From NCBI GenBank assembly GCA_963808625.1, contig CAWEHK010000018.1, positions 140,640-204,639 on the forward strand: a DNA stretch of 64,000 nt, written 5' to 3'. A program made the position numbers and the translations under genes. Positions 1 through 64,000 of the stretch are shown in pieces. The stretch is from an uncultured delta proteobacterium. Lineage in GTDB: Bacteria; Desulfobacterota; Syntrophobacteria; Syntrophobacterales; Syntrophobacteraceae. The stretch's first letter is position 1; the number at the start of each line of letters is the position of its first letter. The notes under the pieces were generated by a model. It was not told the origin of the DNA and searched no databases. It was given only the letters and a program-made list of their open reading frames with translations.

Positions 1-1
1 G

Positions 2-737
2 CCGATAATCTCTTCGGCGAGGGCGGCGAAGGCCATCTGCAAGCGGTGGCTGTCACGCTTCAACAGCCTCCCGGATGCCTTCGTGGTGGAGGGACCGATG
101 GCCGGAGGACATCTTGGCTTCAATGCCGACCAGCTAAACAACCCCGACTTTAGCTCTGGAAAAGCTTGTCCCGGAAGTCGTGGCGGCGGTGATCCCGTTT
201 TGCGAAGAACATAATGTCGAGATCCCGGTGATCGCTGCGGGGGGAATCTACAGTGGGGCCGATATCCACCACTTTCTGCAGCTCGGAGCGGCGGGCGTCC
301 AGATGGCCACCCGCTTTGTTGCCACCCACGAATGTGATGCCGACATCCGGTTCAAGCAATCTTTCGTGGATGCCCAAAAGCAAGATCTGGTGATCATTGA
401 AAGCCCCGTGGGAATGCTGGGACGGGCAATTCGCAACCGGTTCATCGACGACGTGGAAGCGGGGCGAAACAAGCCCTTCAAGTGCCCCTATCACTGCATC
501 ACCTCCTGCAATTGCACGGACAGCCCTTACTGCATCGCTCTGGCCCTGGTCAATGCCAAAAGAGGGAACCTGAAACGCGGTTTCGCCTTCGCCGGCGAAA
601 ACGCTTACCGAGTCGATCGGATCATGTCCGTTAAGGAATTGATCTCGTCTCTGCTGGACGAGTACCGGAGGTTTTCCTACGGCCCTGCCGCAAGCCGGCA
701 GCCCGAGCAACTGCTGAGCGCTTCAGGCACGGGTTGA
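2..737 (+). CDS. Nitronate monooxygenase/FabK-like FMN-dependent oxidoreductase; 5'-partial, frameshift at ~152
   Basis: Frame from base 2 reads PIISSARAAKAICKRW...VVEGPMAGGHLGF. The 180..737 frame continues IPVIAAGGIYSG...GVQMATRFVATHECDA...AFAGENAYR. One extra base near 152 joins the two. Confidence 0.8.
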
Positions 738-829
738 AGGGCAGACAGGTGCGAAAGGCAGGGGACGGCACAATCAAGCCTTAAGGCAGATTAACCAGCC
801 TTGATGACTGGTGGGTCACAAAAAAGCAG

Positions 830-864
830 AAATCCCCCCTGCCCCCTTTAGAAAAGGGGGGATT
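830..864. repeat. Intergenic palindromic element (AAATCCCCCC...CCCTTT/AAAGGGGGGATT type)
   Basis: Hairpin between convergent genes; a similar copy is at 52401-52446. Confidence 0.55.
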
Positions 865-981
865 ATCAATGATCCCCTCTACCAATAGGGTTGCGCGTTC
901 ATCACAGCCATTTTCATGGTTTAGGGTGTCCCGAAGGGACATGAACAAATGCTTTGCTTGACACGTTAGCGCAAAAAACCG

Positions 982-1590
982 TCATTTCCCTTTCAGAAGC
1001 GTGACTCTGCCGTCTTCAAGGTCATATTTGGCGCCCACTATCTTCACCTTCCCCGCATCAGCCAGCTCTTTAATAACTTCCGATTGTGTGCTTAACGAGC
1101 GGCAGACCAACCTGATGTTGCCGTCGATGGCTGCCTCCACCAGTTCCGCCCCGTCCCTGCCGGCGCCTTCCTTTTCAGCCTGACTCACCGCCGGGGCGAT
1201 AGCTTCGAGAATGGCACCGATATTGCCCTCGTGCGGCTTCCCGCGGGCGGCAACGGCTGCGGTCACGGCCCCGCAACGCCCGTGTCCGAGAACCATGATC
1301 AGAGGAGAACCCAGGTGCTCGGCCGCATATTCAATGCTTCCCAGAACGATGGGATCGGGAACGTTGCCGGCGACCCTGACGACAAAGATCTCCCCCAGGC
1401 CCTGGTCGAAAATGATCTCGGGCGGGACGCGGGAGTCGGAACAACAAAGAATGATCGCATGGGGGCTCTGCCCCTTGGTTAGAGAATGACGGGTCGTCGC
1501 GTCACAAAGCTTCCGGCCGGTCATTTGATTGACAACATAGCGGTGATTTCCATCCAGCAGTTTCTGCAGTGATTCATCGGCGGTCATCAA
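982..1590 (-). CDS. Beta-class carbonic anhydrase
   Basis: CSDSRVPPEIIFD, RVAGN and GHGRCGAV zinc-site motifs. Confidence 0.93.
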   Translation of the reverse strand: MMTADESLQKLLDGNHRYVVNQMTGRKLCDATTRHSLTKGQSPHAIILCCSDSRVPPEIIFDQGLGEIFVVRVAGNVPDPIVLGSIEYAAEHLGSPLIMVLGHGRCGAVTAAVAARGKPHEGNIGAILEAIAPAVSQAEKEGAGRDGAELVEAAIDGNIRLVCRSLSTQSEVIKELADAGKVKIVGAKYDLEDGRVTLLKGK

Positions 1591-1706
1591 TTCGTCAACT
1601 CCTTCCTGATTCAGACAGATAATTGCTTTTCATCGTTCGAGAATGTCTTCCGCGGCATGACAACATCCATCGCTTTCGCGACCATCGAGCTTGATGGCCG
1701 GCTCCC

Positions 1707-3132
1707 TTAATTTTTGAATTGCATTGACTTGATTTCGAGGAATTCCTCCAGGCCGAATTTACCCAGTTCCCGCCCGTTGCCGGATTGCTTGTATCCGCCG
1801 AAGGGGGCGTATAGGTTGAACGGGCCGCCGTTGATGTCGACCTGACCGGTGCGCAGGCGGCGGGCCACCCGCTCGGCCCTTGCGGTATCGCCCGACCATA
1901 CTCCTCCCGCCAAACCGTAAATGGTATCGTTGGCGATGCGCACGGCATCGTCTTCATCGCTGAAGGTGATTATGGCCAGCACCGGCCCGAAGATCTCTTC
2001 TCTCGCTATGGTCATCCCGGGGTCCACACGACCGAAAACGGTCGGCTTCACATAATACCCCTTGTGCAGCCCGTCCGGCGCTTCCGGGCCACCCAGTGAG
2101 CAGTTCCGCCCCTTCCTCGATTCCCTTGCGGATGTAGCTTCTTACGCGATCCCGCTGAGCCGCCGAAACGAGGGGGCCGATTCTCGTCTTGTCGTCAAGA
2201 GGATCGCCCGGGACGAAGGTCTTGCAGATTTCCAGCACCAGGCCTTTGATCTCTTCGTAGCGGTTCTCCGGCACCAGCATCCGGGTGTGGGCGGTGCAGG
2301 TCTGGCCCGAGTTAAGAAAACAGGCGGCCAGGGTGCTCCTGACGGCGGAGGGCAGATCCGCGTCATCCAGAATGATCGAGGCCGATTTGCCCCCCAGTTC
2401 CAAAGCGACGCGCTTGACGGTCTCCGCAGCCAGCACCGACAGGCGTCTTCCCGTAGCCGTGGAGCCGGTGAAGGAGATCATGTCCACCTCCGGGTGGAGG
2501 GCGAGGGCTTCTCCCACAACCCCGCCGGGACCGCTGACGAGGTTGAAGACACCGTGCGGAAGGCCGGCTTCATCCGCTATTTCAGCCAGGATGAAGGCCG
2601 TAAGCGGCGCTTCCGAACTGGGCTTCAGGACCACGGTGCAGCCGGCGGCAAGGGCGGGCGCAACTTTCGCCACGGTCTGGTGAAGGGGGTAGTTCCAGGG
2701 AGTGATGCAGGCCGCCACGCCGATCGGTTCCCGAACGATCAGCGAGTTCCCGATCCGTTCCTCGAATTGGTAAGCGGCGACCAGCTTCGCGTAGCTCTCC
2801 ATCACCGCCGCCGGAAGACCGGCCTGGATACGCTGCGAAAGCTTAAAAGGCATGCCGACTTCTCCGGCCACGGTGCGTGCGATCTCGTCAGTCCGCGCGG
2901 CAAGTCCCTGGTGAAGCTTGCGTAGATATTCCGAACGCGTTTCCACGGGTGTCGAACCCCATTCGGTAAAGGCAGCGCGAGCGGCGGCAACGGCCCTGTC
3001 AACGTCTTCCCGGGTTCCGGCGGGAACCCGCCCCATGATCCCTTCGGTTGAGGCGTTGATGACCTCGATAAAAGACGAACTGCCGGCCGGCGTCCATTGG
3101 CCCCCGATGTAAAGCTTGTCGTAGATTACCAT
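1707..3132 (-). CDS. NAD(P)-dependent aldehyde dehydrogenase; frameshift at ~2095
   Basis: ITPWNYP, FTGST, LELGGKS and NSGQTC in 1954..3132; EEIFGPV and [13 protein letters not shown] in 1707..2051. One extra G separates the frames. Confidence 0.9.
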
Positions 3133-3396
3133 GCCAACCTCCAGCTGATAGGAAATTACTTTTCCGAGACTTGTCGATATCAGCCTCTGCGAAACCGGTC
3201 AAGGACATTTTCGGTGGAGTTTCCGTTGAATTGCGCGCAAATCACCATGGTACCGGGCTCCTGCTTGACGAATCAGCGGTCGGATTACACGTTCATTGGT
3301 GAGCCCCGTTTTTCTCGAGGGTCATAAAGGATTGGTCGCCAAAGGCAATCTGTATCAAAACATCAAACGCCCCTGCACCATCAGCCGGATGCTGAA

Positions 3397-4331
3397 TCAA
3401 TCCTCATCTTCTTCGTCCGGGTCATAGCGCTTTTTCCTGATCATGAGGCGAACGAAGGCCACTATCGTCAGGATCGCAGCCAGCAGGAACAGGAGTTCAT
3501 AAAGGTTCTGGCTGGCCCAAAGCAGCCACATGTTCTTGCTGCGCAACTCTTCCAGCCATTCATCCTCAAGGTTTTGGAGAGACTTTGAGGTCGCTCCGGA
3601 GATGGCTTGATCAATCGACAATCCTTCACGCAAATGCTGCAAGACCCTGAGAAGGCTCTCTTTGCCGTAACGGGCCACCAGATATTCAACAAACAGACGA
3701 CTTTCCACATACGCCTGGATGAGTGAATCCTTGTCTTTCGGGAAACTCACCGCCAGCTGCCGCAAGGGGATGGGATGACGCGCCGGATTGATCGCGCCGG
3801 CGGCAACTCCCTTGCCAACCAGGATTTCCCCCAGACTTCCGCTTACCCACTGGCAAATTCCCTCATCCAGCCATCGGGGAAGGAACATCCTCCTTGATGT
3901 GGTCATGAAGGAGAAGATGGCAGAGCTCATGTTCGAAGGTCTCGCGCAAAAGGTAGGGTTCGGAGACGGCGGGAGACAGATGAATGACAATGGAATGTTG
4001 CGAAGGGACCGCGAAAGCTGAGATCAGAGGATTCCCGCTCATTTTCTCGAAAGTCTCTCGATCTGCGACCAACAGCACCCGTGGGTGGCGAGCGGAACTT
4101 CCAGCCCAGAGTGTCCTCAACATGAGCCCTGATTTCGGGGTAGATCTGCTGGAGGTGCCTGGCCTGAACCCCTAGCGGCTCATCACCGGCAATGACGAGT
4201 TCTTCACTTCTCTCCTCTGCTCCCGGCAAGTCAATAGAAGTGAGAGCGCAGGCGATACAGGCAAGCAAAAAGAGCACCATTTTAGGTGCCTGTTTATTTG
4301 CCTCGGGGTGCTTTCCGCGGATCGTCCCCAT
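3397..4331 (-). CDS. Peptidase MA-like zinc metalloprotease, membrane-anchored; frameshifts at ~4079 and ~3889
   Basis: Three overlapping ORFs join into a signal-like N-terminus, HELCH (HExxH), PRWLDEG, AY..S..FV.YL and a C-terminal TM helix. Start may be 4280. Confidence 0.7.
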
Positions 4332-4365
4332 CAAAATCCTGCGAATACGGCTTATGAAAGGCTTC

Positions 4366-4809
4366 TCATGGGCTGGAAGTAGACCACTCCCGGGGCATTT
4401 TGAGGATTTGTTCGTAATGGCCGGTTTCAATTCCCGACATATAATGGACAATATCAAAGCTGCACAGGATGCCGATGGGGCGCCTCGGTCCTGCGTGCGG
4501 GTCGACGATAATCAGGTGCTCATACTTGGTCCGCTTCATGAGCTCGATCGCCTTTTCAATCGGCCATTGGGGATCCACCTCAATCCGGTAGGGCCGCATG
4601 ACATCCTCGGCGCGTGTTTGCTCCAGATCCTCTCCGTAAAACCGAATGACCGCCAGCCTCGTAACAATGCCCCAAACCTCACCGCTTTCATGCACCACTA
4701 CCACCGGGCGGAATTGATTGGCTTTCATCATCCGCACCACATCCTTCACGCTGTCGTCCGGATAGCAGAAGATAACATCACGATCCATAAGGTCACAAAC
4801 GCGCATCAT
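4366..4809 (-). CDS. CBS-domain protein
   Basis: CBS pair pattern (V.DLMDRDV, GIVT.., AIELM..HL.IVD, GIL..FDIV). Confidence 0.85.
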   Translation of the reverse strand: MMRVCDLMDRDVIFCYPDDSVKDVVRMMKANQFRPVVVVHESGEVWGIVTRLAVIRFYGEDLEQTRAEDVMRPYRIEVDPQWPIEKAIELMKRTKYEHLIIVDPHAGPRRPIGILCSFDIVHYMSGIETGHYEQILKMPREWSTSSP

Positions 4810-5210
4810 GACGGTTGCCTTTCTTCATCCCGCGCCATTCTGTCGACGATGTCTTCCACATGAAGCAACCCAAGGATGGCTTTGCTTCCGGGGCGGTCCG
4901 AAACCACAATCAGATGTTCGATCTTCCGTTTATCCATTAACTGAATGGCCTCCTTGAGCGGAGTGCTGGGGGTAATCGTGAAGGTATAGGGCACAAGAAT
5001 ATCCTTTGCTTTGGTTTGATCAAGGTCCCTGCCAAAGGCCTTCAGAATACTCCGGGCGGAAATGATCCCCATGACTTCGTGGTTTTGGTTCATCACCGTA
5101 CAATAGTGCGTTGAGTTCACCACCATGATTTGAGCCACATCCCTGATGCTGGTGTCTTCGCTGCAAGCCAAAGACCCTTTCTGCATCAGGCGCATCACCC
5201 TCTCTTCCAT
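4806..5210 (-). CDS. CBS-domain protein
   Basis: CBS pair pattern; its stop overlaps the next gene's start (ATGA). Confidence 0.85.
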   Translation of the reverse strand: MEERVMRLMQKGSLACSEDTSIRDVAQIMVVNSTHYCTVMNQNHEVMGIISARSILKAFGRDLDQTKAKDILVPYTFTITPSTPLKEAIQLMDKRKIEHLIVVSDRPGSKAILGLLHVEDIVDRMARDEERQPS

Positions 5211-5702
5211 TGCTTGCCTTTCCTATAATATTCTAGAAGTTCGCCCTAATTAAAAACACTCCGAGGTCAAAAGCAATGCCCTCGAAGCAAAAAAAGCCAA
5301 ACGCCCCGGTTCAGGCATTAAAGCGCTGCAGCTTTTCTCTGTGCAGTTGCAACAATTCCTCCCGCCCGATCTCATAACATTCTTTGCAAACATGAGCTAC
5401 CAGGAAGTCAACAATATCATGAATAATTGCACAAAAGCTTCGCTGCCAAGACTTTGATGCCTCCGGAATTGCAGACTTAGTGATGAAGAGCCTTGATCAC
5501 GCGCCACCAGCAAACCACTCTTTTACGAATCCATCAACGTTAACTTCAAGACACGTCCGAAAGAAACACAAGACCCTTTCGGTTTTTGACCTGACAGCGC
5601 CACAACAGGGTTTGGGGACCGGAAAAAAGTCTTGACACAATCCGCTCTCCTCCGACCGTATCATCTATACCTACATGGGGGTGCTGCAACCGAAGATGCG
5701 GA

Positions 5703-5819
5703 ATGCGAATTACTGTGGCGAGGCCGGAAATGCGGGTTTCCTTTGACCAGGACAAGTGCATTGCCTGTGAGCTCTGTGTCCCCGCATGTCCTTACAGGGC
5801 GGTAGAGATCATTTCTTGA
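5703..5819 (+). CDS. Tiny single-[4Fe-4S] ferredoxin-like ORF or gene remnant (38 aa; not in ORF track)
   Basis: Manual translation MRITVARPEMRVSFDQDKCIACELCVPACPYRAVEIIS* contains CxxCxxCxxxCP. Confidence 0.6.
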   Translation: MRITVARPEMRVSFDQDKCIACELCVPACPYRAVEIIS

Positions 5820-5903
5820 GACCCTCAGGATTTCGGAACGGAGATCGAAGGTATCGAAATCCGCTTTCCGAAATCCGTGAGTCATGCGCTGCATGGGACT
5901 CCA

Positions 5904-6197
5904 TCAGGCACTGAAATAATAGGGTGCTCCCATTTCTTCGAACGCAAAGTTAAGAAAAACGTGATGTCCGTCGATGTCCAGTATGCGCAGGTCGTCGGTT
6001 TGAGAGAGGTCGCCGGTGATCACCGAAAAATGGGTGCCGTACCGCTGTTTGACTTTCTCCAAAGGAACTTCATAAGCAATAAACTTTTTCATTCCTCTGG
6101 CCTTGAGCTTCTCTGCCAGCCGGGGTTCGCTCAGTGAATCGTAGGTCGTTAAGATGAGAATCGGCCCTGTTCCCGTGAAAATAATCCCTGCTTTCAT
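5904..6197 (-). CDS. Conserved hypothetical cytosolic protein
   Basis: Protein-like 97-aa ORF with AAGGAG RBS upstream. Confidence 0.75.
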   Translation of the reverse strand: MKAGIIFTGTGPILILTTYDSLSEPRLAEKLKARGMKKFIAYEVPLEKVKQRYGTHFSVITGDLSQTDDLRILDIDGHHVFLNFAFEEMGAPYYFSA

Positions 6198-6508
6198 CTC
6201 ATTGCTCCTTTCTCTGTTAGTTGATCACATGACTGACCCACCAACCATGCCGCCCTTTCCTGTATCGACTGCCACGTTCAGGAGCAAAACAAGAATCAAT
6301 TTGAAGACCTATCAGCTCACCGGATGAACTTTCGAGCTCGACAATGAAAATGATAAGCTTTTAGATTAACTCTATGACAGGATCGCCTTTTGTCAAGAAG
6401 CTTTGATACTATGACCAGGGCATCCGGATGCCCCGCTGCTCTTTGCGGCAAGGTTCCACATAACGGGCGTTTTGGAATCAGATTACTTGCGGAAAGGAGG
6501 ATAACACA

Positions 6509-7435
6509 ATGACCGACATCTTCTCCGACATCACCCTGACTGTAGGCAGGACTCCCCTGGTGAGGTTGAACGCGATTGCCGGCGGCCTGCAGGCGGAAAT
6601 TCTGGCTAAGCTCGAATTCCAGAACCCGCTCGGAAGCATCAAAGACCGCATCGGGGTAGCCATGATCCAGGCTGCCGAGGCACAGGGGCTCATTCAGCGC
6701 GACACCCTGATTGTTGAACCGACCAGCGGCAACACCGGTATTGCCCTGGCTTTTGTGTGCACGGTCAGAAAATACCGCCTTTTGTTAACCATGCCGGAAA
6801 CCATGAGCATGGAACGGAGGAAATTGCTCAAGCACCTCGGGGCCGAGGTCTTCCTCACGCCGGGAAGCGAGGGCATGAAAGGGGCTATCGGCAAGGCCCG
6901 GGAGATCGTCGCGCAGGACCCTCGTTCGTTCATGCCCGACCAGTTCGCCAATCCGGCAAATCCCGAAATCCATCGCCGCACCACTGCCGAGGAGATCTGG
7001 CAGGACACGCGCGGGGCCGTCGACATCCTGGTTGCCGGTGTGGGAACGGGGGGAACGATCACGGGTATCAGCGAAGTCATTAAACAGCGCAAGCCCTCTT
7101 TCCGGGCTGTTGCCGTGGAACCGGCCTCCTCCCCCGTGCTGTCCGGAGGCAAGGCCGGACCTCACAAGATCCAGGGAATCGGGGCAGGCTTCGTTCCCGC
7201 CGTCTTAAATACCCGCATCATCGATGAGATCATTGCCATCACCAACGATGAGGCTTTCGAGACCGCAAGGGCAGTAGCGAAAGCCGAAGGGATCCTCTGC
7301 GGGATTTCTTCAGGCGCCTCTGTCGCTGCGGCCCTTCAGCTGGCCGCGCGAACGGAAAACAAGGGCAAACTGATTGTAGTCATCCTGCCGAGCACCGGTG
7401 AGCGGTATTTGAGCACGGACCTTTTTCAGGAATAG
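6509..7435 (+). CDS. cysK: Cysteine synthase A
   Basis: [10 protein letters not shown] (PLP Lys), [34 protein letters not shown]. Confidence 0.95.
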
Positions 7436-7441
7436 CGTCTT

Positions 7442-8398
7442 TTAAGAATCCACCAGACAGAGCATCGCGCCCGTGAGGTTCTGTAGGATCTTGTTGGCAT
7501 GACTGCCCAGCAGAAAAGGCTTTCTTTCCTGAAAACTGCGCTTGCCGATGACGACCAACTGGTATTTGTTCGACTCAATCTCATTGAGCAGGTCGCGGGC
7601 AATGCCCTCTTTGGTGGTTTGAACAATCACGGTCACATTCTGCTCCGGCACACCCTTTTCAAGAAGCGATATACAGCCTTCGGCCATAAATTGTTCGGCT
7701 TTTTGGCGGTACTCGGAACGCCACTTTTCGACCCTGCCCTGGCGGTCTCTCTGCTCCGGTGGACTCAGGACGTGCCCGTCATCCCAGAACGCAGGGGGTA
7801 TCGGGGGCATCAGGTGGAAGAGGGTGTATTTCAATCCGGGAATGAGAGCAACGGACTCCGCCAGGTAAGTCGTTAAGGCACGCACATCGGCAGTGCCTTC
7901 CACGGGCACCAGCACTTTTCGCGATTCCCGAACCGGGGTGTCAACGATCCAAACCGAGTGGTGCTGCGCGTAATGCGCCACCTTGCTGGAAACACTCCCC
8001 AGGAGCAGGGTCTTTACCGGGCTCAGGCCGCGACGCCCCAGGGCAATAGTTCGCATCTTTCCGCTCTCGGCCTCAGTTTGAATATCGATCGCCGGATCAA
8101 CGCCGACCGCCTTCAGCTTAAATTCCATTCTGTTTTCAGGAAATCCGACTGCCAGGAGACGGCGGCGGCCTTCCTCGAAAATCATGCTTCCCAACCGTTC
8201 CTGATCAGCCGGCTTGAGCAGGCATTTTGCCTCCAGGCCGACACACAGTTCACCGGGTAACAGTCCCGACAGCTCCTGTACGCAATGGAAGAGGTACAGG
8301 TGCAAATCAGGATGGTCTTTGACAAGGTTTCCCACAATCGAGACCGCATCAAACCCTCTCTTCGACCCGTCAACTGCCACCAAAATCTTCTCTGCCAT
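7442..8398 (-). CDS. Tandem universal stress protein
   Basis: KILVAVDGS, LGRRG...LLGSVS and a second USP domain (IGKR...LLGSHA). Confidence 0.88.
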   Translation of the reverse strand: MAEKILVAVDGSKRGFDAVSIVGNLVKDHPDLHLYLFHCVQELSGLLPGELCVGLEAKCLLKPADQERLGSMIFEEGRRRLLAVGFPENRMEFKLKAVGVDPAIDIQTEAESGKMRTIALGRRGLSPVKTLLLGSVSSKVAHYAQHHSVWIVDTPVRESRKVLVPVEGTADVRALTTYLAESVALIPGLKYTLFHLMPPIPPAFWDDGHVLSPPEQRDRQGRVEKWRSEYRQKAEQFMAEGCISLLEKGVPEQNVTVIVQTTKEGIARDLLNEIESNKYQLVVIGKRSFQERKPFLLGSHANKILQNLTGAMLCLVDS

Positions 8399-8410
8399 GG
8401 CTGGCCTCCA

Positions 8411-10369
8411 TTACGGCGATGCACCCCGACCGCCGGGGCAGTCGGGCAAAAGTCCCCGGGAGAAGAAAGTGCCGATCTCATCTCTCTCGTGAACAACGCG
8501 ACAGGGGGGCAGGCTCTTGAGGAACATCTGACCATAGCTTTTGGTAAGCAGACGGACGTCGAATATGGCAATAACACCTCGATCTTGAGTAGAGCGAATG
8601 AGACGTCCCACTCCCTGTTTCAGCTGAATAATAGCCCTTGGAACCTGATAATGGAAGAAGGCATTCTTGCCTTGCTTGGCTAGATGGTCCATCCGGGCGG
8701 CAATCAGCGGGTCGTCCGGCACTTCGAAGGGGAGCTTGTCAATCAGCAGGCAACTCAAGGCCTCACCGGGAACGTCAACACCCTGCCAGAACGAACTGGT
8801 AGCGAGCAGGACCGAATCCACCTTCTCCTTGAATTCGGCCAGGAGAATGCGCTTTGGCTTCTGCCCTTGCATGAGCACGGTGAAGGGAAGATGATCCCGG
8901 AGCTCTTGATGGACTTCGTTCATGTTTCGATAACTGGTAAACAAAAGCAGGGCACGCCCTTGGCTTTTCATGAGAATTTGCAGGGCCTCGCGGGACAACT
9001 GCGAGCAAAAGCGAGGGTCCTGCGGCTCAGGGAACTGCGAAGGAATATATAAGAGCGACTGTCTTTCAAAGGAGAACGGTGACGAGAGCACTTTTTCTTT
9101 ACTCTCCGGCGGAACACCGAGGGCATCCCGGAAGAAGCTAAAAGCTCCACCGACCGACAGCGTGGCTGATGTGAAGACCGAAGAGGGTGTTTTGGCGAAT
9201 ATTTCCTCTTGCAGGATGGAGTCTATCCGAACCGGAGTACCATGAAGGAAAACGGCATGTTGATTCACTTCATACCAGTATACAAGGGATGGGTTGCGTT
9301 GTTCGAGGATGTCCCGAATCGCCGAGGCCGCTTCGAGACCGCGGTTTATCAACGATTCACAGAGCGGGTGCTGATCGACCGAGGGAGACAGGAGAGCACT
9401 CAGTTGTTCGAGAGCACCCACCGTCTGCTGTGGAATCACAGGAAACTCCTGCCCGACCCGGTCGAGAGCCAAAGGGTAGCGCCCGGGAGACTTGTGCAGG
9501 CGCTGAAACTGATGATGCAGTTGACGGCCCAACACCTCCAATTGCCTGGCGATGTTTCGAATCCCCTGGAGGTTGGCGGCATTTTTGAGTTCCTTTTGGC
9601 AACACCGGTCAAGATCGTGCACCAGTTCGGAAAGCCTGAGGTTGCTGAACTGCAGGCCGAAGTAGACCCCGACGATGTCTTCCAGTTGGTGGGCTTCGTC
9701 AAAAATAACGGCATCGTAGTGAGGGAGCACCCCTGCTCCTCTTTTTCGCAAGGCCAGATCGGCAAAAAAGAGATGGTGGTTGACCACCACCAGATCAGCC
9801 CGGGAGGCTTGGCCGCGAATCAGGCTGAGGAAACAGTGGGGTTGATCTTCGCATTTCTGTCCGAGACACTGATCACTGCTGGAACTCACTTCATTCCAAA
9901 ATTGATAGTGGTCGGGGAGCCATGGAATCTCCGAGCGGTCTCCGGTTTTCGTGCGGGTGGCCCAACTCTGGAAACGATGGAAAGATTTGGCTTCCTCCCG
10001 GTTCCAGAAGGTCGGCTGATAGGTGAAATCCTTGAACCGGCGCAAGCAGAGGTAATTTTTGCGCCCTTTCAGGCAGACCGCCTGCAATCGAGGAGAAATG
10101 ACTCTCTTGAGGACGGGAATGTCATGGTCCAGAATCTGGTCTTGCAGGGTTTTGGTGCCGGTGGAGACAATGGTCTTTTTCCCGCTCAGAATTGCCGGGA
10201 TAAGATAGGCCCAAGTCTTGCCGGTCCCGGTGCCTGCTTCGACCAGCAGGGGTGTGCCCCCGGTCAGGCAGTCGAACACCTCGCTGGCCATTTCCTGCTG
10301 TGAGGCCCGGAATTCGAAAGTAGGGATCTTGGTGGAGAGCAGTCCTTCAGGACCAAAATACCGCTGCAT
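8411..10369 (-). CDS. DinG/YoaA-family Fe-S ATP-dependent DNA helicase
   Basis: EAGTGTGKT, LKGRKNYLC, DEAH, SATL, GVDVPG, QGVGRLIRS. Confidence 0.93.
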   Translation of the reverse strand: MQRYFGPEGLLSTKIPTFEFRASQQEMASEVFDCLTGGTPLLVEAGTGTGKTWAYLIPAILSGKKTIVSTGTKTLQDQILDHDIPVLKRVISPRLQAVCLKGRKNYLCLRRFKDFTYQPTFWNREEAKSFHRFQSWATRTKTGDRSEIPWLPDHYQFWNEVSSSSDQCLGQKCEDQPHCFLSLIRGQASRADLVVVNHHLFFADLALRKRGAGVLPHYDAVIFDEAHQLEDIVGVYFGLQFSNLRLSELVHDLDRCCQKELKNAANLQGIRNIARQLEVLGRQLHHQFQRLHKSPGRYPLALDRVGQEFPVIPQQTVGALEQLSALLSPSVDQHPLCESLINRGLEAASAIRDILEQRNPSLVYWYEVNQHAVFLHGTPVRIDSILQEEIFAKTPSSVFTSATLSVGGAFSFFRDALGVPPESKEKVLSSPFSFERQSLLYIPSQFPEPQDPRFCSQLSREALQILMKSQGRALLLFTSYRNMNEVHQELRDHLPFTVLMQGQKPKRILLAEFKEKVDSVLLATSSFWQGVDVPGEALSCLLIDKLPFEVPDDPLIAARMDHLAKQGKNAFFHYQVPRAIIQLKQGVGRLIRSTQDRGVIAIFDVRLLTKSYGQMFLKSLPPCRVVHERDEIGTFFSRGLLPDCPGGRGASP

Positions 10370-10397
10370 GGTTCAGCTTTCGGGGAAGCGCCCGTGG

Positions 10398-12773
10398 TCA
10401 GAACAGGTCGGACTTGAAAAAGGATTCCGAAGCCGAGGCGGGGGTATAGGGTCTCCCCCCCATTTCACCCTGCTGACCGGCTTCCGAAGGTGGCCCTCCT
10501 GAAAACGCTGCATAAACCCCGTTGGGATCATCGGCGCGTGTGACCATGCCGGAGTAGGAATTCACTCTGGCAAACACCACCCCGGGGGGAATGGGAAAGC
10601 TTTCGAGGGGTTCATTTTTCAGCCATTCTTTCATGAAGTACAACCAGATCGGGCAGGCTGCCCGGCCTCCGGTTTCGCCCTTGCCCAGAGATAGCGTATG
10701 GTCGTCATAACCGACCCAGACCCCGGCGAGGGTCGAAGGAGTGTAGCCGACGAACCAGGCATCTTTCATTTCGTTCGTGGTTCCTGTCTTTCCGGCTGCG
10801 GGTCGGCCGAGTTCCTTGGCTTTTTGACCGGTGCCTTCCTCGACCACGCCCTGGAGTAAATTCGTCATGATGTAAGCCGTTTGCGGCGAAATCACACTCT
10901 CCCGCACCACCTGGTGCTCTTCCACCAAGCGACCTTTGCGATCAAGTATTTTTTCAATCAAATAGGGCTGAACCCGTTCGCCCTGGTTGATGAAAGGCGT
11001 ATAAGCGGTGATCAACTCCTCCAGGGTGACCCCTGAAGAACCCAGAGCGAGCGCCAGAGTAGGCGTTAAGGGGGACGTGACGCCCAGTTGTCTGGCGTAG
11101 TTTATGGCATAGTTGACGCCGATCTGCCCCAGGAGTTTCACAGTCACCACATTTCGGGAGTGGATCAAAGCCTTCCTGAAAAGAATCGGCCCCCAAAACT
11201 GCTGGTCGTAGTTGGCTGGTTTCCAGGGGCCTTTCAGGCTTCGATCATCCAACACGATCGGTGAATCGATGAGGATGGAAGCCTCCGTGAACCCTTTATC
11301 CAGAGCAGCAGCGTAAATAATCGGCTTGAAGGCGGAACCCGGCTGCCTGACCGCTTGCGTGGCACGATTGAACTGGCTCTTTTCGAAATCCCTGCCGCCA
11401 ACCATACAAAGCACTCTGCCGGTTTCAGGGACCATCGCCATCAGCGCCCCTTCCATGCCCGGGTCCTGCTCCAAAACCGCCAGCCAGCTCTTATCATCCA
11501 GGAGCTTGTCGAGATGCACTCTGACGACATCTCCAACTCGAAACATCTTCGTCGCACGCTTGTCGGAAACCTGCGTCCATTGCCAACCCGACGGCGGCAG
11601 CTTGGCCGAAACGTCACCCAACCGAAGCAGGCATGTCTGGGTCTTGGGATCGTAGGCAGTCACCAGGGCGGCAACGATTTTGCCCTGAGTCAGATCACCG
11701 TTTCTTTCCGTCAAGACTTTCAAAGTTGTCGGCCAGTCTTCTTTCGCTACGTTAAGATTGACACCTCGATAACGACTGTGGCGTTTGTCCAGTTCCCTCA
11801 ACCCGGCATCCAGGGCCTTTTGGGCTATTTCCTGAGCCCTGACATCCATGGTGGTATAAATGGAGATGCCCTGTTTGTAGAGACCATCACGCCCATAGCG
11901 GGCTTCCACCTGGCGGCGGACTTCTTCGGTAAACGAGTTGAGTGCCTTCAGGGTCCAATGCTTCGGTTTGGCGAAATGCAGGGGCTGGGCAAGGGCTTTT
12001 CGCGCTTCCTCGGAAGTGAGGAATCCAACTTCCGCCATTCTCTTCAAAACATATTCCTGGCGATCTTTGGCCACAGAAAAGTTCTGAAGCGGCGAAAAGC
12101 GGCTCGGCGCCTTGGGCAGACCTGCCAGCATGGCACCCTCGGCAAGGCTCAGATCCCCAACATGCTTGTCGAAATAGGTCCGAGCGGCGGCTTCCACACC
12201 ATAGGCGCCCGCCCCGAAATAGATCTGGTTCAGATAAAGGTAGAGAATCTCGTCCTTGCTCAACGAATGGTCGATCCGATAGGCGAGCGCGGCTTCCTTC
12301 AGCTTGCGCATCCAGGTCTTCTCGGGCGAGAGGAGCAGTGATTTAACCACCTGCTGCGTGATGGTGCTCCCGCCCTGGACTATTTCCCCGGCTTCAAGAT
12401 TCTTCAACGAGGCCCGGATGATTCCAAGCAGATCCACCCCTCCGTGCTCATAAAAGCGGGCGTCTTCCGAAGCGAGAAAAGCCTTCACAACGTAAGGAGG
12501 AACTTCCTGCAGCGGCACCAGGAAGCGACGCTCCGTATAGAATTCGCCGATCAATGACCCATTGGCGGCGTAGACGCTGGAAACCAAAGGCGGATGGTAG
12601 TTCCTGAGTGACTGGGTGCTCGGGAGGGAGCGGTCCAGTTCGATGTAAAAAACTATAAGCGCAAGCCCGGCGGCAACCACCAAGCCCGTAACGAGAGTCA
12701 AAAAGCCAAATGCAAGCCAGCGTATGGGGCCCTTTTTCGCAGGCATCCTTTTGCGCGGTGATGCACGTCTCAT
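10398..12773 (-). CDS. mrcA: Penicillin-binding protein 1A
   Basis: Transglycosylase EDARFYEHGG and GGSTITQQ; transpeptidase SAFK, SRN and KTG. ATG at 12773 has a GAGGTG RBS. Confidence 0.92.
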   Translation of the reverse strand: MRRASPRKRMPAKKGPIRWLAFGFLTLVTGLVVAAGLALIVFYIELDRSLPSTQSLRNYHPPLVSSVYAANGSLIGEFYTERRFLVPLQEVPPYVVKAFLASEDARFYEHGGVDLLGIIRASLKNLEAGEIVQGGSTITQQVVKSLLLSPEKTWMRKLKEAALAYRIDHSLSKDEILYLYLNQIYFGAGAYGVEAAARTYFDKHVGDLSLAEGAMLAGLPKAPSRFSPLQNFSVAKDRQEYVLKRMAEVGFLTSEEARKALAQPLHFAKPKHWTLKALNSFTEEVRRQVEARYGRDGLYKQGISIYTTMDVRAQEIAQKALDAGLRELDKRHSRYRGVNLNVAKEDWPTTLKVLTERNGDLTQGKIVAALVTAYDPKTQTCLLRLGDVSAKLPPSGWQWTQVSDKRATKMFRVGDVVRVHLDKLLDDKSWLAVLEQDPGMEGALMAMVPETGRVLCMVGGRDFEKSQFNRATQAVRQPGSAFKPIIYAAALDKGFTEASILIDSPIVLDDRSLKGPWKPANYDQQFWGPILFRKALIHSRNVVTVKLLGQIGVNYAINYARQLGVTSPLTPTLALALGSSGVTLEELITAYTPFINQGERVQPYLIEKILDRKGRLVEEHQVVRESVISPQTAYIMTNLLQGVVEEGTGQKAKELGRPAAGKTGTTNEMKDAWFVGYTPSTLAGVWVGYDDHTLSLGKGETGGRAACPIWLYFMKEWLKNEPLESFPIPPGVVFARVNSYSGMVTRADDPNGVYAAFSGGPPSEAGQQGEMGGRPYTPASASESFFKSDLF

Positions 12774-13144
12774 GAATGGCACCTCATGAGGAACGATACT
12801 ATCAGAACTGCGGCAGCAGAGGTCGGAAATCCGAAATAACCGCTCCGACATGCGGAACCCCGAATCAGAGGAAAGTCCGGAGCAACCTCTGCTAGTCCTC
12901 GAATGCGGCTTCAATGCATATTCTCCCCGAATGAACAACGAATTATCACGCCTTTCCAGTCAAGATATCGACCAAAGACAAGAACCCGCCATGGCTTTGC
13001 GTCGGCCGGCCGTTCCCGTTAAAGGAACATGCTTAGAACCAACTCAACCCTATATATCTACCATATTCTATATTCGAGGAAAAGCACCTGAATCTAATGA
13101 AACCTCGAGTACTCAGTGAGGAAACAGAGGGCAACGCCATTTTC

Positions 13145-13173
13145 TTGACATTCGAGGACGCGGTCTCTAGCAT
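13145..13173 (+). promoter_or_regulatory. Putative sigma70 promoter of the sbtA-sbtM locus
   Basis: TTGACA (13145-13150), 17-nt spacer, TAGCAT (13168-13173). Confidence 0.55.
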
Positions 13174-13237
13174 GATTTGCAGGCGGGGAGGATAGAATAC
13201 GATTTGAGAAAAACCAGCTGACCGATGGAGCAAGAGC

Positions 13238-13552
13238 ATGGACACTAAGGAACTCAAGAAAGTTCTCGCCGGGTTGTGCTTTGCAACCCTGCTGTCCGGG
13301 GCCGGCCTTACCGCCGCAGGAGCAGCGAGCGGGTGAGGTGCAGGCCAGTCCGGCGCCGGCGGCGCCCAACCTCCCAAAAAAGAAGCTGGAAAAAGTGGGT
13401 GAGGAGGGACCCAACCCAGCGCAGTTAGCGTTGGAGAAAAAAGCAAAGAAGCGACTAAGGGTGACGGAAATGCCACCAGGTCCGGAACGGGTGGTGCAGA
13501 AGAGCAGAAGAAAGTCCCCGGCAAGAGCGGCTGAGGCGGGAGCAAGCAATAG
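13238..13552 (+). CDS. sbtA: SbtA-like thio(seleno)oxazole/selenobiotic RiPP precursor with three selenocysteines (104 aa)
   Basis: MDTKELKKVLAGLCFATLLSGAGLTAAGAASG-U-GAGQSGAGGAQPPKKEAGKSG-U-GGTQPSAVSVGEKSKEATKGDGNATRSGTGGAEEQKKVPGKSG-U-GGSKQ*. TGA at 13334, 13400 and 13532; TAG stop; GGAG RBS; adjacent to an SbtM-like radical SAM gene. Confidence 0.85.
13352..13366 (+). promoter_or_regulatory. SECIS-like hairpin 1
   Basis: GGCGCC-GGC-GGCGCC; loop G follows TGA-1 after 21 intervening nt; lower stem GAGGT/ACCTC. Confidence 0.65.
13416..13434 (+). promoter_or_regulatory. SECIS-like hairpin 2
   Basis: CCAGCGC-AGTTA-GCGTTGG; loop G follows TGA-2 after 21 intervening nt. Confidence 0.6.
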
Positions 13553-13573
13553 TGCAGGTTGCACTGGCCCCGC
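13536..13573 (+). promoter_or_regulatory. SECIS-like hairpin 3
   Basis: GCGGG...AGTGCA-GGT-TGCACT...CCCGC; loop G follows TGA-3 after 22 intervening nt; the apical part resembles the E. coli fdhF SECIS. Confidence 0.7.
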
Positions 13574-13702
13574 TTGTCAGGACATACCCTTCATTGCAGA
13601 AGAGAGCGAAGGTTACCGGTTTAACCGGGTGTTTCAGCACGATGTTTGTATTTTGGCCGTGTTCTATCCTCCCCCCGAATCAAACGACGAAAGCCTCGAC
13701 CC

Positions 13703-15303
13703 GTGTATCAAGAGACTACGGATAGGATTGAAGCGATATATCCCGGATGCCGGCAGATTATTCCATCCGACGCATGGGATCGTCTTGCAGGCGCCTGTGC
13801 CGCGGGCCGTGGACCGGAAGAACTGCCTCAGGTTTTGTCTCGGCAAGCGGATATGCTTTCCCTCCCCGGTTATTTGCCGGAGCTTGCGCTTCTGGAGTGG
13901 GCCCTCTTCCGAGTGAAAACCATTGAGCCCGATTACTCCCTGCCGGGCAATTCAATTGATATCAACCCTTCTCTCCAGTTGCTCCGCTTCTCCTGGAAAA
14001 ACCTGACGTTTCTGCTGACTGCCGCTGAGAATGACCCTTCTCCCCTCACGGAACCAGGTGAAGAATACGTGCTCGTCTGGCGGCATCCGAGAACCGTGAG
14101 GCCCTGGTCTGCCCTGCCACTCACGAAGATCTCCTGGTGCTCAAAATGGCGGCTGAGGAGATCGATCCCAAACAGGTGGCCGCTGCCGGCAGGGTTACCC
14201 TTCATCAACTCGATTCAGCCATCGATCGAGCAGTGGGGAAGGGGTTGTTGATTGCCCCACCTTCGGGCATTCGGCGTGATCCCTCTTGTTTCCTTATGGA
14301 TCATGAGATCGAGGAGGATTTCCTGTCGTCTCCCGTTTTCACCCTCCAATGGCATATCACCGGGGCTTGCGACCTTCACTGCAGGCACTGCTATGATCGG
14401 AGCGGCACGCATTCCCTCGAACCGGAACAAGCGCTGAAGGTCCTTGATGGACTCTCCGAATTCTGCCGGAGCCGAAAGGTCAAGGGGCAAGTCTCCTTCA
14501 CCGGCGGCAACCCCATGCTCTATCCCGCCTTCCTGGAGGTCTACCGGGCTGCCTCCGAGCGCGGCTTCGGCCTCGCCATCCTCGGCAATCCGGCGCCCCG
14601 GGAGCTGATCGAAGAACTGGTCGCCGTCGAGCCGCCCCTTTATTATCAGGTGAGCCTCGAAGGGCTGCGGGAACACAATGATTATATTCGCGGGCGCGGA
14701 CATTTCGATCGCGTGCTTGAATTTCTCGAGGTGTTGCGCCATCTCGATATTTACTCAATGGTTATGCTCACGCTTACCAGGGACAACCTCTCTCAAGTGC
14801 TGCCTCTCGCTGAAATGCTTCGCGGCCACACTGACTTATTCACTTTTAACCGCCTCTCCCTGGTGGGCCGGGGCGCCGCCCTCAAACTCCCCTCCAAGAA
14901 CGACTACAGGGTCTTTCTGGAGGCTTATTCGGAGGCTGCAGAGCGCAACTCCGTCTGCGCTTTGAAAGACAATCTGATCAACATTATCCATCACCAAAAG
15001 GGCTTGCCCGCCTTTGGCGGATGTACCGGCTATGGATGCGGAGCCGCCTTCAACTTCATTTCTCTTCTGGCGGATGGGAGCGTCCATGCCTGCCGCAAAT
15101 TTCCGTCACCCATCGGAAACATCCTTCACACCAGTCTCGGGGAACTCTACGACTCCGAACCCGCCCGGCGCTACCGTTCCGGCTCCCGTGCCTGCCGGTC
15201 CTGTGCCATAAAGCCCGTATGCGGGGGCTGCCTGGCGATCGCTCACAGCTTCGGACTTGACGTGTTTGAAGACCGCGACCCCTATTGCTTTATCGCGGAG
15301 TGA
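13703..15303 (+). CDS. sbtM: SbtM-like radical SAM/SPASM peptide maturase; frameshift at ~14096
   Basis: FTLQWHITGACDLHCRHCYDR (CxxxCxxC), SFTGGNP, GGCTGYGCGAAFNF and CRSCAIKPVCGGCLA. The N-terminal extension in 13646..14251 joins by one missing base. Start (GTG 13703 or TTG 13646) is uncertain. Confidence 0.85.
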
Positions 15304-15358
15304 TCGGACTATAGCCTCCTGCAACCGCTCGGGAGCAGCAAGCCTTCTCGATCCTCAC

Positions 15359-16516
15359 TCACGCAAAAAGGTCCTGTTTCTTCATGAGTTCTCGGAAGAT
15401 GATCAGTTTCTGCACGTCCTGGGTGCCCTCGCCCAGCGATGCTGCCCAGGCATCCATGGGGTACTTATGGATAGGATGTTCGAAGATGACCGAGGCAGCA
15501 CCAAAAAGGTCCGCAGCCCACACCCCGATCTCTCTTGCCGCCTCCACCGCAAGGTATTTCGCCACGGATGATTCCAGACGAAAGTCCAACCCCTGATCTT
15601 TAAGCCAGCAAGCCTTCCACAAGGTCAGCCCGGCGGCTTCGATCCTGCTGAAGAAGTGCGCAGCTTCGAACGATTTGGCCTGGAAATGGACTATGCTCTC
15701 ATCGAACACCTTCCGCTTTCGAGCGTGTTCAAGGCCTTGTTCAAAAGCCCCCCTGGCCGTCCCCAACGTCAGTGCACTGATCGCGATCCGGCTGTGCGTG
15801 AAAATGTTCAGGACCTGCTGCAAGCCTTTGCCCCGTTCACCAACCAGGTTCTCATCGGGAACATAGGCATCCTTGAAACGGAGCCGGGTAAGATCGGAAG
15901 GAATCCACACCCTTTTGTTAAGCTTCGTTCGGGAAATCCCCTGAGCCGACAGGTCCACCAGGAACATGGATAATCGCTGGTTTCTCGGGGCTTCCGGATC
16001 GGAAACGGCAGTAATGAGAGCCAAATCGCTGATGGTCCCATTAGTAACGTATGCTTTGGTTCCGTTCAGTAACCATCCGCCCTCAATGCGATCAGCCCTG
16101 GTCGCAATGCCGGCCACATCACTTCCGGCGGTGGGTTCCGTGTTGCCAAGGCACATCAGAGTTTCCCCGAGAATGGCCGCAGGCAGAATGCGGGCGGCTT
16201 GCTCGGCATTCCCGCACAGGTAAAGTCCTTTAACCCCGAGGGAGATCTGCACGGCAACGGCAACGGCAACCCCCGGCGACAGCCTTGCCAGACATTCCAT
16301 CAGGACGGCCTGTTTCAAGGCGGATTCCTCCTGTATGCCCTCATCGCCGGCAACGAAACCCAGCCAGCCAGTCCCTCCCAGTTCCTGGAAGAAATCACCC
16401 GGAATGACCCCGTCTTCATACCATTGCGATAGCCGCGGCCGAAGACGCTTATCGAGAAAGGCCTGAAAACGATTCAGCTCTTCACTTATCTCTTGCGGCA
16501 AGGAAAAGTTCATCAC
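15359..16516 (-). CDS. Acyl-CoA dehydrogenase
   Basis: NTEPTAGSD, LNGTKAYVTNG, R..F...I..FQ, GEGTQDVQK. Confidence 0.9.
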   Translation of the reverse strand: MMNFSLPQEISEELNRFQAFLDKRLRPRLSQWYEDGVIPGDFFQELGGTGWLGFVAGDEGIQEESALKQAVLMECLARLSPGVAVAVAVQISLGVKGLYLCGNAEQAARILPAAILGETLMCLGNTEPTAGSDVAGIATRADRIEGGWLLNGTKAYVTNGTISDLALITAVSDPEAPRNQRLSMFLVDLSAQGISRTKLNKRVWIPSDLTRLRFKDAYVPDENLVGERGKGLQQVLNIFTHSRIAISALTLGTARGAFEQGLEHARKRKVFDESIVHFQAKSFEAAHFFSRIEAAGLTLWKACWLKDQGLDFRLESSVAKYLAVEAAREIGVWAADLFGAASVIFEHPIHKYPMDAWAASLGEGTQDVQKLIIFRELMKKQDLFA

Positions 16517-16698
16517 GCGACTCCTGTGTTAGAGTTCAGTGGGTGACTATCTCGAAACCCCTTTCAGCCGAGGAAATACTTCGTTTCAAGAAACCACGGC
16601 AACGGCGCAGAGGTCGCGGTGACAACAGGACCAAAGAGTTTTGCGTCCTCTGCCTCTCTGCGGCACAAGAAGAACTCCTCCAACCAAAATCGGCACAA

Positions 16699-17964
16699 TT
16701 ACTTCACCAGCAAGAGGCTCAGCGGAGGGAAGAAGGTGATGATCGCGAGAGCCACCAGGAGGATGGCAATGAAGGGAAGGGATGCGTAATAAAGATAGAT
16801 AACCGATTTTTCGAACCTCAGGCTCGCAATGAGAAGGTCCATGCCGATCGGAGGAAGCGAATAGCCGATTTGGAGGTTGGTGAGAAAGATGATCCCCAGG
16901 TGCAGCAGGTCCACTCCATAGCTCTTGGCAATGGGTACGATTAGAGGCACCACAATAACCAGGGCGGAGAAAATGTTGAGGACGCAGCCGACCCCGAGCA
17001 GGAACAGGTTCAAGATGAAGAGAAAAGCGACCTTGCTTTCGACGTGGGCGCGCATGAAGCTCAAAATCTTGTTCGGCACCTGCTGGTCGATCAGGAAGCT
17101 GTTGAAGGCAAGAGATGCGCCCAGAATCACCACAATGGCGCCCACCATCATTACCGTTTTCATGATGGTGGACGGCAAATCCTTTATCTTGATTTCCCGG
17201 TGGATGGCCATCTCCACAAAGAGCACATAAATGGCCGTAATCGCTGCGGCTTCACTCAGTGCCAGGTAACCGCTGAAGATCCCGCCCAGGACTACCACGG
17301 GAAGAAGGATTTCCCAGAGGGCTTCGCGGAGGGCCGCGAGGATTTCGCGGAAACTGAAATTGTCATGGGCGCCGGTGGTTCCGCACCGAATGCCCTGGAC
17401 CATGCCGTAGAGGGAAAGCAGAACCAGCATGAGCACACCGGGCAAAACCCCCGCCAGGAAAAGATCGGCGGTATTGATGTCGGCGACCATGGCATAGATG
17501 ATCAGAGGAAGGCTGGGAGGGAAGAGCAGTCCGAGGCTTCCGCAGGTGGTCAGCAGCCCGAGGGAGAACTTTTCCGGGTACTTGTCGGCGATCAGTGCAG
17601 GCAGCATCAACCCGCCGAGGGCGACAATGGTAATTCCGGAAGCGCCGGTAAGCGCCGTAAAAAAAGAACAGGTGATGAGCGAGACGATGGCCAATCCTCC
17701 GGGCGCCCGCCCCATGATCGCCGCCGATAGCCTGACCAGCCTCCTGCTGGCCTGGCTTTCCCCGAGCACGTATCCGGCGAAGGCAAAAAGCAGGAGGGCA
17801 ATCAGAATGGGACTGGCCGCCAGGCGGTACATTTCGATGATGACTGCGGAGAGGTCCACGCCCAGGGAATGCAGGCACAACAGGGCGCCGGCGGAGATCA
17901 CCAGGAACAGCGGGGCCCCGGAAAAAGCCACCAGGATCAGCAAGACAGTCAGCAGCAGCGTCAT
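16699..17964 (-). CDS. dctM: TRAP transporter large permease
   Basis: Multi-TM protein with GSLGLLFPPS, LFLAGVLPG and G...PPIG motifs. Confidence 0.92.
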   Translation of the reverse strand: MTLLLTVLLILVAFSGAPLFLVISAGALLCLHSLGVDLSAVIIEMYRLAASPILIALLLFAFAGYVLGESQASRRLVRLSAAIMGRAPGGLAIVSLITCSFFTALTGASGITIVALGGLMLPALIADKYPEKFSLGLLTTCGSLGLLFPPSLPLIIYAMVADINTADLFLAGVLPGVLMLVLLSLYGMVQGIRCGTTGAHDNFSFREILAALREALWEILLPVVVLGGIFSGYLALSEAAAITAIYVLFVEMAIHREIKIKDLPSTIMKTVMMVGAIVVILGASLAFNSFLIDQQVPNKILSFMRAHVESKVAFLFILNLFLLGVGCVLNIFSALVIVVPLIVPIAKSYGVDLLHLGIIFLTNLQIGYSLPPIGMDLLIASLRFEKSVIYLYYASLPFIAILLVALAIITFFPPLSLLLVK

Positions 17965-18470
17965 TCGCTCAGGTCACCATGGCCCATACTTAGCTTTCCA
18001 ATGAACTGATAACCAAACCGTAACGTCATGAGCGCGAAACTGAGCGGAAAAACCGTCTCCAGCCACCAGTTGGGAATGCCAACGAAGGCCATGGTGCCCG
18101 AGCTCATTTCCATTTGGACAAAGATGAAGGAGGCATAAAGGAGCGTGGCGGAAACCAGCGTTGCGAAAAGGTTGCTGATAATACCGAGGGCTCGGGCGCT
18201 TGCAGCGGGCAGCAACTTCGGGAGGAGATCAATTTGGATATGCTTATTTTCAGCAGTGGCTCGCGCCGCCCCGAGCAAACTGACCCAGAGTACGATTTGC
18301 CGCAGCAAGGTATCACCCCAGATGACGCCGGTTGAAAAGAAATTGCGGAGGATGATTTGGACCATCGAGAACAGGACTAGAAATATCACCAGCGAAGCGA
18401 TCAACCCGTTTTCGAGCAGTCCGAACCAGCGGCTCAACTGCAATATGCTGTTTCGCAGGGAAGACTTCAT
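17961..18470 (-). CDS. dctQ: TRAP transporter small permease
   Basis: Four TM segments; QIILRNFF, HIQIDL. Confidence 0.9.
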   Translation of the reverse strand: MKSSLRNSILQLSRWFGLLENGLIASLVIFLVLFSMVQIILRNFFSTGVIWGDTLLRQIVLWVSLLGAARATAENKHIQIDLLPKLLPAASARALGIISNLFATLVSATLLYASFIFVQMEMSSGTMAFVGIPNWWLETVFPLSFALMTLRFGYQFIGKLSMGHGDLSE

Positions 18471-19543
18471 TGTTTTTTGGGAGATCGCGCCCGGTATTCG
18501 GCAAGTTCGGCCTGGATCTTCTTATAGGTGGCCATAGGAAACTCCTTCGGGCCAATGTCAGCCATAGCCTTATCGGTGAGTTCCTTAAAATCCTTGATCT
18601 GGTTCGGGTCCGGAGTCACCTTCTTCACCCCCCGCTTAAAAATGATCTCGAGGGCATCGGTGTTATCTTTCCTGGTTTGCTCAACGACCCGCTGCAAATA
18701 TCTGGCAGAGACTTTTCTCAGGGTCTCCTGAAGAGGAGCCGGGATTTTGGCAAGAAATTTTTTGTCCATCACCAGGACCCCGCCGACATAGGAAACCGGA
18801 GCGTCGGTAAGGTACTTGATCTGGGTGTACCACTGGGTGATCAGCGCATAGTAGGGTGAATTGTACACCACTTCGAGGAGGTTGGTCTGGAGGGCCATGA
18901 GCACATCCGGAGCGTTAATGGCGACGGTGGAAACGCCGACCTTTTCCATGATCGCCTGCAGCATGGGGGCGTTGGACTTGCCCCAGACTTTCTTGCCCTT
19001 GATGTCGTTCAGGCCGGCAATAGGAGTTGTCGACATAAAATAGAGAAAGCCAAGCTCCGGCCAGCCCAGGATTTCAAAACCCTTCTCGGCAAACCCGCGC
19101 TTCAAGTCGGGTTCGAGCTTAGCCATGACATAGTCGACTTCCTGGTAATTGTCGAAAAGGAAAGGAACAAGGAGCGCACGCAGATCATGATTGACATCGG
19201 TGAGTCCGGACGCGGTGAAGGCTGCGCCGTGCACCATGCCAATGCGAAGCTTCCTCAGCACATCCTCTTCATCGCCCAGGACAAAGCCGGCGAAGAGTTT
19301 GAAGCCCACTTTGCCTTCGGTTTCCTTGAGCAGTTCCGCATTCATCTCATTGAAAATCTGCATCATGGAGCTGTTTTCCGGCGCCATTGTAGCCAGTTTG
19401 ATCTCGTACTCGGGCACCCCCGCCGCAAACGCCGCAGAAGTCGAGAAGACGACAAAAAGAAACAACAGGCCAAAGGTGACGACACCGGACTTCCTGTGGA
19501 TTATCTCACGCGGGTTTGCAGCGCACTTAGGGCTAACCACCAA
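18467..19543 (-). CDS. dctP: TRAP solute-binding protein (TatP-type)
   Basis: IKLATMAPENS, LGDEEDVLRKLRIG, ALQTNLLE. TTG/GTG start after GGAGGT. Confidence 0.88.
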   Translation of the reverse strand: MVVSPKCAANPREIIHRKSGVVTFGLLFLFVVFSTSAAFAAGVPEYEIKLATMAPENSSMMQIFNEMNAELLKETEGKVGFKLFAGFVLGDEEDVLRKLRIGMVHGAAFTASGLTDVNHDLRALLVPFLFDNYQEVDYVMAKLEPDLKRGFAEKGFEILGWPELGFLYFMSTTPIAGLNDIKGKKVWGKSNAPMLQAIMEKVGVSTVAINAPDVLMALQTNLLEVVYNSPYYALITQWYTQIKYLTDAPVSYVGGVLVMDKKFLAKIPAPLQETLRKVSARYLQRVVEQTRKDNTDALEIIFKRGVKKVTPDPNQIKDFKELTDKAMADIGPKEFPMATYKKIQAELAEYRARSPKKQ

Positions 19544-20429
19544 AATATACCTCCGTTTCAGCAAGCAGTTTCTTTGCCTTTTCCTTGGCCAGCGTGTTGG
19601 AGAGGGTCAACTCCGGGACCTCATCCACAGGGGCCGCCAGGACCTCGCGCAAACTCCCTTCAAAAAGCTGACGGTCTTTTATTCCTGCGGCATAATACTG
19701 GGCAAAAAGAACCTTTGCCGCCAATACTTTGTTCCCGCTGATGGATAAAGCGCGATCGAATTGTTTTTTTGCTTCCGCCAGGCCGCCTCCGAGCACCGGG
19801 GCCCGGACCGCGAGGTAGACCCCCATGAGGAGGTGCGGACCGCCATAATCATAGGTATCATCCAGTTCGAGTATCCGGTCCAGGGTGGCACCGAAAACCG
19901 GCAAGTCCCCCACGGCTTCAACGTTGCCAAGGTTGCTGCCGATCCACCCCCCCCAAGCGCTGGCCGTCCAGAAGAGCGCCGGTACGTCCTCTTTCTTGTA
20001 TCCCTGCAGGAAAGACTTGAATTCATCAAGGTTTCCCGCGGCGGCTTTGCCAAAATCCCCCTTGTCCGAAAGGGCACGGAAACCATAGAGCTTGGCCTTC
20101 CGATAAAGAGCTTCGGCCTCTTTGGGCTGCTCATCGGCCACAAACATGGCGGCATAGGAAGTGTAGGCTCGGCACCCGGCGACGAGCAGTTCCCGGTTGC
20201 CGGGGTAAGCTTCGATCAAACCATCCACCAGCATCAGATAGGCAGGCGTGCCTTCCCTGACGATGGTCAGGTCCGTTTGCTTGGCGGCGGCCTGTGCCAC
20301 ATCCTGCAGGGTCAGGGCGACGCCGGCCACTCGAGCCGATTTGGCAGGGACACAAGCGGTCGAGGAGAGCAACAAACCTACAATGAGAGGAAAGAAGAAA
20401 CAGGGTGAAACCGGGTAAAAGCGAACCAT
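19533..20429 (-). CDS. TatT (TRAP-T, TPR-like) lipoprotein
   Basis: Lipobox-like STAC; helical protein with ALFWTA..W, ELDDTYDYGG and LSNTLAKEKA; first gene of the TRAP operon. Confidence 0.82.
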   Translation of the reverse strand: MVRFYPVSPCFFFPLIVGLLLSSTACVPAKSARVAGVALTLQDVAQAAAKQTDLTIVREGTPAYLMLVDGLIEAYPGNRELLVAGCRAYTSYAAMFVADEQPKEAEALYRKAKLYGFRALSDKGDFGKAAAGNLDEFKSFLQGYKKEDVPALFWTASAWGGWIGSNLGNVEAVGDLPVFGATLDRILELDDTYDYGGPHLLMGVYLAVRAPVLGGGLAEAKKQFDRALSISGNKVLAAKVLFAQYYAAGIKDRQLFEGSLREVLAAPVDEVPELTLSNTLAKEKAKKLLAETEVYFGG

Positions 20430-20509
20430 TTTCCCTCAGCTCATTTCACGGGGTTCACTATTGCAGATTGAGCCGCAACCGCCGACTCACGGGAAAATTC
20501 GTGGACTTA

Positions 20510-20538
20510 TTGATAGTTGGTGGACCAAGGTTTGTCAA
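20510..20538 (-). promoter_or_regulatory. Possible sigma70 promoter of the TRAP operon
   Basis: TTGACA, 17-nt spacer, TATCAA on the minus strand. Confidence 0.3.
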
Positions 20539-20610
20539 GCGAGGAAACTTCCGCACCTTACCATAGGTATGAAATCGTCTCCAAACGGCAAACCTCCGGC
20601 GCGCTTCAGA

Positions 20611-21198
20611 TCAGTCATCCTCTTCGTTCAGAGCATCACCGGTGATTGGCTCGACTTCCTTCTGTTTGATTTCAAGCCGCTTCCAGCGCCCCTTGTCATT
20701 GATGAGCTTTTCCATTTCGCGTCGCACGTCCGCCTGGGAGATCAGTTCCGACAGCAGGATGCGCTTGTAACTGATGTTCCGCAATTCGTTCTCGAGGAAT
20801 TCATCCCGCTCCTGTTTGAGCTTGAGGTTCTGCATGAAGAGTTTCTCTTCAAGGTTTTCGTTCTCAATCAGCAGACCGATGAACATGTCCGCCAACTTGC
20901 TTCTCCGCAAACCCATCATACCGATCCCGGCGGCCTTCTGGCGGTATTGATCCACTTTGCCTTCCAGAAAAGAAATGCGCCTTTGCAGTTCGCCTTTCTC
21001 TTTTTCGAGTTTTTCCTTTTCCTCGTCCCAAAAGCGCTTGAGCGCCTTCTCGATAGATAGCATTTCCTCTCGGTCGTTGACGCTTTGGGCGGCATATCTG
21101 ACCACCGTTTTGCGGTACCCGAAATAGTACCCAATCGAGAAGATGAGCAACATACAGGCTGCGACTGCGAAGATCTGGTATGCGATTGGGGGAATCAT
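20611..21198 (-). CDS. Hypothetical membrane-anchored coiled-coil protein
   Basis: N-terminal TM segment followed by an E/K/L-rich region; AGGAGG RBS. Confidence 0.75.
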   Translation of the reverse strand: MIPPIAYQIFAVAACMLLIFSIGYYFGYRKTVVRYAAQSVNDREEMLSIEKALKRFWDEEKEKLEKEKGELQRRISFLEGKVDQYRQKAAGIGMMGLRRSKLADMFIGLLIENENLEEKLFMQNLKLKQERDEFLENELRNISYKRILLSELISQADVRREMEKLINDKGRWKRLEIKQKEVEPITGDALNEEDD

Positions 21199-21465
21199 GG
21201 GAGTCTGACCTCCTTGCCTTGAGAATAGAGAAGCGAATTATCCAGCAAAGTGATGCAAAGCACACCGCAACTAATCATCCAGTGGCCACGGATGCACGCC
21301 GATGAGCACAGATCTCTCTTGTATCTTTATCCGCGTCAATCCGTACAATCTGTGGCTTTTTGCACCGGCGGTTCGGATGTAACTGTGACTGCCGCCGCGA
21401 TTGATTTTAGCACGGATTAACGGTAACGCATAATGCCTTTCCGAATCCGGTGAATAGACTCAGAG

Positions 21466-22738
21466 TCAGCTCATCCGGCCGATCTTAACCGCGCAGAGCT
21501 TACCGCACATGGAGCAGGCTTCCCGGTCCTGCGTCACCTGAAGACGCCGCTTGACCAACTCGGGATCAAGCGCCGAGGCAATCATGCCCTCCCAGTCGAG
21601 TTTCTGGCGGCATTCGGACATCCGGCGATCGGCATCCATGGCACCCGGGAGTCCCTTGGCAATGTCGGCCACGTGGCCGGCGATGCGCGCCGCCATGACC
21701 CCGGCGTAAACATCCTCGGCGTTGGGCAGGCCAAGGTGTTCGGCAGGCGTGACATAGCAGATATAGTCGGCACCGGCGGCCCCGGCGATGGCACCGCCGA
21801 TCGCGGCGACAATGTGATCGTAGCCGGCACCGATATCGGTGGGCAAAGGTCCCAGGATATAGAAGGGGGCCCCGTCACAAAGCTTCTTTTGCAGGAGGAT
21901 GTTGGATTGGATCTGAGGCAGCGGCACATGTCCGGGCCCTTCGATCATGACCTGAACGCCCCGACTGCGAGCTCGCCTGGCCAGCTCCCCCAAAATCATC
22001 AATTCCTGCAACTGCGCGCCATCGGTGGCATCACAGATGGTGCCGGGGCGGAAGCCATCGCCCAGGCTGAGCGTGACGTCGTATTTGTGGGCAATCTCGA
22101 GGAGGTCGTCAAAGTATTCGTAGAGGGGATTTTCTTTGCCATTCTTGCGCATCCAGTGCATGTGAATGGAGCCCCCCCGACTCACGCAAGGCATGATCCG
22201 TTCATAGGATTCGAGCCGCTTTACCGCCACCTGAGTGACCCCGCAGTGGACGGTAATATAATCGATCCCCTCGTTGCACTGTTTTTCGATACTCCTCAGG
22301 AGCCGGTCCCCGTCCATTTCGTCCAGACGACTGATGCCTGGCCATCATCTCGGTGGCCAGCGTGTAGATGGGAACTGCTCCCACCGTTACGGGGGAGTGT
22401 TCGAGGAAAAAGCGGCGGAATTCGGCCAGGTCTCCCCCGGTGGAAAGATCCATGATGGAGTCCGTCTTGGCATCCAGCGCCGCCTTGAGTTTCTCCGCCT
22501 CCATTTCCATGCTGCAGCATTCGCCACTCGTTCCCAGGTTGGCGTTCACCTTGGTTTTCAAACCCTGCCCGATGGCCCGGAGAATGGGAAAGGAATGGTT
22601 GCGATTCTTGGGAAGCACGGCCCACCCAGCCGCAATCAGGTCCCGCAGTTCTTCAGCGCTGACGGGCTCTCCCGCAACCGCCTGCCGCATCTCTTCGGTA
22701 ACAATGCCCGCTCGTGCAAAATCCAGTTGTGTATTCAT
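21466..22738 (-). CDS. thiC: Phosphomethylpyrimidine synthase; frameshift at ~22330
   Basis: [42 protein letters not shown] and CSMCGKLC. The upstream TPP riboswitch favours ThiC over BzaA/B/F. Confidence 0.9.
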
Positions 22739-22807
22739 GACATCCTCCAATTCAGCTCGCGCGGAGAGCTCCGGCAATGGCTGTGGTCAACGGCGTCCAA
22801 TTCCCTG

Positions 22808-22840
22808 AAAATGAAAATGGCCGTTTGGGAAAACGGCCAT
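22808..22840 (-). terminator. Intrinsic terminator in the thiC leader (riboswitch expression platform)
   Basis: ATGGCCGTTT-TCCC-AAACGGCCAT followed by TTTCATTTT. Confidence 0.75.
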
Positions 22841-22861
22841 CTGACAGCTGCCTTGTCACTT

Positions 22862-22944
22862 GCCGATTCCTCCGCCAGTATTAATCTGGATCAGGTTCCA
22901 AGGGTTTGATCTCAGCCCTCGTGACGAGAGCACCCCTTCGGCTA
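22862..22944 (-). ncRNA. TPP riboswitch
   Basis: Minus strand reads GGGGTGC...GCTGAGA..AAACCCTTGGAACCTGATCCAGATTAATACTGGCGGAGGAA. Confidence 0.92.
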
Positions 22945-23373
22945 TAGAACCTCATTAAACAAACGATACCATGATCAATGACGCCGGAATCCTACCCCAC
23001 AACGGATCAAAAAGCAATTGTTACATTTATGGCATTGCTCTCTTCGGCGGCATCACCTGCCGGGATGCCCGGCGATTTGGACGCCTGTAATACCCTCACC
23101 ATCTATTCTCAATTCATTGGGCTTCTCCTGCGCTGAGAAGGTATGTTCAGAAAAGGATTTGTGGGACCAGAAGTGCAACAGAAAGAATTACTTCACTCCC
23201 AGACTTATCTAGCCATTACCGAATAAGCATTGTAAAATTCCGTGCCTGTTTCTTGGAGACTGCTGAGTTTTGAGCGTTGAGTGCTGAGCAAAGGCTTTAA
23301 GACCCCTTTCGCTGTTCTCATCTTTCACGGGTGTTGCCCAGACATTCATCTGACTGATGCTTTTGGAGAAACG

Positions 23374-25164
23374 ATGAAAATCCAAAAAATCTTTATTGCC
23401 GTTTGTCTCCTTTTGGGAACACTCGTTTTTCCCGCCATCGAGCACGCCCATGGACAATCGCAGGCTGTTGTGGATACTGCCCCGGGTGAGCCCCTTCGTG
23501 CGCCTCAGGCCAATGTCGCCATCCCCACCCTGAAGACCCTTGCCGAATCCATCGATGATTTGAAGCAGCAGGTCCACGGCAAAGAAGAGGAACTCCAGCT
23601 CGTCAGAACCGAAAATCAAAAAGTCAGGCTTCTGAAAGAGCTTGCCGAACTGAACGGACGCGTCGAGATGCTCTCACGGGACTTCGAACAGATTGCCACG
23701 GGCGTGAATCTCGAGACCTTCAAAGCCAAACCCAAAGAACACTTCGATTGGCGCGAACAACTGCAGGACGTGCTGGGGCCCATCGTCAAAGAGTTGCAGA
23801 ACATGACCGCCCACCCCCGTGAAATCGAAAAACTGCGCGGTGACGCCGCCTATTATGAAAAGCAAATGGCCGTAGCGAAGAGCGCCCTTCAAAACGTTCA
23901 GCGACTCACCACGGAAACGCAGGACCAGGAACTCCTCCGGCAGCTGCAGAACGTGGAAAAAGAATGGAAGCAAAAGGAGCAGCAGCTTTCCAGCCAACTG
24001 GCTGTGGTCAGCTATCAGCTCAACGAGAAACTGAAAGAACAGAAACCCTTTCTGGAATCGTTCCAGAGTTTTATGAAAGGTTTCTTCAAGAGCCGGGGAA
24101 GAAATCTTCTCCTGGCCTTTGCCGCCTTCATCCTCGTGGTGGTGCTGTGCCGCTTCCTGAATCGGCTGATATACCGTTTCAGCCCCCTTCACAAATCAGG
24201 GGAAAGGACCTTTTACACACGCCTGACGGACTTACTCTATTATGTGGTTACGTTTGCCGGGGCCACCGGCGCGTCGCTCCTGGTGCTCTATCTCTCGGGC
24301 GACTGGGTGCTCCTCAGCGTCGCAGCCCTGTTTCTTCTCGGCATCTTCTGGACGGCCCGGCAAACCCTGCCGAAGTTCTGGACCGAGGCGAAATTCTTGC
24401 TCAATCTCGGCACCGTGAGAGAGGATGAGCGCGTTGTCTACCAGGGCATTCCGTGGAAGGTTCAGTCGCTAAATTTTCACACCCTGCTGATCAATCCCCA
24501 CCTGAAGGGAGGGCTGCTGCGACTCCCTCTCAAGGAACTGATGGACCTCAGGTCTCGCCCTTACGATCCGGACGAACCGTGGTTTCCCAGCCGGGAAACC
24601 GAATGGGTCATGCTCGCGGACGGGACCCTGGGGCAGGTGGTCATGCAAACCCCTGAAATGGTGGAGCTCACTCTCCCGGGGGGAAGCCGCAAAACCTATC
24701 CCACGGCGGGATTCCTGAAACAAAACCCGGACAACATCTCCGTCGGTTTTCGCCTCAGCACCACCTTCCGCCTCGACTATCAGCATCAGAGGGAAAGCAC
24801 CCGCGAGATTCCCGAAATGCTGCAGGAGGCTGTGTGGCAGGAGCTCAAGAGGGAGGCTTTCGCCAAGAAAATTCTCAACGTCAGTGTCGAGTTCAAAGAG
24901 GCCCGGCCATCCTCCCTGGATCTTGCCATACTCGTGGATGTCGGCGCCAAGGCCGGCCGCCATTACGACAGATTGACGAGGCTCATCCCGAGGATTGCGG
25001 TGGAGGCGAGCAACGAGTATGGGTGGGTGATTCCTTTTCCGCAGGTCACCCTCCACAGCGCCGCTCCCGCTGATGAAAACGAGGACGAATCCTCGCCCCG
25101 GGAGCAGGAGGCAAAGGGGAAGAGGCGATGGGCTTTCTGGAGGCCAAAAGAACCGGCTTCCTAG
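23374..25164 (+). CDS. MscS-family mechanosensitive channel-like protein with large periplasmic coiled-coil domain
   Basis: Signal peptide, coiled-coil region, three TM segments and a C-terminal IPFPQVTLH. Confidence 0.7.
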   Translation: MKIQKIFIAVCLLLGTLVFPAIEHAHGQSQAVVDTAPGEPLRAPQANVAIPTLKTLAESIDDLKQQVHGKEEELQLVRTENQKVRLLKELAELNGRVEMLSRDFEQIATGVNLETFKAKPKEHFDWREQLQDVLGPIVKELQNMTAHPREIEKLRGDAAYYEKQMAVAKSALQNVQRLTTETQDQELLRQLQNVEKEWKQKEQQLSSQLAVVSYQLNEKLKEQKPFLESFQSFMKGFFKSRGRNLLLAFAAFILVVVLCRFLNRLIYRFSPLHKSGERTFYTRLTDLLYYVVTFAGATGASLLVLYLSGDWVLLSVAALFLLGIFWTARQTLPKFWTEAKFLLNLGTVREDERVVYQGIPWKVQSLNFHTLLINPHLKGGLLRLPLKELMDLRSRPYDPDEPWFPSRETEWVMLADGTLGQVVMQTPEMVELTLPGGSRKTYPTAGFLKQNPDNISVGFRLSTTFRLDYQHQRESTREIPEMLQEAVWQELKREAFAKKILNVSVEFKEARPSSLDLAILVDVGAKAGRHYDRLTRLIPRIAVEASNEYGWVIPFPQVTLHSAAPADENEDESSPREQEAKGKRRWAFWRPKEPAS

Positions 25165-25238
25165 CCGTCGGGGGAGTGAACTGCCGGGTCATGGCGGATG
25201 GTGGTTGGCGGAGGTAAACCCGTTCCCGGGGAAATTGA

Positions 25239-26717
25239 ATGAAGATAAAATTTGGTATAATGGTTAAATTCTTCTTGTGGTATCTGGTTCTGATCTCCAT
25301 TTTCTACGGCACTATTCTGATTCTCTTCGTTCACATCCAGCATATCATGGGTATTTCTGAGAAAATCGTGAATCGGAACTACAGGATCTCCTCCGCCTCC
25401 AAAAAGATGATAGATAGCCTGCTCTGGATGGCGGAGAGCGAGAATAAATATGACCTCTTGAAAAAGGAGGACTACAAAGAGTATTTTGTCGCGGCGCAAA
25501 GGGAGTTCGAGGGAAGCCTCACCGAGATTCTCTTTCTCGAATCGCCCGAAAACGGCGCCGATGACCCTTGGAGGCAGCTTTATCGGGACTATGTGGCACA
25601 ACTCCCCGAGGTGGGAGAAGGGTCCGAGGGTGAATCCGGAAAAACGTTGTGGATCCCGGAAGCGGTGATCAACGAGTGGATCAAAACGATATCCAAAGCG
25701 CGGGCGGATAACGAACAGAGTATCGAGTCGCAAATGCGCTCTCTGAATGAACGGGGGCAGCGGGCCGTCCGGTTCGGTTTCATGGGTCTTGGTTTTTCCA
25801 TAGTGGTTGGCCTGCTGGGAAGTATTTTCCTGGCGTATTCCATGAACCGACCTCTGCGCGAGCTGCGCCGAGGCATTCGCGCCATCTCCCACGAGGGGCT
25901 GAGCGAACCGATCCGCATCCCGTCACGGGATGAATTTGGCGAATTGGCCGGGGCCTTTAACGAGATGGCGGCGCTGCTCAAGGAGGAAGAGCGCATGCGC
26001 TCGGATTTCATTTCCATGCTGAGCCACGAGATCAGAACCCCTCTTACCTCCATTAGGGAGTCAGTGAACATGATTTTAGAGGAGCTAATGGGTCCCGTCA
26101 ATCAGCGTCAACGGCGTTTCCTGGAAATTGCGGGCGGCGAAATCGAGCGGATTTCAGACCTTTTGAGCCATCTGATGCAGGTTTCTCGCATGGAGGCCGG
26201 AGCCCTGAAGATAGAGCTTCGTCCCATGGACCCTTCGGTTTTCATGTCCACCTGTATCTATCGCGTTGGTCCGGCAGCGGAGGCGAAAGGTATCATCATC
26301 CGGACCACTATCCCATCCGGGCTGCCTTTCATCATGGGAGATCCCGACAACCTCCAGCAAGTGCTTTTGAATCTTTTGGGCAATGCCATCAAGTTCGCTC
26401 CTCCCCAAAGCGAGGTGATGGTAGCGATGGCACGTGAGGCTTCAGCAGATGGTCTCAAGCTCAAGTTCTCAGTTTCGGACGACGGCCCGGGCATACCGCC
26501 CGAGGAGCAGTCGCTGGTATTCCACAAGTATTATCGAGCCCCGGGGACGCGCGATCAGGTGGACGGCGTTGGCCTGGGTCTGAGCATTTCCCGATACATC
26601 GTTGAGGCGCACGGTGGCATCATATGGGTAGAAAGTCAGGCCGGGCAGGGCAGCACTTTTGGTTTCACCCTTCCCGCCCTCACCGGCATCGATGACCCGA
26701 GGGCACCCAATGAATAA
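25239..26717 (+). CDS. HAMP sensor histidine kinase (QseE/GlrK-like)
   Basis: Two TM segments, HAMP, SHEIRTPLT, NLLGNAIKF, DDGPG, GLGLSI. Confidence 0.93.
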   Translation: MKIKFGIMVKFFLWYLVLISIFYGTILILFVHIQHIMGISEKIVNRNYRISSASKKMIDSLLWMAESENKYDLLKKEDYKEYFVAAQREFEGSLTEILFLESPENGADDPWRQLYRDYVAQLPEVGEGSEGESGKTLWIPEAVINEWIKTISKARADNEQSIESQMRSLNERGQRAVRFGFMGLGFSIVVGLLGSIFLAYSMNRPLRELRRGIRAISHEGLSEPIRIPSRDEFGELAGAFNEMAALLKEEERMRSDFISMLSHEIRTPLTSIRESVNMILEELMGPVNQRQRRFLEIAGGEIERISDLLSHLMQVSRMEAGALKIELRPMDPSVFMSTCIYRVGPAAEAKGIIIRTTIPSGLPFIMGDPDNLQQVLLNLLGNAIKFAPPQSEVMVAMAREASADGLKLKFSVSDDGPGIPPEEQSLVFHKYYRAPGTRDQVDGVGLGLSISRYIVEAHGGIIWVESQAGQGSTFGFTLPALTGIDDPRAPNE

Positions 26718-26735
26718 GGAAACTCCCCCGTCGCT

Positions 26736-27440
26736 TTGGTGCAAGGCGGTCCGGAGCTCATGCAAAGGAATAGAAAATTGATTATGGGGTGGCATATTCA
26801 CTCAGATCGCCTATACTGCTTATACCTGATGCTGATCCTCCTTGTCGGGCTGGGGCTTTCGGCATGCAACACGGTCCCGAAACCACCGCCCTCCGGGGGC
26901 AATGATGTTTACCGTGAAAGTGAACTGAAGGCCTGGGAGGAAGGAGTGCAGGCTTTCGAGGACGGTGATTACGAGAAAGCTCGGGTGGTTTTTGAGGTGC
27001 TCACCGAGAGTGCGGAAACCGAAAGCATGAGGAGCAAGGCGTTTTTTGCTCTGGCCTCGACCCGTCTGATCCTGGCTCAAACCCCCGAGGAGTTCAACGA
27101 GGCCATGTCCGTCTGGGCATGCTGGAGTCGGCAGTTGCCTGATGAGATGAGGGAGGAAGACCCGCGGATGCTCACCCCTTTCCTGCAGCGTCTCACAGCA
27201 CCCGGCGCGCCGGAGACCAACCTGACGAAGAGTCGGGCACCGGTGAAGAAGATCATCGTCTATAGTAATCCCGGAGGCTGTAAAGAGCTTCTTCAGGCCA
27301 AAGAGAAGGAATTGGAGCGGATCAGATCGAGGCTGGAAACCAGAGAGAGGGAAATAAGGCGCCTCAAGCATCAGATCGACAGCCTTGAAGCCATTCATCT
27401 GAAGTTTCAAGAACGCAAGCAGGGGGCCTCTTCGCCTTGA
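26736..27440 (+). CDS. Helical lipoprotein (QseG-like position)
   Basis: Lipobox LSAC, TPR-like helices and C-terminal coiled coil ending QIDSLEAI; lies between kinase and regulator. True start is probably downstream. Confidence 0.7.
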   Translation: MVQGGPELMQRNRKLIMGWHIHSDRLYCLYLMLILLVGLGLSACNTVPKPPPSGGNDVYRESELKAWEEGVQAFEDGDYEKARVVFEVLTESAETESMRSKAFFALASTRLILAQTPEEFNEAMSVWACWSRQLPDEMREEDPRMLTPFLQRLTAPGAPETNLTKSRAPVKKIIVYSNPGGCKELLQAKEKELERIRSRLETREREIRRLKHQIDSLEAIHLKFQERKQGASSP

Positions 27441-28849
27441 AAGATCGGAGTTCGGACCCGACGGCAAATTCCAGGCAAACCGTCCTGATCGTGGACGATG
27501 ACCATCACATCCTGGAGGTTTTGGAAGCCCGCCTTTCCTCCGCAGGACTCCGCGTGCACACCGCCATCAGCGCCCCGGAAGCTCTTGAGATCCTTAAAAC
27601 ACGCCCGGTCGACCTCCTCATCTCCGATGTTCGAATGCCGGGGATGGGAGGTATGGACCTGTTCAGCGAGGCACGCGCGATGCGGCCGGAACTGCCGGTC
27701 ATTTTTCTTACGGCCTACGGGACCATCCCGGACGCGGTAAAGGCGGTCAAGGCCGGAGTTGTGGACTATTTGACGAAACCCTTCGAAGGCCGCGAGCTCC
27801 TGCAGAAAGTCCAGGACATTCTGCGCACGCGAGCGCCTCGTCAACCCCACGAAGCTTTGCCGCCGTTGCACAAAGTCCTGACCGGAGGGAAGAGTCAGGC
27901 GATGAGAGAACTCTACGACCTGATTGAAAGGATCGCACCCAGCGACATCAATGTTCTCATTTTGGGTGAGAGCGGCGTAGGGAAAGAACGGGTGGCGCGC
28001 CTGATTCACGAGCGTGGTCCGCGGCGTCATCACCCTTTTGTCGTCGTGGATTGCGGGTCTACTCCTACGGGGCTCCTCGAAAGCGAACTCTTTGGACATG
28101 TGCGGGGGGCCTTTACTCACGCGATTCGCGACAAGAAAGGGTTGATCGAGGCGGCGGATCGCGGCACCCTGTTTCTGGATGAAATCGGAAACATCTCTGC
28201 GGAAATGCAGATGCGGCTCCTGCGCTTTCTTGAAGACCGCAAGATCCGGAGAATCGGGGACCTGCGGGAAATCCCCATAGACTGCCGGGTAATTGCCGCT
28301 ACCAATGTGGATCTGCCGGAAGAGGTCGAGGAGGGAAATTTCCGTGAGGACCTCTATTATCGGCTCCGGGTTGTCACTCTCAAAATTCCGCCCTTGCGCG
28401 AGCGAAAAGAAGACATTCCTCTCCTTGCTCAAAACTTTGTGGAAGTCTTTTGCGAGAGCCACAAGCTTCCCCTGGCGAAATTACCGCCCGAAACCGTAAA
28501 ATGGCTGGGCGATTATCCCTGGCCGGGCAATGTGAGAGAATTGAAGAACGCCCTGGAGGGCGGAGTGGTGCTCTGCCGCGACGGCAACTTGCGCCCCGGC
28601 GATCTCAATCTCCCCGGGCTTCCCGAGTGGCGGCCAAAAACCGCAGCGGCAGGCGGGAGTGATGCCTTTTCGCTTGACCAAAGTGAGCGCAACGCCATTA
28701 TTCGTGCCCTGCAACAGGCAGGATGGGTGCAAAAGGACGCGGCGGAGTTGCTCGGCATCAGCCGTCGTGCCATCCATTACAAAATCAAGAAATACGGCAT
28801 CGAACTTGCCGGCAAACGCTCGGGCGGCGATGATGCTCACAGCGATTGA
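27437..28849 (+). CDS. Sigma54-dependent response regulator (NtrC/GlrR-like)
   Basis: Receiver domain, GESGVGKE, ESELFGHVRGAFTHA, FLDEIG, WPGNVREL, Fis-type HTH. Confidence 0.95.
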   Translation: MKDRSSDPTANSRQTVLIVDDDHHILEVLEARLSSAGLRVHTAISAPEALEILKTRPVDLLISDVRMPGMGGMDLFSEARAMRPELPVIFLTAYGTIPDAVKAVKAGVVDYLTKPFEGRELLQKVQDILRTRAPRQPHEALPPLHKVLTGGKSQAMRELYDLIERIAPSDINVLILGESGVGKERVARLIHERGPRRHHPFVVVDCGSTPTGLLESELFGHVRGAFTHAIRDKKGLIEAADRGTLFLDEIGNISAEMQMRLLRFLEDRKIRRIGDLREIPIDCRVIAATNVDLPEEVEEGNFREDLYYRLRVVTLKIPPLRERKEDIPLLAQNFVEVFCESHKLPLAKLPPETVKWLGDYPWPGNVRELKNALEGGVVLCRDGNLRPGDLNLPGLPEWRPKTAAAGGSDAFSLDQSERNAIIRALQQAGWVQKDAAELLGISRRAIHYKIKKYGIELAGKRSGGDDAHSD

Positions 28850-29177
28850 AAGATCCCGGGAAAATCCTTGGCGACCTGAAAAAATACCGTCTTATTCCTC
28901 TTAAAATACATAAAATCCCCCATTTACGAACGAGTTTTATGTGAGTAGGAAATTGATCTAATATTTGTGATCTTGAGCTCCTCTGCTCCTTCTCAAAATC
29001 AATCGCATGGTCCGGCCGTTGTCATCTGAGCCTCAAATGCAAATATCCGCAGTGACAAACTCTTCGCCCGTTGACTGACAACCGGGATTCCAGCAGCATC
29101 GAGTGCAGCCATTTCCAACGGATCCCAAAGGATTATGCACTGCCCGGGCCGCCGGTGTCTGATAAGGAGGACTGACC

Positions 29178-29561
29178 ATGTTTTCGGTGCTGGTCGTTGA
29201 AAACAATGAGTTTTTCAGGAAATCCTTTGCGGGCATGCTGAAGAGCCACATACCGGCTCTGGTGATCGAGGACACGGGAGATGAAGAAGACGCCATCAAA
29301 AAGATCGCCTCACGAGTCCCTGATATCATTTTTCTCGACCTGCGCCTGCCTGGGAAAAATGGGCTTGAACTGACGAGGGAAATAAAGACCAGACACCCGG
29401 AGACGAAAATCGGCATCTTCTCAAACCTCGATCTGCCTGAATACCGGATGAGTGTTTCCAGGTGTGGCGCCGATTACTTTCTGGACAAATCTTCCCTCTG
29501 CTGCGCCGAGATTGTCGCCCTTATCGAGGGTTTGTTGGGGAGCGGAAGGACAGCCACCTGA
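29178..29561 (+). CDS. Single-domain response regulator
   Basis: VLVVEN, PDIIFLDLRLPGKNG, GADYFLDK; AGGAGG RBS. Confidence 0.88.
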   Translation: MFSVLVVENNEFFRKSFAGMLKSHIPALVIEDTGDEEDAIKKIASRVPDIIFLDLRLPGKNGLELTREIKTRHPETKIGIFSNLDLPEYRMSVSRCGADYFLDKSSLCCAEIVALIEGLLGSGRTAT

Positions 29562-29604
29562 ATCACCAAGTCAAAGATTACAGGTAAGGTTCCCCGGAGA
29601 CCCT

Positions 29605-30522
29605 TCAAGGGGGATTCCCCTTAAAGCTTTCACAAAACTCCGCTCGGAAACTGCTCAGGGTGATGTGCTCCCGGACAAGGTGTTCCTGCATTGCCGGGGA
29701 AATCAGGAGGTCTCTCTCTTTTTCACGCTCTTCCGACAGTCGGGTGTCCATGCCCAAAAGGTCCTGGTCGCAATTGCCGGGGTGGACCATCCATTCAGTT
29801 ATTCCCTCCGGGAGCTCCCGGAACAGGAGGATCATGGCAGCCTCATTCCAAATGCCGGTCAGGGAAATCCCTAAAAAATGATCGGGCACACGAACCCCGG
29901 CGCTCCTTATGCGCCCTCGAAAGGAGGATCGCAGAACTCCGATCAGGTTGGCTTTTGAATGCTGAATACAAAAGGATCTTCTATTATCCTTGTCCAGAAG
30001 CCGGGCAACGCGGAAAAAGGGGACTGTGTCGAAAGGGTTGCGGATCCACGGGATGGAGAACTGGCGCGCAAGTTCGACAACCACCTCTAAGACCCCGGGC
30101 AAGACATGCACGTGCTTGTGGCTGTCAAGATGAGTCGGTTGCAGACCGTGGTCCAGGATCATGGTGATCTGATTGCTCAGTTCCTGTCGTATGGCGGCCC
30201 TGCTGATCCCGCCTCCAAGGAGAGAAGCCGCCAGGGCCCAGGGACTCACGGGAAGACGGCCGCGCTCATCGACCAGCCCGCTGATCTCTGAGGGGTTCGA
30301 AACGGGAGGAAGGCCCGTGAGCACCAGATGGACTCCGACATCCAGGATTTCCGCATCCCTGACCATGGCCACGGCATCATCGAAAGCGGACCCGTTGGCC
30401 ATGAGCGACGTGCTGCGCACCATGCCGGCAACGGAGCAATCCCGAATCGCCTGATTGATGCCCCGGGTATAGCCCAGATCATCCGCATTGATGATCAGGA
30501 TCCTCTTCCCTGTCGTTTCCAT
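29605..30522 (-). CDS. ChbG/HpnK (YdjC)-family deacetylase
   Basis: IINADDLG, GVHLVL, HLDSHKHVH, MVHPG. Confidence 0.9.
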   Translation of the reverse strand: METTGKRILIINADDLGYTRGINQAIRDCSVAGMVRSTSLMANGSAFDDAVAMVRDAEILDVGVHLVLTGLPPVSNPSEISGLVDERGRLPVSPWALAASLLGGGISRAAIRQELSNQITMILDHGLQPTHLDSHKHVHVLPGVLEVVVELARQFSIPWIRNPFDTVPFFRVARLLDKDNRRSFCIQHSKANLIGVLRSSFRGRIRSAGVRVPDHFLGISLTGIWNEAAMILLFRELPEGITEWMVHPGNCDQDLLGMDTRLSEEREKERDLLISPAMQEHLVREHITLSSFRAEFCESFKGNPP

Positions 30523-30815
30523 GACTCCCTTTTTTTCTCACCACAGGGTTTCGATAGACGTGACGGAATTGAAACGACTTCTTGAAATCGGTTTCCCGGT
30601 CCATGCCCGTCGCGTATGCTCGAATGTCCCCCGCTATCGACCGGTGCCCATGACGGCTGGTCTTTGCTAGCAGAAGTATCACCCTGTGTCAAGCCGGCTT
30701 CCTCCGGCCTTTCCCTCGGCTTGTCAGAGCTTTACCGCTTTTCATTTGACTGTGGCTGCGCTATATTCCGCCGCACTTCATTCGTGAAGCTCGGTCCAAT
30801 ATTGAGGTAAGAAGC

Positions 30816-32210
30816 GTGTCCAAATTGGCAGTAGCGCGGGTCATATTCCTTTCGTTGGCGGTTGTTTTTCTTGTTTCGAGCGGATCTGCTTCAGCCGGGG
30901 AAGTGCCGGTGCTGGGGTTGCATCAGGTGATTCTGATGGCCCTGGAAAAGAGCCCTCAGATGAAGGAGGCAGACCAGGACATAGCGGCCGCCCAAAGTGA
31001 ACTGGCCCAGGCAAAAGCCGGGCAATGGGCCCAGCTGGACGTCCTTGCGTTGACAGGACCGGCCCAGAACGCAGATCTCCCAACAGTCCTGAGCCAGCCG
31101 ATCGGGGACGGGAACTACCTGGGGCAACTCACCAACAACGACAAGAACAGCGTCGGCATCTTCGGGATGTTTGATATGGCCCTCATACAGCCGCTTTTCA
31201 CGTTCGGCAAAATCTCTCACCGCCAGGACGCCGCCGCGTACGGGGTAGACGCGTCGAAATCCGCCAAGGAGAAGAAGCGCGCTCAAGTGGTGCTGAATAT
31301 TAAGGAGCTCTTCTACGGGACGATCGTAGCCAGGCAGGGTGTAAGCGCCGCAGATGACGCCAACCTATTCATCCGGGATGCACGCCAGCGCATCGAGCGA
31401 CTCCTCAAGCTTGGCTCCCCGAATGTCAGCGACGTGGACCTCTACCGGTTGGAAACCTTTGAATCGGACGTTATGGCTTTCAAGGCCAAGGCTGAGGCAG
31501 GGGCCCGTGTGGCCTACCTTGCCCTCAAGAAAAACATCGGACTCAAGGAGGACCAGGAATTTCAACTTGACTTGAAAGAACTCCCCAGAGACACGCGGGA
31601 GCTTGAACACCAGGAAGAATACATGCAAAGGGCGCTGGAGAACAGACCCGAACTTCAGGAACTCAAGAAGGGCATAGAGGCGCGCAAGGCGCTTGTGGAT
31701 GCCGCAAGGGCCGACCTCTATCCATCTTTTTTTCTTGCTGCAGTCGGTTCCCTTGCCGGGGCTCCCGGTCGGGAGAGGATGCCGATCTCCTATTTCCGTG
31801 ACGGCCTTAACCATGCCGAAGGAGGCTTTTTCCTCGGCACTGCCTGGCATTTCGATTTTGGCATCGGCACCGGGAAAATAAATAAAGCCAGGGCCGAGCA
31901 TCAAAAATTGCTCTATACCAAGGAATATGCGGAACGGAACATTCCCCTTGAGGTTGCCAAATACTATCAGGATGCAACGGAGTTTCGGAAATCCTTCCAA
32001 GCTTATGAGAAGGGCATGGTTGCAGCCCGCAAATGGATTGTCGCGGCGTTTGCCAACTTCGACATCGGCACAGGCACGGCCAAGGATATGTTTGATGCTA
32101 TCGACCGTTACGGCAAGAACCGGGGCGACTACCTTGTCGCTCTTTATAACTACCATATCGCCTTGGCCAAGATGAGTTACGCTGTCGGGGAAAAGTGGAC
32201 GGAGCAATAA
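30816..32210 (+). CDS. TolC-family outer membrane efflux protein
   Basis: Signal peptide, QPLFTFGK, RPEL, ARADLYPS and a C-terminal OEP pattern. Confidence 0.85.
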   Translation: MSKLAVARVIFLSLAVVFLVSSGSASAGEVPVLGLHQVILMALEKSPQMKEADQDIAAAQSELAQAKAGQWAQLDVLALTGPAQNADLPTVLSQPIGDGNYLGQLTNNDKNSVGIFGMFDMALIQPLFTFGKISHRQDAAAYGVDASKSAKEKKRAQVVLNIKELFYGTIVARQGVSAADDANLFIRDARQRIERLLKLGSPNVSDVDLYRLETFESDVMAFKAKAEAGARVAYLALKKNIGLKEDQEFQLDLKELPRDTRELEHQEEYMQRALENRPELQELKKGIEARKALVDAARADLYPSFFLAAVGSLAGAPGRERMPISYFRDGLNHAEGGFFLGTAWHFDFGIGTGKINKARAEHQKLLYTKEYAERNIPLEVAKYYQDATEFRKSFQAYEKGMVAARKWIVAAFANFDIGTGTAKDMFDAIDRYGKNRGDYLVALYNYHIALAKMSYAVGEKWTEQ

Positions 32211-32276
32211 GGTACCGGGCCTTCAGGTCTCGGCTTTTGGGTTTTACGGGGTTTCTTTTCCCGTGAGGCATGACGG

Positions 32277-32924
32277 TTGCCAAAAGAAAGATTGACAGGG
32301 ATGATTATGAGGGCATGCTTAATTATATGTTTCAGCATTCTTTTGCTGCCGGGAGGGTCCCATGGGGCAGCAGCCCCCGCATCAGGCACGGCAGCGGTGA
32401 AGTCGGTGCTGGATCAAGCCATGGACATTCAGACGCGGCCGGACCTCCAGGGGGAGGCCCACGTCAAGAAACGGTCGCAACTGATCCGGCAGCTTATCGC
32501 CGAGAATTTTGCCGCCGAGGAGATGGCAAAAGAATCGCTCAAAGACAGCTGGGACAAACTCTCAGCGGCTCAGCGCACGGAGTACCAGAAGCTTTTCACC
32601 ACCCTCTTTCAGGATTCCTATACCCGCATGGTACTGAATTTTCTTCAAAAGGAGAGTGTTGAATATCGTCAGGAGTCTCCAGACAAGAAAGGGGTGGGAG
32701 TCTCGACAACCATCATGCGGGCAAACGAACACATTCCGGTGGATTACCATTTGATTCAGAAGAGCGGCCGCTGGCTCATAAGCGATGTCGATATCGATGG
32801 GGTCAGCATCGTTGAAAACTACCGGAACTCCTTCCGCCGCGTCATACAGACCAGCTCCTTTGACAACCTCTTGCAGAAGATGCGCCTGCAGAGCCAAGCG
32901 GTTCAGGGGGATTCCTCATCATAA
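32277..32924 (+). CDS. HpnM/MlaC (Ttg2D)-family lipid-binding periplasmic protein
   Basis: W.I.DV.IDGVSIVENYRNSF motif; signal peptide. Confidence 0.87.
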   Translation: MPKERLTGMIMRACLIICFSILLLPGGSHGAAAPASGTAAVKSVLDQAMDIQTRPDLQGEAHVKKRSQLIRQLIAENFAAEEMAKESLKDSWDKLSAAQRTEYQKLFTTLFQDSYTRMVLNFLQKESVEYRQESPDKKGVGVSTTIMRANEHIPVDYHLIQKSGRWLISDVDIDGVSIVENYRNSFRRVIQTSSFDNLLQKMRLQSQAVQGDSSS

Positions 32925-32946
32925 ACGCCCGGAAGACCGCGATTCG

Positions 32947-34086
32947 TCACGAGTCTCTGACCGCCATTTTGCCGTCGTCGATGAGTCTGTAGGTTCTTCC
33001 CCGCCATGATACGGTCTTTCCCGTCTGTCCCAAAAGCCAGAACACGAAGCCGAAAAGATCTCTCAGCGGCAACAGCCAGAAGGCTTGCCGCAACAGCTTG
33101 TCACCGAGCCTCCGGATGGCCACTGCGTAGGCCATCGTCATCCGGGCGCAAAGGGTTATGGCCAGGATCGAGAGGCTCAGCGCAGACCCTTTGCCGGCCA
33201 CCGCTAATAGAGTGGCAAGCACCGTCCCGTGGGTCACCATCGAGCCCAGATACCCCCAAGGCCGGCAGGCCCTGATACCTCGCGCCCAGCGGATCTGGTG
33301 TTTCATCATGTCTATAAATGAGGTCGGCGGGAGCACAAGTTCGACCACATGGGATGAGAGCTTAACTTCATAACCGGCTTGCGCCATGAGCTTGCCAAGC
33401 ATGAAGTCGTCAGCGAGGTAATCCGCGACGGCCTCAAAGCCCCCGATAGCCTGCAGGTGCTTTTTGGTCGTCGCAATGGTCGCACCGAAGGCGAAAGAAA
33501 GACCCTCCATAAGCCAGGCAACCAGGACCCCGGGGGCAAATTCCGCCGTTATCCCCATAGCCTCGATCTTGGACGCAAAATCGGGCGCCGCGCCTGCCCG
33601 ATAGAGGCAGGTAACCAGACCGACTCGCTCGTCGGTGAACTCAGGGACAATACTTGCCAGGTAGTCGGCCTGCACCCTGATGTCGCTGTCCACCAACACA
33701 ATCAGCTCATGTTTTGCCTTTTTGAGCATATTGTGCAAGTTGTTGACCTTCGGGTTTTCTCCAATGGCGGCCGCGTCTGAAACGAGGGTGATGTCCTTAC
33801 GAGAGAAATTCGCCATCAAGCGGCGGATAACCGGAATCGATGAATCCGTCTCATCACTCACGCCAAAAACGATTTGGTAATCCGAGTAATCTTGAAGGCA
33901 GAAGGAGACATAGTTCTCGTAAGCCTCAAAATCTTTGCCGCAGAGGGGAATCATGATCGAGACGGGAGGCCCCTGAAAACGCTTGTCCACCGATGGTTGG
34001 GAAAAGAACCGCCGGGCTGCGTAGATGCAGGCAAGATAATAGCAGATCGACACAAAGCTTAAGAAAGTCAGTATGATCGTGATCAT
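32947..34086 (-). CDS. hpnI: Hopanoid glycosyltransferase (GT2/ceramide glucosyltransferase-like)
   Basis: GENPKVNNL, DSD, LADDFMLG, QIRW; downstream of hpnJ and hpnK. Confidence 0.88.
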   Translation of the reverse strand: MITIILTFLSFVSICYYLACIYAARRFFSQPSVDKRFQGPPVSIMIPLCGKDFEAYENYVSFCLQDYSDYQIVFGVSDETDSSIPVIRRLMANFSRKDITLVSDAAAIGENPKVNNLHNMLKKAKHELIVLVDSDIRVQADYLASIVPEFTDERVGLVTCLYRAGAAPDFASKIEAMGITAEFAPGVLVAWLMEGLSFAFGATIATTKKHLQAIGGFEAVADYLADDFMLGKLMAQAGYEVKLSSHVVELVLPPTSFIDMMKHQIRWARGIRACRPWGYLGSMVTHGTVLATLLAVAGKGSALSLSILAITLCARMTMAYAVAIRRLGDKLLRQAFWLLPLRDLFGFVFWLLGQTGKTVSWRGRTYRLIDDGKMAVRDS

Positions 34087-34948
34087 TCGTTCACAGCCAG
34101 CCCGGAGTAATTTATTAGAGCCATACCGGGGCCGTGCAGGCGGTTCCTGAAAGCACTGCTGGTAAGGATGTCGAGTTCCCTGGAGCCTCTGAGCCTTTAA
34201 AACGGGAACCGGCGAGACCGTCGGCAGCAGAAGGATGGAAGTATATTTCATTGGTTCTTGCTGAGAGATGCTCAAGAACATGGAGAGCATATCCGAGGGT
34301 CATGGCGCCGCTGAAAAAATGGCCGTAGACACGATCGGCGAAGGAGAAACCGCGATTAATGAGATCTCTTTTCATGCGCCGAGTAAGCAGCCAAAAGACG
34401 AAAGCGACAATCGCCTTGCTCGCCAGGGCCTGTCTCCGGTATTGCACGGCAAGTCGGAAATCATCATGAGGGACCCGCATCCGTTTGACCCGGTGCTGTT
34501 CGGCAAGTTCAAGGGCGGCCGCAAAAATCACCGGATGGACGTGCATGTGGAGATGGCTGTCGACGTGAGAAAGCTTGAGTCCGGTGGCACGAAACCGGTG
34601 GAATTGGGCGGTAAGTTCCTTTTTCAGCTGCTCTCGGGCCAAACGGGAGAAATAGTACTTCAAGCCGGCCACGGCCGGATTGTCCGAAAAATTGCCTTGC
34701 CGGTCGACCAGACGGGGGATTTCAGAATGGGGCAAGACAGCCTTGCCTTGCACGGTGACGAGGTGAATCCCAACAGCTAAACCGCGGTTCTGGTCGGCTA
34801 AGTGCACCGCATGGTCGAAGGCTTCCCCCGTTACCATCAGACTGCAACTGGTGAGCGTCCCCGCTTTGAAGGCCCTGATGATGGCTTCATTGACTTGCGG
34901 GGTCTTGCCGAAATCATCGCCGTTAACAATCACTTGAGTCTGATGCAT
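34083..34948 (-). CDS. hpnK: Hopanoid-associated deacetylase; C-terminal frameshift at ~34190
   Basis: VNGDDFG, HVDSHLHMHVHP and EIYFHP. An alternative frame gives RELDILTS...INYSGLAVNE*, whose stop overlaps the hpnI ATG. Confidence 0.85.
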
Positions 34949-35002
34949 CGAGCCTTTGGTCTTGCAGCAATTGAGGCGTTTGCCGACCTGTTCCACCCCG
35001 CT

Positions 35003-36423
35003 TCAAGCCTTGACGAAGCGCCTTCTTTTGGCACGCAACTGCAGGTATTCCTTGGCTTCACGGAATAGCCGGGTGCGCTCGCTTGGTCCCAGAACGCCTG
35101 TCGCAAGATGCGGAAAACAATTTTAGGGCGAAAGTAGTAGCGCCCGTAGAAGTACTCCACCGCCTCCACGATCTCCTCCCTGGAGAGCCCCGGGTATTTG
35201 AAATTGGGAAGCTGATGGCCCAATTCGTCGGCCATGTCGTCATCGGTCAGGTAGCCGTTGCGGCGCAGGTATGCATCAAATTCGGTCCCCGGGAAAGGAT
35301 GGGCGATAGACACTTGAATCGTTTCGCAATCGAGTTCTTCCGCAAAGCGGATGGTCCGCATGATAGTCTCCGAAGTCTCCCCCGGAAGGCCCATGATGAA
35401 GTCTCCATGAACTCTGATGCCCAGTTCTCTGCAGTTCCTCATAAAGGTGCGGGCCTGCGTCAAGGTGATACCCTTTTTGATGTTCTTGAGGATGACCGGG
35501 TCACCCGACTCGAACCCCACGACCAGCAGGCGGCAACCCGCCTCTTTCATGGCCTTAAGCATCTCGAAATCGGCATGCACCCGGGAGTTGCAGGACCAGG
35601 TAAACTTGAGGCGTTTCAGTCGGGCGCAAAGCTCCAACACCCTGGCCTTACCCCAGGCAAAGGTGTCGTCATCAAAGAAGATCTCTCTGACATTGGGAAA
35701 GAGCTCAAAGGCTCTCCTGATTTCGGCAACGACGTTTTCACCGCTCCGGGTCCGCCACTTATGGCCGCTGAAGGTTTGAGGCCAGAGACAGAAGGTGCAA
35801 AAAGCCGGACATCCGCGGGAGGTGTAGAAGGAAATGAACGGGTGCTGCAAAAATGGTATATTGTATTTCGTTATATCAAGGTCGCGTTTGTAAATCTCAA
35901 CGGCAAACGGCAGGGAATCAAGATCGGTGAGGAGGGGGCCGTCCTGATTGTGAATCACGTGACCGTTATTTCGAAAGGAGACCCCCCTGAGGTCTTCAAG
36001 CCTCTTGCCCCGGGCATATTCAGCAACGGTGTAGTCAAACTCTCTCCGGGCGACAAAATCAATAGCGGATGAGGCGTTGAGCGTCTCTTCAGGCAAGACG
36101 GAAACAGGTGGGCCAACAAAGGCAATCTTGATTCCCGGATTGGTGTCCTTGATTCGCTCGGCAAGCCGGATATCGTTTTTAAAGCCCGCAGTACTGGTGA
36201 AGACGACCACGAATTCGTAGTCCCCGGCGATCAGGATCGTTTCTTCTGCGGTCACCCCGTGGGGAGGAGCGTCGAGCAAGCGACTCTCTTTGATGAGCCC
36301 GGCAGGGTAGGAAAGCCAGGCCGGGTACCAGTAGGAAGTTATCTCGCGGCGTGCCGGCCAGCGACAGCCTGCCCCTCCGTCGAATTTCTCGAAAGATGGG
36401 GGATTGAGGAGCAAGGTTTTCAT
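35003..36423 (-). CDS. hpnJ: Hopanoid biosynthesis radical SAM protein; C-terminal frameshift at ~35085
   Basis: LNPPSFEKFDGGAG, RGCPAFCTFCLWPQT. An alternative frame gives ERTRLFREAKEYLQLR...*. Confidence 0.9.
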
Positions 36424-36460
36424 CCAGTCTCCACAGGTGGAATGGCAGCGAACAGGGGTT

Positions 36461-37084
36461 TCATTCGGGAATCAACCGCTTAAAATCCACAGGCTCCTTG
36501 GCTCTCCTTTCTCCCTTCGCATGTTTTTGCTGCTGCGGTTCCGGGTTCTTCAGTTCTTCGCATTTGGCTTCTTTTTCGATGAGCGATGTGGCACTCAGTT
36601 TCACCGAATTACCCCTGGTGTATTCCTCAACGTCCGCGCTGTTGTGTTGCAGGATCATGCTGACATTGTTGCCATCTTTGTCCTTGAACGACCATTTCCA
36701 AGCAACAAAGGCGCGAAAAGCATCTCCACGATATTGGTCCGGGTTACCGAATTTCTGCTTGAAACGACTGAGCAACTCATCAAAGAATTCCTTGTCGTTC
36801 CGATCATATTTGAGCTTGATCTTGACGATGCGGCCGGGTTTTTCACAGTTTCCGTAGAAGATGTAGCCGCTTCGATAGCCTTCGAAGGAAGGCTTGAGCT
36901 CGACTTCCGATATGTACTCCATGTGGCGAACGGGCAAAGCGGTAGCCATCTGGAGAATACTCTTGTACTGATCGAGGCTCGCTCCCAGGCGAATTCCTGC
37001 GATCTGCTGGGGAGCCTGAGCAAAACCCATGACGGGAAAAAGAAGAGCAGTGATCAGGATTGATAGGGAAATGATCTTTCGCAT
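36461..37084 (-). CDS. Exported hypothetical protein
   Basis: MRKIISLSILITALLFPVMGFA signal peptide; AGGAGG RBS. Confidence 0.78.
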   Translation of the reverse strand: MRKIISLSILITALLFPVMGFAQAPQQIAGIRLGASLDQYKSILQMATALPVRHMEYISEVELKPSFEGYRSGYIFYGNCEKPGRIVKIKLKYDRNDKEFFDELLSRFKQKFGNPDQYRGDAFRAFVAWKWSFKDKDGNNVSMILQHNSADVEEYTRGNSVKLSATSLIEKEAKCEELKNPEPQQQKHAKGERRAKEPVDFKRLIPE

Positions 37085-37106
37085 GGACACGGCCTCCTTG
37101 AACACC

Positions 37107-37760
37107 CTATTCGGTATTCGGTAAGGGTTTTGCTTTCTTTTTCCGGTAATCCTTGTTGTGCAAATACCGAAACATCCTCTCAAGTTGGTCTTTGCAAATC
37201 ATGGCGCATATAACGATCACCAGCGCGATACTCAGGAGAATCCAAAACCGGCCATATTGCTCAAGCCTTAAGAAATTCCCTTCCACAGTGAGCAGCACCG
37301 TGCCCAGCAACCGACCGACGCCGCCGATGAGAAGGAATTCCATGGTGGACAGATGCCCCAGTCCCAGGATATAGCAAAGCGCATCCTTGGGAAAACCGGG
37401 GATCAGAAAGAGCAGAAAGACCAGAAACGCGCCCTTGTGATGGAGCAGGTAGTCAAAACGTGCCATCGCCTGCGGAGCGATAAAGCGTTCGACGAAGGGC
37501 CTGCCGAGAGATCTTGAGAGTGCAAAGGCAAGGTAAGAACCCAGGGTCAGGCCGATGGTCGACAGCAAAACCCCCAGCCAGGGTCCAAACATAAAGCCCC
37601 CTAAAATCCCGGTAGCCTCCCCCGGTACGGGCGCCGCCACAACTTGGAAGGCCTGCAGAAAAACAAATGCCACGGTTGACCAGGGACCGAGAGATTCCAG
37701 AAAACTCAGCAGTTTTTCTCTGCTGAGGAAGAGTCGCATCCAATCCGATTCATAGATCAA
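37107..37760 (-). CDS. TVP38/TMEM64 (DedA/VTT) family membrane protein
   Basis: QVVAAPVPGE, G.MFG, LIPGFPKD.LCY..G. The frame stays open upstream without an ATG, so the start is uncertain. Confidence 0.85.
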   Translation of the reverse strand: MIYESDWMRLFLSREKLLSFLESLGPWSTVAFVFLQAFQVVAAPVPGEATGILGGFMFGPWLGVLLSTIGLTLGSYLAFALSRSLGRPFVERFIAPQAMARFDYLLHHKGAFLVFLLFLIPGFPKDALCYILGLGHLSTMEFLLIGGVGRLLGTVLLTVEGNFLRLEQYGRFWILLSIALVIVICAMICKDQLERMFRYLHNKDYRKKKAKPLPNTE

Positions 37761-38654
37761 GGCCCAGACACCGCCAACAACAATAAGCAGGGCAAATAAC
37801 TTGAGCCAAATGTGATTCCTTCGCTTGCCGTTTCCGTTAATGCTCCTGTCCTTCCTCTGAATGCCGGTGAATCAGATCTGTCGGTGCTCGCAACCCGCAG
37901 GAGTATCAGCCCCGACTGTCAGCCCGATCTCCAGGCGCTGAGATGAATATCATTAGTCTCCGATGTTCCTGGCGCCATTTCAGTAGCAGCAGAGAGCCAG
38001 GCTCTTGGGGTGATCCCCGCTTCCCACAGCGACCGCTTAAAGCATGCGGAAGGCAAGCTTCTCGATGGTGACGAAGGGAAGCAACCCAAACCGAAACGGG
38101 TGCACAGGCGCATTTGCAGATAACGAAGATCCGCTGCGATAGCAGCTTCGAACCGCACCTGAAGGACCAGCCGACATGACGCTGATGAATATAATACATC
38201 CTTTCCGTCTTGCATAGACTGAACGGGCGGAAACGATGACTTCCCGTTGCGGGACCGCTCCCCTTCGATTCACGAAACCGAGAAGAAGCCCCGGCCGACC
38301 TGATTATGTTCTCCATCATTGAGGGCCATATTTTCGAGGGGAAAGCCATAACCGGTTGCTTTACTCCTTATACCACCCCGCCGGCCCTCAAATCTTGAGG
38401 CAGGAGCATTATTTCATCTCTCATCCTCCCCAAACTCGCATGTACGGACCGGTTGCACCGAAAAAACTCTTGACATGTCGGTTCGGGGGTAATACTTCGG
38501 TTTTCTGTGAACGCTGTTGAATAAGAACTCGACCATCAACTCTCCCGCACCAGACCCGGAAATTTTAGATCTCGCGAAAGAGACGCTTCTTTGCTGCCAG
38601 AGGCGTGCTGCCTATCTGCCCCAGAAGGCCTACATTGCCAAGAAGGAGAAAAGC

Positions 38655-39641
38655 ATGAAATCGACACCCTTTGTCAAAGCCCTCAGCTTCCTCATCGTTC
38701 TTGCTCTCATCACCATCTGGAATGGTCCCGGCGGCCTTCCCACGGCACGAGCTTATGATCTACCCCCCGGCCTGAACCTGGGTTTGACCAGCTTTCTCGA
38801 CGGGGGACCGCCGGCCGGCCCGGGATTCTATTTCACTCAGTATTTTCAATATTATACAGCAAGCAAGTTGGCTGGTCCCAATGGCAATGAACTTCTGCCC
38901 CCGTTCGCAGGAGAAAGGTTAAATGTCTATGCCTTTGCTTCCCAGTTTATCTACCAGTCAAACCAGAGTGTGCTGCTGGGCGGCAAATGGGGCCTCGACT
39001 TGATCATCCCGGTTATCGTGACGGACCTTTCCTATGGCAGCTCGGGACCTTTTCCACAGAGTAACGGTGCCGGGCTCGGAGACATCTACGTAGGGCCTTT
39101 CCTCCAGTGGGATCCCGTCATGGGCTGCAACGGTCCCCTCTTCGTGCACAGGGTCGAGCTGCAAATGATTTTTCCCACCGGAAAATATGACAACGACAAA
39201 GCGGTAAACCCGGGCAGCAATTTCTTTTCGTTCGATCCATACTGGGCGGCAACGCTATTCATCATGCCCGGATGGGAGTTTTCTACGCGCGTCCATTACC
39301 TTTGGAACGCCAAGAACAATGATCCGAATCGTGTCTTTGTTGGTGCGGATAGCACCCGGGCCGGTCAGGCGGTCCATCTCAATTTTGCCAGCTCTTATGA
39401 AATTCTCGAGAAGAGACTCCACGCAGGAGTGAACGGCTACTACCTTAAGCAGGTCACCGACACGCAAGTAGACAGTGACGGCATAAGCGGGAGCAAGGAG
39501 CAGGTCCTTGGCATCGGTCCCGGCCTGGTCTACCATTGGTCTCAAGACACTCATTTCTTCTTCAATGTATATTTTGAAACAGCAGTTGAGAATCGAGCTC
39601 AAGGGCAGCGATATAATTTCCGTTTCGTCCATCACTTTTAG
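38655..39641 (+). CDS. SphA/'MetA-pathway phenol degradation'-type outer membrane beta-barrel
   Basis: Signal peptide, GLGDIYVGP, PTGKYD, GVNGYYLKQVTD, GIGPG and a terminal Phe; AAGGAG RBS. Confidence 0.8.
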   Translation: MKSTPFVKALSFLIVLALITIWNGPGGLPTARAYDLPPGLNLGLTSFLDGGPPAGPGFYFTQYFQYYTASKLAGPNGNELLPPFAGERLNVYAFASQFIYQSNQSVLLGGKWGLDLIIPVIVTDLSYGSSGPFPQSNGAGLGDIYVGPFLQWDPVMGCNGPLFVHRVELQMIFPTGKYDNDKAVNPGSNFFSFDPYWAATLFIMPGWEFSTRVHYLWNAKNNDPNRVFVGADSTRAGQAVHLNFASSYEILEKRLHAGVNGYYLKQVTDTQVDSDGISGSKEQVLGIGPGLVYHWSQDTHFFFNVYFETAVENRAQGQRYNFRFVHHF

Positions 39642-39664
39642 TCCTCTTGGGTAAGATCGGATCG

Positions 39665-39687
39665 AGGCGCGGTCAGTGACCGCGCCT
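39665..39687. terminator. GC-rich hairpin after the beta-barrel gene
   Basis: AGGCGCGGTCA-G-TGACCGCGCCT; no U-tract. Confidence 0.35.
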
Positions 39688-39933
39688 GATCACTCCGCCT
39701 TCAACGGGATTGCGCGGATTGCGAATTTCAGATTGCGGAAACGGGAGCTCAGCTTGTCGGTCGACCGTTGTTTGTTTTTTGGAGTCCTCAGTTTGGTCCA
39801 AACTCCCATTTTTTTGTTGAAAAAGCGTGAAGCATCCTTTAATAGCTTAAGAATATTCGGAAAACTCGGGGATTGACAGAGGATTGAGGCGCCTTCTCAA
39901 GGATTCGGTCCTAAAGAGAGAAAGGAAGAGACC

Positions 39934-40221
39934 ATGACCGTGACCAAAGCCCATATCGTGGAAAACCTTTTTGCCAAGAACATTTTCACCAAGACCGAAT
40001 CGGCTCAAATCATAGAAACCCTTTTTGAAATCGTGAAAGACTCTCTCGAGGAGGGAGATGACGTTCTCATCAGCGGGTTTGGCAAGTTCAGCGTCAAAGA
40101 AAAAAACCAACGCCGCGGGCGCAATCCGCAAACGGGTGACCCGATCCTCCTGGCACCGCGCAAAGTGGTTACCTTCAAATGTTCCGGCGTTTTGAGAGAG
40201 CGGATCAACAGAGGGAAGTAG
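39934..40221 (+). CDS. ihfA: Integration host factor subunit alpha
   Basis: TVTKAHIVE, ISGFGKF, RRGRNPQTG, RKVVTFK. Confidence 0.9.
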   Translation: MTVTKAHIVENLFAKNIFTKTESAQIIETLFEIVKDSLEEGDDVLISGFGKFSVKEKNQRRGRNPQTGDPILLAPRKVVTFKCSGVLRERINRGK

Positions 40222-40243
40222 GGGGCGGGTTCAATTGAAACCC

Positions 40244-41597
40244 TCAGTGCGGTTGGGAGAGGCAACTCGTTTCCAACCGCCGGATTACGTACTCCACCTG
40301 ACGCTTCAACTTGCTTCTTTGTTCCTTCATCTCTTTGCTCATTTCATTCACCGCATGCAAGACGGAACTATGGCTGCGCCTGAATGACTGCCCGATCGAA
40401 ACGAGGGATTGCGTCGTGTACTGACGACAGAGGTACATGGCGATTTTTCTGGCCGTGGCGATCTCCTTGCGACGTGATTTCGAATTCAATTCCTCCAGCG
40501 AAATCTGAAAGCTGTCGCATACCACCTGTTGGATGTTGCCCACGCTGATCTTGGGAAGATAATCCAGCATGGTCTGGGTAACTTCCTGAGCCAAGCGAAG
40601 CGAAACGGGAACCCCCAAGATATTCGTCTTGGCGATGATCCCCACAATGCAACTCTCAAGCTGGCGCACGTCACTGGTAATGCGGTCGGCCAGAAACTCC
40701 ATCACTTCAACCGGTATCGTCACGTTTTCGTAGCAGGTCTTGCGTCTGATGATTTCAAGTCTGGTCTTGAAATCAGGCCGTTCGATCGGAGCCACCAAAA
40801 AACCACTCAGCCGCGACTGCAGTTCGTTGGTCAGTTTCGGGATATCCTTGGGATAAAAGCTGCCTGTGCAGAGCACCTTCTTTCCCCGGTCCATGAGCTC
40901 ATCCAGGGTATAGACCAGTTCGCTCTGAAGCTTCTCCTTGCCGCTCAAGAATTCGACTCTCTCCAGCAGCAGAACATCACAAGCACAGCGGTACCGGTTC
41001 TTGAAGGCCTCGATACTGCCGTTCTTGAGGGCAAAAACCATCTCGTTGGCAAACTGTTCGCTCGTAACATACTGAACCGAAACCTGCGGCTCTTGCTTAA
41101 TCAGGAGGTTGCCGACCGCATGAGAGAGATGGCTCTTTCCCAGCCCCGATTCGGAGAGCAAATATACCGATTGATTATAAAATTGTTGGCCGCTCGCCAC
41201 TGCCATGGACGCAGCGTAAGCAAAATGGTTGCAGTTCCCGACCACAAACTGGTCAAAGGTGAAACGTGGGTTGAACGTCAACCCCGGGCGACGGATCAGT
41301 TGGCCGAAATTGGCCTGCAGAGGCCCTGCCGTTTGGTCCTCAGCATCATTTGGATGCCCGCGAATGATTTGATATTCGATCTTGCGAACTTCAGGGAAGT
41401 GAGGATGCGCAAGACGGAGCAGAGCTCTCCTCCATCTTCTCGCGCAACCAATCAACGTGGAGACGATTACGGCAGCCAAGGAGGAGTCGGTCATCCTCAA
41501 TTCCCAGGAAATCGATGGTAGACACCCACAGGTCGTACTGACCTCGAGGAAGGCAATTTTGCAGCGCTTTCTTAATTGTCTGCCACTTCTGATCCAT
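40244..41597 (-). CDS. DnaA-family paralog (domains I-IV); frameshift at ~41430
   Basis: Domain I (WQTIK...YDLWV) in 41391..41828; [33 protein letters not shown] and ARKIAMYL...SIGQSF in 40244..41725. Confidence 0.85.
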
Positions 41598-42267
41598 GTC
41601 GATTTCCACTCTCCACCCGAAACAAGACTCTGGATGAGACTGCCCGCACCTGTCCAACCTATGCCAATTAAGTGATAATGAGATTTGTGGAACGTTGCCG
41701 GAATACACCGAAGTGCGAGTCGCACTTCCTTTAAAGCTCACCCAAGAATTGGGCACTTCATAACGGACAAAACGATTCAGGTCAAAGTCGATACCGGTGA
41801 TTCTCGGAAGGAATAGAAGAAAGTCCACCCAGAGAAATTATCCCAGAATGAACTGGTGTTAGCCGGTGAAATGAGATAAACGCTTGAGACTCAATGGTTT
41901 TTCGCTTATAAAACTTTTATAAATGAAATCAGATTATTAGCACATCGTTCAATGTATCGTTCTCTAATTATGCTCAGATTGAACTTCAATTTCCTGCCCT
42001 TTTCTCACAAAATCACATTTCCTCATTTTACCGCCCGGTCATGTCGTGAAACCAAGCGACTAAAAAAACCTCTCGCCGTGCTTATCATTTAAAAGGGTTT
42101 CGATGATATACTCGGCACGGTCGCGGACAGCGCTTTTTAGTTCACGACCGGACTCACGGAGAGATCCCGGGGATAGTGCTTCTCCGCAATCCCTGGTGCT
42201 TGTGGCGATACCTGCCGTCGGGAACTCGGATTTCAGGCATGAACAGCCTATATAGGAAGAAATACAG

Positions 42268-42834
42268 GTGGTGATTATCCCAACACGCAGCCAATGCCTG
42301 GTTCTCATGGATCAGGAGAAGATGCCGGAGCATATTAAAAATCACAGTTTTATGGTCGCTCAAATTGCAGTATATTTGGGTGGACTTTTGAATCAAAACA
42401 GTGTCCGCCTCAATATTGAACTGCTGGAGGCCGGGGCCCTGCTTCACGACATTGCTAAAGAGCGGACGCTTGCCACCGGTGAACGGCATGAAAAAGTGGG
42501 AGGCCGGATGGTGGAGGAATGGGGCTACACTCTGCTCTCGCCCATCGTCAAGGAACATGTAATTCTGGATGCCACCCTTCTCGGTGGGCCGATTACCGAA
42601 TCGCTGCTGGTCAATTATGCCGACAAACGAGTAAAGCACGACCAGATCGTTTCCCTTGGGGAACGATTCTCCGACCTGATCGATCGTTACGCGAAGACAG
42701 AAGCACACAGGGTCTGGCTCCAGGAGAAATACGCTCTCTATGTGCTTTTGGAATCCAAGATTTTTGAGCATCTCATCATAAACCCGGAGGATCTGGGCCG
42801 TCGCCTGGCCAAAAAGGCAGTACTCAATGGTTGA
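42268..42834 (+). CDS. HD-domain phosphohydrolase
   Basis: HS..VA, ALLHDIAK, HE..G, VNYADKR. Confidence 0.87.
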   Translation: MVIIPTRSQCLVLMDQEKMPEHIKNHSFMVAQIAVYLGGLLNQNSVRLNIELLEAGALLHDIAKERTLATGERHEKVGGRMVEEWGYTLLSPIVKEHVILDATLLGGPITESLLVNYADKRVKHDQIVSLGERFSDLIDRYAKTEAHRVWLQEKYALYVLLESKIFEHLIINPEDLGRRLAKKAVLNG

Positions 42835-42882
42835 TCGAAATGAGTTCTTACAAGCGGCCGCAGGCCGAAGAACAGGAGACTT

Positions 42883-43818
42883 ATGGCTGACAAGAGATTG
42901 ACCGTGGCTCTATTGGCTGGAGGAAAATCCGCCGAACGCGACGTTTCCCTGAAAAGCGGGGAGCAAGTTTTCCGGGCACTCGACAAGGAGCGTTACGAGA
43001 TCATGCGCTACGATCCGCGTGACGACCTGCCGCGCCTGGCAACGGACGCTGATCGCATTGACGTGGCACTGATCATTCTGCACGGCCGCCTGGGAGAGGA
43101 TGGCACCATTCAGGGATTTCTGGATTTGCTCAACGTTCCTTATCAGGGAAGCGGCGTTCTGGGAAGCGCCCTGGCCATGAACAAGATTCTCAGCAAACAG
43201 CTGTACGTTCAGGCGGGGCTGCCGACGGCACCGTTCGCCGTGCTGGATCGGACGGGGACAGTCGAAGCCGCGAGCGTGCTCGATCAACTGGGACTCCCGG
43301 TAGTGGTGAAACCGGAGCATGAAGGGTCCAGCATTGGCCTGACTATTGTTAGAAGTGCCGAACAGCTTCACAAGGCACTCGAAGAGGCCTGGCAGTTTGA
43401 CCGGCGTTGCCTGGTGGAGAAGTTCATTGGCGGAGTGGAAGTGACGGGCGGAGTGCTGGGAAACGATTCCCTGCAGGCGTTGCCGTTGATCGAAATCGTC
43501 CCCGGTGCGGGTCATGAGTTCTTCGACTATACTGCAAAATATACCCCCGGCGCTTCCCAGGAAATCTGCCCCGCAAGGCTCTCCCCGGAACTCACCGCAA
43601 GAGCAAGGGATTACGCGCTGCGCGCTCACCAGGCCTTGTGCTGCAGGGGCTACAGTCGCACCGACATGATCGTGTCGGACGATGAAATTATTATCCTTGA
43701 GACCAACACCATCCCGGGGATGACTCAGACCAGCCTTTTCCCTCAGGCTGCGGCAGTTGCCGGCATGCCCTTCCCGAAATTGCTGGACCGCCTGATCGAA
43801 CTGGCTCTGGAGAAGTGA
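42883..43818 (+). CDS. ddl: D-alanine--D-alanine ligase
   Basis: GGKSAERDVSL, LHGRLGEDG, EGSSIG, YTAKY, ETNTIPGMT. Confidence 0.95.
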   Translation: MADKRLTVALLAGGKSAERDVSLKSGEQVFRALDKERYEIMRYDPRDDLPRLATDADRIDVALIILHGRLGEDGTIQGFLDLLNVPYQGSGVLGSALAMNKILSKQLYVQAGLPTAPFAVLDRTGTVEAASVLDQLGLPVVVKPEHEGSSIGLTIVRSAEQLHKALEEAWQFDRRCLVEKFIGGVEVTGGVLGNDSLQALPLIEIVPGAGHEFFDYTAKYTPGASQEICPARLSPELTARARDYALRAHQALCCRGYSRTDMIVSDDEIIILETNTIPGMTQTSLFPQAAAVAGMPFPKLLDRLIELALEK

Positions 43819-43854
43819 AAGAAGAACCGGCATGACGGGGAACGCTTTGCGGCC

Positions 43855-45477
43855 TCATGGCAGGACTCTGTTGACTTTGAGCAGGGCCTGCCTCACCTGA
43901 ACGCTCTTGCGCTCATAGCCTCCAGCAAACAATTCAAGGACCGACTCTGCAAAAGGCTTCTCGGTGTCAACCTTCAGAAGAGTCTCACCGGGGATTTCGC
44001 TGAGGGGTTCGAAGGACCTTACCATATCGCTCAAATGCCTGAGACGGGCATCGGAAATGCCTTGCTTCCGGTCCCGTTTCTCCAGTCGCTCCCTGAGGGT
44101 CTCCTCCGGACAAACACACTCCACAAAGATCAGGTTGGTATCCAGGTCCGCCGCCAATTGTCGGGCTGCTTCCCGCCATTTACTTTGGGAAAAGGTCGCA
44201 TCAAGGACTACGGAATGGCCTTTCTTGAGCTGCTCCTGCGCCAGAGCGAGCATTCGCGCATAGACCCGCTGCCTCAGCGCAACGCGATAAATTCCCTGGC
44301 CGAACGGCACGTCATCTTCGTGTGGAGCGGAATCTCCCCTCCCCTCTTTTCGAATCCGATCCGACTGAAAGAGGGTCATCGACAGAGCCTGAGAGAGTTC
44401 TTCGGCCAGCGCCGATTTCCCCGTTGCAGGAAGGCCGCAAAGCACCCACAGGGTGGGACGGCTAAACTGCAGGGCGTAGCGATAGGCCTGCTCCAAGTAG
44501 TCCCTTGCACTAGCCTGCAAAGCAAACCGCGCCTCGGGGCCTTCCACTTCCGTAGACCTGAGGCAGGCCACCTTGACTTTCACCAAAGCCCGGTAGACAG
44601 TATAGAAATCAAGCAGCGAATAGCACTGGTAATCTCTTGAGTGCTCCGCGTAGGCCGAAACAACCAGGCTGCCGGCATCGGAGCAGCCCAAAAACTCAAG
44701 GTCCATGTGGAGAAAGGCAAGGTCGGAAACAACATCACCGTAGCGGAACCGGTCGTTGAACTCCACGCAGTCAATAATCTGTATCCCATTGAAAAGATAG
44801 ACGTGCTCCGCACGCAGGTCCCCGTGACCATCCCGGATGCACCCCTTGCGCACACGGTCTTCAAAGAGTTCGTGCCGGTCATGAAAAAAGGCCCGACTTA
44901 CCTCACGGATGAATTCCCATCGCTCGCGCTCCAGGAATTCGTCCACGAAGGGTTCCACTTGCTGGAAATTCTCCTCCATGTTGAAGGCAATCACTGCGGG
45001 GTCGCCATAATGGTCGATTTCGCCGGTTCTGGCACTCCCTGAATAAAACTCCGCCAGCTTACGGCCGAGTTGCCGCATCTCCTCAGGGCTGATTGCGCCT
45101 CGCTTCAGCAGTTCCATCAGGTTTGCCTCATCCGGCAGGCGTTTCATTCTGACGGCATACTCCAACGGCGTTCCGCCGTCGAGAAAGAACCGGCCGGTCT
45201 CATCGCGGCAGATGCCCACCACCTTATCGTACACACCGCTGGTAAGGCGCTGATTCAGGAGCACTTCTCGTTCACAGAAGTGGCGTCTGGCACCGAGGGT
45301 GCGAAAATCAAGGAACCCGAAATCAACCGGCTTCTTCAGTTTGTAGACCCGGTCTCCGGCAAGAAATACTTTTGATATGTGGGTTTCCCGGCATTCGACG
45401 AGGGTAACGGCATGAGGATAAAAAGCCGGGTCAGCCATGGCCGCGCAAATTTCTTGAAAAACCGGGAGACTGTCCAT
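43855..45477 (-). CDS. Bifunctional aminoglycoside phosphotransferase-like/AAA kinase protein
   Basis: ETHIS, HGDLR, DCVEFN; C-terminal GLPATGKS P-loop and LDATF. Confidence 0.88.
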   Translation of the reverse strand: MDSLPVFQEICAAMADPAFYPHAVTLVECRETHISKVFLAGDRVYKLKKPVDFGFLDFRTLGARRHFCEREVLLNQRLTSGVYDKVVGICRDETGRFFLDGGTPLEYAVRMKRLPDEANLMELLKRGAISPEEMRQLGRKLAEFYSGSARTGEIDHYGDPAVIAFNMEENFQQVEPFVDEFLERERWEFIREVSRAFFHDRHELFEDRVRKGCIRDGHGDLRAEHVYLFNGIQIIDCVEFNDRFRYGDVVSDLAFLHMDLEFLGCSDAGSLVVSAYAEHSRDYQCYSLLDFYTVYRALVKVKVACLRSTEVEGPEARFALQASARDYLEQAYRYALQFSRPTLWVLCGLPATGKSALAEELSQALSMTLFQSDRIRKEGRGDSAPHEDDVPFGQGIYRVALRQRVYARMLALAQEQLKKGHSVVLDATFSQSKWREAARQLAADLDTNLIFVECVCPEETLRERLEKRDRKQGISDARLRHLSDMVRSFEPLSEIPGETLLKVDTEKPFAESVLELFAGGYERKSVQVRQALLKVNRVLP

Positions 45478-45496
45478 GGCAGGATACTGGCAGGGG

Positions 45497-46270
45497 TTAC
45501 TTGGTGCGCTCGATACAGGCGTAAGCGCTGTGATTGTGGATGGATTCAAAATTCTCGACGTCGACAAGGAACCAGCAGATGTTGGAATCTTGTTTCAAAT
45601 CGTAAGCGATATCGCGAACGACATCTTCCACGAACTTGGGATTATCGAAGGCTTTCTCGGTCACGAATTTTTCGTCGGGCCGTTTGAGCACCGAATAGAC
45701 CTCACAGGATGCGGCGTATTCGACCATCCGCACCAAATCTTCGATCCACAGGAAGCGCTTAAAGCGCACCGCCAGCCGCACCAGGCCTCGCTGGTTGTGG
45801 GCGCCCTGATTGCTGATCTCTTTCGAACAGGGGCAAACGGTGGTGATGGGTACGTTGACTTCAAGGACAAGATCATAGCCGTTCTTGCGATCCAGGGAAC
45901 CGGAAACGCGACAGCCGTATTCCATCATGCCGGCCGTTGCCGTGATCGGCGAGTGCTTCTTGACAAAATAAGGGAAGGTGATCTCGATATGAGCCGATTC
46001 GGCCTGAAGCCGCTCCTGCATGGATTCGAGAATGGCCCGGAATTCACGAATGTCCAGATTGCCGTGAAATTCGTTCAGGATCTCTATGAAACGGCTCATG
46101 TGGGTGCCCTTGAAGCTCCGGGGCAGGTTGACGTACATATTGATGGAGGCGACGGTATGCTGTAAGCCGTGGTGTTTGTCCATCACCGTGATGGGATAAC
46201 GAATGTCTTTGACACCCACCTTGTCTACGTTGATGTTCCGGTGGTCCGCCTGATTCTGAACGTCGATCAT
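45497..46270 (-). CDS. folE2: GTP cyclohydrolase IB
   Basis: KGTHMSRF, CPCSKEIS, AHNQR, FVEDVVR, ESIHNHSA. Confidence 0.95.
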   Translation of the reverse strand: MIDVQNQADHRNINVDKVGVKDIRYPITVMDKHHGLQHTVASINMYVNLPRSFKGTHMSRFIEILNEFHGNLDIREFRAILESMQERLQAESAHIEITFPYFVKKHSPITATAGMMEYGCRVSGSLDRKNGYDLVLEVNVPITTVCPCSKEISNQGAHNQRGLVRLAVRFKRFLWIEDLVRMVEYAASCEVYSVLKRPDEKFVTEKAFDNPKFVEDVVRDIAYDLKQDSNICWFLVDVENFESIHNHSAYACIERTK

Positions 46271-46281
46271 GGAAGTCTTTC

Positions 46282-47049
46282 TTATAGGTTCATGACGTTT
46301 TGGGCGATTTCCTCGAAACCTGCAAGCGTCTCCTTTGCCAAATCTTCAGGAAAGACCCCGCGAAGGTCGGCTTCGATGATCTGTTCATCGTAGGGAATAA
46401 AGCCCAGAAAACGAAAATCGGACAAAGCGCTTCTCAAGAAATCCCGGTCTTTGCTGCTGCGGATTTTGTTGCCTACCAGGAAAACTTTCCGCAGCCCGAT
46501 GTCTCCGGCCAGATCCTTGATCTTAAGGGCCGTATCGATACTCCTCCGCCCGGGTTCCACGACCACGATCAGGCAATCGACGGAACCGGAAGTTGCCCGC
46601 CCGAGATGTTCGATGCCGGCCTCCATATCCATCACCACCACCTCATCGCGCCTCAGGATGAGATGCTGCACCAGGTTCTTGAGCAGGACGCTTTCGGGGC
46701 AAACACATCCCATGCCCCCTTTCTTTACTCCGCCCATGACCATCAAACGAATGCCGTCGCCGATTGTGACAGCGAGCTTTTCAGGAAGGTCATCGACCTG
46801 CGGATTCATTTTGAAGAAACCGCCAAAGCTTCCCGGAACGGATTCGGTGCGCTCCGCGACGAGGTCCTTCATTGCAGAAATGGGAACGATATCGGAGGCT
46901 CCTCCGGTTCCCAACCCGTGAGCCAGATTCGCATCCGGGTCGGCATCAATGGCCAGGACATTCTTTCCCTGGCCTGCAAACCACCTTGCCAGAAAAGCTG
47001 AAAGCGTGGTTTTGCCAACCCCGCCCTTACCGCTGACGGCAATCTTCAA
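46282..47049 (-). CDS. cooC: CooC/AcsF-type nickel-insertion ATPase
   Basis: GKGGVGKTT, GCVCPE, DMEAGIEHLGR. Confidence 0.9.
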   Translation of the reverse strand: MKIAVSGKGGVGKTTLSAFLARWFAGQGKNVLAIDADPDANLAHGLGTGGASDIVPISAMKDLVAERTESVPGSFGGFFKMNPQVDDLPEKLAVTIGDGIRLMVMGGVKKGGMGCVCPESVLLKNLVQHLILRRDEVVVMDMEAGIEHLGRATSGSVDCLIVVVEPGRRSIDTALKIKDLAGDIGLRKVFLVGNKIRSSKDRDFLRSALSDFRFLGFIPYDEQIIEADLRGVFPEDLAKETLAGFEEIAQNVMNL

Positions 47050-47175
47050 AGCGAATTACCCCCAATTCCATATGGCTCCCGGCTCTCAACTGCTTTCCTG
47101 TGAGAACACGGGACCCTTCGATCATCGATCAGAATGAACATCACTTCTACCCGCCACCTCTGCGTTGCCCCCCGA

Positions 47176-47835
47176 TTAATGACTCCTGGCAATTCCCATC
47201 AGCCGGTAAACCAGCATTCCACTCAAAACGGCAACATCCTCAGCGGCGAGCTCCTGCCGAATGTTGGCGTCAAAAAGAATACCGGCTTCCGGCGGAAACT
47301 CGTCATCACCCCTCCAAAGGACCAGCTGAATGGCGATTCGAGGCAGCACCTGAAAGGCGAGGCCCACATCCCCGGCCGCCACTTCGCGACCGCCGAGCAT
47401 TCGCCCACACCGTTGGAAGAGCTCAGGATCCTTACCAAAAGTTCCCAGGAACGGGTCCCTTGCACGCCTCTGAAAAGCTTCGAAGTAGAAATGGCCGTCG
47501 GGAATCTGGCGAAAGGTAATGAGCTCACCCTTAGGCGGTTCCCCCGAAGCGTGGAGAAGATAGTGGCAGAGAAGTATTTTCTCCGGGAGGGACACTTCCT
47601 GATGGTCCCCTTCTCTCCTTATGGCGACGTTTTCACCGACCCGGACATGGCAGGGTGCACCGAAAAAGGGCACGATCAGGACAGGTATCCCTTCTTCAGA
47701 AAGCGCCATGTCAACTTGAGCAAGCCGCACCGCCCTTTGAAGGTCCGCTCTTTTCAGTTCTTCCGAAGCGAGCCGAAAAGACTCCTTGTAGTCGTCTATG
47801 CGTGCCACTTCTCTTCTGCTTCCTCTCTTTTTCAT
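47176..47835 (-). CDS. DUF3786-domain protein
   Basis: ILLCHYL, FRQIPDG.FY...F, LPRI.I...LW.GDDEFPP....LFD. Start may be GTG 47805. Confidence 0.8.
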   Translation of the reverse strand: MKKRGSRREVARIDDYKESFRLASEELKRADLQRAVRLAQVDMALSEEGIPVLIVPFFGAPCHVRVGENVAIRREGDHQEVSLPEKILLCHYLLHASGEPPKGELITFRQIPDGHFYFEAFQRRARDPFLGTFGKDPELFQRCGRMLGGREVAAGDVGLAFQVLPRIAIQLVLWRGDDEFPPEAGILFDANIRQELAAEDVAVLSGMLVYRLMGIARSH

Positions 47836-47995
47836 TTGCCCTTGAATACTAACACGTTTATGCTAGAAAGCACAAACGATCCGGATATTTTGGAGTGCAA
47901 GGCACCTGATCGTTAGGCACCATCCTTCGTTAAAGCCTTTTAGGCCTTTGTTCCCGTAAAAGCACAGAACGTTGCTGCGAAGGAGAAATCTCCCA

Positions 47996-48763
47996 ATGCG
48001 AATCAGAGTTCTTGGATCCTCCGGTTCCGAAGTCCCGGGACACAATCCTCCCGCCTTTCTCGTCGACGATTTCCTCCTCCTGGATGCCGGGACGGTATCG
48101 CTTTCCCTGGGGCGTGAAGCGCAGTGCCAAATTACCCATATTTTCCTCACCCATGCACATTTCGATCACATCAAAGCGATTCCCTTCCTGGTGGATAACA
48201 TCGTCTCAAGCGACCAGGGTTGCCAGTTGCTCATTCTAAGCGGCAAGGAAGTGATCGAGGACCTCAAAAGGAATATCTTCAACGACCGGATATGGCCCGA
48301 CTTCACCAATCTGCCCGACTCCCGCCATCCCGTGATTCGCTTTCAAGAGATACTCCCCGGGGAACCCGTTGCGGTGAGGGGCTACCGGGTGCATTCGACG
48401 ACCGTCGATCACAGTGTTCCCGCATACGGGTATTTGATCGAGAATTCCTCAAAAGTCGCCGTGGTCTATACCGGTGACACCGGTCCCACGGAGAACTTGT
48501 GGAGACTCATGAGCGAGCACCGGGTAAAGGCACTTATCATTGAGGTCTCATTCCCCGACGAGATGCAGCCGCTGGCTCTGGCTTCAGGGCATCTCACCCC
48601 TTCACTGCTCGCTCTGGAGATCCGGAAGATGCAGACTATCCCGGAGAAGATCTACATCACACACCTCAAGCCTTTTTACCGGGACACCATTAAGAACCAA
48701 CTCTCGAACTTGAACCATCCCGGCATTGAAGTGCTGGAAGATGGCATGGTACTTTCCTTCTAA
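47996..48763 (+). CDS. Metallo-beta-lactamase-fold, class II cAMP phosphodiesterase-like protein
   Basis: LLDAG, THAHFDH, FNDRIWPDF, GDTGP, GHLTP. Confidence 0.85.
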   Translation: MRIRVLGSSGSEVPGHNPPAFLVDDFLLLDAGTVSLSLGREAQCQITHIFLTHAHFDHIKAIPFLVDNIVSSDQGCQLLILSGKEVIEDLKRNIFNDRIWPDFTNLPDSRHPVIRFQEILPGEPVAVRGYRVHSTTVDHSVPAYGYLIENSSKVAVVYTGDTGPTENLWRLMSEHRVKALIIEVSFPDEMQPLALASGHLTPSLLALEIRKMQTIPEKIYITHLKPFYRDTIKNQLSNLNHPGIEVLEDGMVLSF

Positions 48764-48808
48764 CATTACACGGCAAGAGCAGAGGCCGAAACCGCCGCTC
48801 CCGCCTCC

Positions 48809-49957
48809 CTACCGAAGCAACTCGCGCGCGATGATCAGGCGCTGGATTTCGCTGGTTCCCTCATAGATTGTCGTCACACGCACATCACGGAAATGGCGCT
48901 CCAGGGGAAACTCCTGCGTGTAACCATACCCTCCCAGAATCTGCATGGCATCGTAGCAGGCCTTGTTGGCCGCCTCCGTGGCAAAGAGCTTGGCCATGGA
49001 AGCCTCCTTGGCGAAGTATTTCTTCTGATCCTTCAGAAAAGCGGCCCGCAGCAGCAGCAACTGTGCCGCTTCAAGGCGCGTGTAATTGTCCGCAATCATC
49101 ATTTGCGTAGCCTGGTGGCTGGCGATGGGAACGTCGAACTGGACCCGATCTTTGGCGTATTCCGTGGCAAAATCCATGGCGGCCAGCCCGATGCCGAGAG
49201 CCATCGAGCCAATACCGATACGCCCGCCCGACAGCTCCGATACGGCTATACGGAAACCATCATTCACGACACCCAGAAGATTTCTGTTTGGAATACGGCA
49301 ATCCTGGAAGTATAGATCGTTGGCCGGGGAGGCCAACTGTCCGAGTTTCTTTTCATCCTTCCCCACCCAAAAACCCGGGAATGAGCGCTCAACCAGGAAG
49401 GCACTGATGCCTTTCCCTTTGGGAGCAGCTTTGTCAGTCACCGCCCAAACCACGAACAGTTCGGCGAATTCAGCGCTGGTGATGAAAATCTTGTGGCCAT
49501 TCAGTACCCAATGATCCCCATCCCGAGCAGCGCTCATGCGCATCGCCGCGGGGTCCGACCCGGCACCCGTTTCGGTCAAGCCAAAGCTGCCCGCAACAAA
49601 CTCACCGCTGCACAACGGCGGGAGATACTTCTCTTTCTGTTGTTCATCGCCAAACGCATGAATCACTTCCGCAACCATGTTGGTAACGGCAATCGTCACA
49701 GCCGTGGAGGCACATCCTCGACCCAGTTCCGTCATAACCAGGGAAAAGGCCACGGCTCCGGCTCCCGTCCCTCCGTATTCGGGATCCACATTGAGACCCA
49801 TGAAACCCAGTTCCGCAAGCTGCTTCGAAACGCTTTTCAATCTCTCACGGTCTTTGGTCTGGTCCAGTTTCGCTGCCATCGGCGCCAGTTCCAGTTTGGC
49901 AAACTTCGCAGCGGTGGCTTGAATGATTCTTTGCTCTTGGGTCAGGCTAAAGTCCAT
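48809..49957 (-). CDS. Acyl-CoA dehydrogenase
   Basis: LTETGAGSD, GRIGI, QILGGYGY, IYEGTSEIQR. Confidence 0.93.
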   Translation of the reverse strand: MDFSLTQEQRIIQATAAKFAKLELAPMAAKLDQTKDRERLKSVSKQLAELGFMGLNVDPEYGGTGAGAVAFSLVMTELGRGCASTAVTIAVTNMVAEVIHAFGDEQQKEKYLPPLCSGEFVAGSFGLTETGAGSDPAAMRMSAARDGDHWVLNGHKIFITSAEFAELFVVWAVTDKAAPKGKGISAFLVERSFPGFWVGKDEKKLGQLASPANDLYFQDCRIPNRNLLGVVNDGFRIAVSELSGGRIGIGSMALGIGLAAMDFATEYAKDRVQFDVPIASHQATQMMIADNYTRLEAAQLLLLRAAFLKDQKKYFAKEASMAKLFATEAANKACYDAMQILGGYGYTQEFPLERHFRDVRVTTIYEGTSEIQRLIIARELLR

Positions 49958-50019
49958 AACGCTGACTCTTGTTCCTGCAAACTCTTCCCGGCTCGCCGAC
50001 AACAATCGCACAAGGACGG

Positions 50020-51162
50020 CTACGAGAGCATAAGGCTATCGGCAATAGTCCCTCTCATGGCTTCCGGAGTGCCTTCACACATCTCCATCATCTTGGCATC
50101 GCGATAGAGGCGTTCGACTTTCTGGCCCTTTATGGTTCCAATACCGCCGTGAATCTGGACCGCCCTGTCGGTTTGCTCCACCGCCGTCGTCGAAGCCATG
50201 AGCTTTGCCATGGCGGCTTCCTGACGGTAAGGCAACCCGCGATCATAACACCATGCGGCATGGTAGGTCAGGTATCTGGAAATCTCCACTTCCGTGGCCA
50301 TATTGGCAAGCATCCACTGGATTGCCTGAAAGCTGCTGATCGGCTTGTCAAACTGGACTCTTTCCTTGGAATAGCGGACGGACTCGTCCAGGGCCGCCTC
50401 GGCGATACCCAGCGCCTGAGCGGCAATGCCGATCCGGCAACCGTCAAGGGTTGTCATGGCGATCACGGCGCCTTCTCCTTCGCGACCCAGAAGGTTCTCT
50501 TTGGGGATGCGGCAGTCTTCCAGAACGACCGCTGAGGACGGAGCGCCGCGGATACCCAACTTGTTCGCCCGTTCCGCGACCGAAATTCCCGGTGTGTCTG
50601 CAGGGATGATGAAGACACTGAGTCCCTCGGTTCCCTTTGATTTATCGGTCGCGGCAAGGACGATGAAAACCCCCGCCACCGGGGCGTTGGCAACAAACGC
50701 TTTGACGCCGTTCAGCACATACCCGTTGCCACCCGGGACCGCTGTCGCAGTCATCGCACTGAAATCGGCACCGACTCCGGGTTCGGTCAAAGCGAACGCT
50801 CCCAGCATTTCCCCTTTGCACAGGGGCACAAGGTACTTCTTTTTTTGCGCTTCGCTGCCGAACTTATACAAGGGAAAACATGCCAGGGAGGTGTTGACCT
50901 CGACAATGAAGCCGGTGGCCGCGCAAGCGCGGGAAAGCTCCTCGACGGCTATGATATGAGTGAGGTAGTCGGCCCCGGCTCCCCCGTATTCTTCAGGATA
51001 GGGAATGCCCAACCAGTCCTGCTCGGCCAGCCTCTTAACGGTTTCGGAGGGGAAACGAAGCTCCTGATCAACCGCATCCGCCATGGGTTCCACGTACTTT
51101 TCACAAAACTCTCTGACACTGGCTCGGACCAACTGCTGTTCTTCCGTTAATTCTAAATCCAT
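50020..51162 (-). CDS. Acyl-CoA (butyryl-CoA-like) dehydrogenase
   Basis: FALTEPG, RIGIAAQALG, QIHGGIG, CEGT. Confidence 0.92.
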   Translation of the reverse strand: MDLELTEEQQLVRASVREFCEKYVEPMADAVDQELRFPSETVKRLAEQDWLGIPYPEEYGGAGADYLTHIIAVEELSRACAATGFIVEVNTSLACFPLYKFGSEAQKKKYLVPLCKGEMLGAFALTEPGVGADFSAMTATAVPGGNGYVLNGVKAFVANAPVAGVFIVLAATDKSKGTEGLSVFIIPADTPGISVAERANKLGIRGAPSSAVVLEDCRIPKENLLGREGEGAVIAMTTLDGCRIGIAAQALGIAEAALDESVRYSKERVQFDKPISSFQAIQWMLANMATEVEISRYLTYHAAWCYDRGLPYRQEAAMAKLMASTTAVEQTDRAVQIHGGIGTIKGQKVERLYRDAKMMEMCEGTPEAMRGTIADSLMLS

Positions 51163-51225
51163 ATTAACCTCCGCCTTGGAAAACGAACAAGGTTGTGCGG
51201 GCTATCGCAAGGAACCACCCTTTCT

Positions 51226-52374
51226 TCATCGCAGAATTTCGCGAGCGATGATGAGGCGCTGAATTTCGCTGGTTCCCTCATAGATTGAAGTCACGCGCAC
51301 ATCGCGGTAAAAACGTTCCACGGGACAGCCATCCGTGTAGCCGGAATCGCCGAGCATGAGCATGGCATCGTTGCACGCTCTGTTAGCCGCCTCTGTGGCA
51401 TAGACCTTAGCCATGGATGCTTCCTTGGCATAGTACTGCTTCTGATCCTTGAGGAAAGCAGCGCGCAACAGCGCGAACCTTGCCCCTGCAAGACGTGTGT
51501 AGTTGTTCGCGATCAGGTCCCGAATGGCCTGGTGACTGACACTGGCTGCGCCAACCGATATTCGTTCTTTGAAGAAGTCTCTGGCAAAATCCATGGCGGC
51601 AAGCCCGATGCCGAGGGCCATCGAGCCGATGCCGATCCGTCCTCCCGCCAGTTCCGCTGCGGCAATACGGAAGCCGTCGTTGAGAACACCCAGAACATTT
51701 TCCTGCGGGACGCGACAGTTGTCGAAGATCACCTCATTGGTCGGAGAAGCCAACTGCCCGAGCTTCTTTTCTTCCTTGCCCACCCGGAAACCGGGGAAGG
51801 ATGGCTCCACCAGAAAACAGCTGATGCCTTTGCCTTTGCGTGCTTCTTTATCGGTTACTGCCCAAACCACAAAAACACCGGCAAACTCGGCACTGGAGAT
51901 GAAGATTTTATTGCCGTTCAACACCCAGTGATCGCCATCCTGAACCGCACTCATGCGCATGGCCGCCGGGTCCGAGCCGGCCATAGCCTCGGTCAAGGCG
52001 AAACCGCCGGCTGCATACTCACCGCTGCAAAGAGGCGGGATGTACTTCTCTCTTAGCTGTTCGGTGCCGACCACCTGTATCACTTCGGCAACCATGTTGG
52101 TTACCGAGGTGGTCACGGTGGTGGACGCGCAGCCACGCCCCAGTTCGGTCATGGCCAAAGAGAAGGCCACACTCCCAGCCTCGGTTCCGCCGTATTTGCG
52201 GTCCACGTTGATACCCATGAAACCGAGTTCCGCGAGCCGCTTCAAAATGCTTTTCAGTTTTTCACGGTCTTTGGTCCGGTCCAATTCCGCCGCGATCGGT
52301 GCCAACTCGTCTTTAACGAATTTCGCAGCGGTTTCCTGAATGACTCTTTGTTCCTGTGTCAACTCAAAGTCCAT
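51226..52374 (-). CDS. Acyl-CoA dehydrogenase
   Basis: LTEAMAGSD, GRIGI, IYEGTSEIQR; close paralog of 48809..49957. Confidence 0.93.
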   Translation of the reverse strand: MDFELTQEQRVIQETAAKFVKDELAPIAAELDRTKDREKLKSILKRLAELGFMGINVDRKYGGTEAGSVAFSLAMTELGRGCASTTVTTSVTNMVAEVIQVVGTEQLREKYIPPLCSGEYAAGGFALTEAMAGSDPAAMRMSAVQDGDHWVLNGNKIFISSAEFAGVFVVWAVTDKEARKGKGISCFLVEPSFPGFRVGKEEKKLGQLASPTNEVIFDNCRVPQENVLGVLNDGFRIAAAELAGGRIGIGSMALGIGLAAMDFARDFFKERISVGAASVSHQAIRDLIANNYTRLAGARFALLRAAFLKDQKQYYAKEASMAKVYATEAANRACNDAMLMLGDSGYTDGCPVERFYRDVRVTSIYEGTSEIQRLIIAREILR

Positions 52375-52400
52375 GCCACCCATCCTGCCCTGTCTATTAG

Positions 52401-52446
52401 GAAATCTCCCCAGCCTCCCTTTGACAAAGGGGGCTGGGGGGATTTC
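52401..52446. repeat. Intergenic palindromic element inside the beta-oxidation operon
   Basis: GAAATCTCCCCAGCCTCCCTTT-GAC-AAAGGGGGCTGGGGGGATTTC. Confidence 0.65.
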
Positions 52447-52478
52447 ATGTTTTGTTGTGATTCACCGGGTCCCGAAGG

Positions 52479-53327
52479 TTAGTAGGAGTAAAATCCGCGC
52501 CCGGTTTTGCGCCCCAGCCAGCCGGATTCAACATATTTGCGAAGGAGGGGACACGGACGGTATTTTGAGTCACAAAAACCGTTGAAGAGCACTTCCATGA
52601 TGGCAAGACAGGTATCCAGGCCGATGAGGTCGGCAAGTGCCAGCGGCCCCATGGGATGATTCATTCCGAGGCGCATCACCGTGTCGATATCCTCGGGCTT
52701 TCCCACGCCATGATACAGGGCATAGACCGCTTCATTGATCATGGGCATGAGAATCCGATTGGAAATGAAACCGGGATAGTCGTTTGCTTCCGCAGGTGTC
52801 TTGCCAAATTTTATGGCAAGGTCCCAGGTCAACTTAAATGTTTCTTCGGAAGTCCTCAGCCCCCGAATAACCTCCACGAGCTTCATGACCGGGACAGGGT
52901 TCATGAAATGCATGCCGATGACTTTTTCCGGCCGTTTCGTCTGCGCCGCAATTCGACCGATGGGGATGGATGAGGTGTTGGTAGCGAGGATGACGTCCGG
53001 CGCACAGGTTGCATCGAGTTCTCGAAAGATCTGGAGCTTGATGGGCTCATTCTCCGTGGCCGCTTCCACGACATAATCAGCGGCCGCCATATCTTTGAGC
53101 TGCACGCTGGTCTTGATGCGCCCGAGAATGGCGTCCTTTTCTTCGGCGCTCATCTTGCCCTTTTCGACGTTCCTGCTCAGAATATTGGTAATGTTCTTCA
53201 GCCCGCGCTGGACGAACTCATCTTTGATATCGTTCATGATTACCTGCAGGCCGCTCATGGCTGCCACCTGAGCAATCCCGTTGCCCATCTGCCCGGCACC
53301 GACCACACCAAAAGTCTTCACCTCCAT
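52479..53327 (-). CDS. hbd: 3-hydroxybutyryl-CoA dehydrogenase
   Basis: [33 protein letters not shown]. Confidence 0.94.
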
Positions 53328-53388
53328 GATCTCCTCCTTTCCTCTCGCTATAGACTATTCTCCAAACCGTTTCCGTGCCAGTTACCGC

Positions 53389-54564
53389 TTATCGCTTCAC
53401 GATCAAGGCCACAGCTTCGCCCCCCCCCAAACAAAGGGTGGCCAGCCCCACCTTCTTGTCCTGGCGAACCATCTCGTACAGCAACGTCACCAACACCCGG
53501 CAGCCGCTCGCACCAATGGGATGTCCGAGGGCAACGCTACCGCCGTTGACATTGACCTTCGCGTGATCCAGCTGCAACTCCTTCATGACCGCCACCGTGG
53601 AACCGCTGAAGGCCTCATTGATCTCGAAGAGGTCGACGTCGTTCAGGCTGAGTCCTTCCTTTTTCAAACATTTCGGAATGGCCCAGATAGGAGCGACCAA
53701 GACGTATTTCATGTCGATGCCGGCCGAGGCCTGCGACCCGACGGTGGCCATAATGCGACAGCCCATGGCTTCGGCTTTTTCCCTCGCCATGACCACCACC
53801 GCAGCCGCGCCGTCACTGATAACGGAGGCATTGCCCGCCGTGGTTACGCCGTCTTTCTTGAACGCCCACCTCATCTTAGTCAGCGCTTCGTAGGTCGTTT
53901 CCCGAGGGCACTCATCCTGGCTGAAAAGGACCGGGTCACCCTTGCGCGAAGGGACCGATACCGGTGCAATTTCATCCTTAAATTTTCCCGCCGCTATAGA
54001 TGCCAGCGTGCGCCGGTAAGATTCGGCCGCATAGCGGTCCTGGTCCTCGCGGGTGACATGGTATCTTTCCGAACAGAGCTCGTTGGAAATTCCCATGTGG
54101 AAGTCGTTCACGATATCCCAGAGGCCGTCGTGGACCATATGGTCATAGATCTTGCCGTCACCCATCCGGTATCCGGCACGGGCCTTGTCCAGGTAATAAG
54201 GAGCCAGCGTCATGTTCTCCATGCCCCCGGCCACGACGACATCGGCATCACCGAGCTGAATGGCCTGAGCTGCCAGCATCACCGCTTTCAAGCCGGACCC
54301 GCAGACCTTGTTGACGGTTATGGCTTCCACCTCCCAAGGCATGTCGGCCAATATCGTGGCCTGTTTTCCGGGATTTTGCCCGTAACTGCAGGGAAGCACC
54401 ATGCCCATGATCACTTCATTGACGTCCTCCTTGGATATTCCGGCCCGCTTTACCGCCTCCTCGATGACGAAGGCCCCCAGTTTTGTACCCCCGATCGTGC
54501 CCAGAGAACCGTTAAAGCTCCCCAGGGGAGTCCTGACCGCACTGACAATCACTGCTTCACGCAT
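53389..54564 (-). CDS. Acetyl-CoA acetyltransferase (thiolase)
   Basis: NKVCGSG, NEAF, GHPIGASG, CLGGG. Confidence 0.95.
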   Translation of the reverse strand: MREAVIVSAVRTPLGSFNGSLGTIGGTKLGAFVIEEAVKRAGISKEDVNEVIMGMVLPCSYGQNPGKQATILADMPWEVEAITVNKVCGSGLKAVMLAAQAIQLGDADVVVAGGMENMTLAPYYLDKARAGYRMGDGKIYDHMVHDGLWDIVNDFHMGISNELCSERYHVTREDQDRYAAESYRRTLASIAAGKFKDEIAPVSVPSRKGDPVLFSQDECPRETTYEALTKMRWAFKKDGVTTAGNASVISDGAAAVVVMAREKAEAMGCRIMATVGSQASAGIDMKYVLVAPIWAIPKCLKKEGLSLNDVDLFEINEAFSGSTVAVMKELQLDHAKVNVNGGSVALGHPIGASGCRVLVTLLYEMVRQDKKVGLATLCLGGGEAVALIVKR

Positions 54565-54879
54565 GGCTGCCTCCTTGATGAGATATGAAAATTGCCCACC
54601 TGAAGATCGTTCCCAACATTTGACAAGTCTTTATAGGCCCAATGAAGAACTGAAGCTTGCATGCCTCCCACCTCACAGCCACGTCTCAGAGAACGGAACC
54701 TTTCAGCTTCAGCAAGCGACATATACGGGAAGCAGCAAGAAAAGGGGAGTTCGCTCTGAGGAAGAGTCGATCCAGAGATAGCGATGGGGACGAGCGAAAG
54801 CGACAATCCCTGACCCCGGCGACTATAGCAGAATGCCCCGGCGGAGGCAAAAATTTTCTCATACGAGACACCGCAACGA

Positions 54880-55188
54880 CTAGATGATGCCAAGCTGTTT
54901 CAAAACCCTTTGGACCCGATCGAGTCCGACCCCTCGAAAAAGGATCGTCTTGCGGCGCGATTTGTGGCCCTGAACGAGTTCCAATTGAGATTTCGGGACC
55001 TCGAAAACCTTCGCCAGAAACTTCAGGCATTCCGTGTTGGCCTCGCCCTCGACGGGCGGTGCGGTCAACCGGACCTTCAGCATTCCTTCATGAGATCCGG
55101 CCACTTCGTTCTTGCGGGCTCTGGGCTGAACGTAGACGCCAACGGTCGTCCCCTCCGCACTACTGCGAATACATGGTGGTAGAGCCAT
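54880..55188 (-). CDS. DUF167/YggU family protein
   Basis: VQPRA, APPVEGEAN, G.KSR.K. Confidence 0.88.
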   Translation of the reverse strand: MALPPCIRSSAEGTTVGVYVQPRARKNEVAGSHEGMLKVRLTAPPVEGEANTECLKFLAKVFEVPKSQLELVQGHKSRRKTILFRGVGLDRVQRVLKQLGII

Positions 55189-55476
55189 CGTACAGGTTTA
55201 CCCCCTACGTCGATGGTTGGTTTTCATCGTCACCGGAGGACCCGGAACCTAAGCCGTAAACCATCATAGCCCTGAAGGAGGCGAAGAGCACGAAGAATCC
55301 TCGTGATTGATCTGGTCCTCTTCGTTGTTGACCGCTGCTTCCCCATCGTGTTCTACTGAATATCCGGGAAGGGTTGTTCTGAAGTATAAGAAAGACGGTT
55401 TCTCCCGTTCTGTGTTGACTTGTTGGGCACCATTGCACGGTTATCTTTTATTCTTGATTTCAGGAGGCTGACGTTT

Positions 55477-57219
55477 ATGGACAAGATCTTGAGGATCGAC
55501 ATGGGAGCTGAAGGCGGCCCCGAGGTAACCGAAGAGTCTCTGGGCGATTATGCCGGCCTGGGCGGCAGGGCCCTGACCTCGGCGATCGTTGCGAGAGAGG
55601 TTCCTCCCTTGTGCCACCCGCTGGGAGCGGAAAACAAACTGGTCATCGCTCCGGGGATGCTCAGCGGCACCACCGCCGCCATGTCCGGACGCCTTTCCAT
55701 CGGCGCCAAGAGCCCGCTCACGGGAGGCATCAAGGAAGCCAATGCCGGCGGGCAGGCGGCACAGGTCCTGGCAAGGCTGGGTTACGCTGCGATCATCCTC
55801 GAAGGAAAGCCCCTGAAGGATGGACTCTATCGGCTTCATATCAACAAGGACGGCGCCAAAGTCATTCTCGACAACAGTCTGAAACTGCTGCCGAACTATG
55901 AACTGGTTGACCGGATGAAGTATCAATACGGCAAGAAGATTACCTGCCTCTCCATCGGGCCGGCCGGTGAGATGAAAATGGGCGCGGCCACGGTTGCCGT
56001 CACCGACATGGAACTGCGTCCCACGCGCCATGCCGGACGTGGAGGACTGGGTGCGGTCATGGGCGCCAAGCGAATCAAGGCCATCGTCCTCGACGACGCC
56101 GGGACGAATATGCGCTCCCCTAAAGATCCGGAGAAGTTCAAAGAAGCGAACAAGAGATTTGTCGAAGGACTCAGAAATCATCCCGTTACCGGCAAGGGAT
56201 TGCCCACTTATGGAACGAACGTCCTGACCAACATCCTCTGTGAAGCAGGCGGCTACCCCACTTACAACTTCAAGGAAGGGCGCTTCGAGGGCGCACACCA
56301 AATCAGCGGCGAGACTCAGGCGGAAACCGAAAATCAGCGGGGCGGCCCCGGGTCGGCGACCCACGGCTGCCACCGGGGTTGCGTCATCCGCTGTTCGGGC
56401 ACTTATTATGACAAGGACGGGAACTTCCTCAGCAAACAACCCGAATACGAGACCGTTTGGGCCCATGGCGGACACTGCGGCATCTCCGATTTGGACGCCA
56501 TCGCCATGCTCGATTTCCTGGATGACAACTACGGCCTGGACAGCATCGAGATGGGTGTGACCATCGGCGTTGCCATGGAAGCCGGACTGCTCAAGTTTGG
56601 CGATGCTCAGGGGGCCATCAACCTGGTGAAGGAAGTCGGCCAGGGAACTCATCTGGGCCGCATCCTCGGGGCGGGAGCCGCGGTTACGGGCAGGGTTTTC
56701 GGCGTGGAACGAGTCCCGGTGGTCAAGGGCCAGGCGCTTCCGGCCTACGACCCAAGGGCGGTTCAGGGCATCGGCGTGACTTACGCCACCAGTCCCATGG
56801 GTGCGGACCATACTGCGGGGTACGCGGTCACCGCCAACATCCTCAAGGTCGGCGGCTTTGTCGACCCGCTTAAACCGGAAGGCCAGATCCAGCTCTCGCG
56901 GGACCTGCAGATTGCCACTGCGGCTATCGACTCAACGGGCATGTGCCTTTTCATTGCCTTTGCCCTGCTCGATCAGCCGGAAACCTTCCAGGCGCTCCTG
57001 GACCTTCTCAATGCCTTTTACGGAACCAACCTGACCGGCGACGACGTCGTGGCGCTGGGCAAAAAGGTCCTGAGCACGGAGCGCGATTTCAATGCCCGCG
57101 CCGGGTTTACCGCCCAGCACGACCGCCTGCCGGAGTTTTTCAAGAAAGAACCCCTCGCTCCGCACAACGTCACCTTTGACGTGAAAGACGAAGACCTGGA
57201 TCGGGTGTTCGACTGGTGA
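55477..57219 (+). CDS. aor: Aldehyde:ferredoxin oxidoreductase (tungsten AOR family)
   Basis: KSPLTGGIKE, GRGGLGAVMG.K..KAI, CHRGCVIRC, PEYET, DNYGLD, GADH; AGGAGG RBS. Confidence 0.92.
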   Translation: MDKILRIDMGAEGGPEVTEESLGDYAGLGGRALTSAIVAREVPPLCHPLGAENKLVIAPGMLSGTTAAMSGRLSIGAKSPLTGGIKEANAGGQAAQVLARLGYAAIILEGKPLKDGLYRLHINKDGAKVILDNSLKLLPNYELVDRMKYQYGKKITCLSIGPAGEMKMGAATVAVTDMELRPTRHAGRGGLGAVMGAKRIKAIVLDDAGTNMRSPKDPEKFKEANKRFVEGLRNHPVTGKGLPTYGTNVLTNILCEAGGYPTYNFKEGRFEGAHQISGETQAETENQRGGPGSATHGCHRGCVIRCSGTYYDKDGNFLSKQPEYETVWAHGGHCGISDLDAIAMLDFLDDNYGLDSIEMGVTIGVAMEAGLLKFGDAQGAINLVKEVGQGTHLGRILGAGAAVTGRVFGVERVPVVKGQALPAYDPRAVQGIGVTYATSPMGADHTAGYAVTANILKVGGFVDPLKPEGQIQLSRDLQIATAAIDSTGMCLFIAFALLDQPETFQALLDLLNAFYGTNLTGDDVVALGKKVLSTERDFNARAGFTAQHDRLPEFFKKEPLAPHNVTFDVKDEDLDRVFDW

Positions 57220-57353
57220 GCTCCCCGCTTCGCGACGGCTGAACGGATGGACCACAAAGAGGCCTCTCCGAGGTCCTCCCAAGCCATGGCAGGCAAAGAC
57301 GACAGGCGGACGGGACCCGCCTGTTACCACATCCGCAAAGAGGGCTGTTCGAA

Positions 57354-59432
57354 ATGACGGAAGAGACACGATGGTTCAAGACCCATTGCGCGCGCATGGA
57401 TCATGGCGGCTGTGCCCTGCTGGTCGGCGTCGAAGGCAATGAGATCGTTCAGGTCAAAGGGGACCCGGAAGGGTTCCTCAATAAAGGCTACACCTGTTAC
57501 AAGGGCCGGGTTTCACCCGATCGCCTGAACCATCCCGATCGCCTTCGCTACCCGCTGAAGCGAACAGGGAAACGCGGGGAAGGGAAATGGCGCCGTGTTT
57601 CCTGGGACGAAGCACTCGCTGAAACAGCAGAGAATCTGCTTGCCATCAAAGACAAATACGGAGCCCGGGCGGTTGGTTTTGGGGTGGGCATGCCGAAAGG
57701 GCTCGAGCACTTCGTTTTGATTCGGCTTGCCAATATTTTCGGCTCTCCCAACGTCATCGCCTCCCAGGACGTTTGCCATGCCCCTCGCGAGATCACCGGC
57801 ATCCACACCTGCGGGTTTTATCCGGTTGCGGATCTCCACAATCCCACCCAGGTCATCCTCTCATGGGCCGGCAACGTTCTTTCCACCAGCGAGGAAGGGC
57901 AGATTGCCAGCCTCACCCTCGAGCAACTTAAGAACGGCGCGAGGCTGATTGTCGTCGATCCCCGCAGGACCGAGCTTGCCGACCGGGCCGAACTGTGGCT
58001 GCAGCCACGACCGGGGACCTCACCGGCGCTTGCTCTGGGTTTGCTGCACGTGATCATCGAGGAAGCCCTTTTCGATCGATCTTTCGTCGAAAACTACACC
58101 TACGGCTTCGAAGACCTCGCCCGGCATGTGACGCACTACAGCCCCGATACGGTCTCCGAAATCACCTGGGTTCCGCCCGAACTGATCCGCAAGGCCGCAA
58201 GGCTTTACGCTTCGGCAAGACCCGCTGCGCTCCAGTGGGGGAATGCCATCGAACGCGACGTCAACACCTTCGATGCCGCGCGCTCCCTGGTATGCCTCAT
58301 GGCCATCTGCGGAAACCTGGAAGTCCCCGGCGGCAACATCAACGCCCACGAACCGAAAGTCATGGGACTGGCCGAATTCGTGCGGGCTGACCTGATACCG
58401 GAAAAACGCAGGGAGATGATCAGCGCCCACTACGGCATCATTCCCAGACTGATGACGGTGGCACCGGCCTATTTCCGCAAGGCAGTGATCGAGGGAATGC
58501 CATACCCGGTCAGAGGTTTTTACGGCATTTGCACCAACCCATTGGTCACCTGGGCTGACAGTGCGCTCACCTACGAGGCGTTTATGAGCCTTGATTTTGT
58601 CGCCACAGCAGAGATCTTCATGACACCCAGCGCGTCGCTGGCCGACATTGTCCTCCCGGTTGCCCACCAGTATGAAATGAACGATATCGGTCACTACGGC
58701 ATCGGCCACGGAATGATCCTGGCACGGCCAAAGATCGTCGAACCGCCGCCCGAGTGCTGGCCTGATCTCAAGATCCTCAATGAACTGGGAAAACGCATCT
58801 CAAATCCCGAATACTGGCATGAAGATTTTGAGGGTTTTCTCGAAGCGGTGGTCGGCCCCGCAGGCCTGACCTATCCTGAGTTCGTCTCCCGGGGATATCT
58901 GAAGGGGCCTGATCGATTCAAGCAATACGAAGAAAAGGGCTTCCGCACTCCCACGGGAAAGGTCGAATTGCGGCTGAGCACGGCCGAAAAGTTCAAGTTG
59001 AAAGCGCTCCCCGAATTCGCCGATCTGCCCGAACCGGATGATCCCGCTTATCCCTTGATTTTAATCAGCGCCAAAAGCCGCTTCTTTCTCCACTCTTCCT
59101 ACCGCTGGCTGCAGAAACTCCGCCAAAAACGCCCCCACCCGCGCGTTGAAATCCACCCGGAGACGGCTGCGGCCTGTGGGATCAGCGATGGCGACCCGGT
59201 CGTCATCTCCACGAAATACGGCGAAATCCTCCAAGTGGCGCAGGTCACCGACATCGTCCACCCACGCGTTGTCAGTGCGGCGATCGGATGGTGGTTCCCG
59301 GAGGGGGACGCGGCGAAGCAGTTCGAGTGGCGGAGGTCGAATTTCAATATGCTCACTTCAGTCGTGAAACTGGGTAAAGAATTTGGGACCCCCAACCTAA
59401 AGAGCCTCCCGTGCAGAATACGGAAACCTTGA
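57354..59432 (+). CDS. Cytoplasmic bis-PGD molybdopterin/tungstopterin oxidoreductase (acetylene-hydratase-like MopB)
   Basis: C12-x3-D16-x3-C20...C48, RLRYPLKR, VVDPR, ADIVLP, TPTGKVE, IHPETA; no Tat signal. Confidence 0.85.
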   Translation: MTEETRWFKTHCARMDHGGCALLVGVEGNEIVQVKGDPEGFLNKGYTCYKGRVSPDRLNHPDRLRYPLKRTGKRGEGKWRRVSWDEALAETAENLLAIKDKYGARAVGFGVGMPKGLEHFVLIRLANIFGSPNVIASQDVCHAPREITGIHTCGFYPVADLHNPTQVILSWAGNVLSTSEEGQIASLTLEQLKNGARLIVVDPRRTELADRAELWLQPRPGTSPALALGLLHVIIEEALFDRSFVENYTYGFEDLARHVTHYSPDTVSEITWVPPELIRKAARLYASARPAALQWGNAIERDVNTFDAARSLVCLMAICGNLEVPGGNINAHEPKVMGLAEFVRADLIPEKRREMISAHYGIIPRLMTVAPAYFRKAVIEGMPYPVRGFYGICTNPLVTWADSALTYEAFMSLDFVATAEIFMTPSASLADIVLPVAHQYEMNDIGHYGIGHGMILARPKIVEPPPECWPDLKILNELGKRISNPEYWHEDFEGFLEAVVGPAGLTYPEFVSRGYLKGPDRFKQYEEKGFRTPTGKVELRLSTAEKFKLKALPEFADLPEPDDPAYPLILISAKSRFFLHSSYRWLQKLRQKRPHPRVEIHPETAAACGISDGDPVVISTKYGEILQVAQVTDIVHPRVVSAAIGWWFPEGDAAKQFEWRRSNFNMLTSVVKLGKEFGTPNLKSLPCRIRKP

Positions 59433-60127
59433 GTATCTTTCCCGAAGGCAGTCGACTGGTCAGGCTTTGCCGCCGTGAAAAACGCTTTCTGGTAGAAGTC
59501 GAAGCCGGAGGGGAGCGTTTCTGGGTCCACTGCAACAATTCGGGCAGCATGCTGGGACTCCTGAGGCCCGGAGCCGCCGGATTCATCTCACCGGCCTTGC
59601 GTCAGGACCGCCGCCTGCCTTACACCCTGGAACTCGTCCAGCTGGGATCGACCTGGGTGGGAGTGAACACGCTGATTCCCAACCGTATTCTTCATCTCTC
59701 CTGGCAAGCTGAACTGCTGCCCGAGATTCTCGGTTACGAACAATTTCGGAAAGAAGCCCAAATTGGCCGGAGTCGCCTGGATGCCTTGCTCACTGGCCCT
59801 CGCGGGACCCTCTGGGTCGAAACCAAAAACGTTACTCTGGTTGAAGATGGTGTGGCTTATTTCCCCGACGCGGTGACGAGCCGGGGCCAAAAGCACCTGC
59901 GCGAACTGATCCGGCTGGCTCGCGAGGGAAACCGGGTCGCCTGTTTCTATCTCGTCCAGAGAGCCGATGCTCAATGTTTCGGCCCCGCCGATTTCATCGA
60001 TCCGGAATTTGCCGATCTTTTTTGGGAGGCCATCGGAGAGGGGGTTGAGATGTGGCCCTACCTGGCCCCGGTGTCACCGCATGGGATCGGGCTGGGGCCG
60101 CGGTTGCCCCTGAGCGGGGAGCGATGA
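59411..60127 (+). CDS. sfsA: SfsA family protein
   Basis: KRFL, HCNNSGSM, SRLD, ETKNVT, FPDAVT.RG.KHL.EL. Confidence 0.92.
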   Translation: MQNTETLSIFPEGSRLVRLCRREKRFLVEVEAGGERFWVHCNNSGSMLGLLRPGAAGFISPALRQDRRLPYTLELVQLGSTWVGVNTLIPNRILHLSWQAELLPEILGYEQFRKEAQIGRSRLDALLTGPRGTLWVETKNVTLVEDGVAYFPDAVTSRGQKHLRELIRLAREGNRVACFYLVQRADAQCFGPADFIDPEFADLFWEAIGEGVEMWPYLAPVSPHGIGLGPRLPLSGER

Positions 60128-60158
60128 ATCGCTCGCGCGGGGTGACGAATTCCGGCAA

Positions 60159-60707
60159 TCAGAAGAAGAAAGGCGGCCCGTAATATGGCCATCCGAATGG
60201 GTAAGGGTAACCGAACCAATACCAGGAGGGAGGCGGGTAGGTCCCATAAGGCCGGTAGTATTGCTTCCAGAGATAGATTTCTTTGACGTCAACGAGGGGG
60301 TATGCGTATTCCATTTCCCCCAAAGCTTCCAGCCTCTTGCCGGCGATCTTTCCGGCCAGCGTAAGCATCCTTCCTTTGCGGTAAATCTCAGGGTCGGCAT
60401 AACCTTGAACTCGAGCCAGAAACCTTCCCTGGCTCATCTCCTCGTCCTCGGGCATACCCGAATAATCGACGGGTATCTGCAGGACTTTGATCAGAGTAAG
60501 GCCTTCCTCATTCAGCGTGGTGATGACGGTCCCTCCCCAGATGACCGTCTCCCCTTCATAGGCTTCAGGGTTGGCAAGCACCGCAGAGAAGGAAAGATCC
60601 TTCCGCGCCTGTTCCCGCATCCCCGAGGAGATAACGTGGGCACAGCCGGTCAAACAGGATATGACGCCAATAAGAACGAGGAACCCGAACCCTCGCTTCC
60701 TTTTCAT
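60159..60707 (-). CDS. Slp-family outer membrane lipoprotein
   Basis: Lipobox LTGC, VIWGG, GRFLA, DP.IY.KGR, Y.YP. Confidence 0.88.
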   Translation of the reverse strand: MKRKRGFGFLVLIGVISCLTGCAHVISSGMREQARKDLSFSAVLANPEAYEGETVIWGGTVITTLNEEGLTLIKVLQIPVDYSGMPEDEEMSQGRFLARVQGYADPEIYRKGRMLTLAGKIAGKRLEALGEMEYAYPLVDVKEIYLWKQYYRPYGTYPPPSWYWFGYPYPFGWPYYGPPFFF

Positions 60708-60948
60708 TGCTGCCTCTCAACCAGAGGGAACCTTCAGATCCATGCCGATGACGGCACCACAAGCAGGAATCTATTCTAACTGACTCGGAAATCGATGTAA
60801 ATGCGCCCTGCCCTCGATTGGGAAGGCAAAGATAGGACTTGGCTGAGATCTGCAAGAGAGCACTTGCCGACATCGCCCTCTCCTGGTAATCTGCGGGCAT
60901 TGGAGGGCAGGCGGTTTCGCAGTGAAAATCAGTTTAAGGGCGGTGAGT

Positions 60949-62248
60949 ATGTCGGAAAGGCTTCGCGTAACCTCGGGTGTCAGTCAGTTGGACCGCATTC
61001 TCGGAGGGCTTTTTATCGGTGACAATGTCGTCTGGCTTGATGATTCGGGTAGTCTGGCAGCGGTTTTCTGCCTCAATTTTATCCAGGCTTCACAGCTTCA
61101 GGAAAAGCCGATTATCTACGTCACTTTTGACCGCTCCCCGAGGAATCTCCTGGAGAAGCTCGGCCCTCTGGCCGAAGATCCCTCACTGACCATCCTGGAC
61201 TGCTTCACCTGCGGCAAAGGGGCCAGTTCATCGATCTTCATGAAGTTCTACGATGAGCCTGATTTCGAATGGCCTTGCAGCATCGTCAAAGTAGACGAAC
61301 CCCGGAACCTGGAACAGGTCATGGATGCTCTCTATGGCATCCATGCAGCATTGAAGGGTGACGTCCGCCTGGTCTTCGAGAGCGTTACCGGGATGCAGGA
61401 AGTCTGGGGGGGGAGAAGATCAACTGCTCAACTTCTACTCCCATTCCTGCCCGAGGCTTTACGAACTGAACACGATCGCCTACTGGATCATGGAGAAGCG
61501 GGCCCACTCCCCGCGCCTGCGGGCAAATATCAGCCAGATCGCACAGGTCGTTATTTCTTTGGATATCAAGAGAGGGACTACCTCGCTGACCGTGACCAAA
61601 GCGGAAAAACGAGACCTTCAAAACTTTCACAAACCCCACAATTACTGGGTCAAAGACCTCACGATAACCTTTGACGAGGAAAAACGAACGACGGGAGGCG
61701 TCGATCTCGGGCTGCGCCTGAAAGAACTGCGCACGAAAAGAGGGCTCTCGCAGACAGAACTCGCCAAACTGGTCGGCGTCACGCCCAGCACCATTTCCCA
61801 GGTCGAAAGCAACCTCATCTACCCGTCGTTGCCCGCGCTGTTGAAGATGGCAGAGGTCCTCTCCATCGATGTGAGTTCCTTCTTTCAGGAGACGAGCGAC
61901 GCCAAGAAGCGGCTTGTCTTCCCCGGCGCCGAGGCGGCTGAGGTTCGAATCTCCGAGTTGCCGGAGGGAAGCATCTCGGCAAGACTGCTGACCCCGGTTG
62001 ATTTCGACCCCAAGGCCGAACCATACCTCATTGAAATACCTGCCAATAAGAGCATCTCATCGCATTTTTTCATCCACAAAGGAGAGGAGCTTGGCTACCT
62101 CCTGTCCGGCAAGCTCCATGTCAAACTGGAGAAAGCCGCTTACACCTTACGCTCGGGAGATGTCATCTATCTGACCTCCGAGATGCCCACCGAGTGGCGG
62201 AACCCGGGACCAAGCGCGGCCAAGTTGCTCTGGATTAAAATAAAGTAG
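60949..62248 (+). CDS. XRE-family regulator: RecA/KaiC-like N-domain + HTH + cupin; frameshift in G8 run at 61406-61413
   Basis: TSGVSQLDRILGG N-terminus; LSQTELAKLVGVTPSTISQVE; HKGEE...GD.IY. Confidence 0.85.
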
Positions 62249-62577
62249 TGGCTAGTGGTCAAGTAGCCGGGGGGCGAAGTGGCATCGGCTTCGCGCTGCT
62301 GTTTTCACGTTTTGGAGATAGGGCGACGGGAAGAAATTGAGAGGGTTTGGTAGAAGGAAGTTCGCGTTGTCGTCCCTTCGAGAGGGATGCATGCTGAAAA
62401 AGGAGGGTGGGCTTTCTAACCCACCACAAGAAGCTCCCCCTGCCGTCCCGCCGAGACGGGTGCATGCAGGGGGAGAGGATGGTGCCTATCAACAACTCGC
62501 TATGAGTTATATGGAAGAACCTCGCTTTTTACTATTAACCTAACAGCGGCCAGACACACCAGCCACTGGCAACTGAT

Positions 62578-63999
62578 TCAGCTGTTGAGGATCGCTTCCG
62601 CTTCTTCCCGATAGGCATCCATGACATAAGGAATGCCGGTTACCCTGGTGCATTCGTCGGTGAGCGACATCAGTTCCTTACGGCTGATGGTGTCGACGTT
62701 GAAGCACCTGGCGCCCGCCATCAACTGCTGTAAACCGACCTTGAGTTTGTCGCAGTAGCTGTAAAGGCCAATGGCCCCCAGCGGGATATTGTCAATCTCA
62801 CCGTCACCAACGATGTCTTTTACGGTTTCGTAGTTTAAGAAGATCTCCTCTTTCATGTTACCGTACTGGCTGACGGTCTTGGGCAGATCACTCTTTTCGA
62901 GCCATTCGCCGATATTTTTCCCTACCATTCCCGGAATCATCAGGGCACGGCCCATACAAACGGCTTTCACAAAGGGTGCACCAAGAGCCAATGCCTTGAA
63001 TACGCCATCCTCACTGGAAAACCCGCCGGCAAAAGCAATGTCGGGAGCTCGTTCACCCCTGGCGGCCAGCTTCTTGCAGAAGTCATAGGCTGCGGCATGC
63101 AGGTAAATGGAGGGGACCCCCCATTCGCTCATCATTCGCCAAGGACTCATTCCGGTACCGCCCGGGGCCCCATCGATGGTGAGCAGGTCGATCTTGGCCT
63201 TGGAACCCCATTTGATGGCCATGGCCAGTTCCCGCAAACCGTAGGCGCCTGTTTTCAGAGTGACCCGCTTGAAGCCCAACTTACGCAGGCGATCAACCTC
63301 AGCGTGAAAACCCTCTTCGCTGACAAACCCCAAGCGGCTGTGCCGCTCAAATTCCTTGATGGCCCGAAATTTATAAGCGGTCTGGACGACGGGGCTCGAA
63401 GGATCGGGAGTGACAATGTAGCCCCGGCGCTGCAGTTCGAGGGCGCGTTCCAACTTGCGCACTTTAATCTCGCCGCCGATACACTTGGCCCCCTGACCCC
63501 ATTTGAGCTCGATGCTGTCGAAGCCGTGTTTGTTGATAATGTATTCCGCAACGCCCAGCCGCGTGTCTTCGACGTTCATCTGCACAAGCATCTCGCCAAA
63601 GCCTTGATGATACCGCTTGTAGACGGAAATACGGCGATCCATTTCCGGGGAGTTGATGATCTTCTTCGCGCTGTTCAGTTCGAGTTCGGGATCAATGCCG
63701 CAGACATTCTCACCACACACCAGGGTGATCCCGCCCAGGGCCGCTCCCACCGCAAAGTGTTCCCAATTGTGCCGGGCAATTTCCGTGGACCCCAAAGCAC
63801 CGGTGAATACCGGCATGCGCATCTTCACCTTGGCGTCCCACCCGTATTCGGTTTCCGTGTTGACCGCAGGGAAAATGGCCGTATCGGGACCGGGTTCGAC
63901 CCCCGGAGGCAGACCCTGAGCACCCATGGCATATCCCTGGATATTGAGATGGGAATAGTCGATCGGATAGTCTTTATCCGCGCCCGCCGTGATTTGGCC
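62578..63999 (-). CDS. FMN-binding glutamate synthase family protein, 5'-partial
   Basis: IELKWGQGAK, IDGAPGGTG, AFAGG, KALALGA; the frame is open to the window edge. Confidence 0.88.
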   Translation of the reverse strand, partial: GQITAGADKDYPIDYSHLNIQGYAMGAQGLPPGVEPGPDTAIFPAVNTETEYGWDAKVKMRMPVFTGALGSTEIARHNWEHFAVGAALGGITLVCGENVCGIDPELELNSAKKIINSPEMDRRISVYKRYHQGFGEMLVQMNVEDTRLGVAEYIINKHGFDSIELKWGQGAKCIGGEIKVRKLERALELQRRGYIVTPDPSSPVVQTAYKFRAIKEFERHSRLGFVSEEGFHAEVDRLRKLGFKRVTLKTGAYGLRELAMAIKWGSKAKIDLLTIDGAPGGTGMSPWRMMSEWGVPSIYLHAAAYDFCKKLAARGERAPDIAFAGGFSSEDGVFKALALGAPFVKAVCMGRALMIPGMVGKNIGEWLEKSDLPKTVSQYGNMKEEIFLNYETVKDIVGDGEIDNIPLGAIGLYSYCDKLKVGLQQLMAGARCFNVDTISRKELMSLTDECTRVTGIPYVMDAYREEAEAILNS

Positions 64000-64000
64000 G

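Follow-up and report, generated by a model that had tools for sequence, protein, structure and literature searches.

An SbtA precursor with three probable selenocysteines and its SbtM maturase: a likely exported selenooxazole peptide with a possible role in soft-metal binding

The gene at 13238–13552 on the forward strand of the window (the whole 64,000-nucleotide stretch of DNA that was analysed) matches the SbtA precursor family (TIGR04081, 44.3 bits against a cut-off of 30.5), and the gene downstream of it matches the radical SAM enzyme SbtM (TIGR04082, 644.5 bits for its 3' part against a cut-off of 350), so the SbtA/SbtM assignment proposed in a sequence-only reading of this DNA stands. 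Our preferred reading, which we hold with rather better than even confidence, is that this SbtA carries three selenocysteines (Sec), that SbtM converts them to selenooxazoles, and that the product is likely to be exported and possibly acts as a chelator of soft metals of the copper type. The SbtA/SbtM thio(seleno)oxazole RiPP system was reportedly described by Haft and Basu in 2011 and by Lewis and co-workers in 2021.

Read with TGA as U, the translation of sbtA begins MDTKELKKVLAGL, continues for 104 residues and stops at a TAG. The three TGAs lie at codon 33 (13334–13336), codon 55 (13400–13402) and codon 99 (13532–13534), in the contexts ASG-U-GA, KSG-U-GG and KSG-U-GG, all as the sequence-only reading had given them. 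The [GS]G-U-G motif required of the SbtA family is present three times as S-G-U-G; the core appears as GGUG in PMC9204691 and as SGUG in PMC13188914. There is a Shine-Dalgarno-like GGAG (13227–13230, +) with the ATG 7 nt further on, and a sigma70-type promoter-like TTGACA-17-TAGCAT (13145–13173, +) with 10 of 12 matches and a putative function. The ribosome-binding site that had been proposed is therefore present; a promoter-like site is also there, and is weak when taken alone because three such sites occur in 12900–15450 against 1.0 ± 1.2 in shuffled sequence. There is a TTGACA at a comparable distance from sbtA in the same-genus genome G020 (locus L032).

Contigs from public runs X1 and X3, which belong to one study, extend across all three TGAs with identical codons, and a contig from run X10, from a different study, is identical to 13320–13569 with 0 differences. 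Because these contigs agree, the TGAs are not sequencing errors. The sbtA homolog of G020 has 77% identity, retains the same three TGAs and their hairpins and keeps the frame to the TAG, so conservation does not end at the first TGA, the outcome that the earlier reading had named as contrary to its proposal. It had also expected gene callers to cut the gene at 32 aa; NCBI and ENA indeed contain the exact 32-aa stub, with a cluster mate named 'radical SAM modification target selenobiotic family peptide'. A look-up of the readthrough translation, with U written as C, found nothing in the collection; it is blind to records bearing U. A phmmer search with the readthrough peptide gave nothing at E<=0.001 among 563 candidates, as expected because the peptide is of low complexity and the databases keep only stubs. 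RNA run X21 has no match on the sbtA locus and is evidence neither way.

SelB delivers Sec-tRNA at a SECIS element downstream of the UGA. On the forward strand, a SECIS hairpin is predicted by our hairpin rule after each TGA of sbtA: 13352–13366 (6 bp, loop G at +22), 13416–13434 (7 bp, loop G at +22) and 13550–13566 (7 bp, loop G at +23). The third starts at the TAG stop, which places most of it in 3' untranslated sequence, as in many homologs. All three agree with the bSECIS model of PMC13188914, for which the legend of Fig. 2 gives a G in the first two loop positions and a spacing of 16–37 nt. The hairpin rule is positive after 144 of 185 homologous UGA cores compared with 1 of 33 Cys cores, counts that are not independent because they come from related homologous loci. 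In the host genome, 1441 long open frames end in TGA and the rule is positive after 79 of them; it is also positive at the in-frame TGA of selD (G at +22) and at the in-frame TGAs of two FdhA-like genes. A genome-wide scan for UGA plus hairpin that made no use of homology was swamped by chance matches and was left unused, and Rfam over 12900–13750 returned nothing down to E 1.

After each Sec the peptide has the motif [GSD]A[GV][GS][AT] (GAG[GS][AT]-like), and this is the SECIS hairpin read as protein. The polar linkers that had been described between the Sec residues are therefore only partly such. When motif instances were counted with no selection for folding, the silent third position of motif codon 1 could pair with base 1 of codon 5 in 64 of 64 (T-A 45, C-G 13, T-G 6, C-A 0). 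A pairing count of 97.4%, with double changes in 5 of 6 pairs, is circular because 75 of the 147 segments had been picked for folding, and it was not taken as proof.

The host genome contains selA, selB and selD above cut-off, selD itself having one in-frame TGA, together with two or three other selenoproteins with in-frame TGAs. Among the sel genes that the sequence-only reading had listed for checking, selC was the one not found in this assembly (G000), which is 84.6% complete: ARAGORN reported 39 tRNAs, none for Sec at its default and only noise at a relaxed score; Rfam RF01852, scored on 150 of 734 candidates, had a tRNA-Trp as its best match; and blastn and nhmmer with the tRNA-Sec of five relatives as queries did not find it (best E 1.5). 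All 4 same-genus genomes tested have the tRNA-Sec, and so does G008. The same reading had suggested a search for Cys at the TGA positions, and homologs with Cys cores exist, either throughout (L081, L134) or mixed with Sec (L095, L098). Because of the three SECIS hairpins, selA, selB and selD, the other in-frame-TGA selenoproteins and the Cys cores of homologs, we are highly confident that all three sbtA TGAs are decoded as Sec.

Not every homologous UGA has its own hairpin. In the Nitrospirota sbtA genes of L107, L123, L130, L132, L139 and L153 the internal core UGAs have no hairpin at +18 to +23 and the last UGA has one; across the homologs a hairpin follows 76 of 110 internal cores, compared with 68 of 75 cores in the last position. 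UGAs in tandem, 3–6 codons apart, seem to use one hairpin jointly. For the internal UGAs that have no hairpin, the reason may be another SECIS class, sharing or graded readthrough.

The maturase gene is found in two frames. The 5' part (13646–14093, +) encodes an HvfC/BufC (PME1, DUF2063-related) domain and matches TIGR04082 positions 1–119; 13646 is the first possible codon and the true start is uncertain. The 3' part (14094–15303, +) is in another frame, encodes the radical SAM (CxxxCxxC) and SPASM domains and matches profile positions 133–516. The break near 14093 corresponds to a one-base deletion in the assembly. Runs X1, X2 and X3 (one study; close strains with contigs about 98–99% alike) have one extra base behind 14093, and so does G020 at the matching position. 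Additionally, thiC is split in a similar way (window 21466–22777, −; profile positions 1–131 and 137–417). This suggests that the sbtM break is probably an assembly error. An aldehyde dehydrogenase gene (window 1954–3132, −) matches just 339 of the 461 positions of its profile, and the assembly looks indel-prone. Runs X1 and X2 list no further indel inside sbtM, and the sbtM frame is unbroken, at >=480 aa, in 77 of 80 homolog loci. The sbtM of G020 (L169, G020:C32) is broken elsewhere, where two insertions of one base each are separated by about 35 nt. The sequence-only reading had mentioned neither this break nor the SECIS hairpins after the TGAs.

Among 569 SbtM loci from GTDB species genomes, the best 80 were taken for a census to place the gene within its family. 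These gave 82 precursors in 77 loci, of which two were dropped (a contig end and an N run) to leave 80. The number of core UGAs was zero in 5 precursors, one in 9, two in 28, three in 33, four in 4 and five in 1, by a rule based on motif context that is biased to close relatives and miscounts by one in two rows or more (L093 is over by one, its last UGA probably being the stop, and L083 is cut short); the leader HMM was built from 25 rows, of which one, L066, was mis-placed. Three or more Sec occur in 38 of the 80, and none of those 38 has a Cys core. One cultured carrier of sbtAM, Desulfosarcina alkanivorans PL12, has three Sec in its precursor (L144). The all-Sec triple form is the commonest state of the SbtA family in this census, and the gene at 13238–13552 is a typical SbtA in which the triple form is not special. 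The rarity implied by the sequence-only reading is thus not borne out, and a multi-Sec precursor is already in print (PMC9204691), in a review that mentions an SbtA precursor with 'at least two SeCys'. Compared with the 'at least two' or '2' Sec in print, three is a difference of degree. We met no statement of a three-Sec SbtA in the literature searched; one could stand in Lewis 2021, Haft 2011 or supplements. The family is unnamed in the text and supplement of BSepDB. Because databases keep these genes as 32–35-aa stubs, bacterial peptides with three to five Sec are undercounted. TIGR04081 has matches in 17 of 81 genomes of the taxonomic family and in 30 of 401 sampled genomes of the phylum.

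The homologs vary in other ways. Seven loci (L123, L130, L139, L153, L056, L065 and L145) have two differing sbtA genes per sbtM, often one lipoprotein and one non-lipoprotein. In L067, L076, L077/L158, L134 and L087 SbtA is Cys-rich, with 5–9 repeats (xxSCGG/SCSG) and at most one terminal Sec, and these repeats resemble the EGKCG repeats of oxazolin precursors.

What is known of the enzyme comes from other members of the family, for which the older names 'selenobiotic' and 'selenobacteriocin' are given in a table of PMC13188914. As described in PMC9204691 and PMC11002830, SbtM takes 4 Da off Gly-Cys or Gly-Sec to give a thio(seleno)oxazole with the free thiol kept. The reaction was seen in vitro for another member with minimal peptides, and the ring reacts with iodoacetamide, indicating a free thiol or selenol (PMC9204691). 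The system in the window resembles the family in its leader, two genes, G-U-G core, SECIS after the UGA, radical SAM/SPASM maturase and deltaproteobacterial-type host range. Each UGA has its own bacterial SECIS 21–22 nt downstream, at which SelB would deliver Sec-tRNA. By the family precedent, SbtM would abstract the Sec beta-hydrogen twice via 5'-deoxyadenosyl radicals, the ring closing onto the carbonyl of the preceding Gly with a loss of 4 Da per site, presumably at all three sites.

The N-terminal leader of SbtA (13238–13324, +, end approximate) has a KK n-region and a hydrophobic stretch with a maximum 13-residue Kyte-Doolittle mean of 2.0, and is likely to be a type I signal peptide for general Sec-pathway export. 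A lipobox Cys matches by pattern at the leader end in 53 of 80 homologs and is absent from the sbtA of the window; about two thirds of SbtA homologs thus look like membrane-anchored lipoproteins. No transporter or peptidase recurs among the 141 nearest neighbours of homolog loci, as expected for general Sec export. The leader would accordingly be removed as a signal peptide and a flexible product of about 75 aa would leave the cell as one chain. Of the 'multi-core' description given earlier, the three Sec sites are retained; one exported chain with several sites fits better than several released peptides.

A hairpin whose apex is CC(A/T)GG(G/C) and whose arms are T-rich/A-rich recurs in the 5' leader before sbtA for about 18 of the 80 precursors in the homolog set (L083, L088, L089, L095, L100, L110, L113, L114, L120, L126, L133, L136, L137, L141, L143, L144, L148 and L155). 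It lies 28–41 nt upstream of the start (for example at about 6105–6130 in L155), is absent from the window and, in the one locus compared with Rfam, matched no family credibly. It may be a regulatory RNA or an operator that has been conserved.

The N-terminal domain of SbtM links the system to another group of RiPPs. A profile built on 42 of these domains retrieves four stand-alone DUF2063 proteins (E 1e-21 to 1e-28), all of which match both TIGR04082 and HvfC NF050145, and DUF2063 proteins used as query recover SbtM-sized frames adjoining sbtA. The window's own sbtM N-terminal fragment has 27% identity to one stand-alone DUF2063 protein. The top ESM Atlas matches are DUF2063/HvfC/BufC clusters (0.89–0.90). 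In a wide search with VIA-align, an AlphaFold model of the L079 domain (pLDDT 90) matched 3DEE with Z 12.4 and an rmsd of 2.7 over 141 residues, followed by 8HCI_C (TglHI entry, Z 9.7) and methanobactin MbnABC chains (Z 4.4–4.8). PMC12668002 identifies 3DEE as NgoC, a PME1 partner in a thiooxazole pathway. The profile had a best E of 0.6 against PDB sequences, and single domains gave weak Pfam matches (NGO1945_C in 5 of 42, DUF2063 in 4 of 42, best E 0.003). Judged by profiles and the predicted fold, the domain is homologous to the HvfC/BufC/NgoC (PME1) partner of MNIO enzymes. Because it is the same module, it likely binds the precursor in SbtM, as a fused version of what is a separate partner in MNIO systems. 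L165 (G163:C22), from the same phylum, has at a contig end a DUF2063-like ORF of the SbtM-related subtype that stands alone, unfused to any radical SAM domain.

Captophorins (bufferins, oxazolin HvfABC, fontiphorin/gonophorin) are made by MNIO plus PME1, according to PMC11626156, PMC12452194 and PMC12668002; bufferins and oxazolin are described in the first two as having a thiooxazole ring, Sec signal peptides, a DUF2063 partner and periplasmic copper binding. SbtA/SbtM is like them in the 5-thio-oxazole-type ring on Cys-Gly-rich repeats, the signal peptide (predicted for SbtA) and the DUF2063/RRE module. In contrast, SbtM is an O2-independent radical SAM enzyme whereas the captophorin maturase is an O2-using MNIO, the partner domain forms part of SbtM and has a shorter N-terminus, the SbtA residue is Sec, and sbtAM has no DoxX or ECF sigma factor cluster. 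PF05114 had no match, and so no MNIO gene was found, in any of the four sbtA carriers tested (G000, G020, G008 and G066). With a radical SAM maturase and no PF05114, SbtA/SbtM is outside the captophorin class, and a comparison of how the two work stands. The parts of the literature searched draw no link between SbtM and captophorins and cite SbtM only for spectra or chemistry.

Since it combines a signal-like leader, a PME1-type domain in SbtM and the ring of bufferins and oxazolin, SbtAM is likely, by analogy, to be an O2-independent, selenium counterpart of these exported metal-binding systems. Made without O2, the product might then bind soft metals, Cu(I) among them, once outside the cytoplasm. 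Taken as a separate claim, metal chelation falls a little short of an even chance in our estimate. We hold slightly more tentatively still that SbtA/SbtM is the anaerobic selenium branch of captophorins, in which a radical SAM enzyme took over the PME1 module and makes several selenooxazoles, and that its product is an exported or lipid-anchored poly-selenol metallophore for Cu(I), Hg and Ag. Against a metal role, copper ATPase, HMA, DoxX and Cus-type genes are absent from the 141 nearest neighbours of homolog loci and no copper genes flank the sbtAM locus of the window, the recurrent neighbours are redox genes, and no conserved operator-like dyad was seen upstream of sbtA, where the promoter spacer is 17 nt. 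A TRAP cluster with T-component (DctM, DctP, TatT by Pfam) at 16699–20429 (−) of the window, adjoining an acyl-CoA dehydrogenase, is ordinary and unrelated to sbtAM.

These redox neighbours suggest another function for the same gene and chemistry, with the exported selenooxazole peptide serving in the periplasm as a redox agent or a scavenger of oxidants. Of the 80 homolog loci, MsrA adjoins sbtA in 5, a MerA/lipoamide-dehydrogenase-like flavoprotein is present in 6, accompanied in 2 by VTT proteins beside sbtA or sbtM, and DUF547 adjoins in 4; the ring retains a free thiol or selenol (PMC9204691). However, such neighbours occur in a small share of loci, several of them from related genomes, and none is in the window, and we consider this function unlikely. 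It is much less probable that the peptide is cut into small cores acting as an antibacterial or signalling RiPP, the 'selenobacteriocin' among the older family names tabulated in PMC13188914. The repeated cores and Lys-rich spacers would suit such a product, but nothing that recurs among the 141 neighbours is a dedicated peptidase, an ABC exporter or an immunity gene, two thirds of the homologs are lipoprotein-like, and core number and spacers vary freely.

The remaining explanations question whether the locus works as proposed at all. If it were decaying and sbtM a true pseudogene, an unmodified Sec peptide or nothing useful would be made. The sbtM frame is broken both here and, elsewhere in the gene, in G020, and 6 of the 7 other same-genus genomes lack a TIGR04081 match. 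Yet the missing base is present in three runs of close strains with no other sbtM indel listed in X1/X2, the split thiC points to an indel-prone assembly, sbtM is whole in nearly all homolog loci, and sbtA, its hairpins and its promoter are intact; decay is therefore very improbable, marginally more so than the release of small cores. We give almost no credence to the first TGA being a true stop after a 32-aa peptide, or to TGA encoding another residue. The tRNA-Sec missing from the assembly and the 32-aa database form would favour a true stop, but this is difficult to reconcile with SECIS hairpins at all three TGAs, a frame kept to the TAG in the G020 homolog (77% identity), other homologs with Cys at these cores, and intact selA, selB and selD. 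Reassignment of TGA is opposed by the ordinary host genes that stop at TGA, including sbtM itself (15301–15303).

A three-Sec SbtA that is modified by SbtM and likely exported thus remains our preferred reading. With an in-frame SECIS for each UGA, such genes are a natural model of multi-Sec insertion in bacteria. Additionally, the leader and the PME1-type domain connect an orphan RiPP system with the copper-binding bufferin/oxazolin group, and the selenium-branch reading, if true, would give a function to the only characterised Sec-containing RiPP system.
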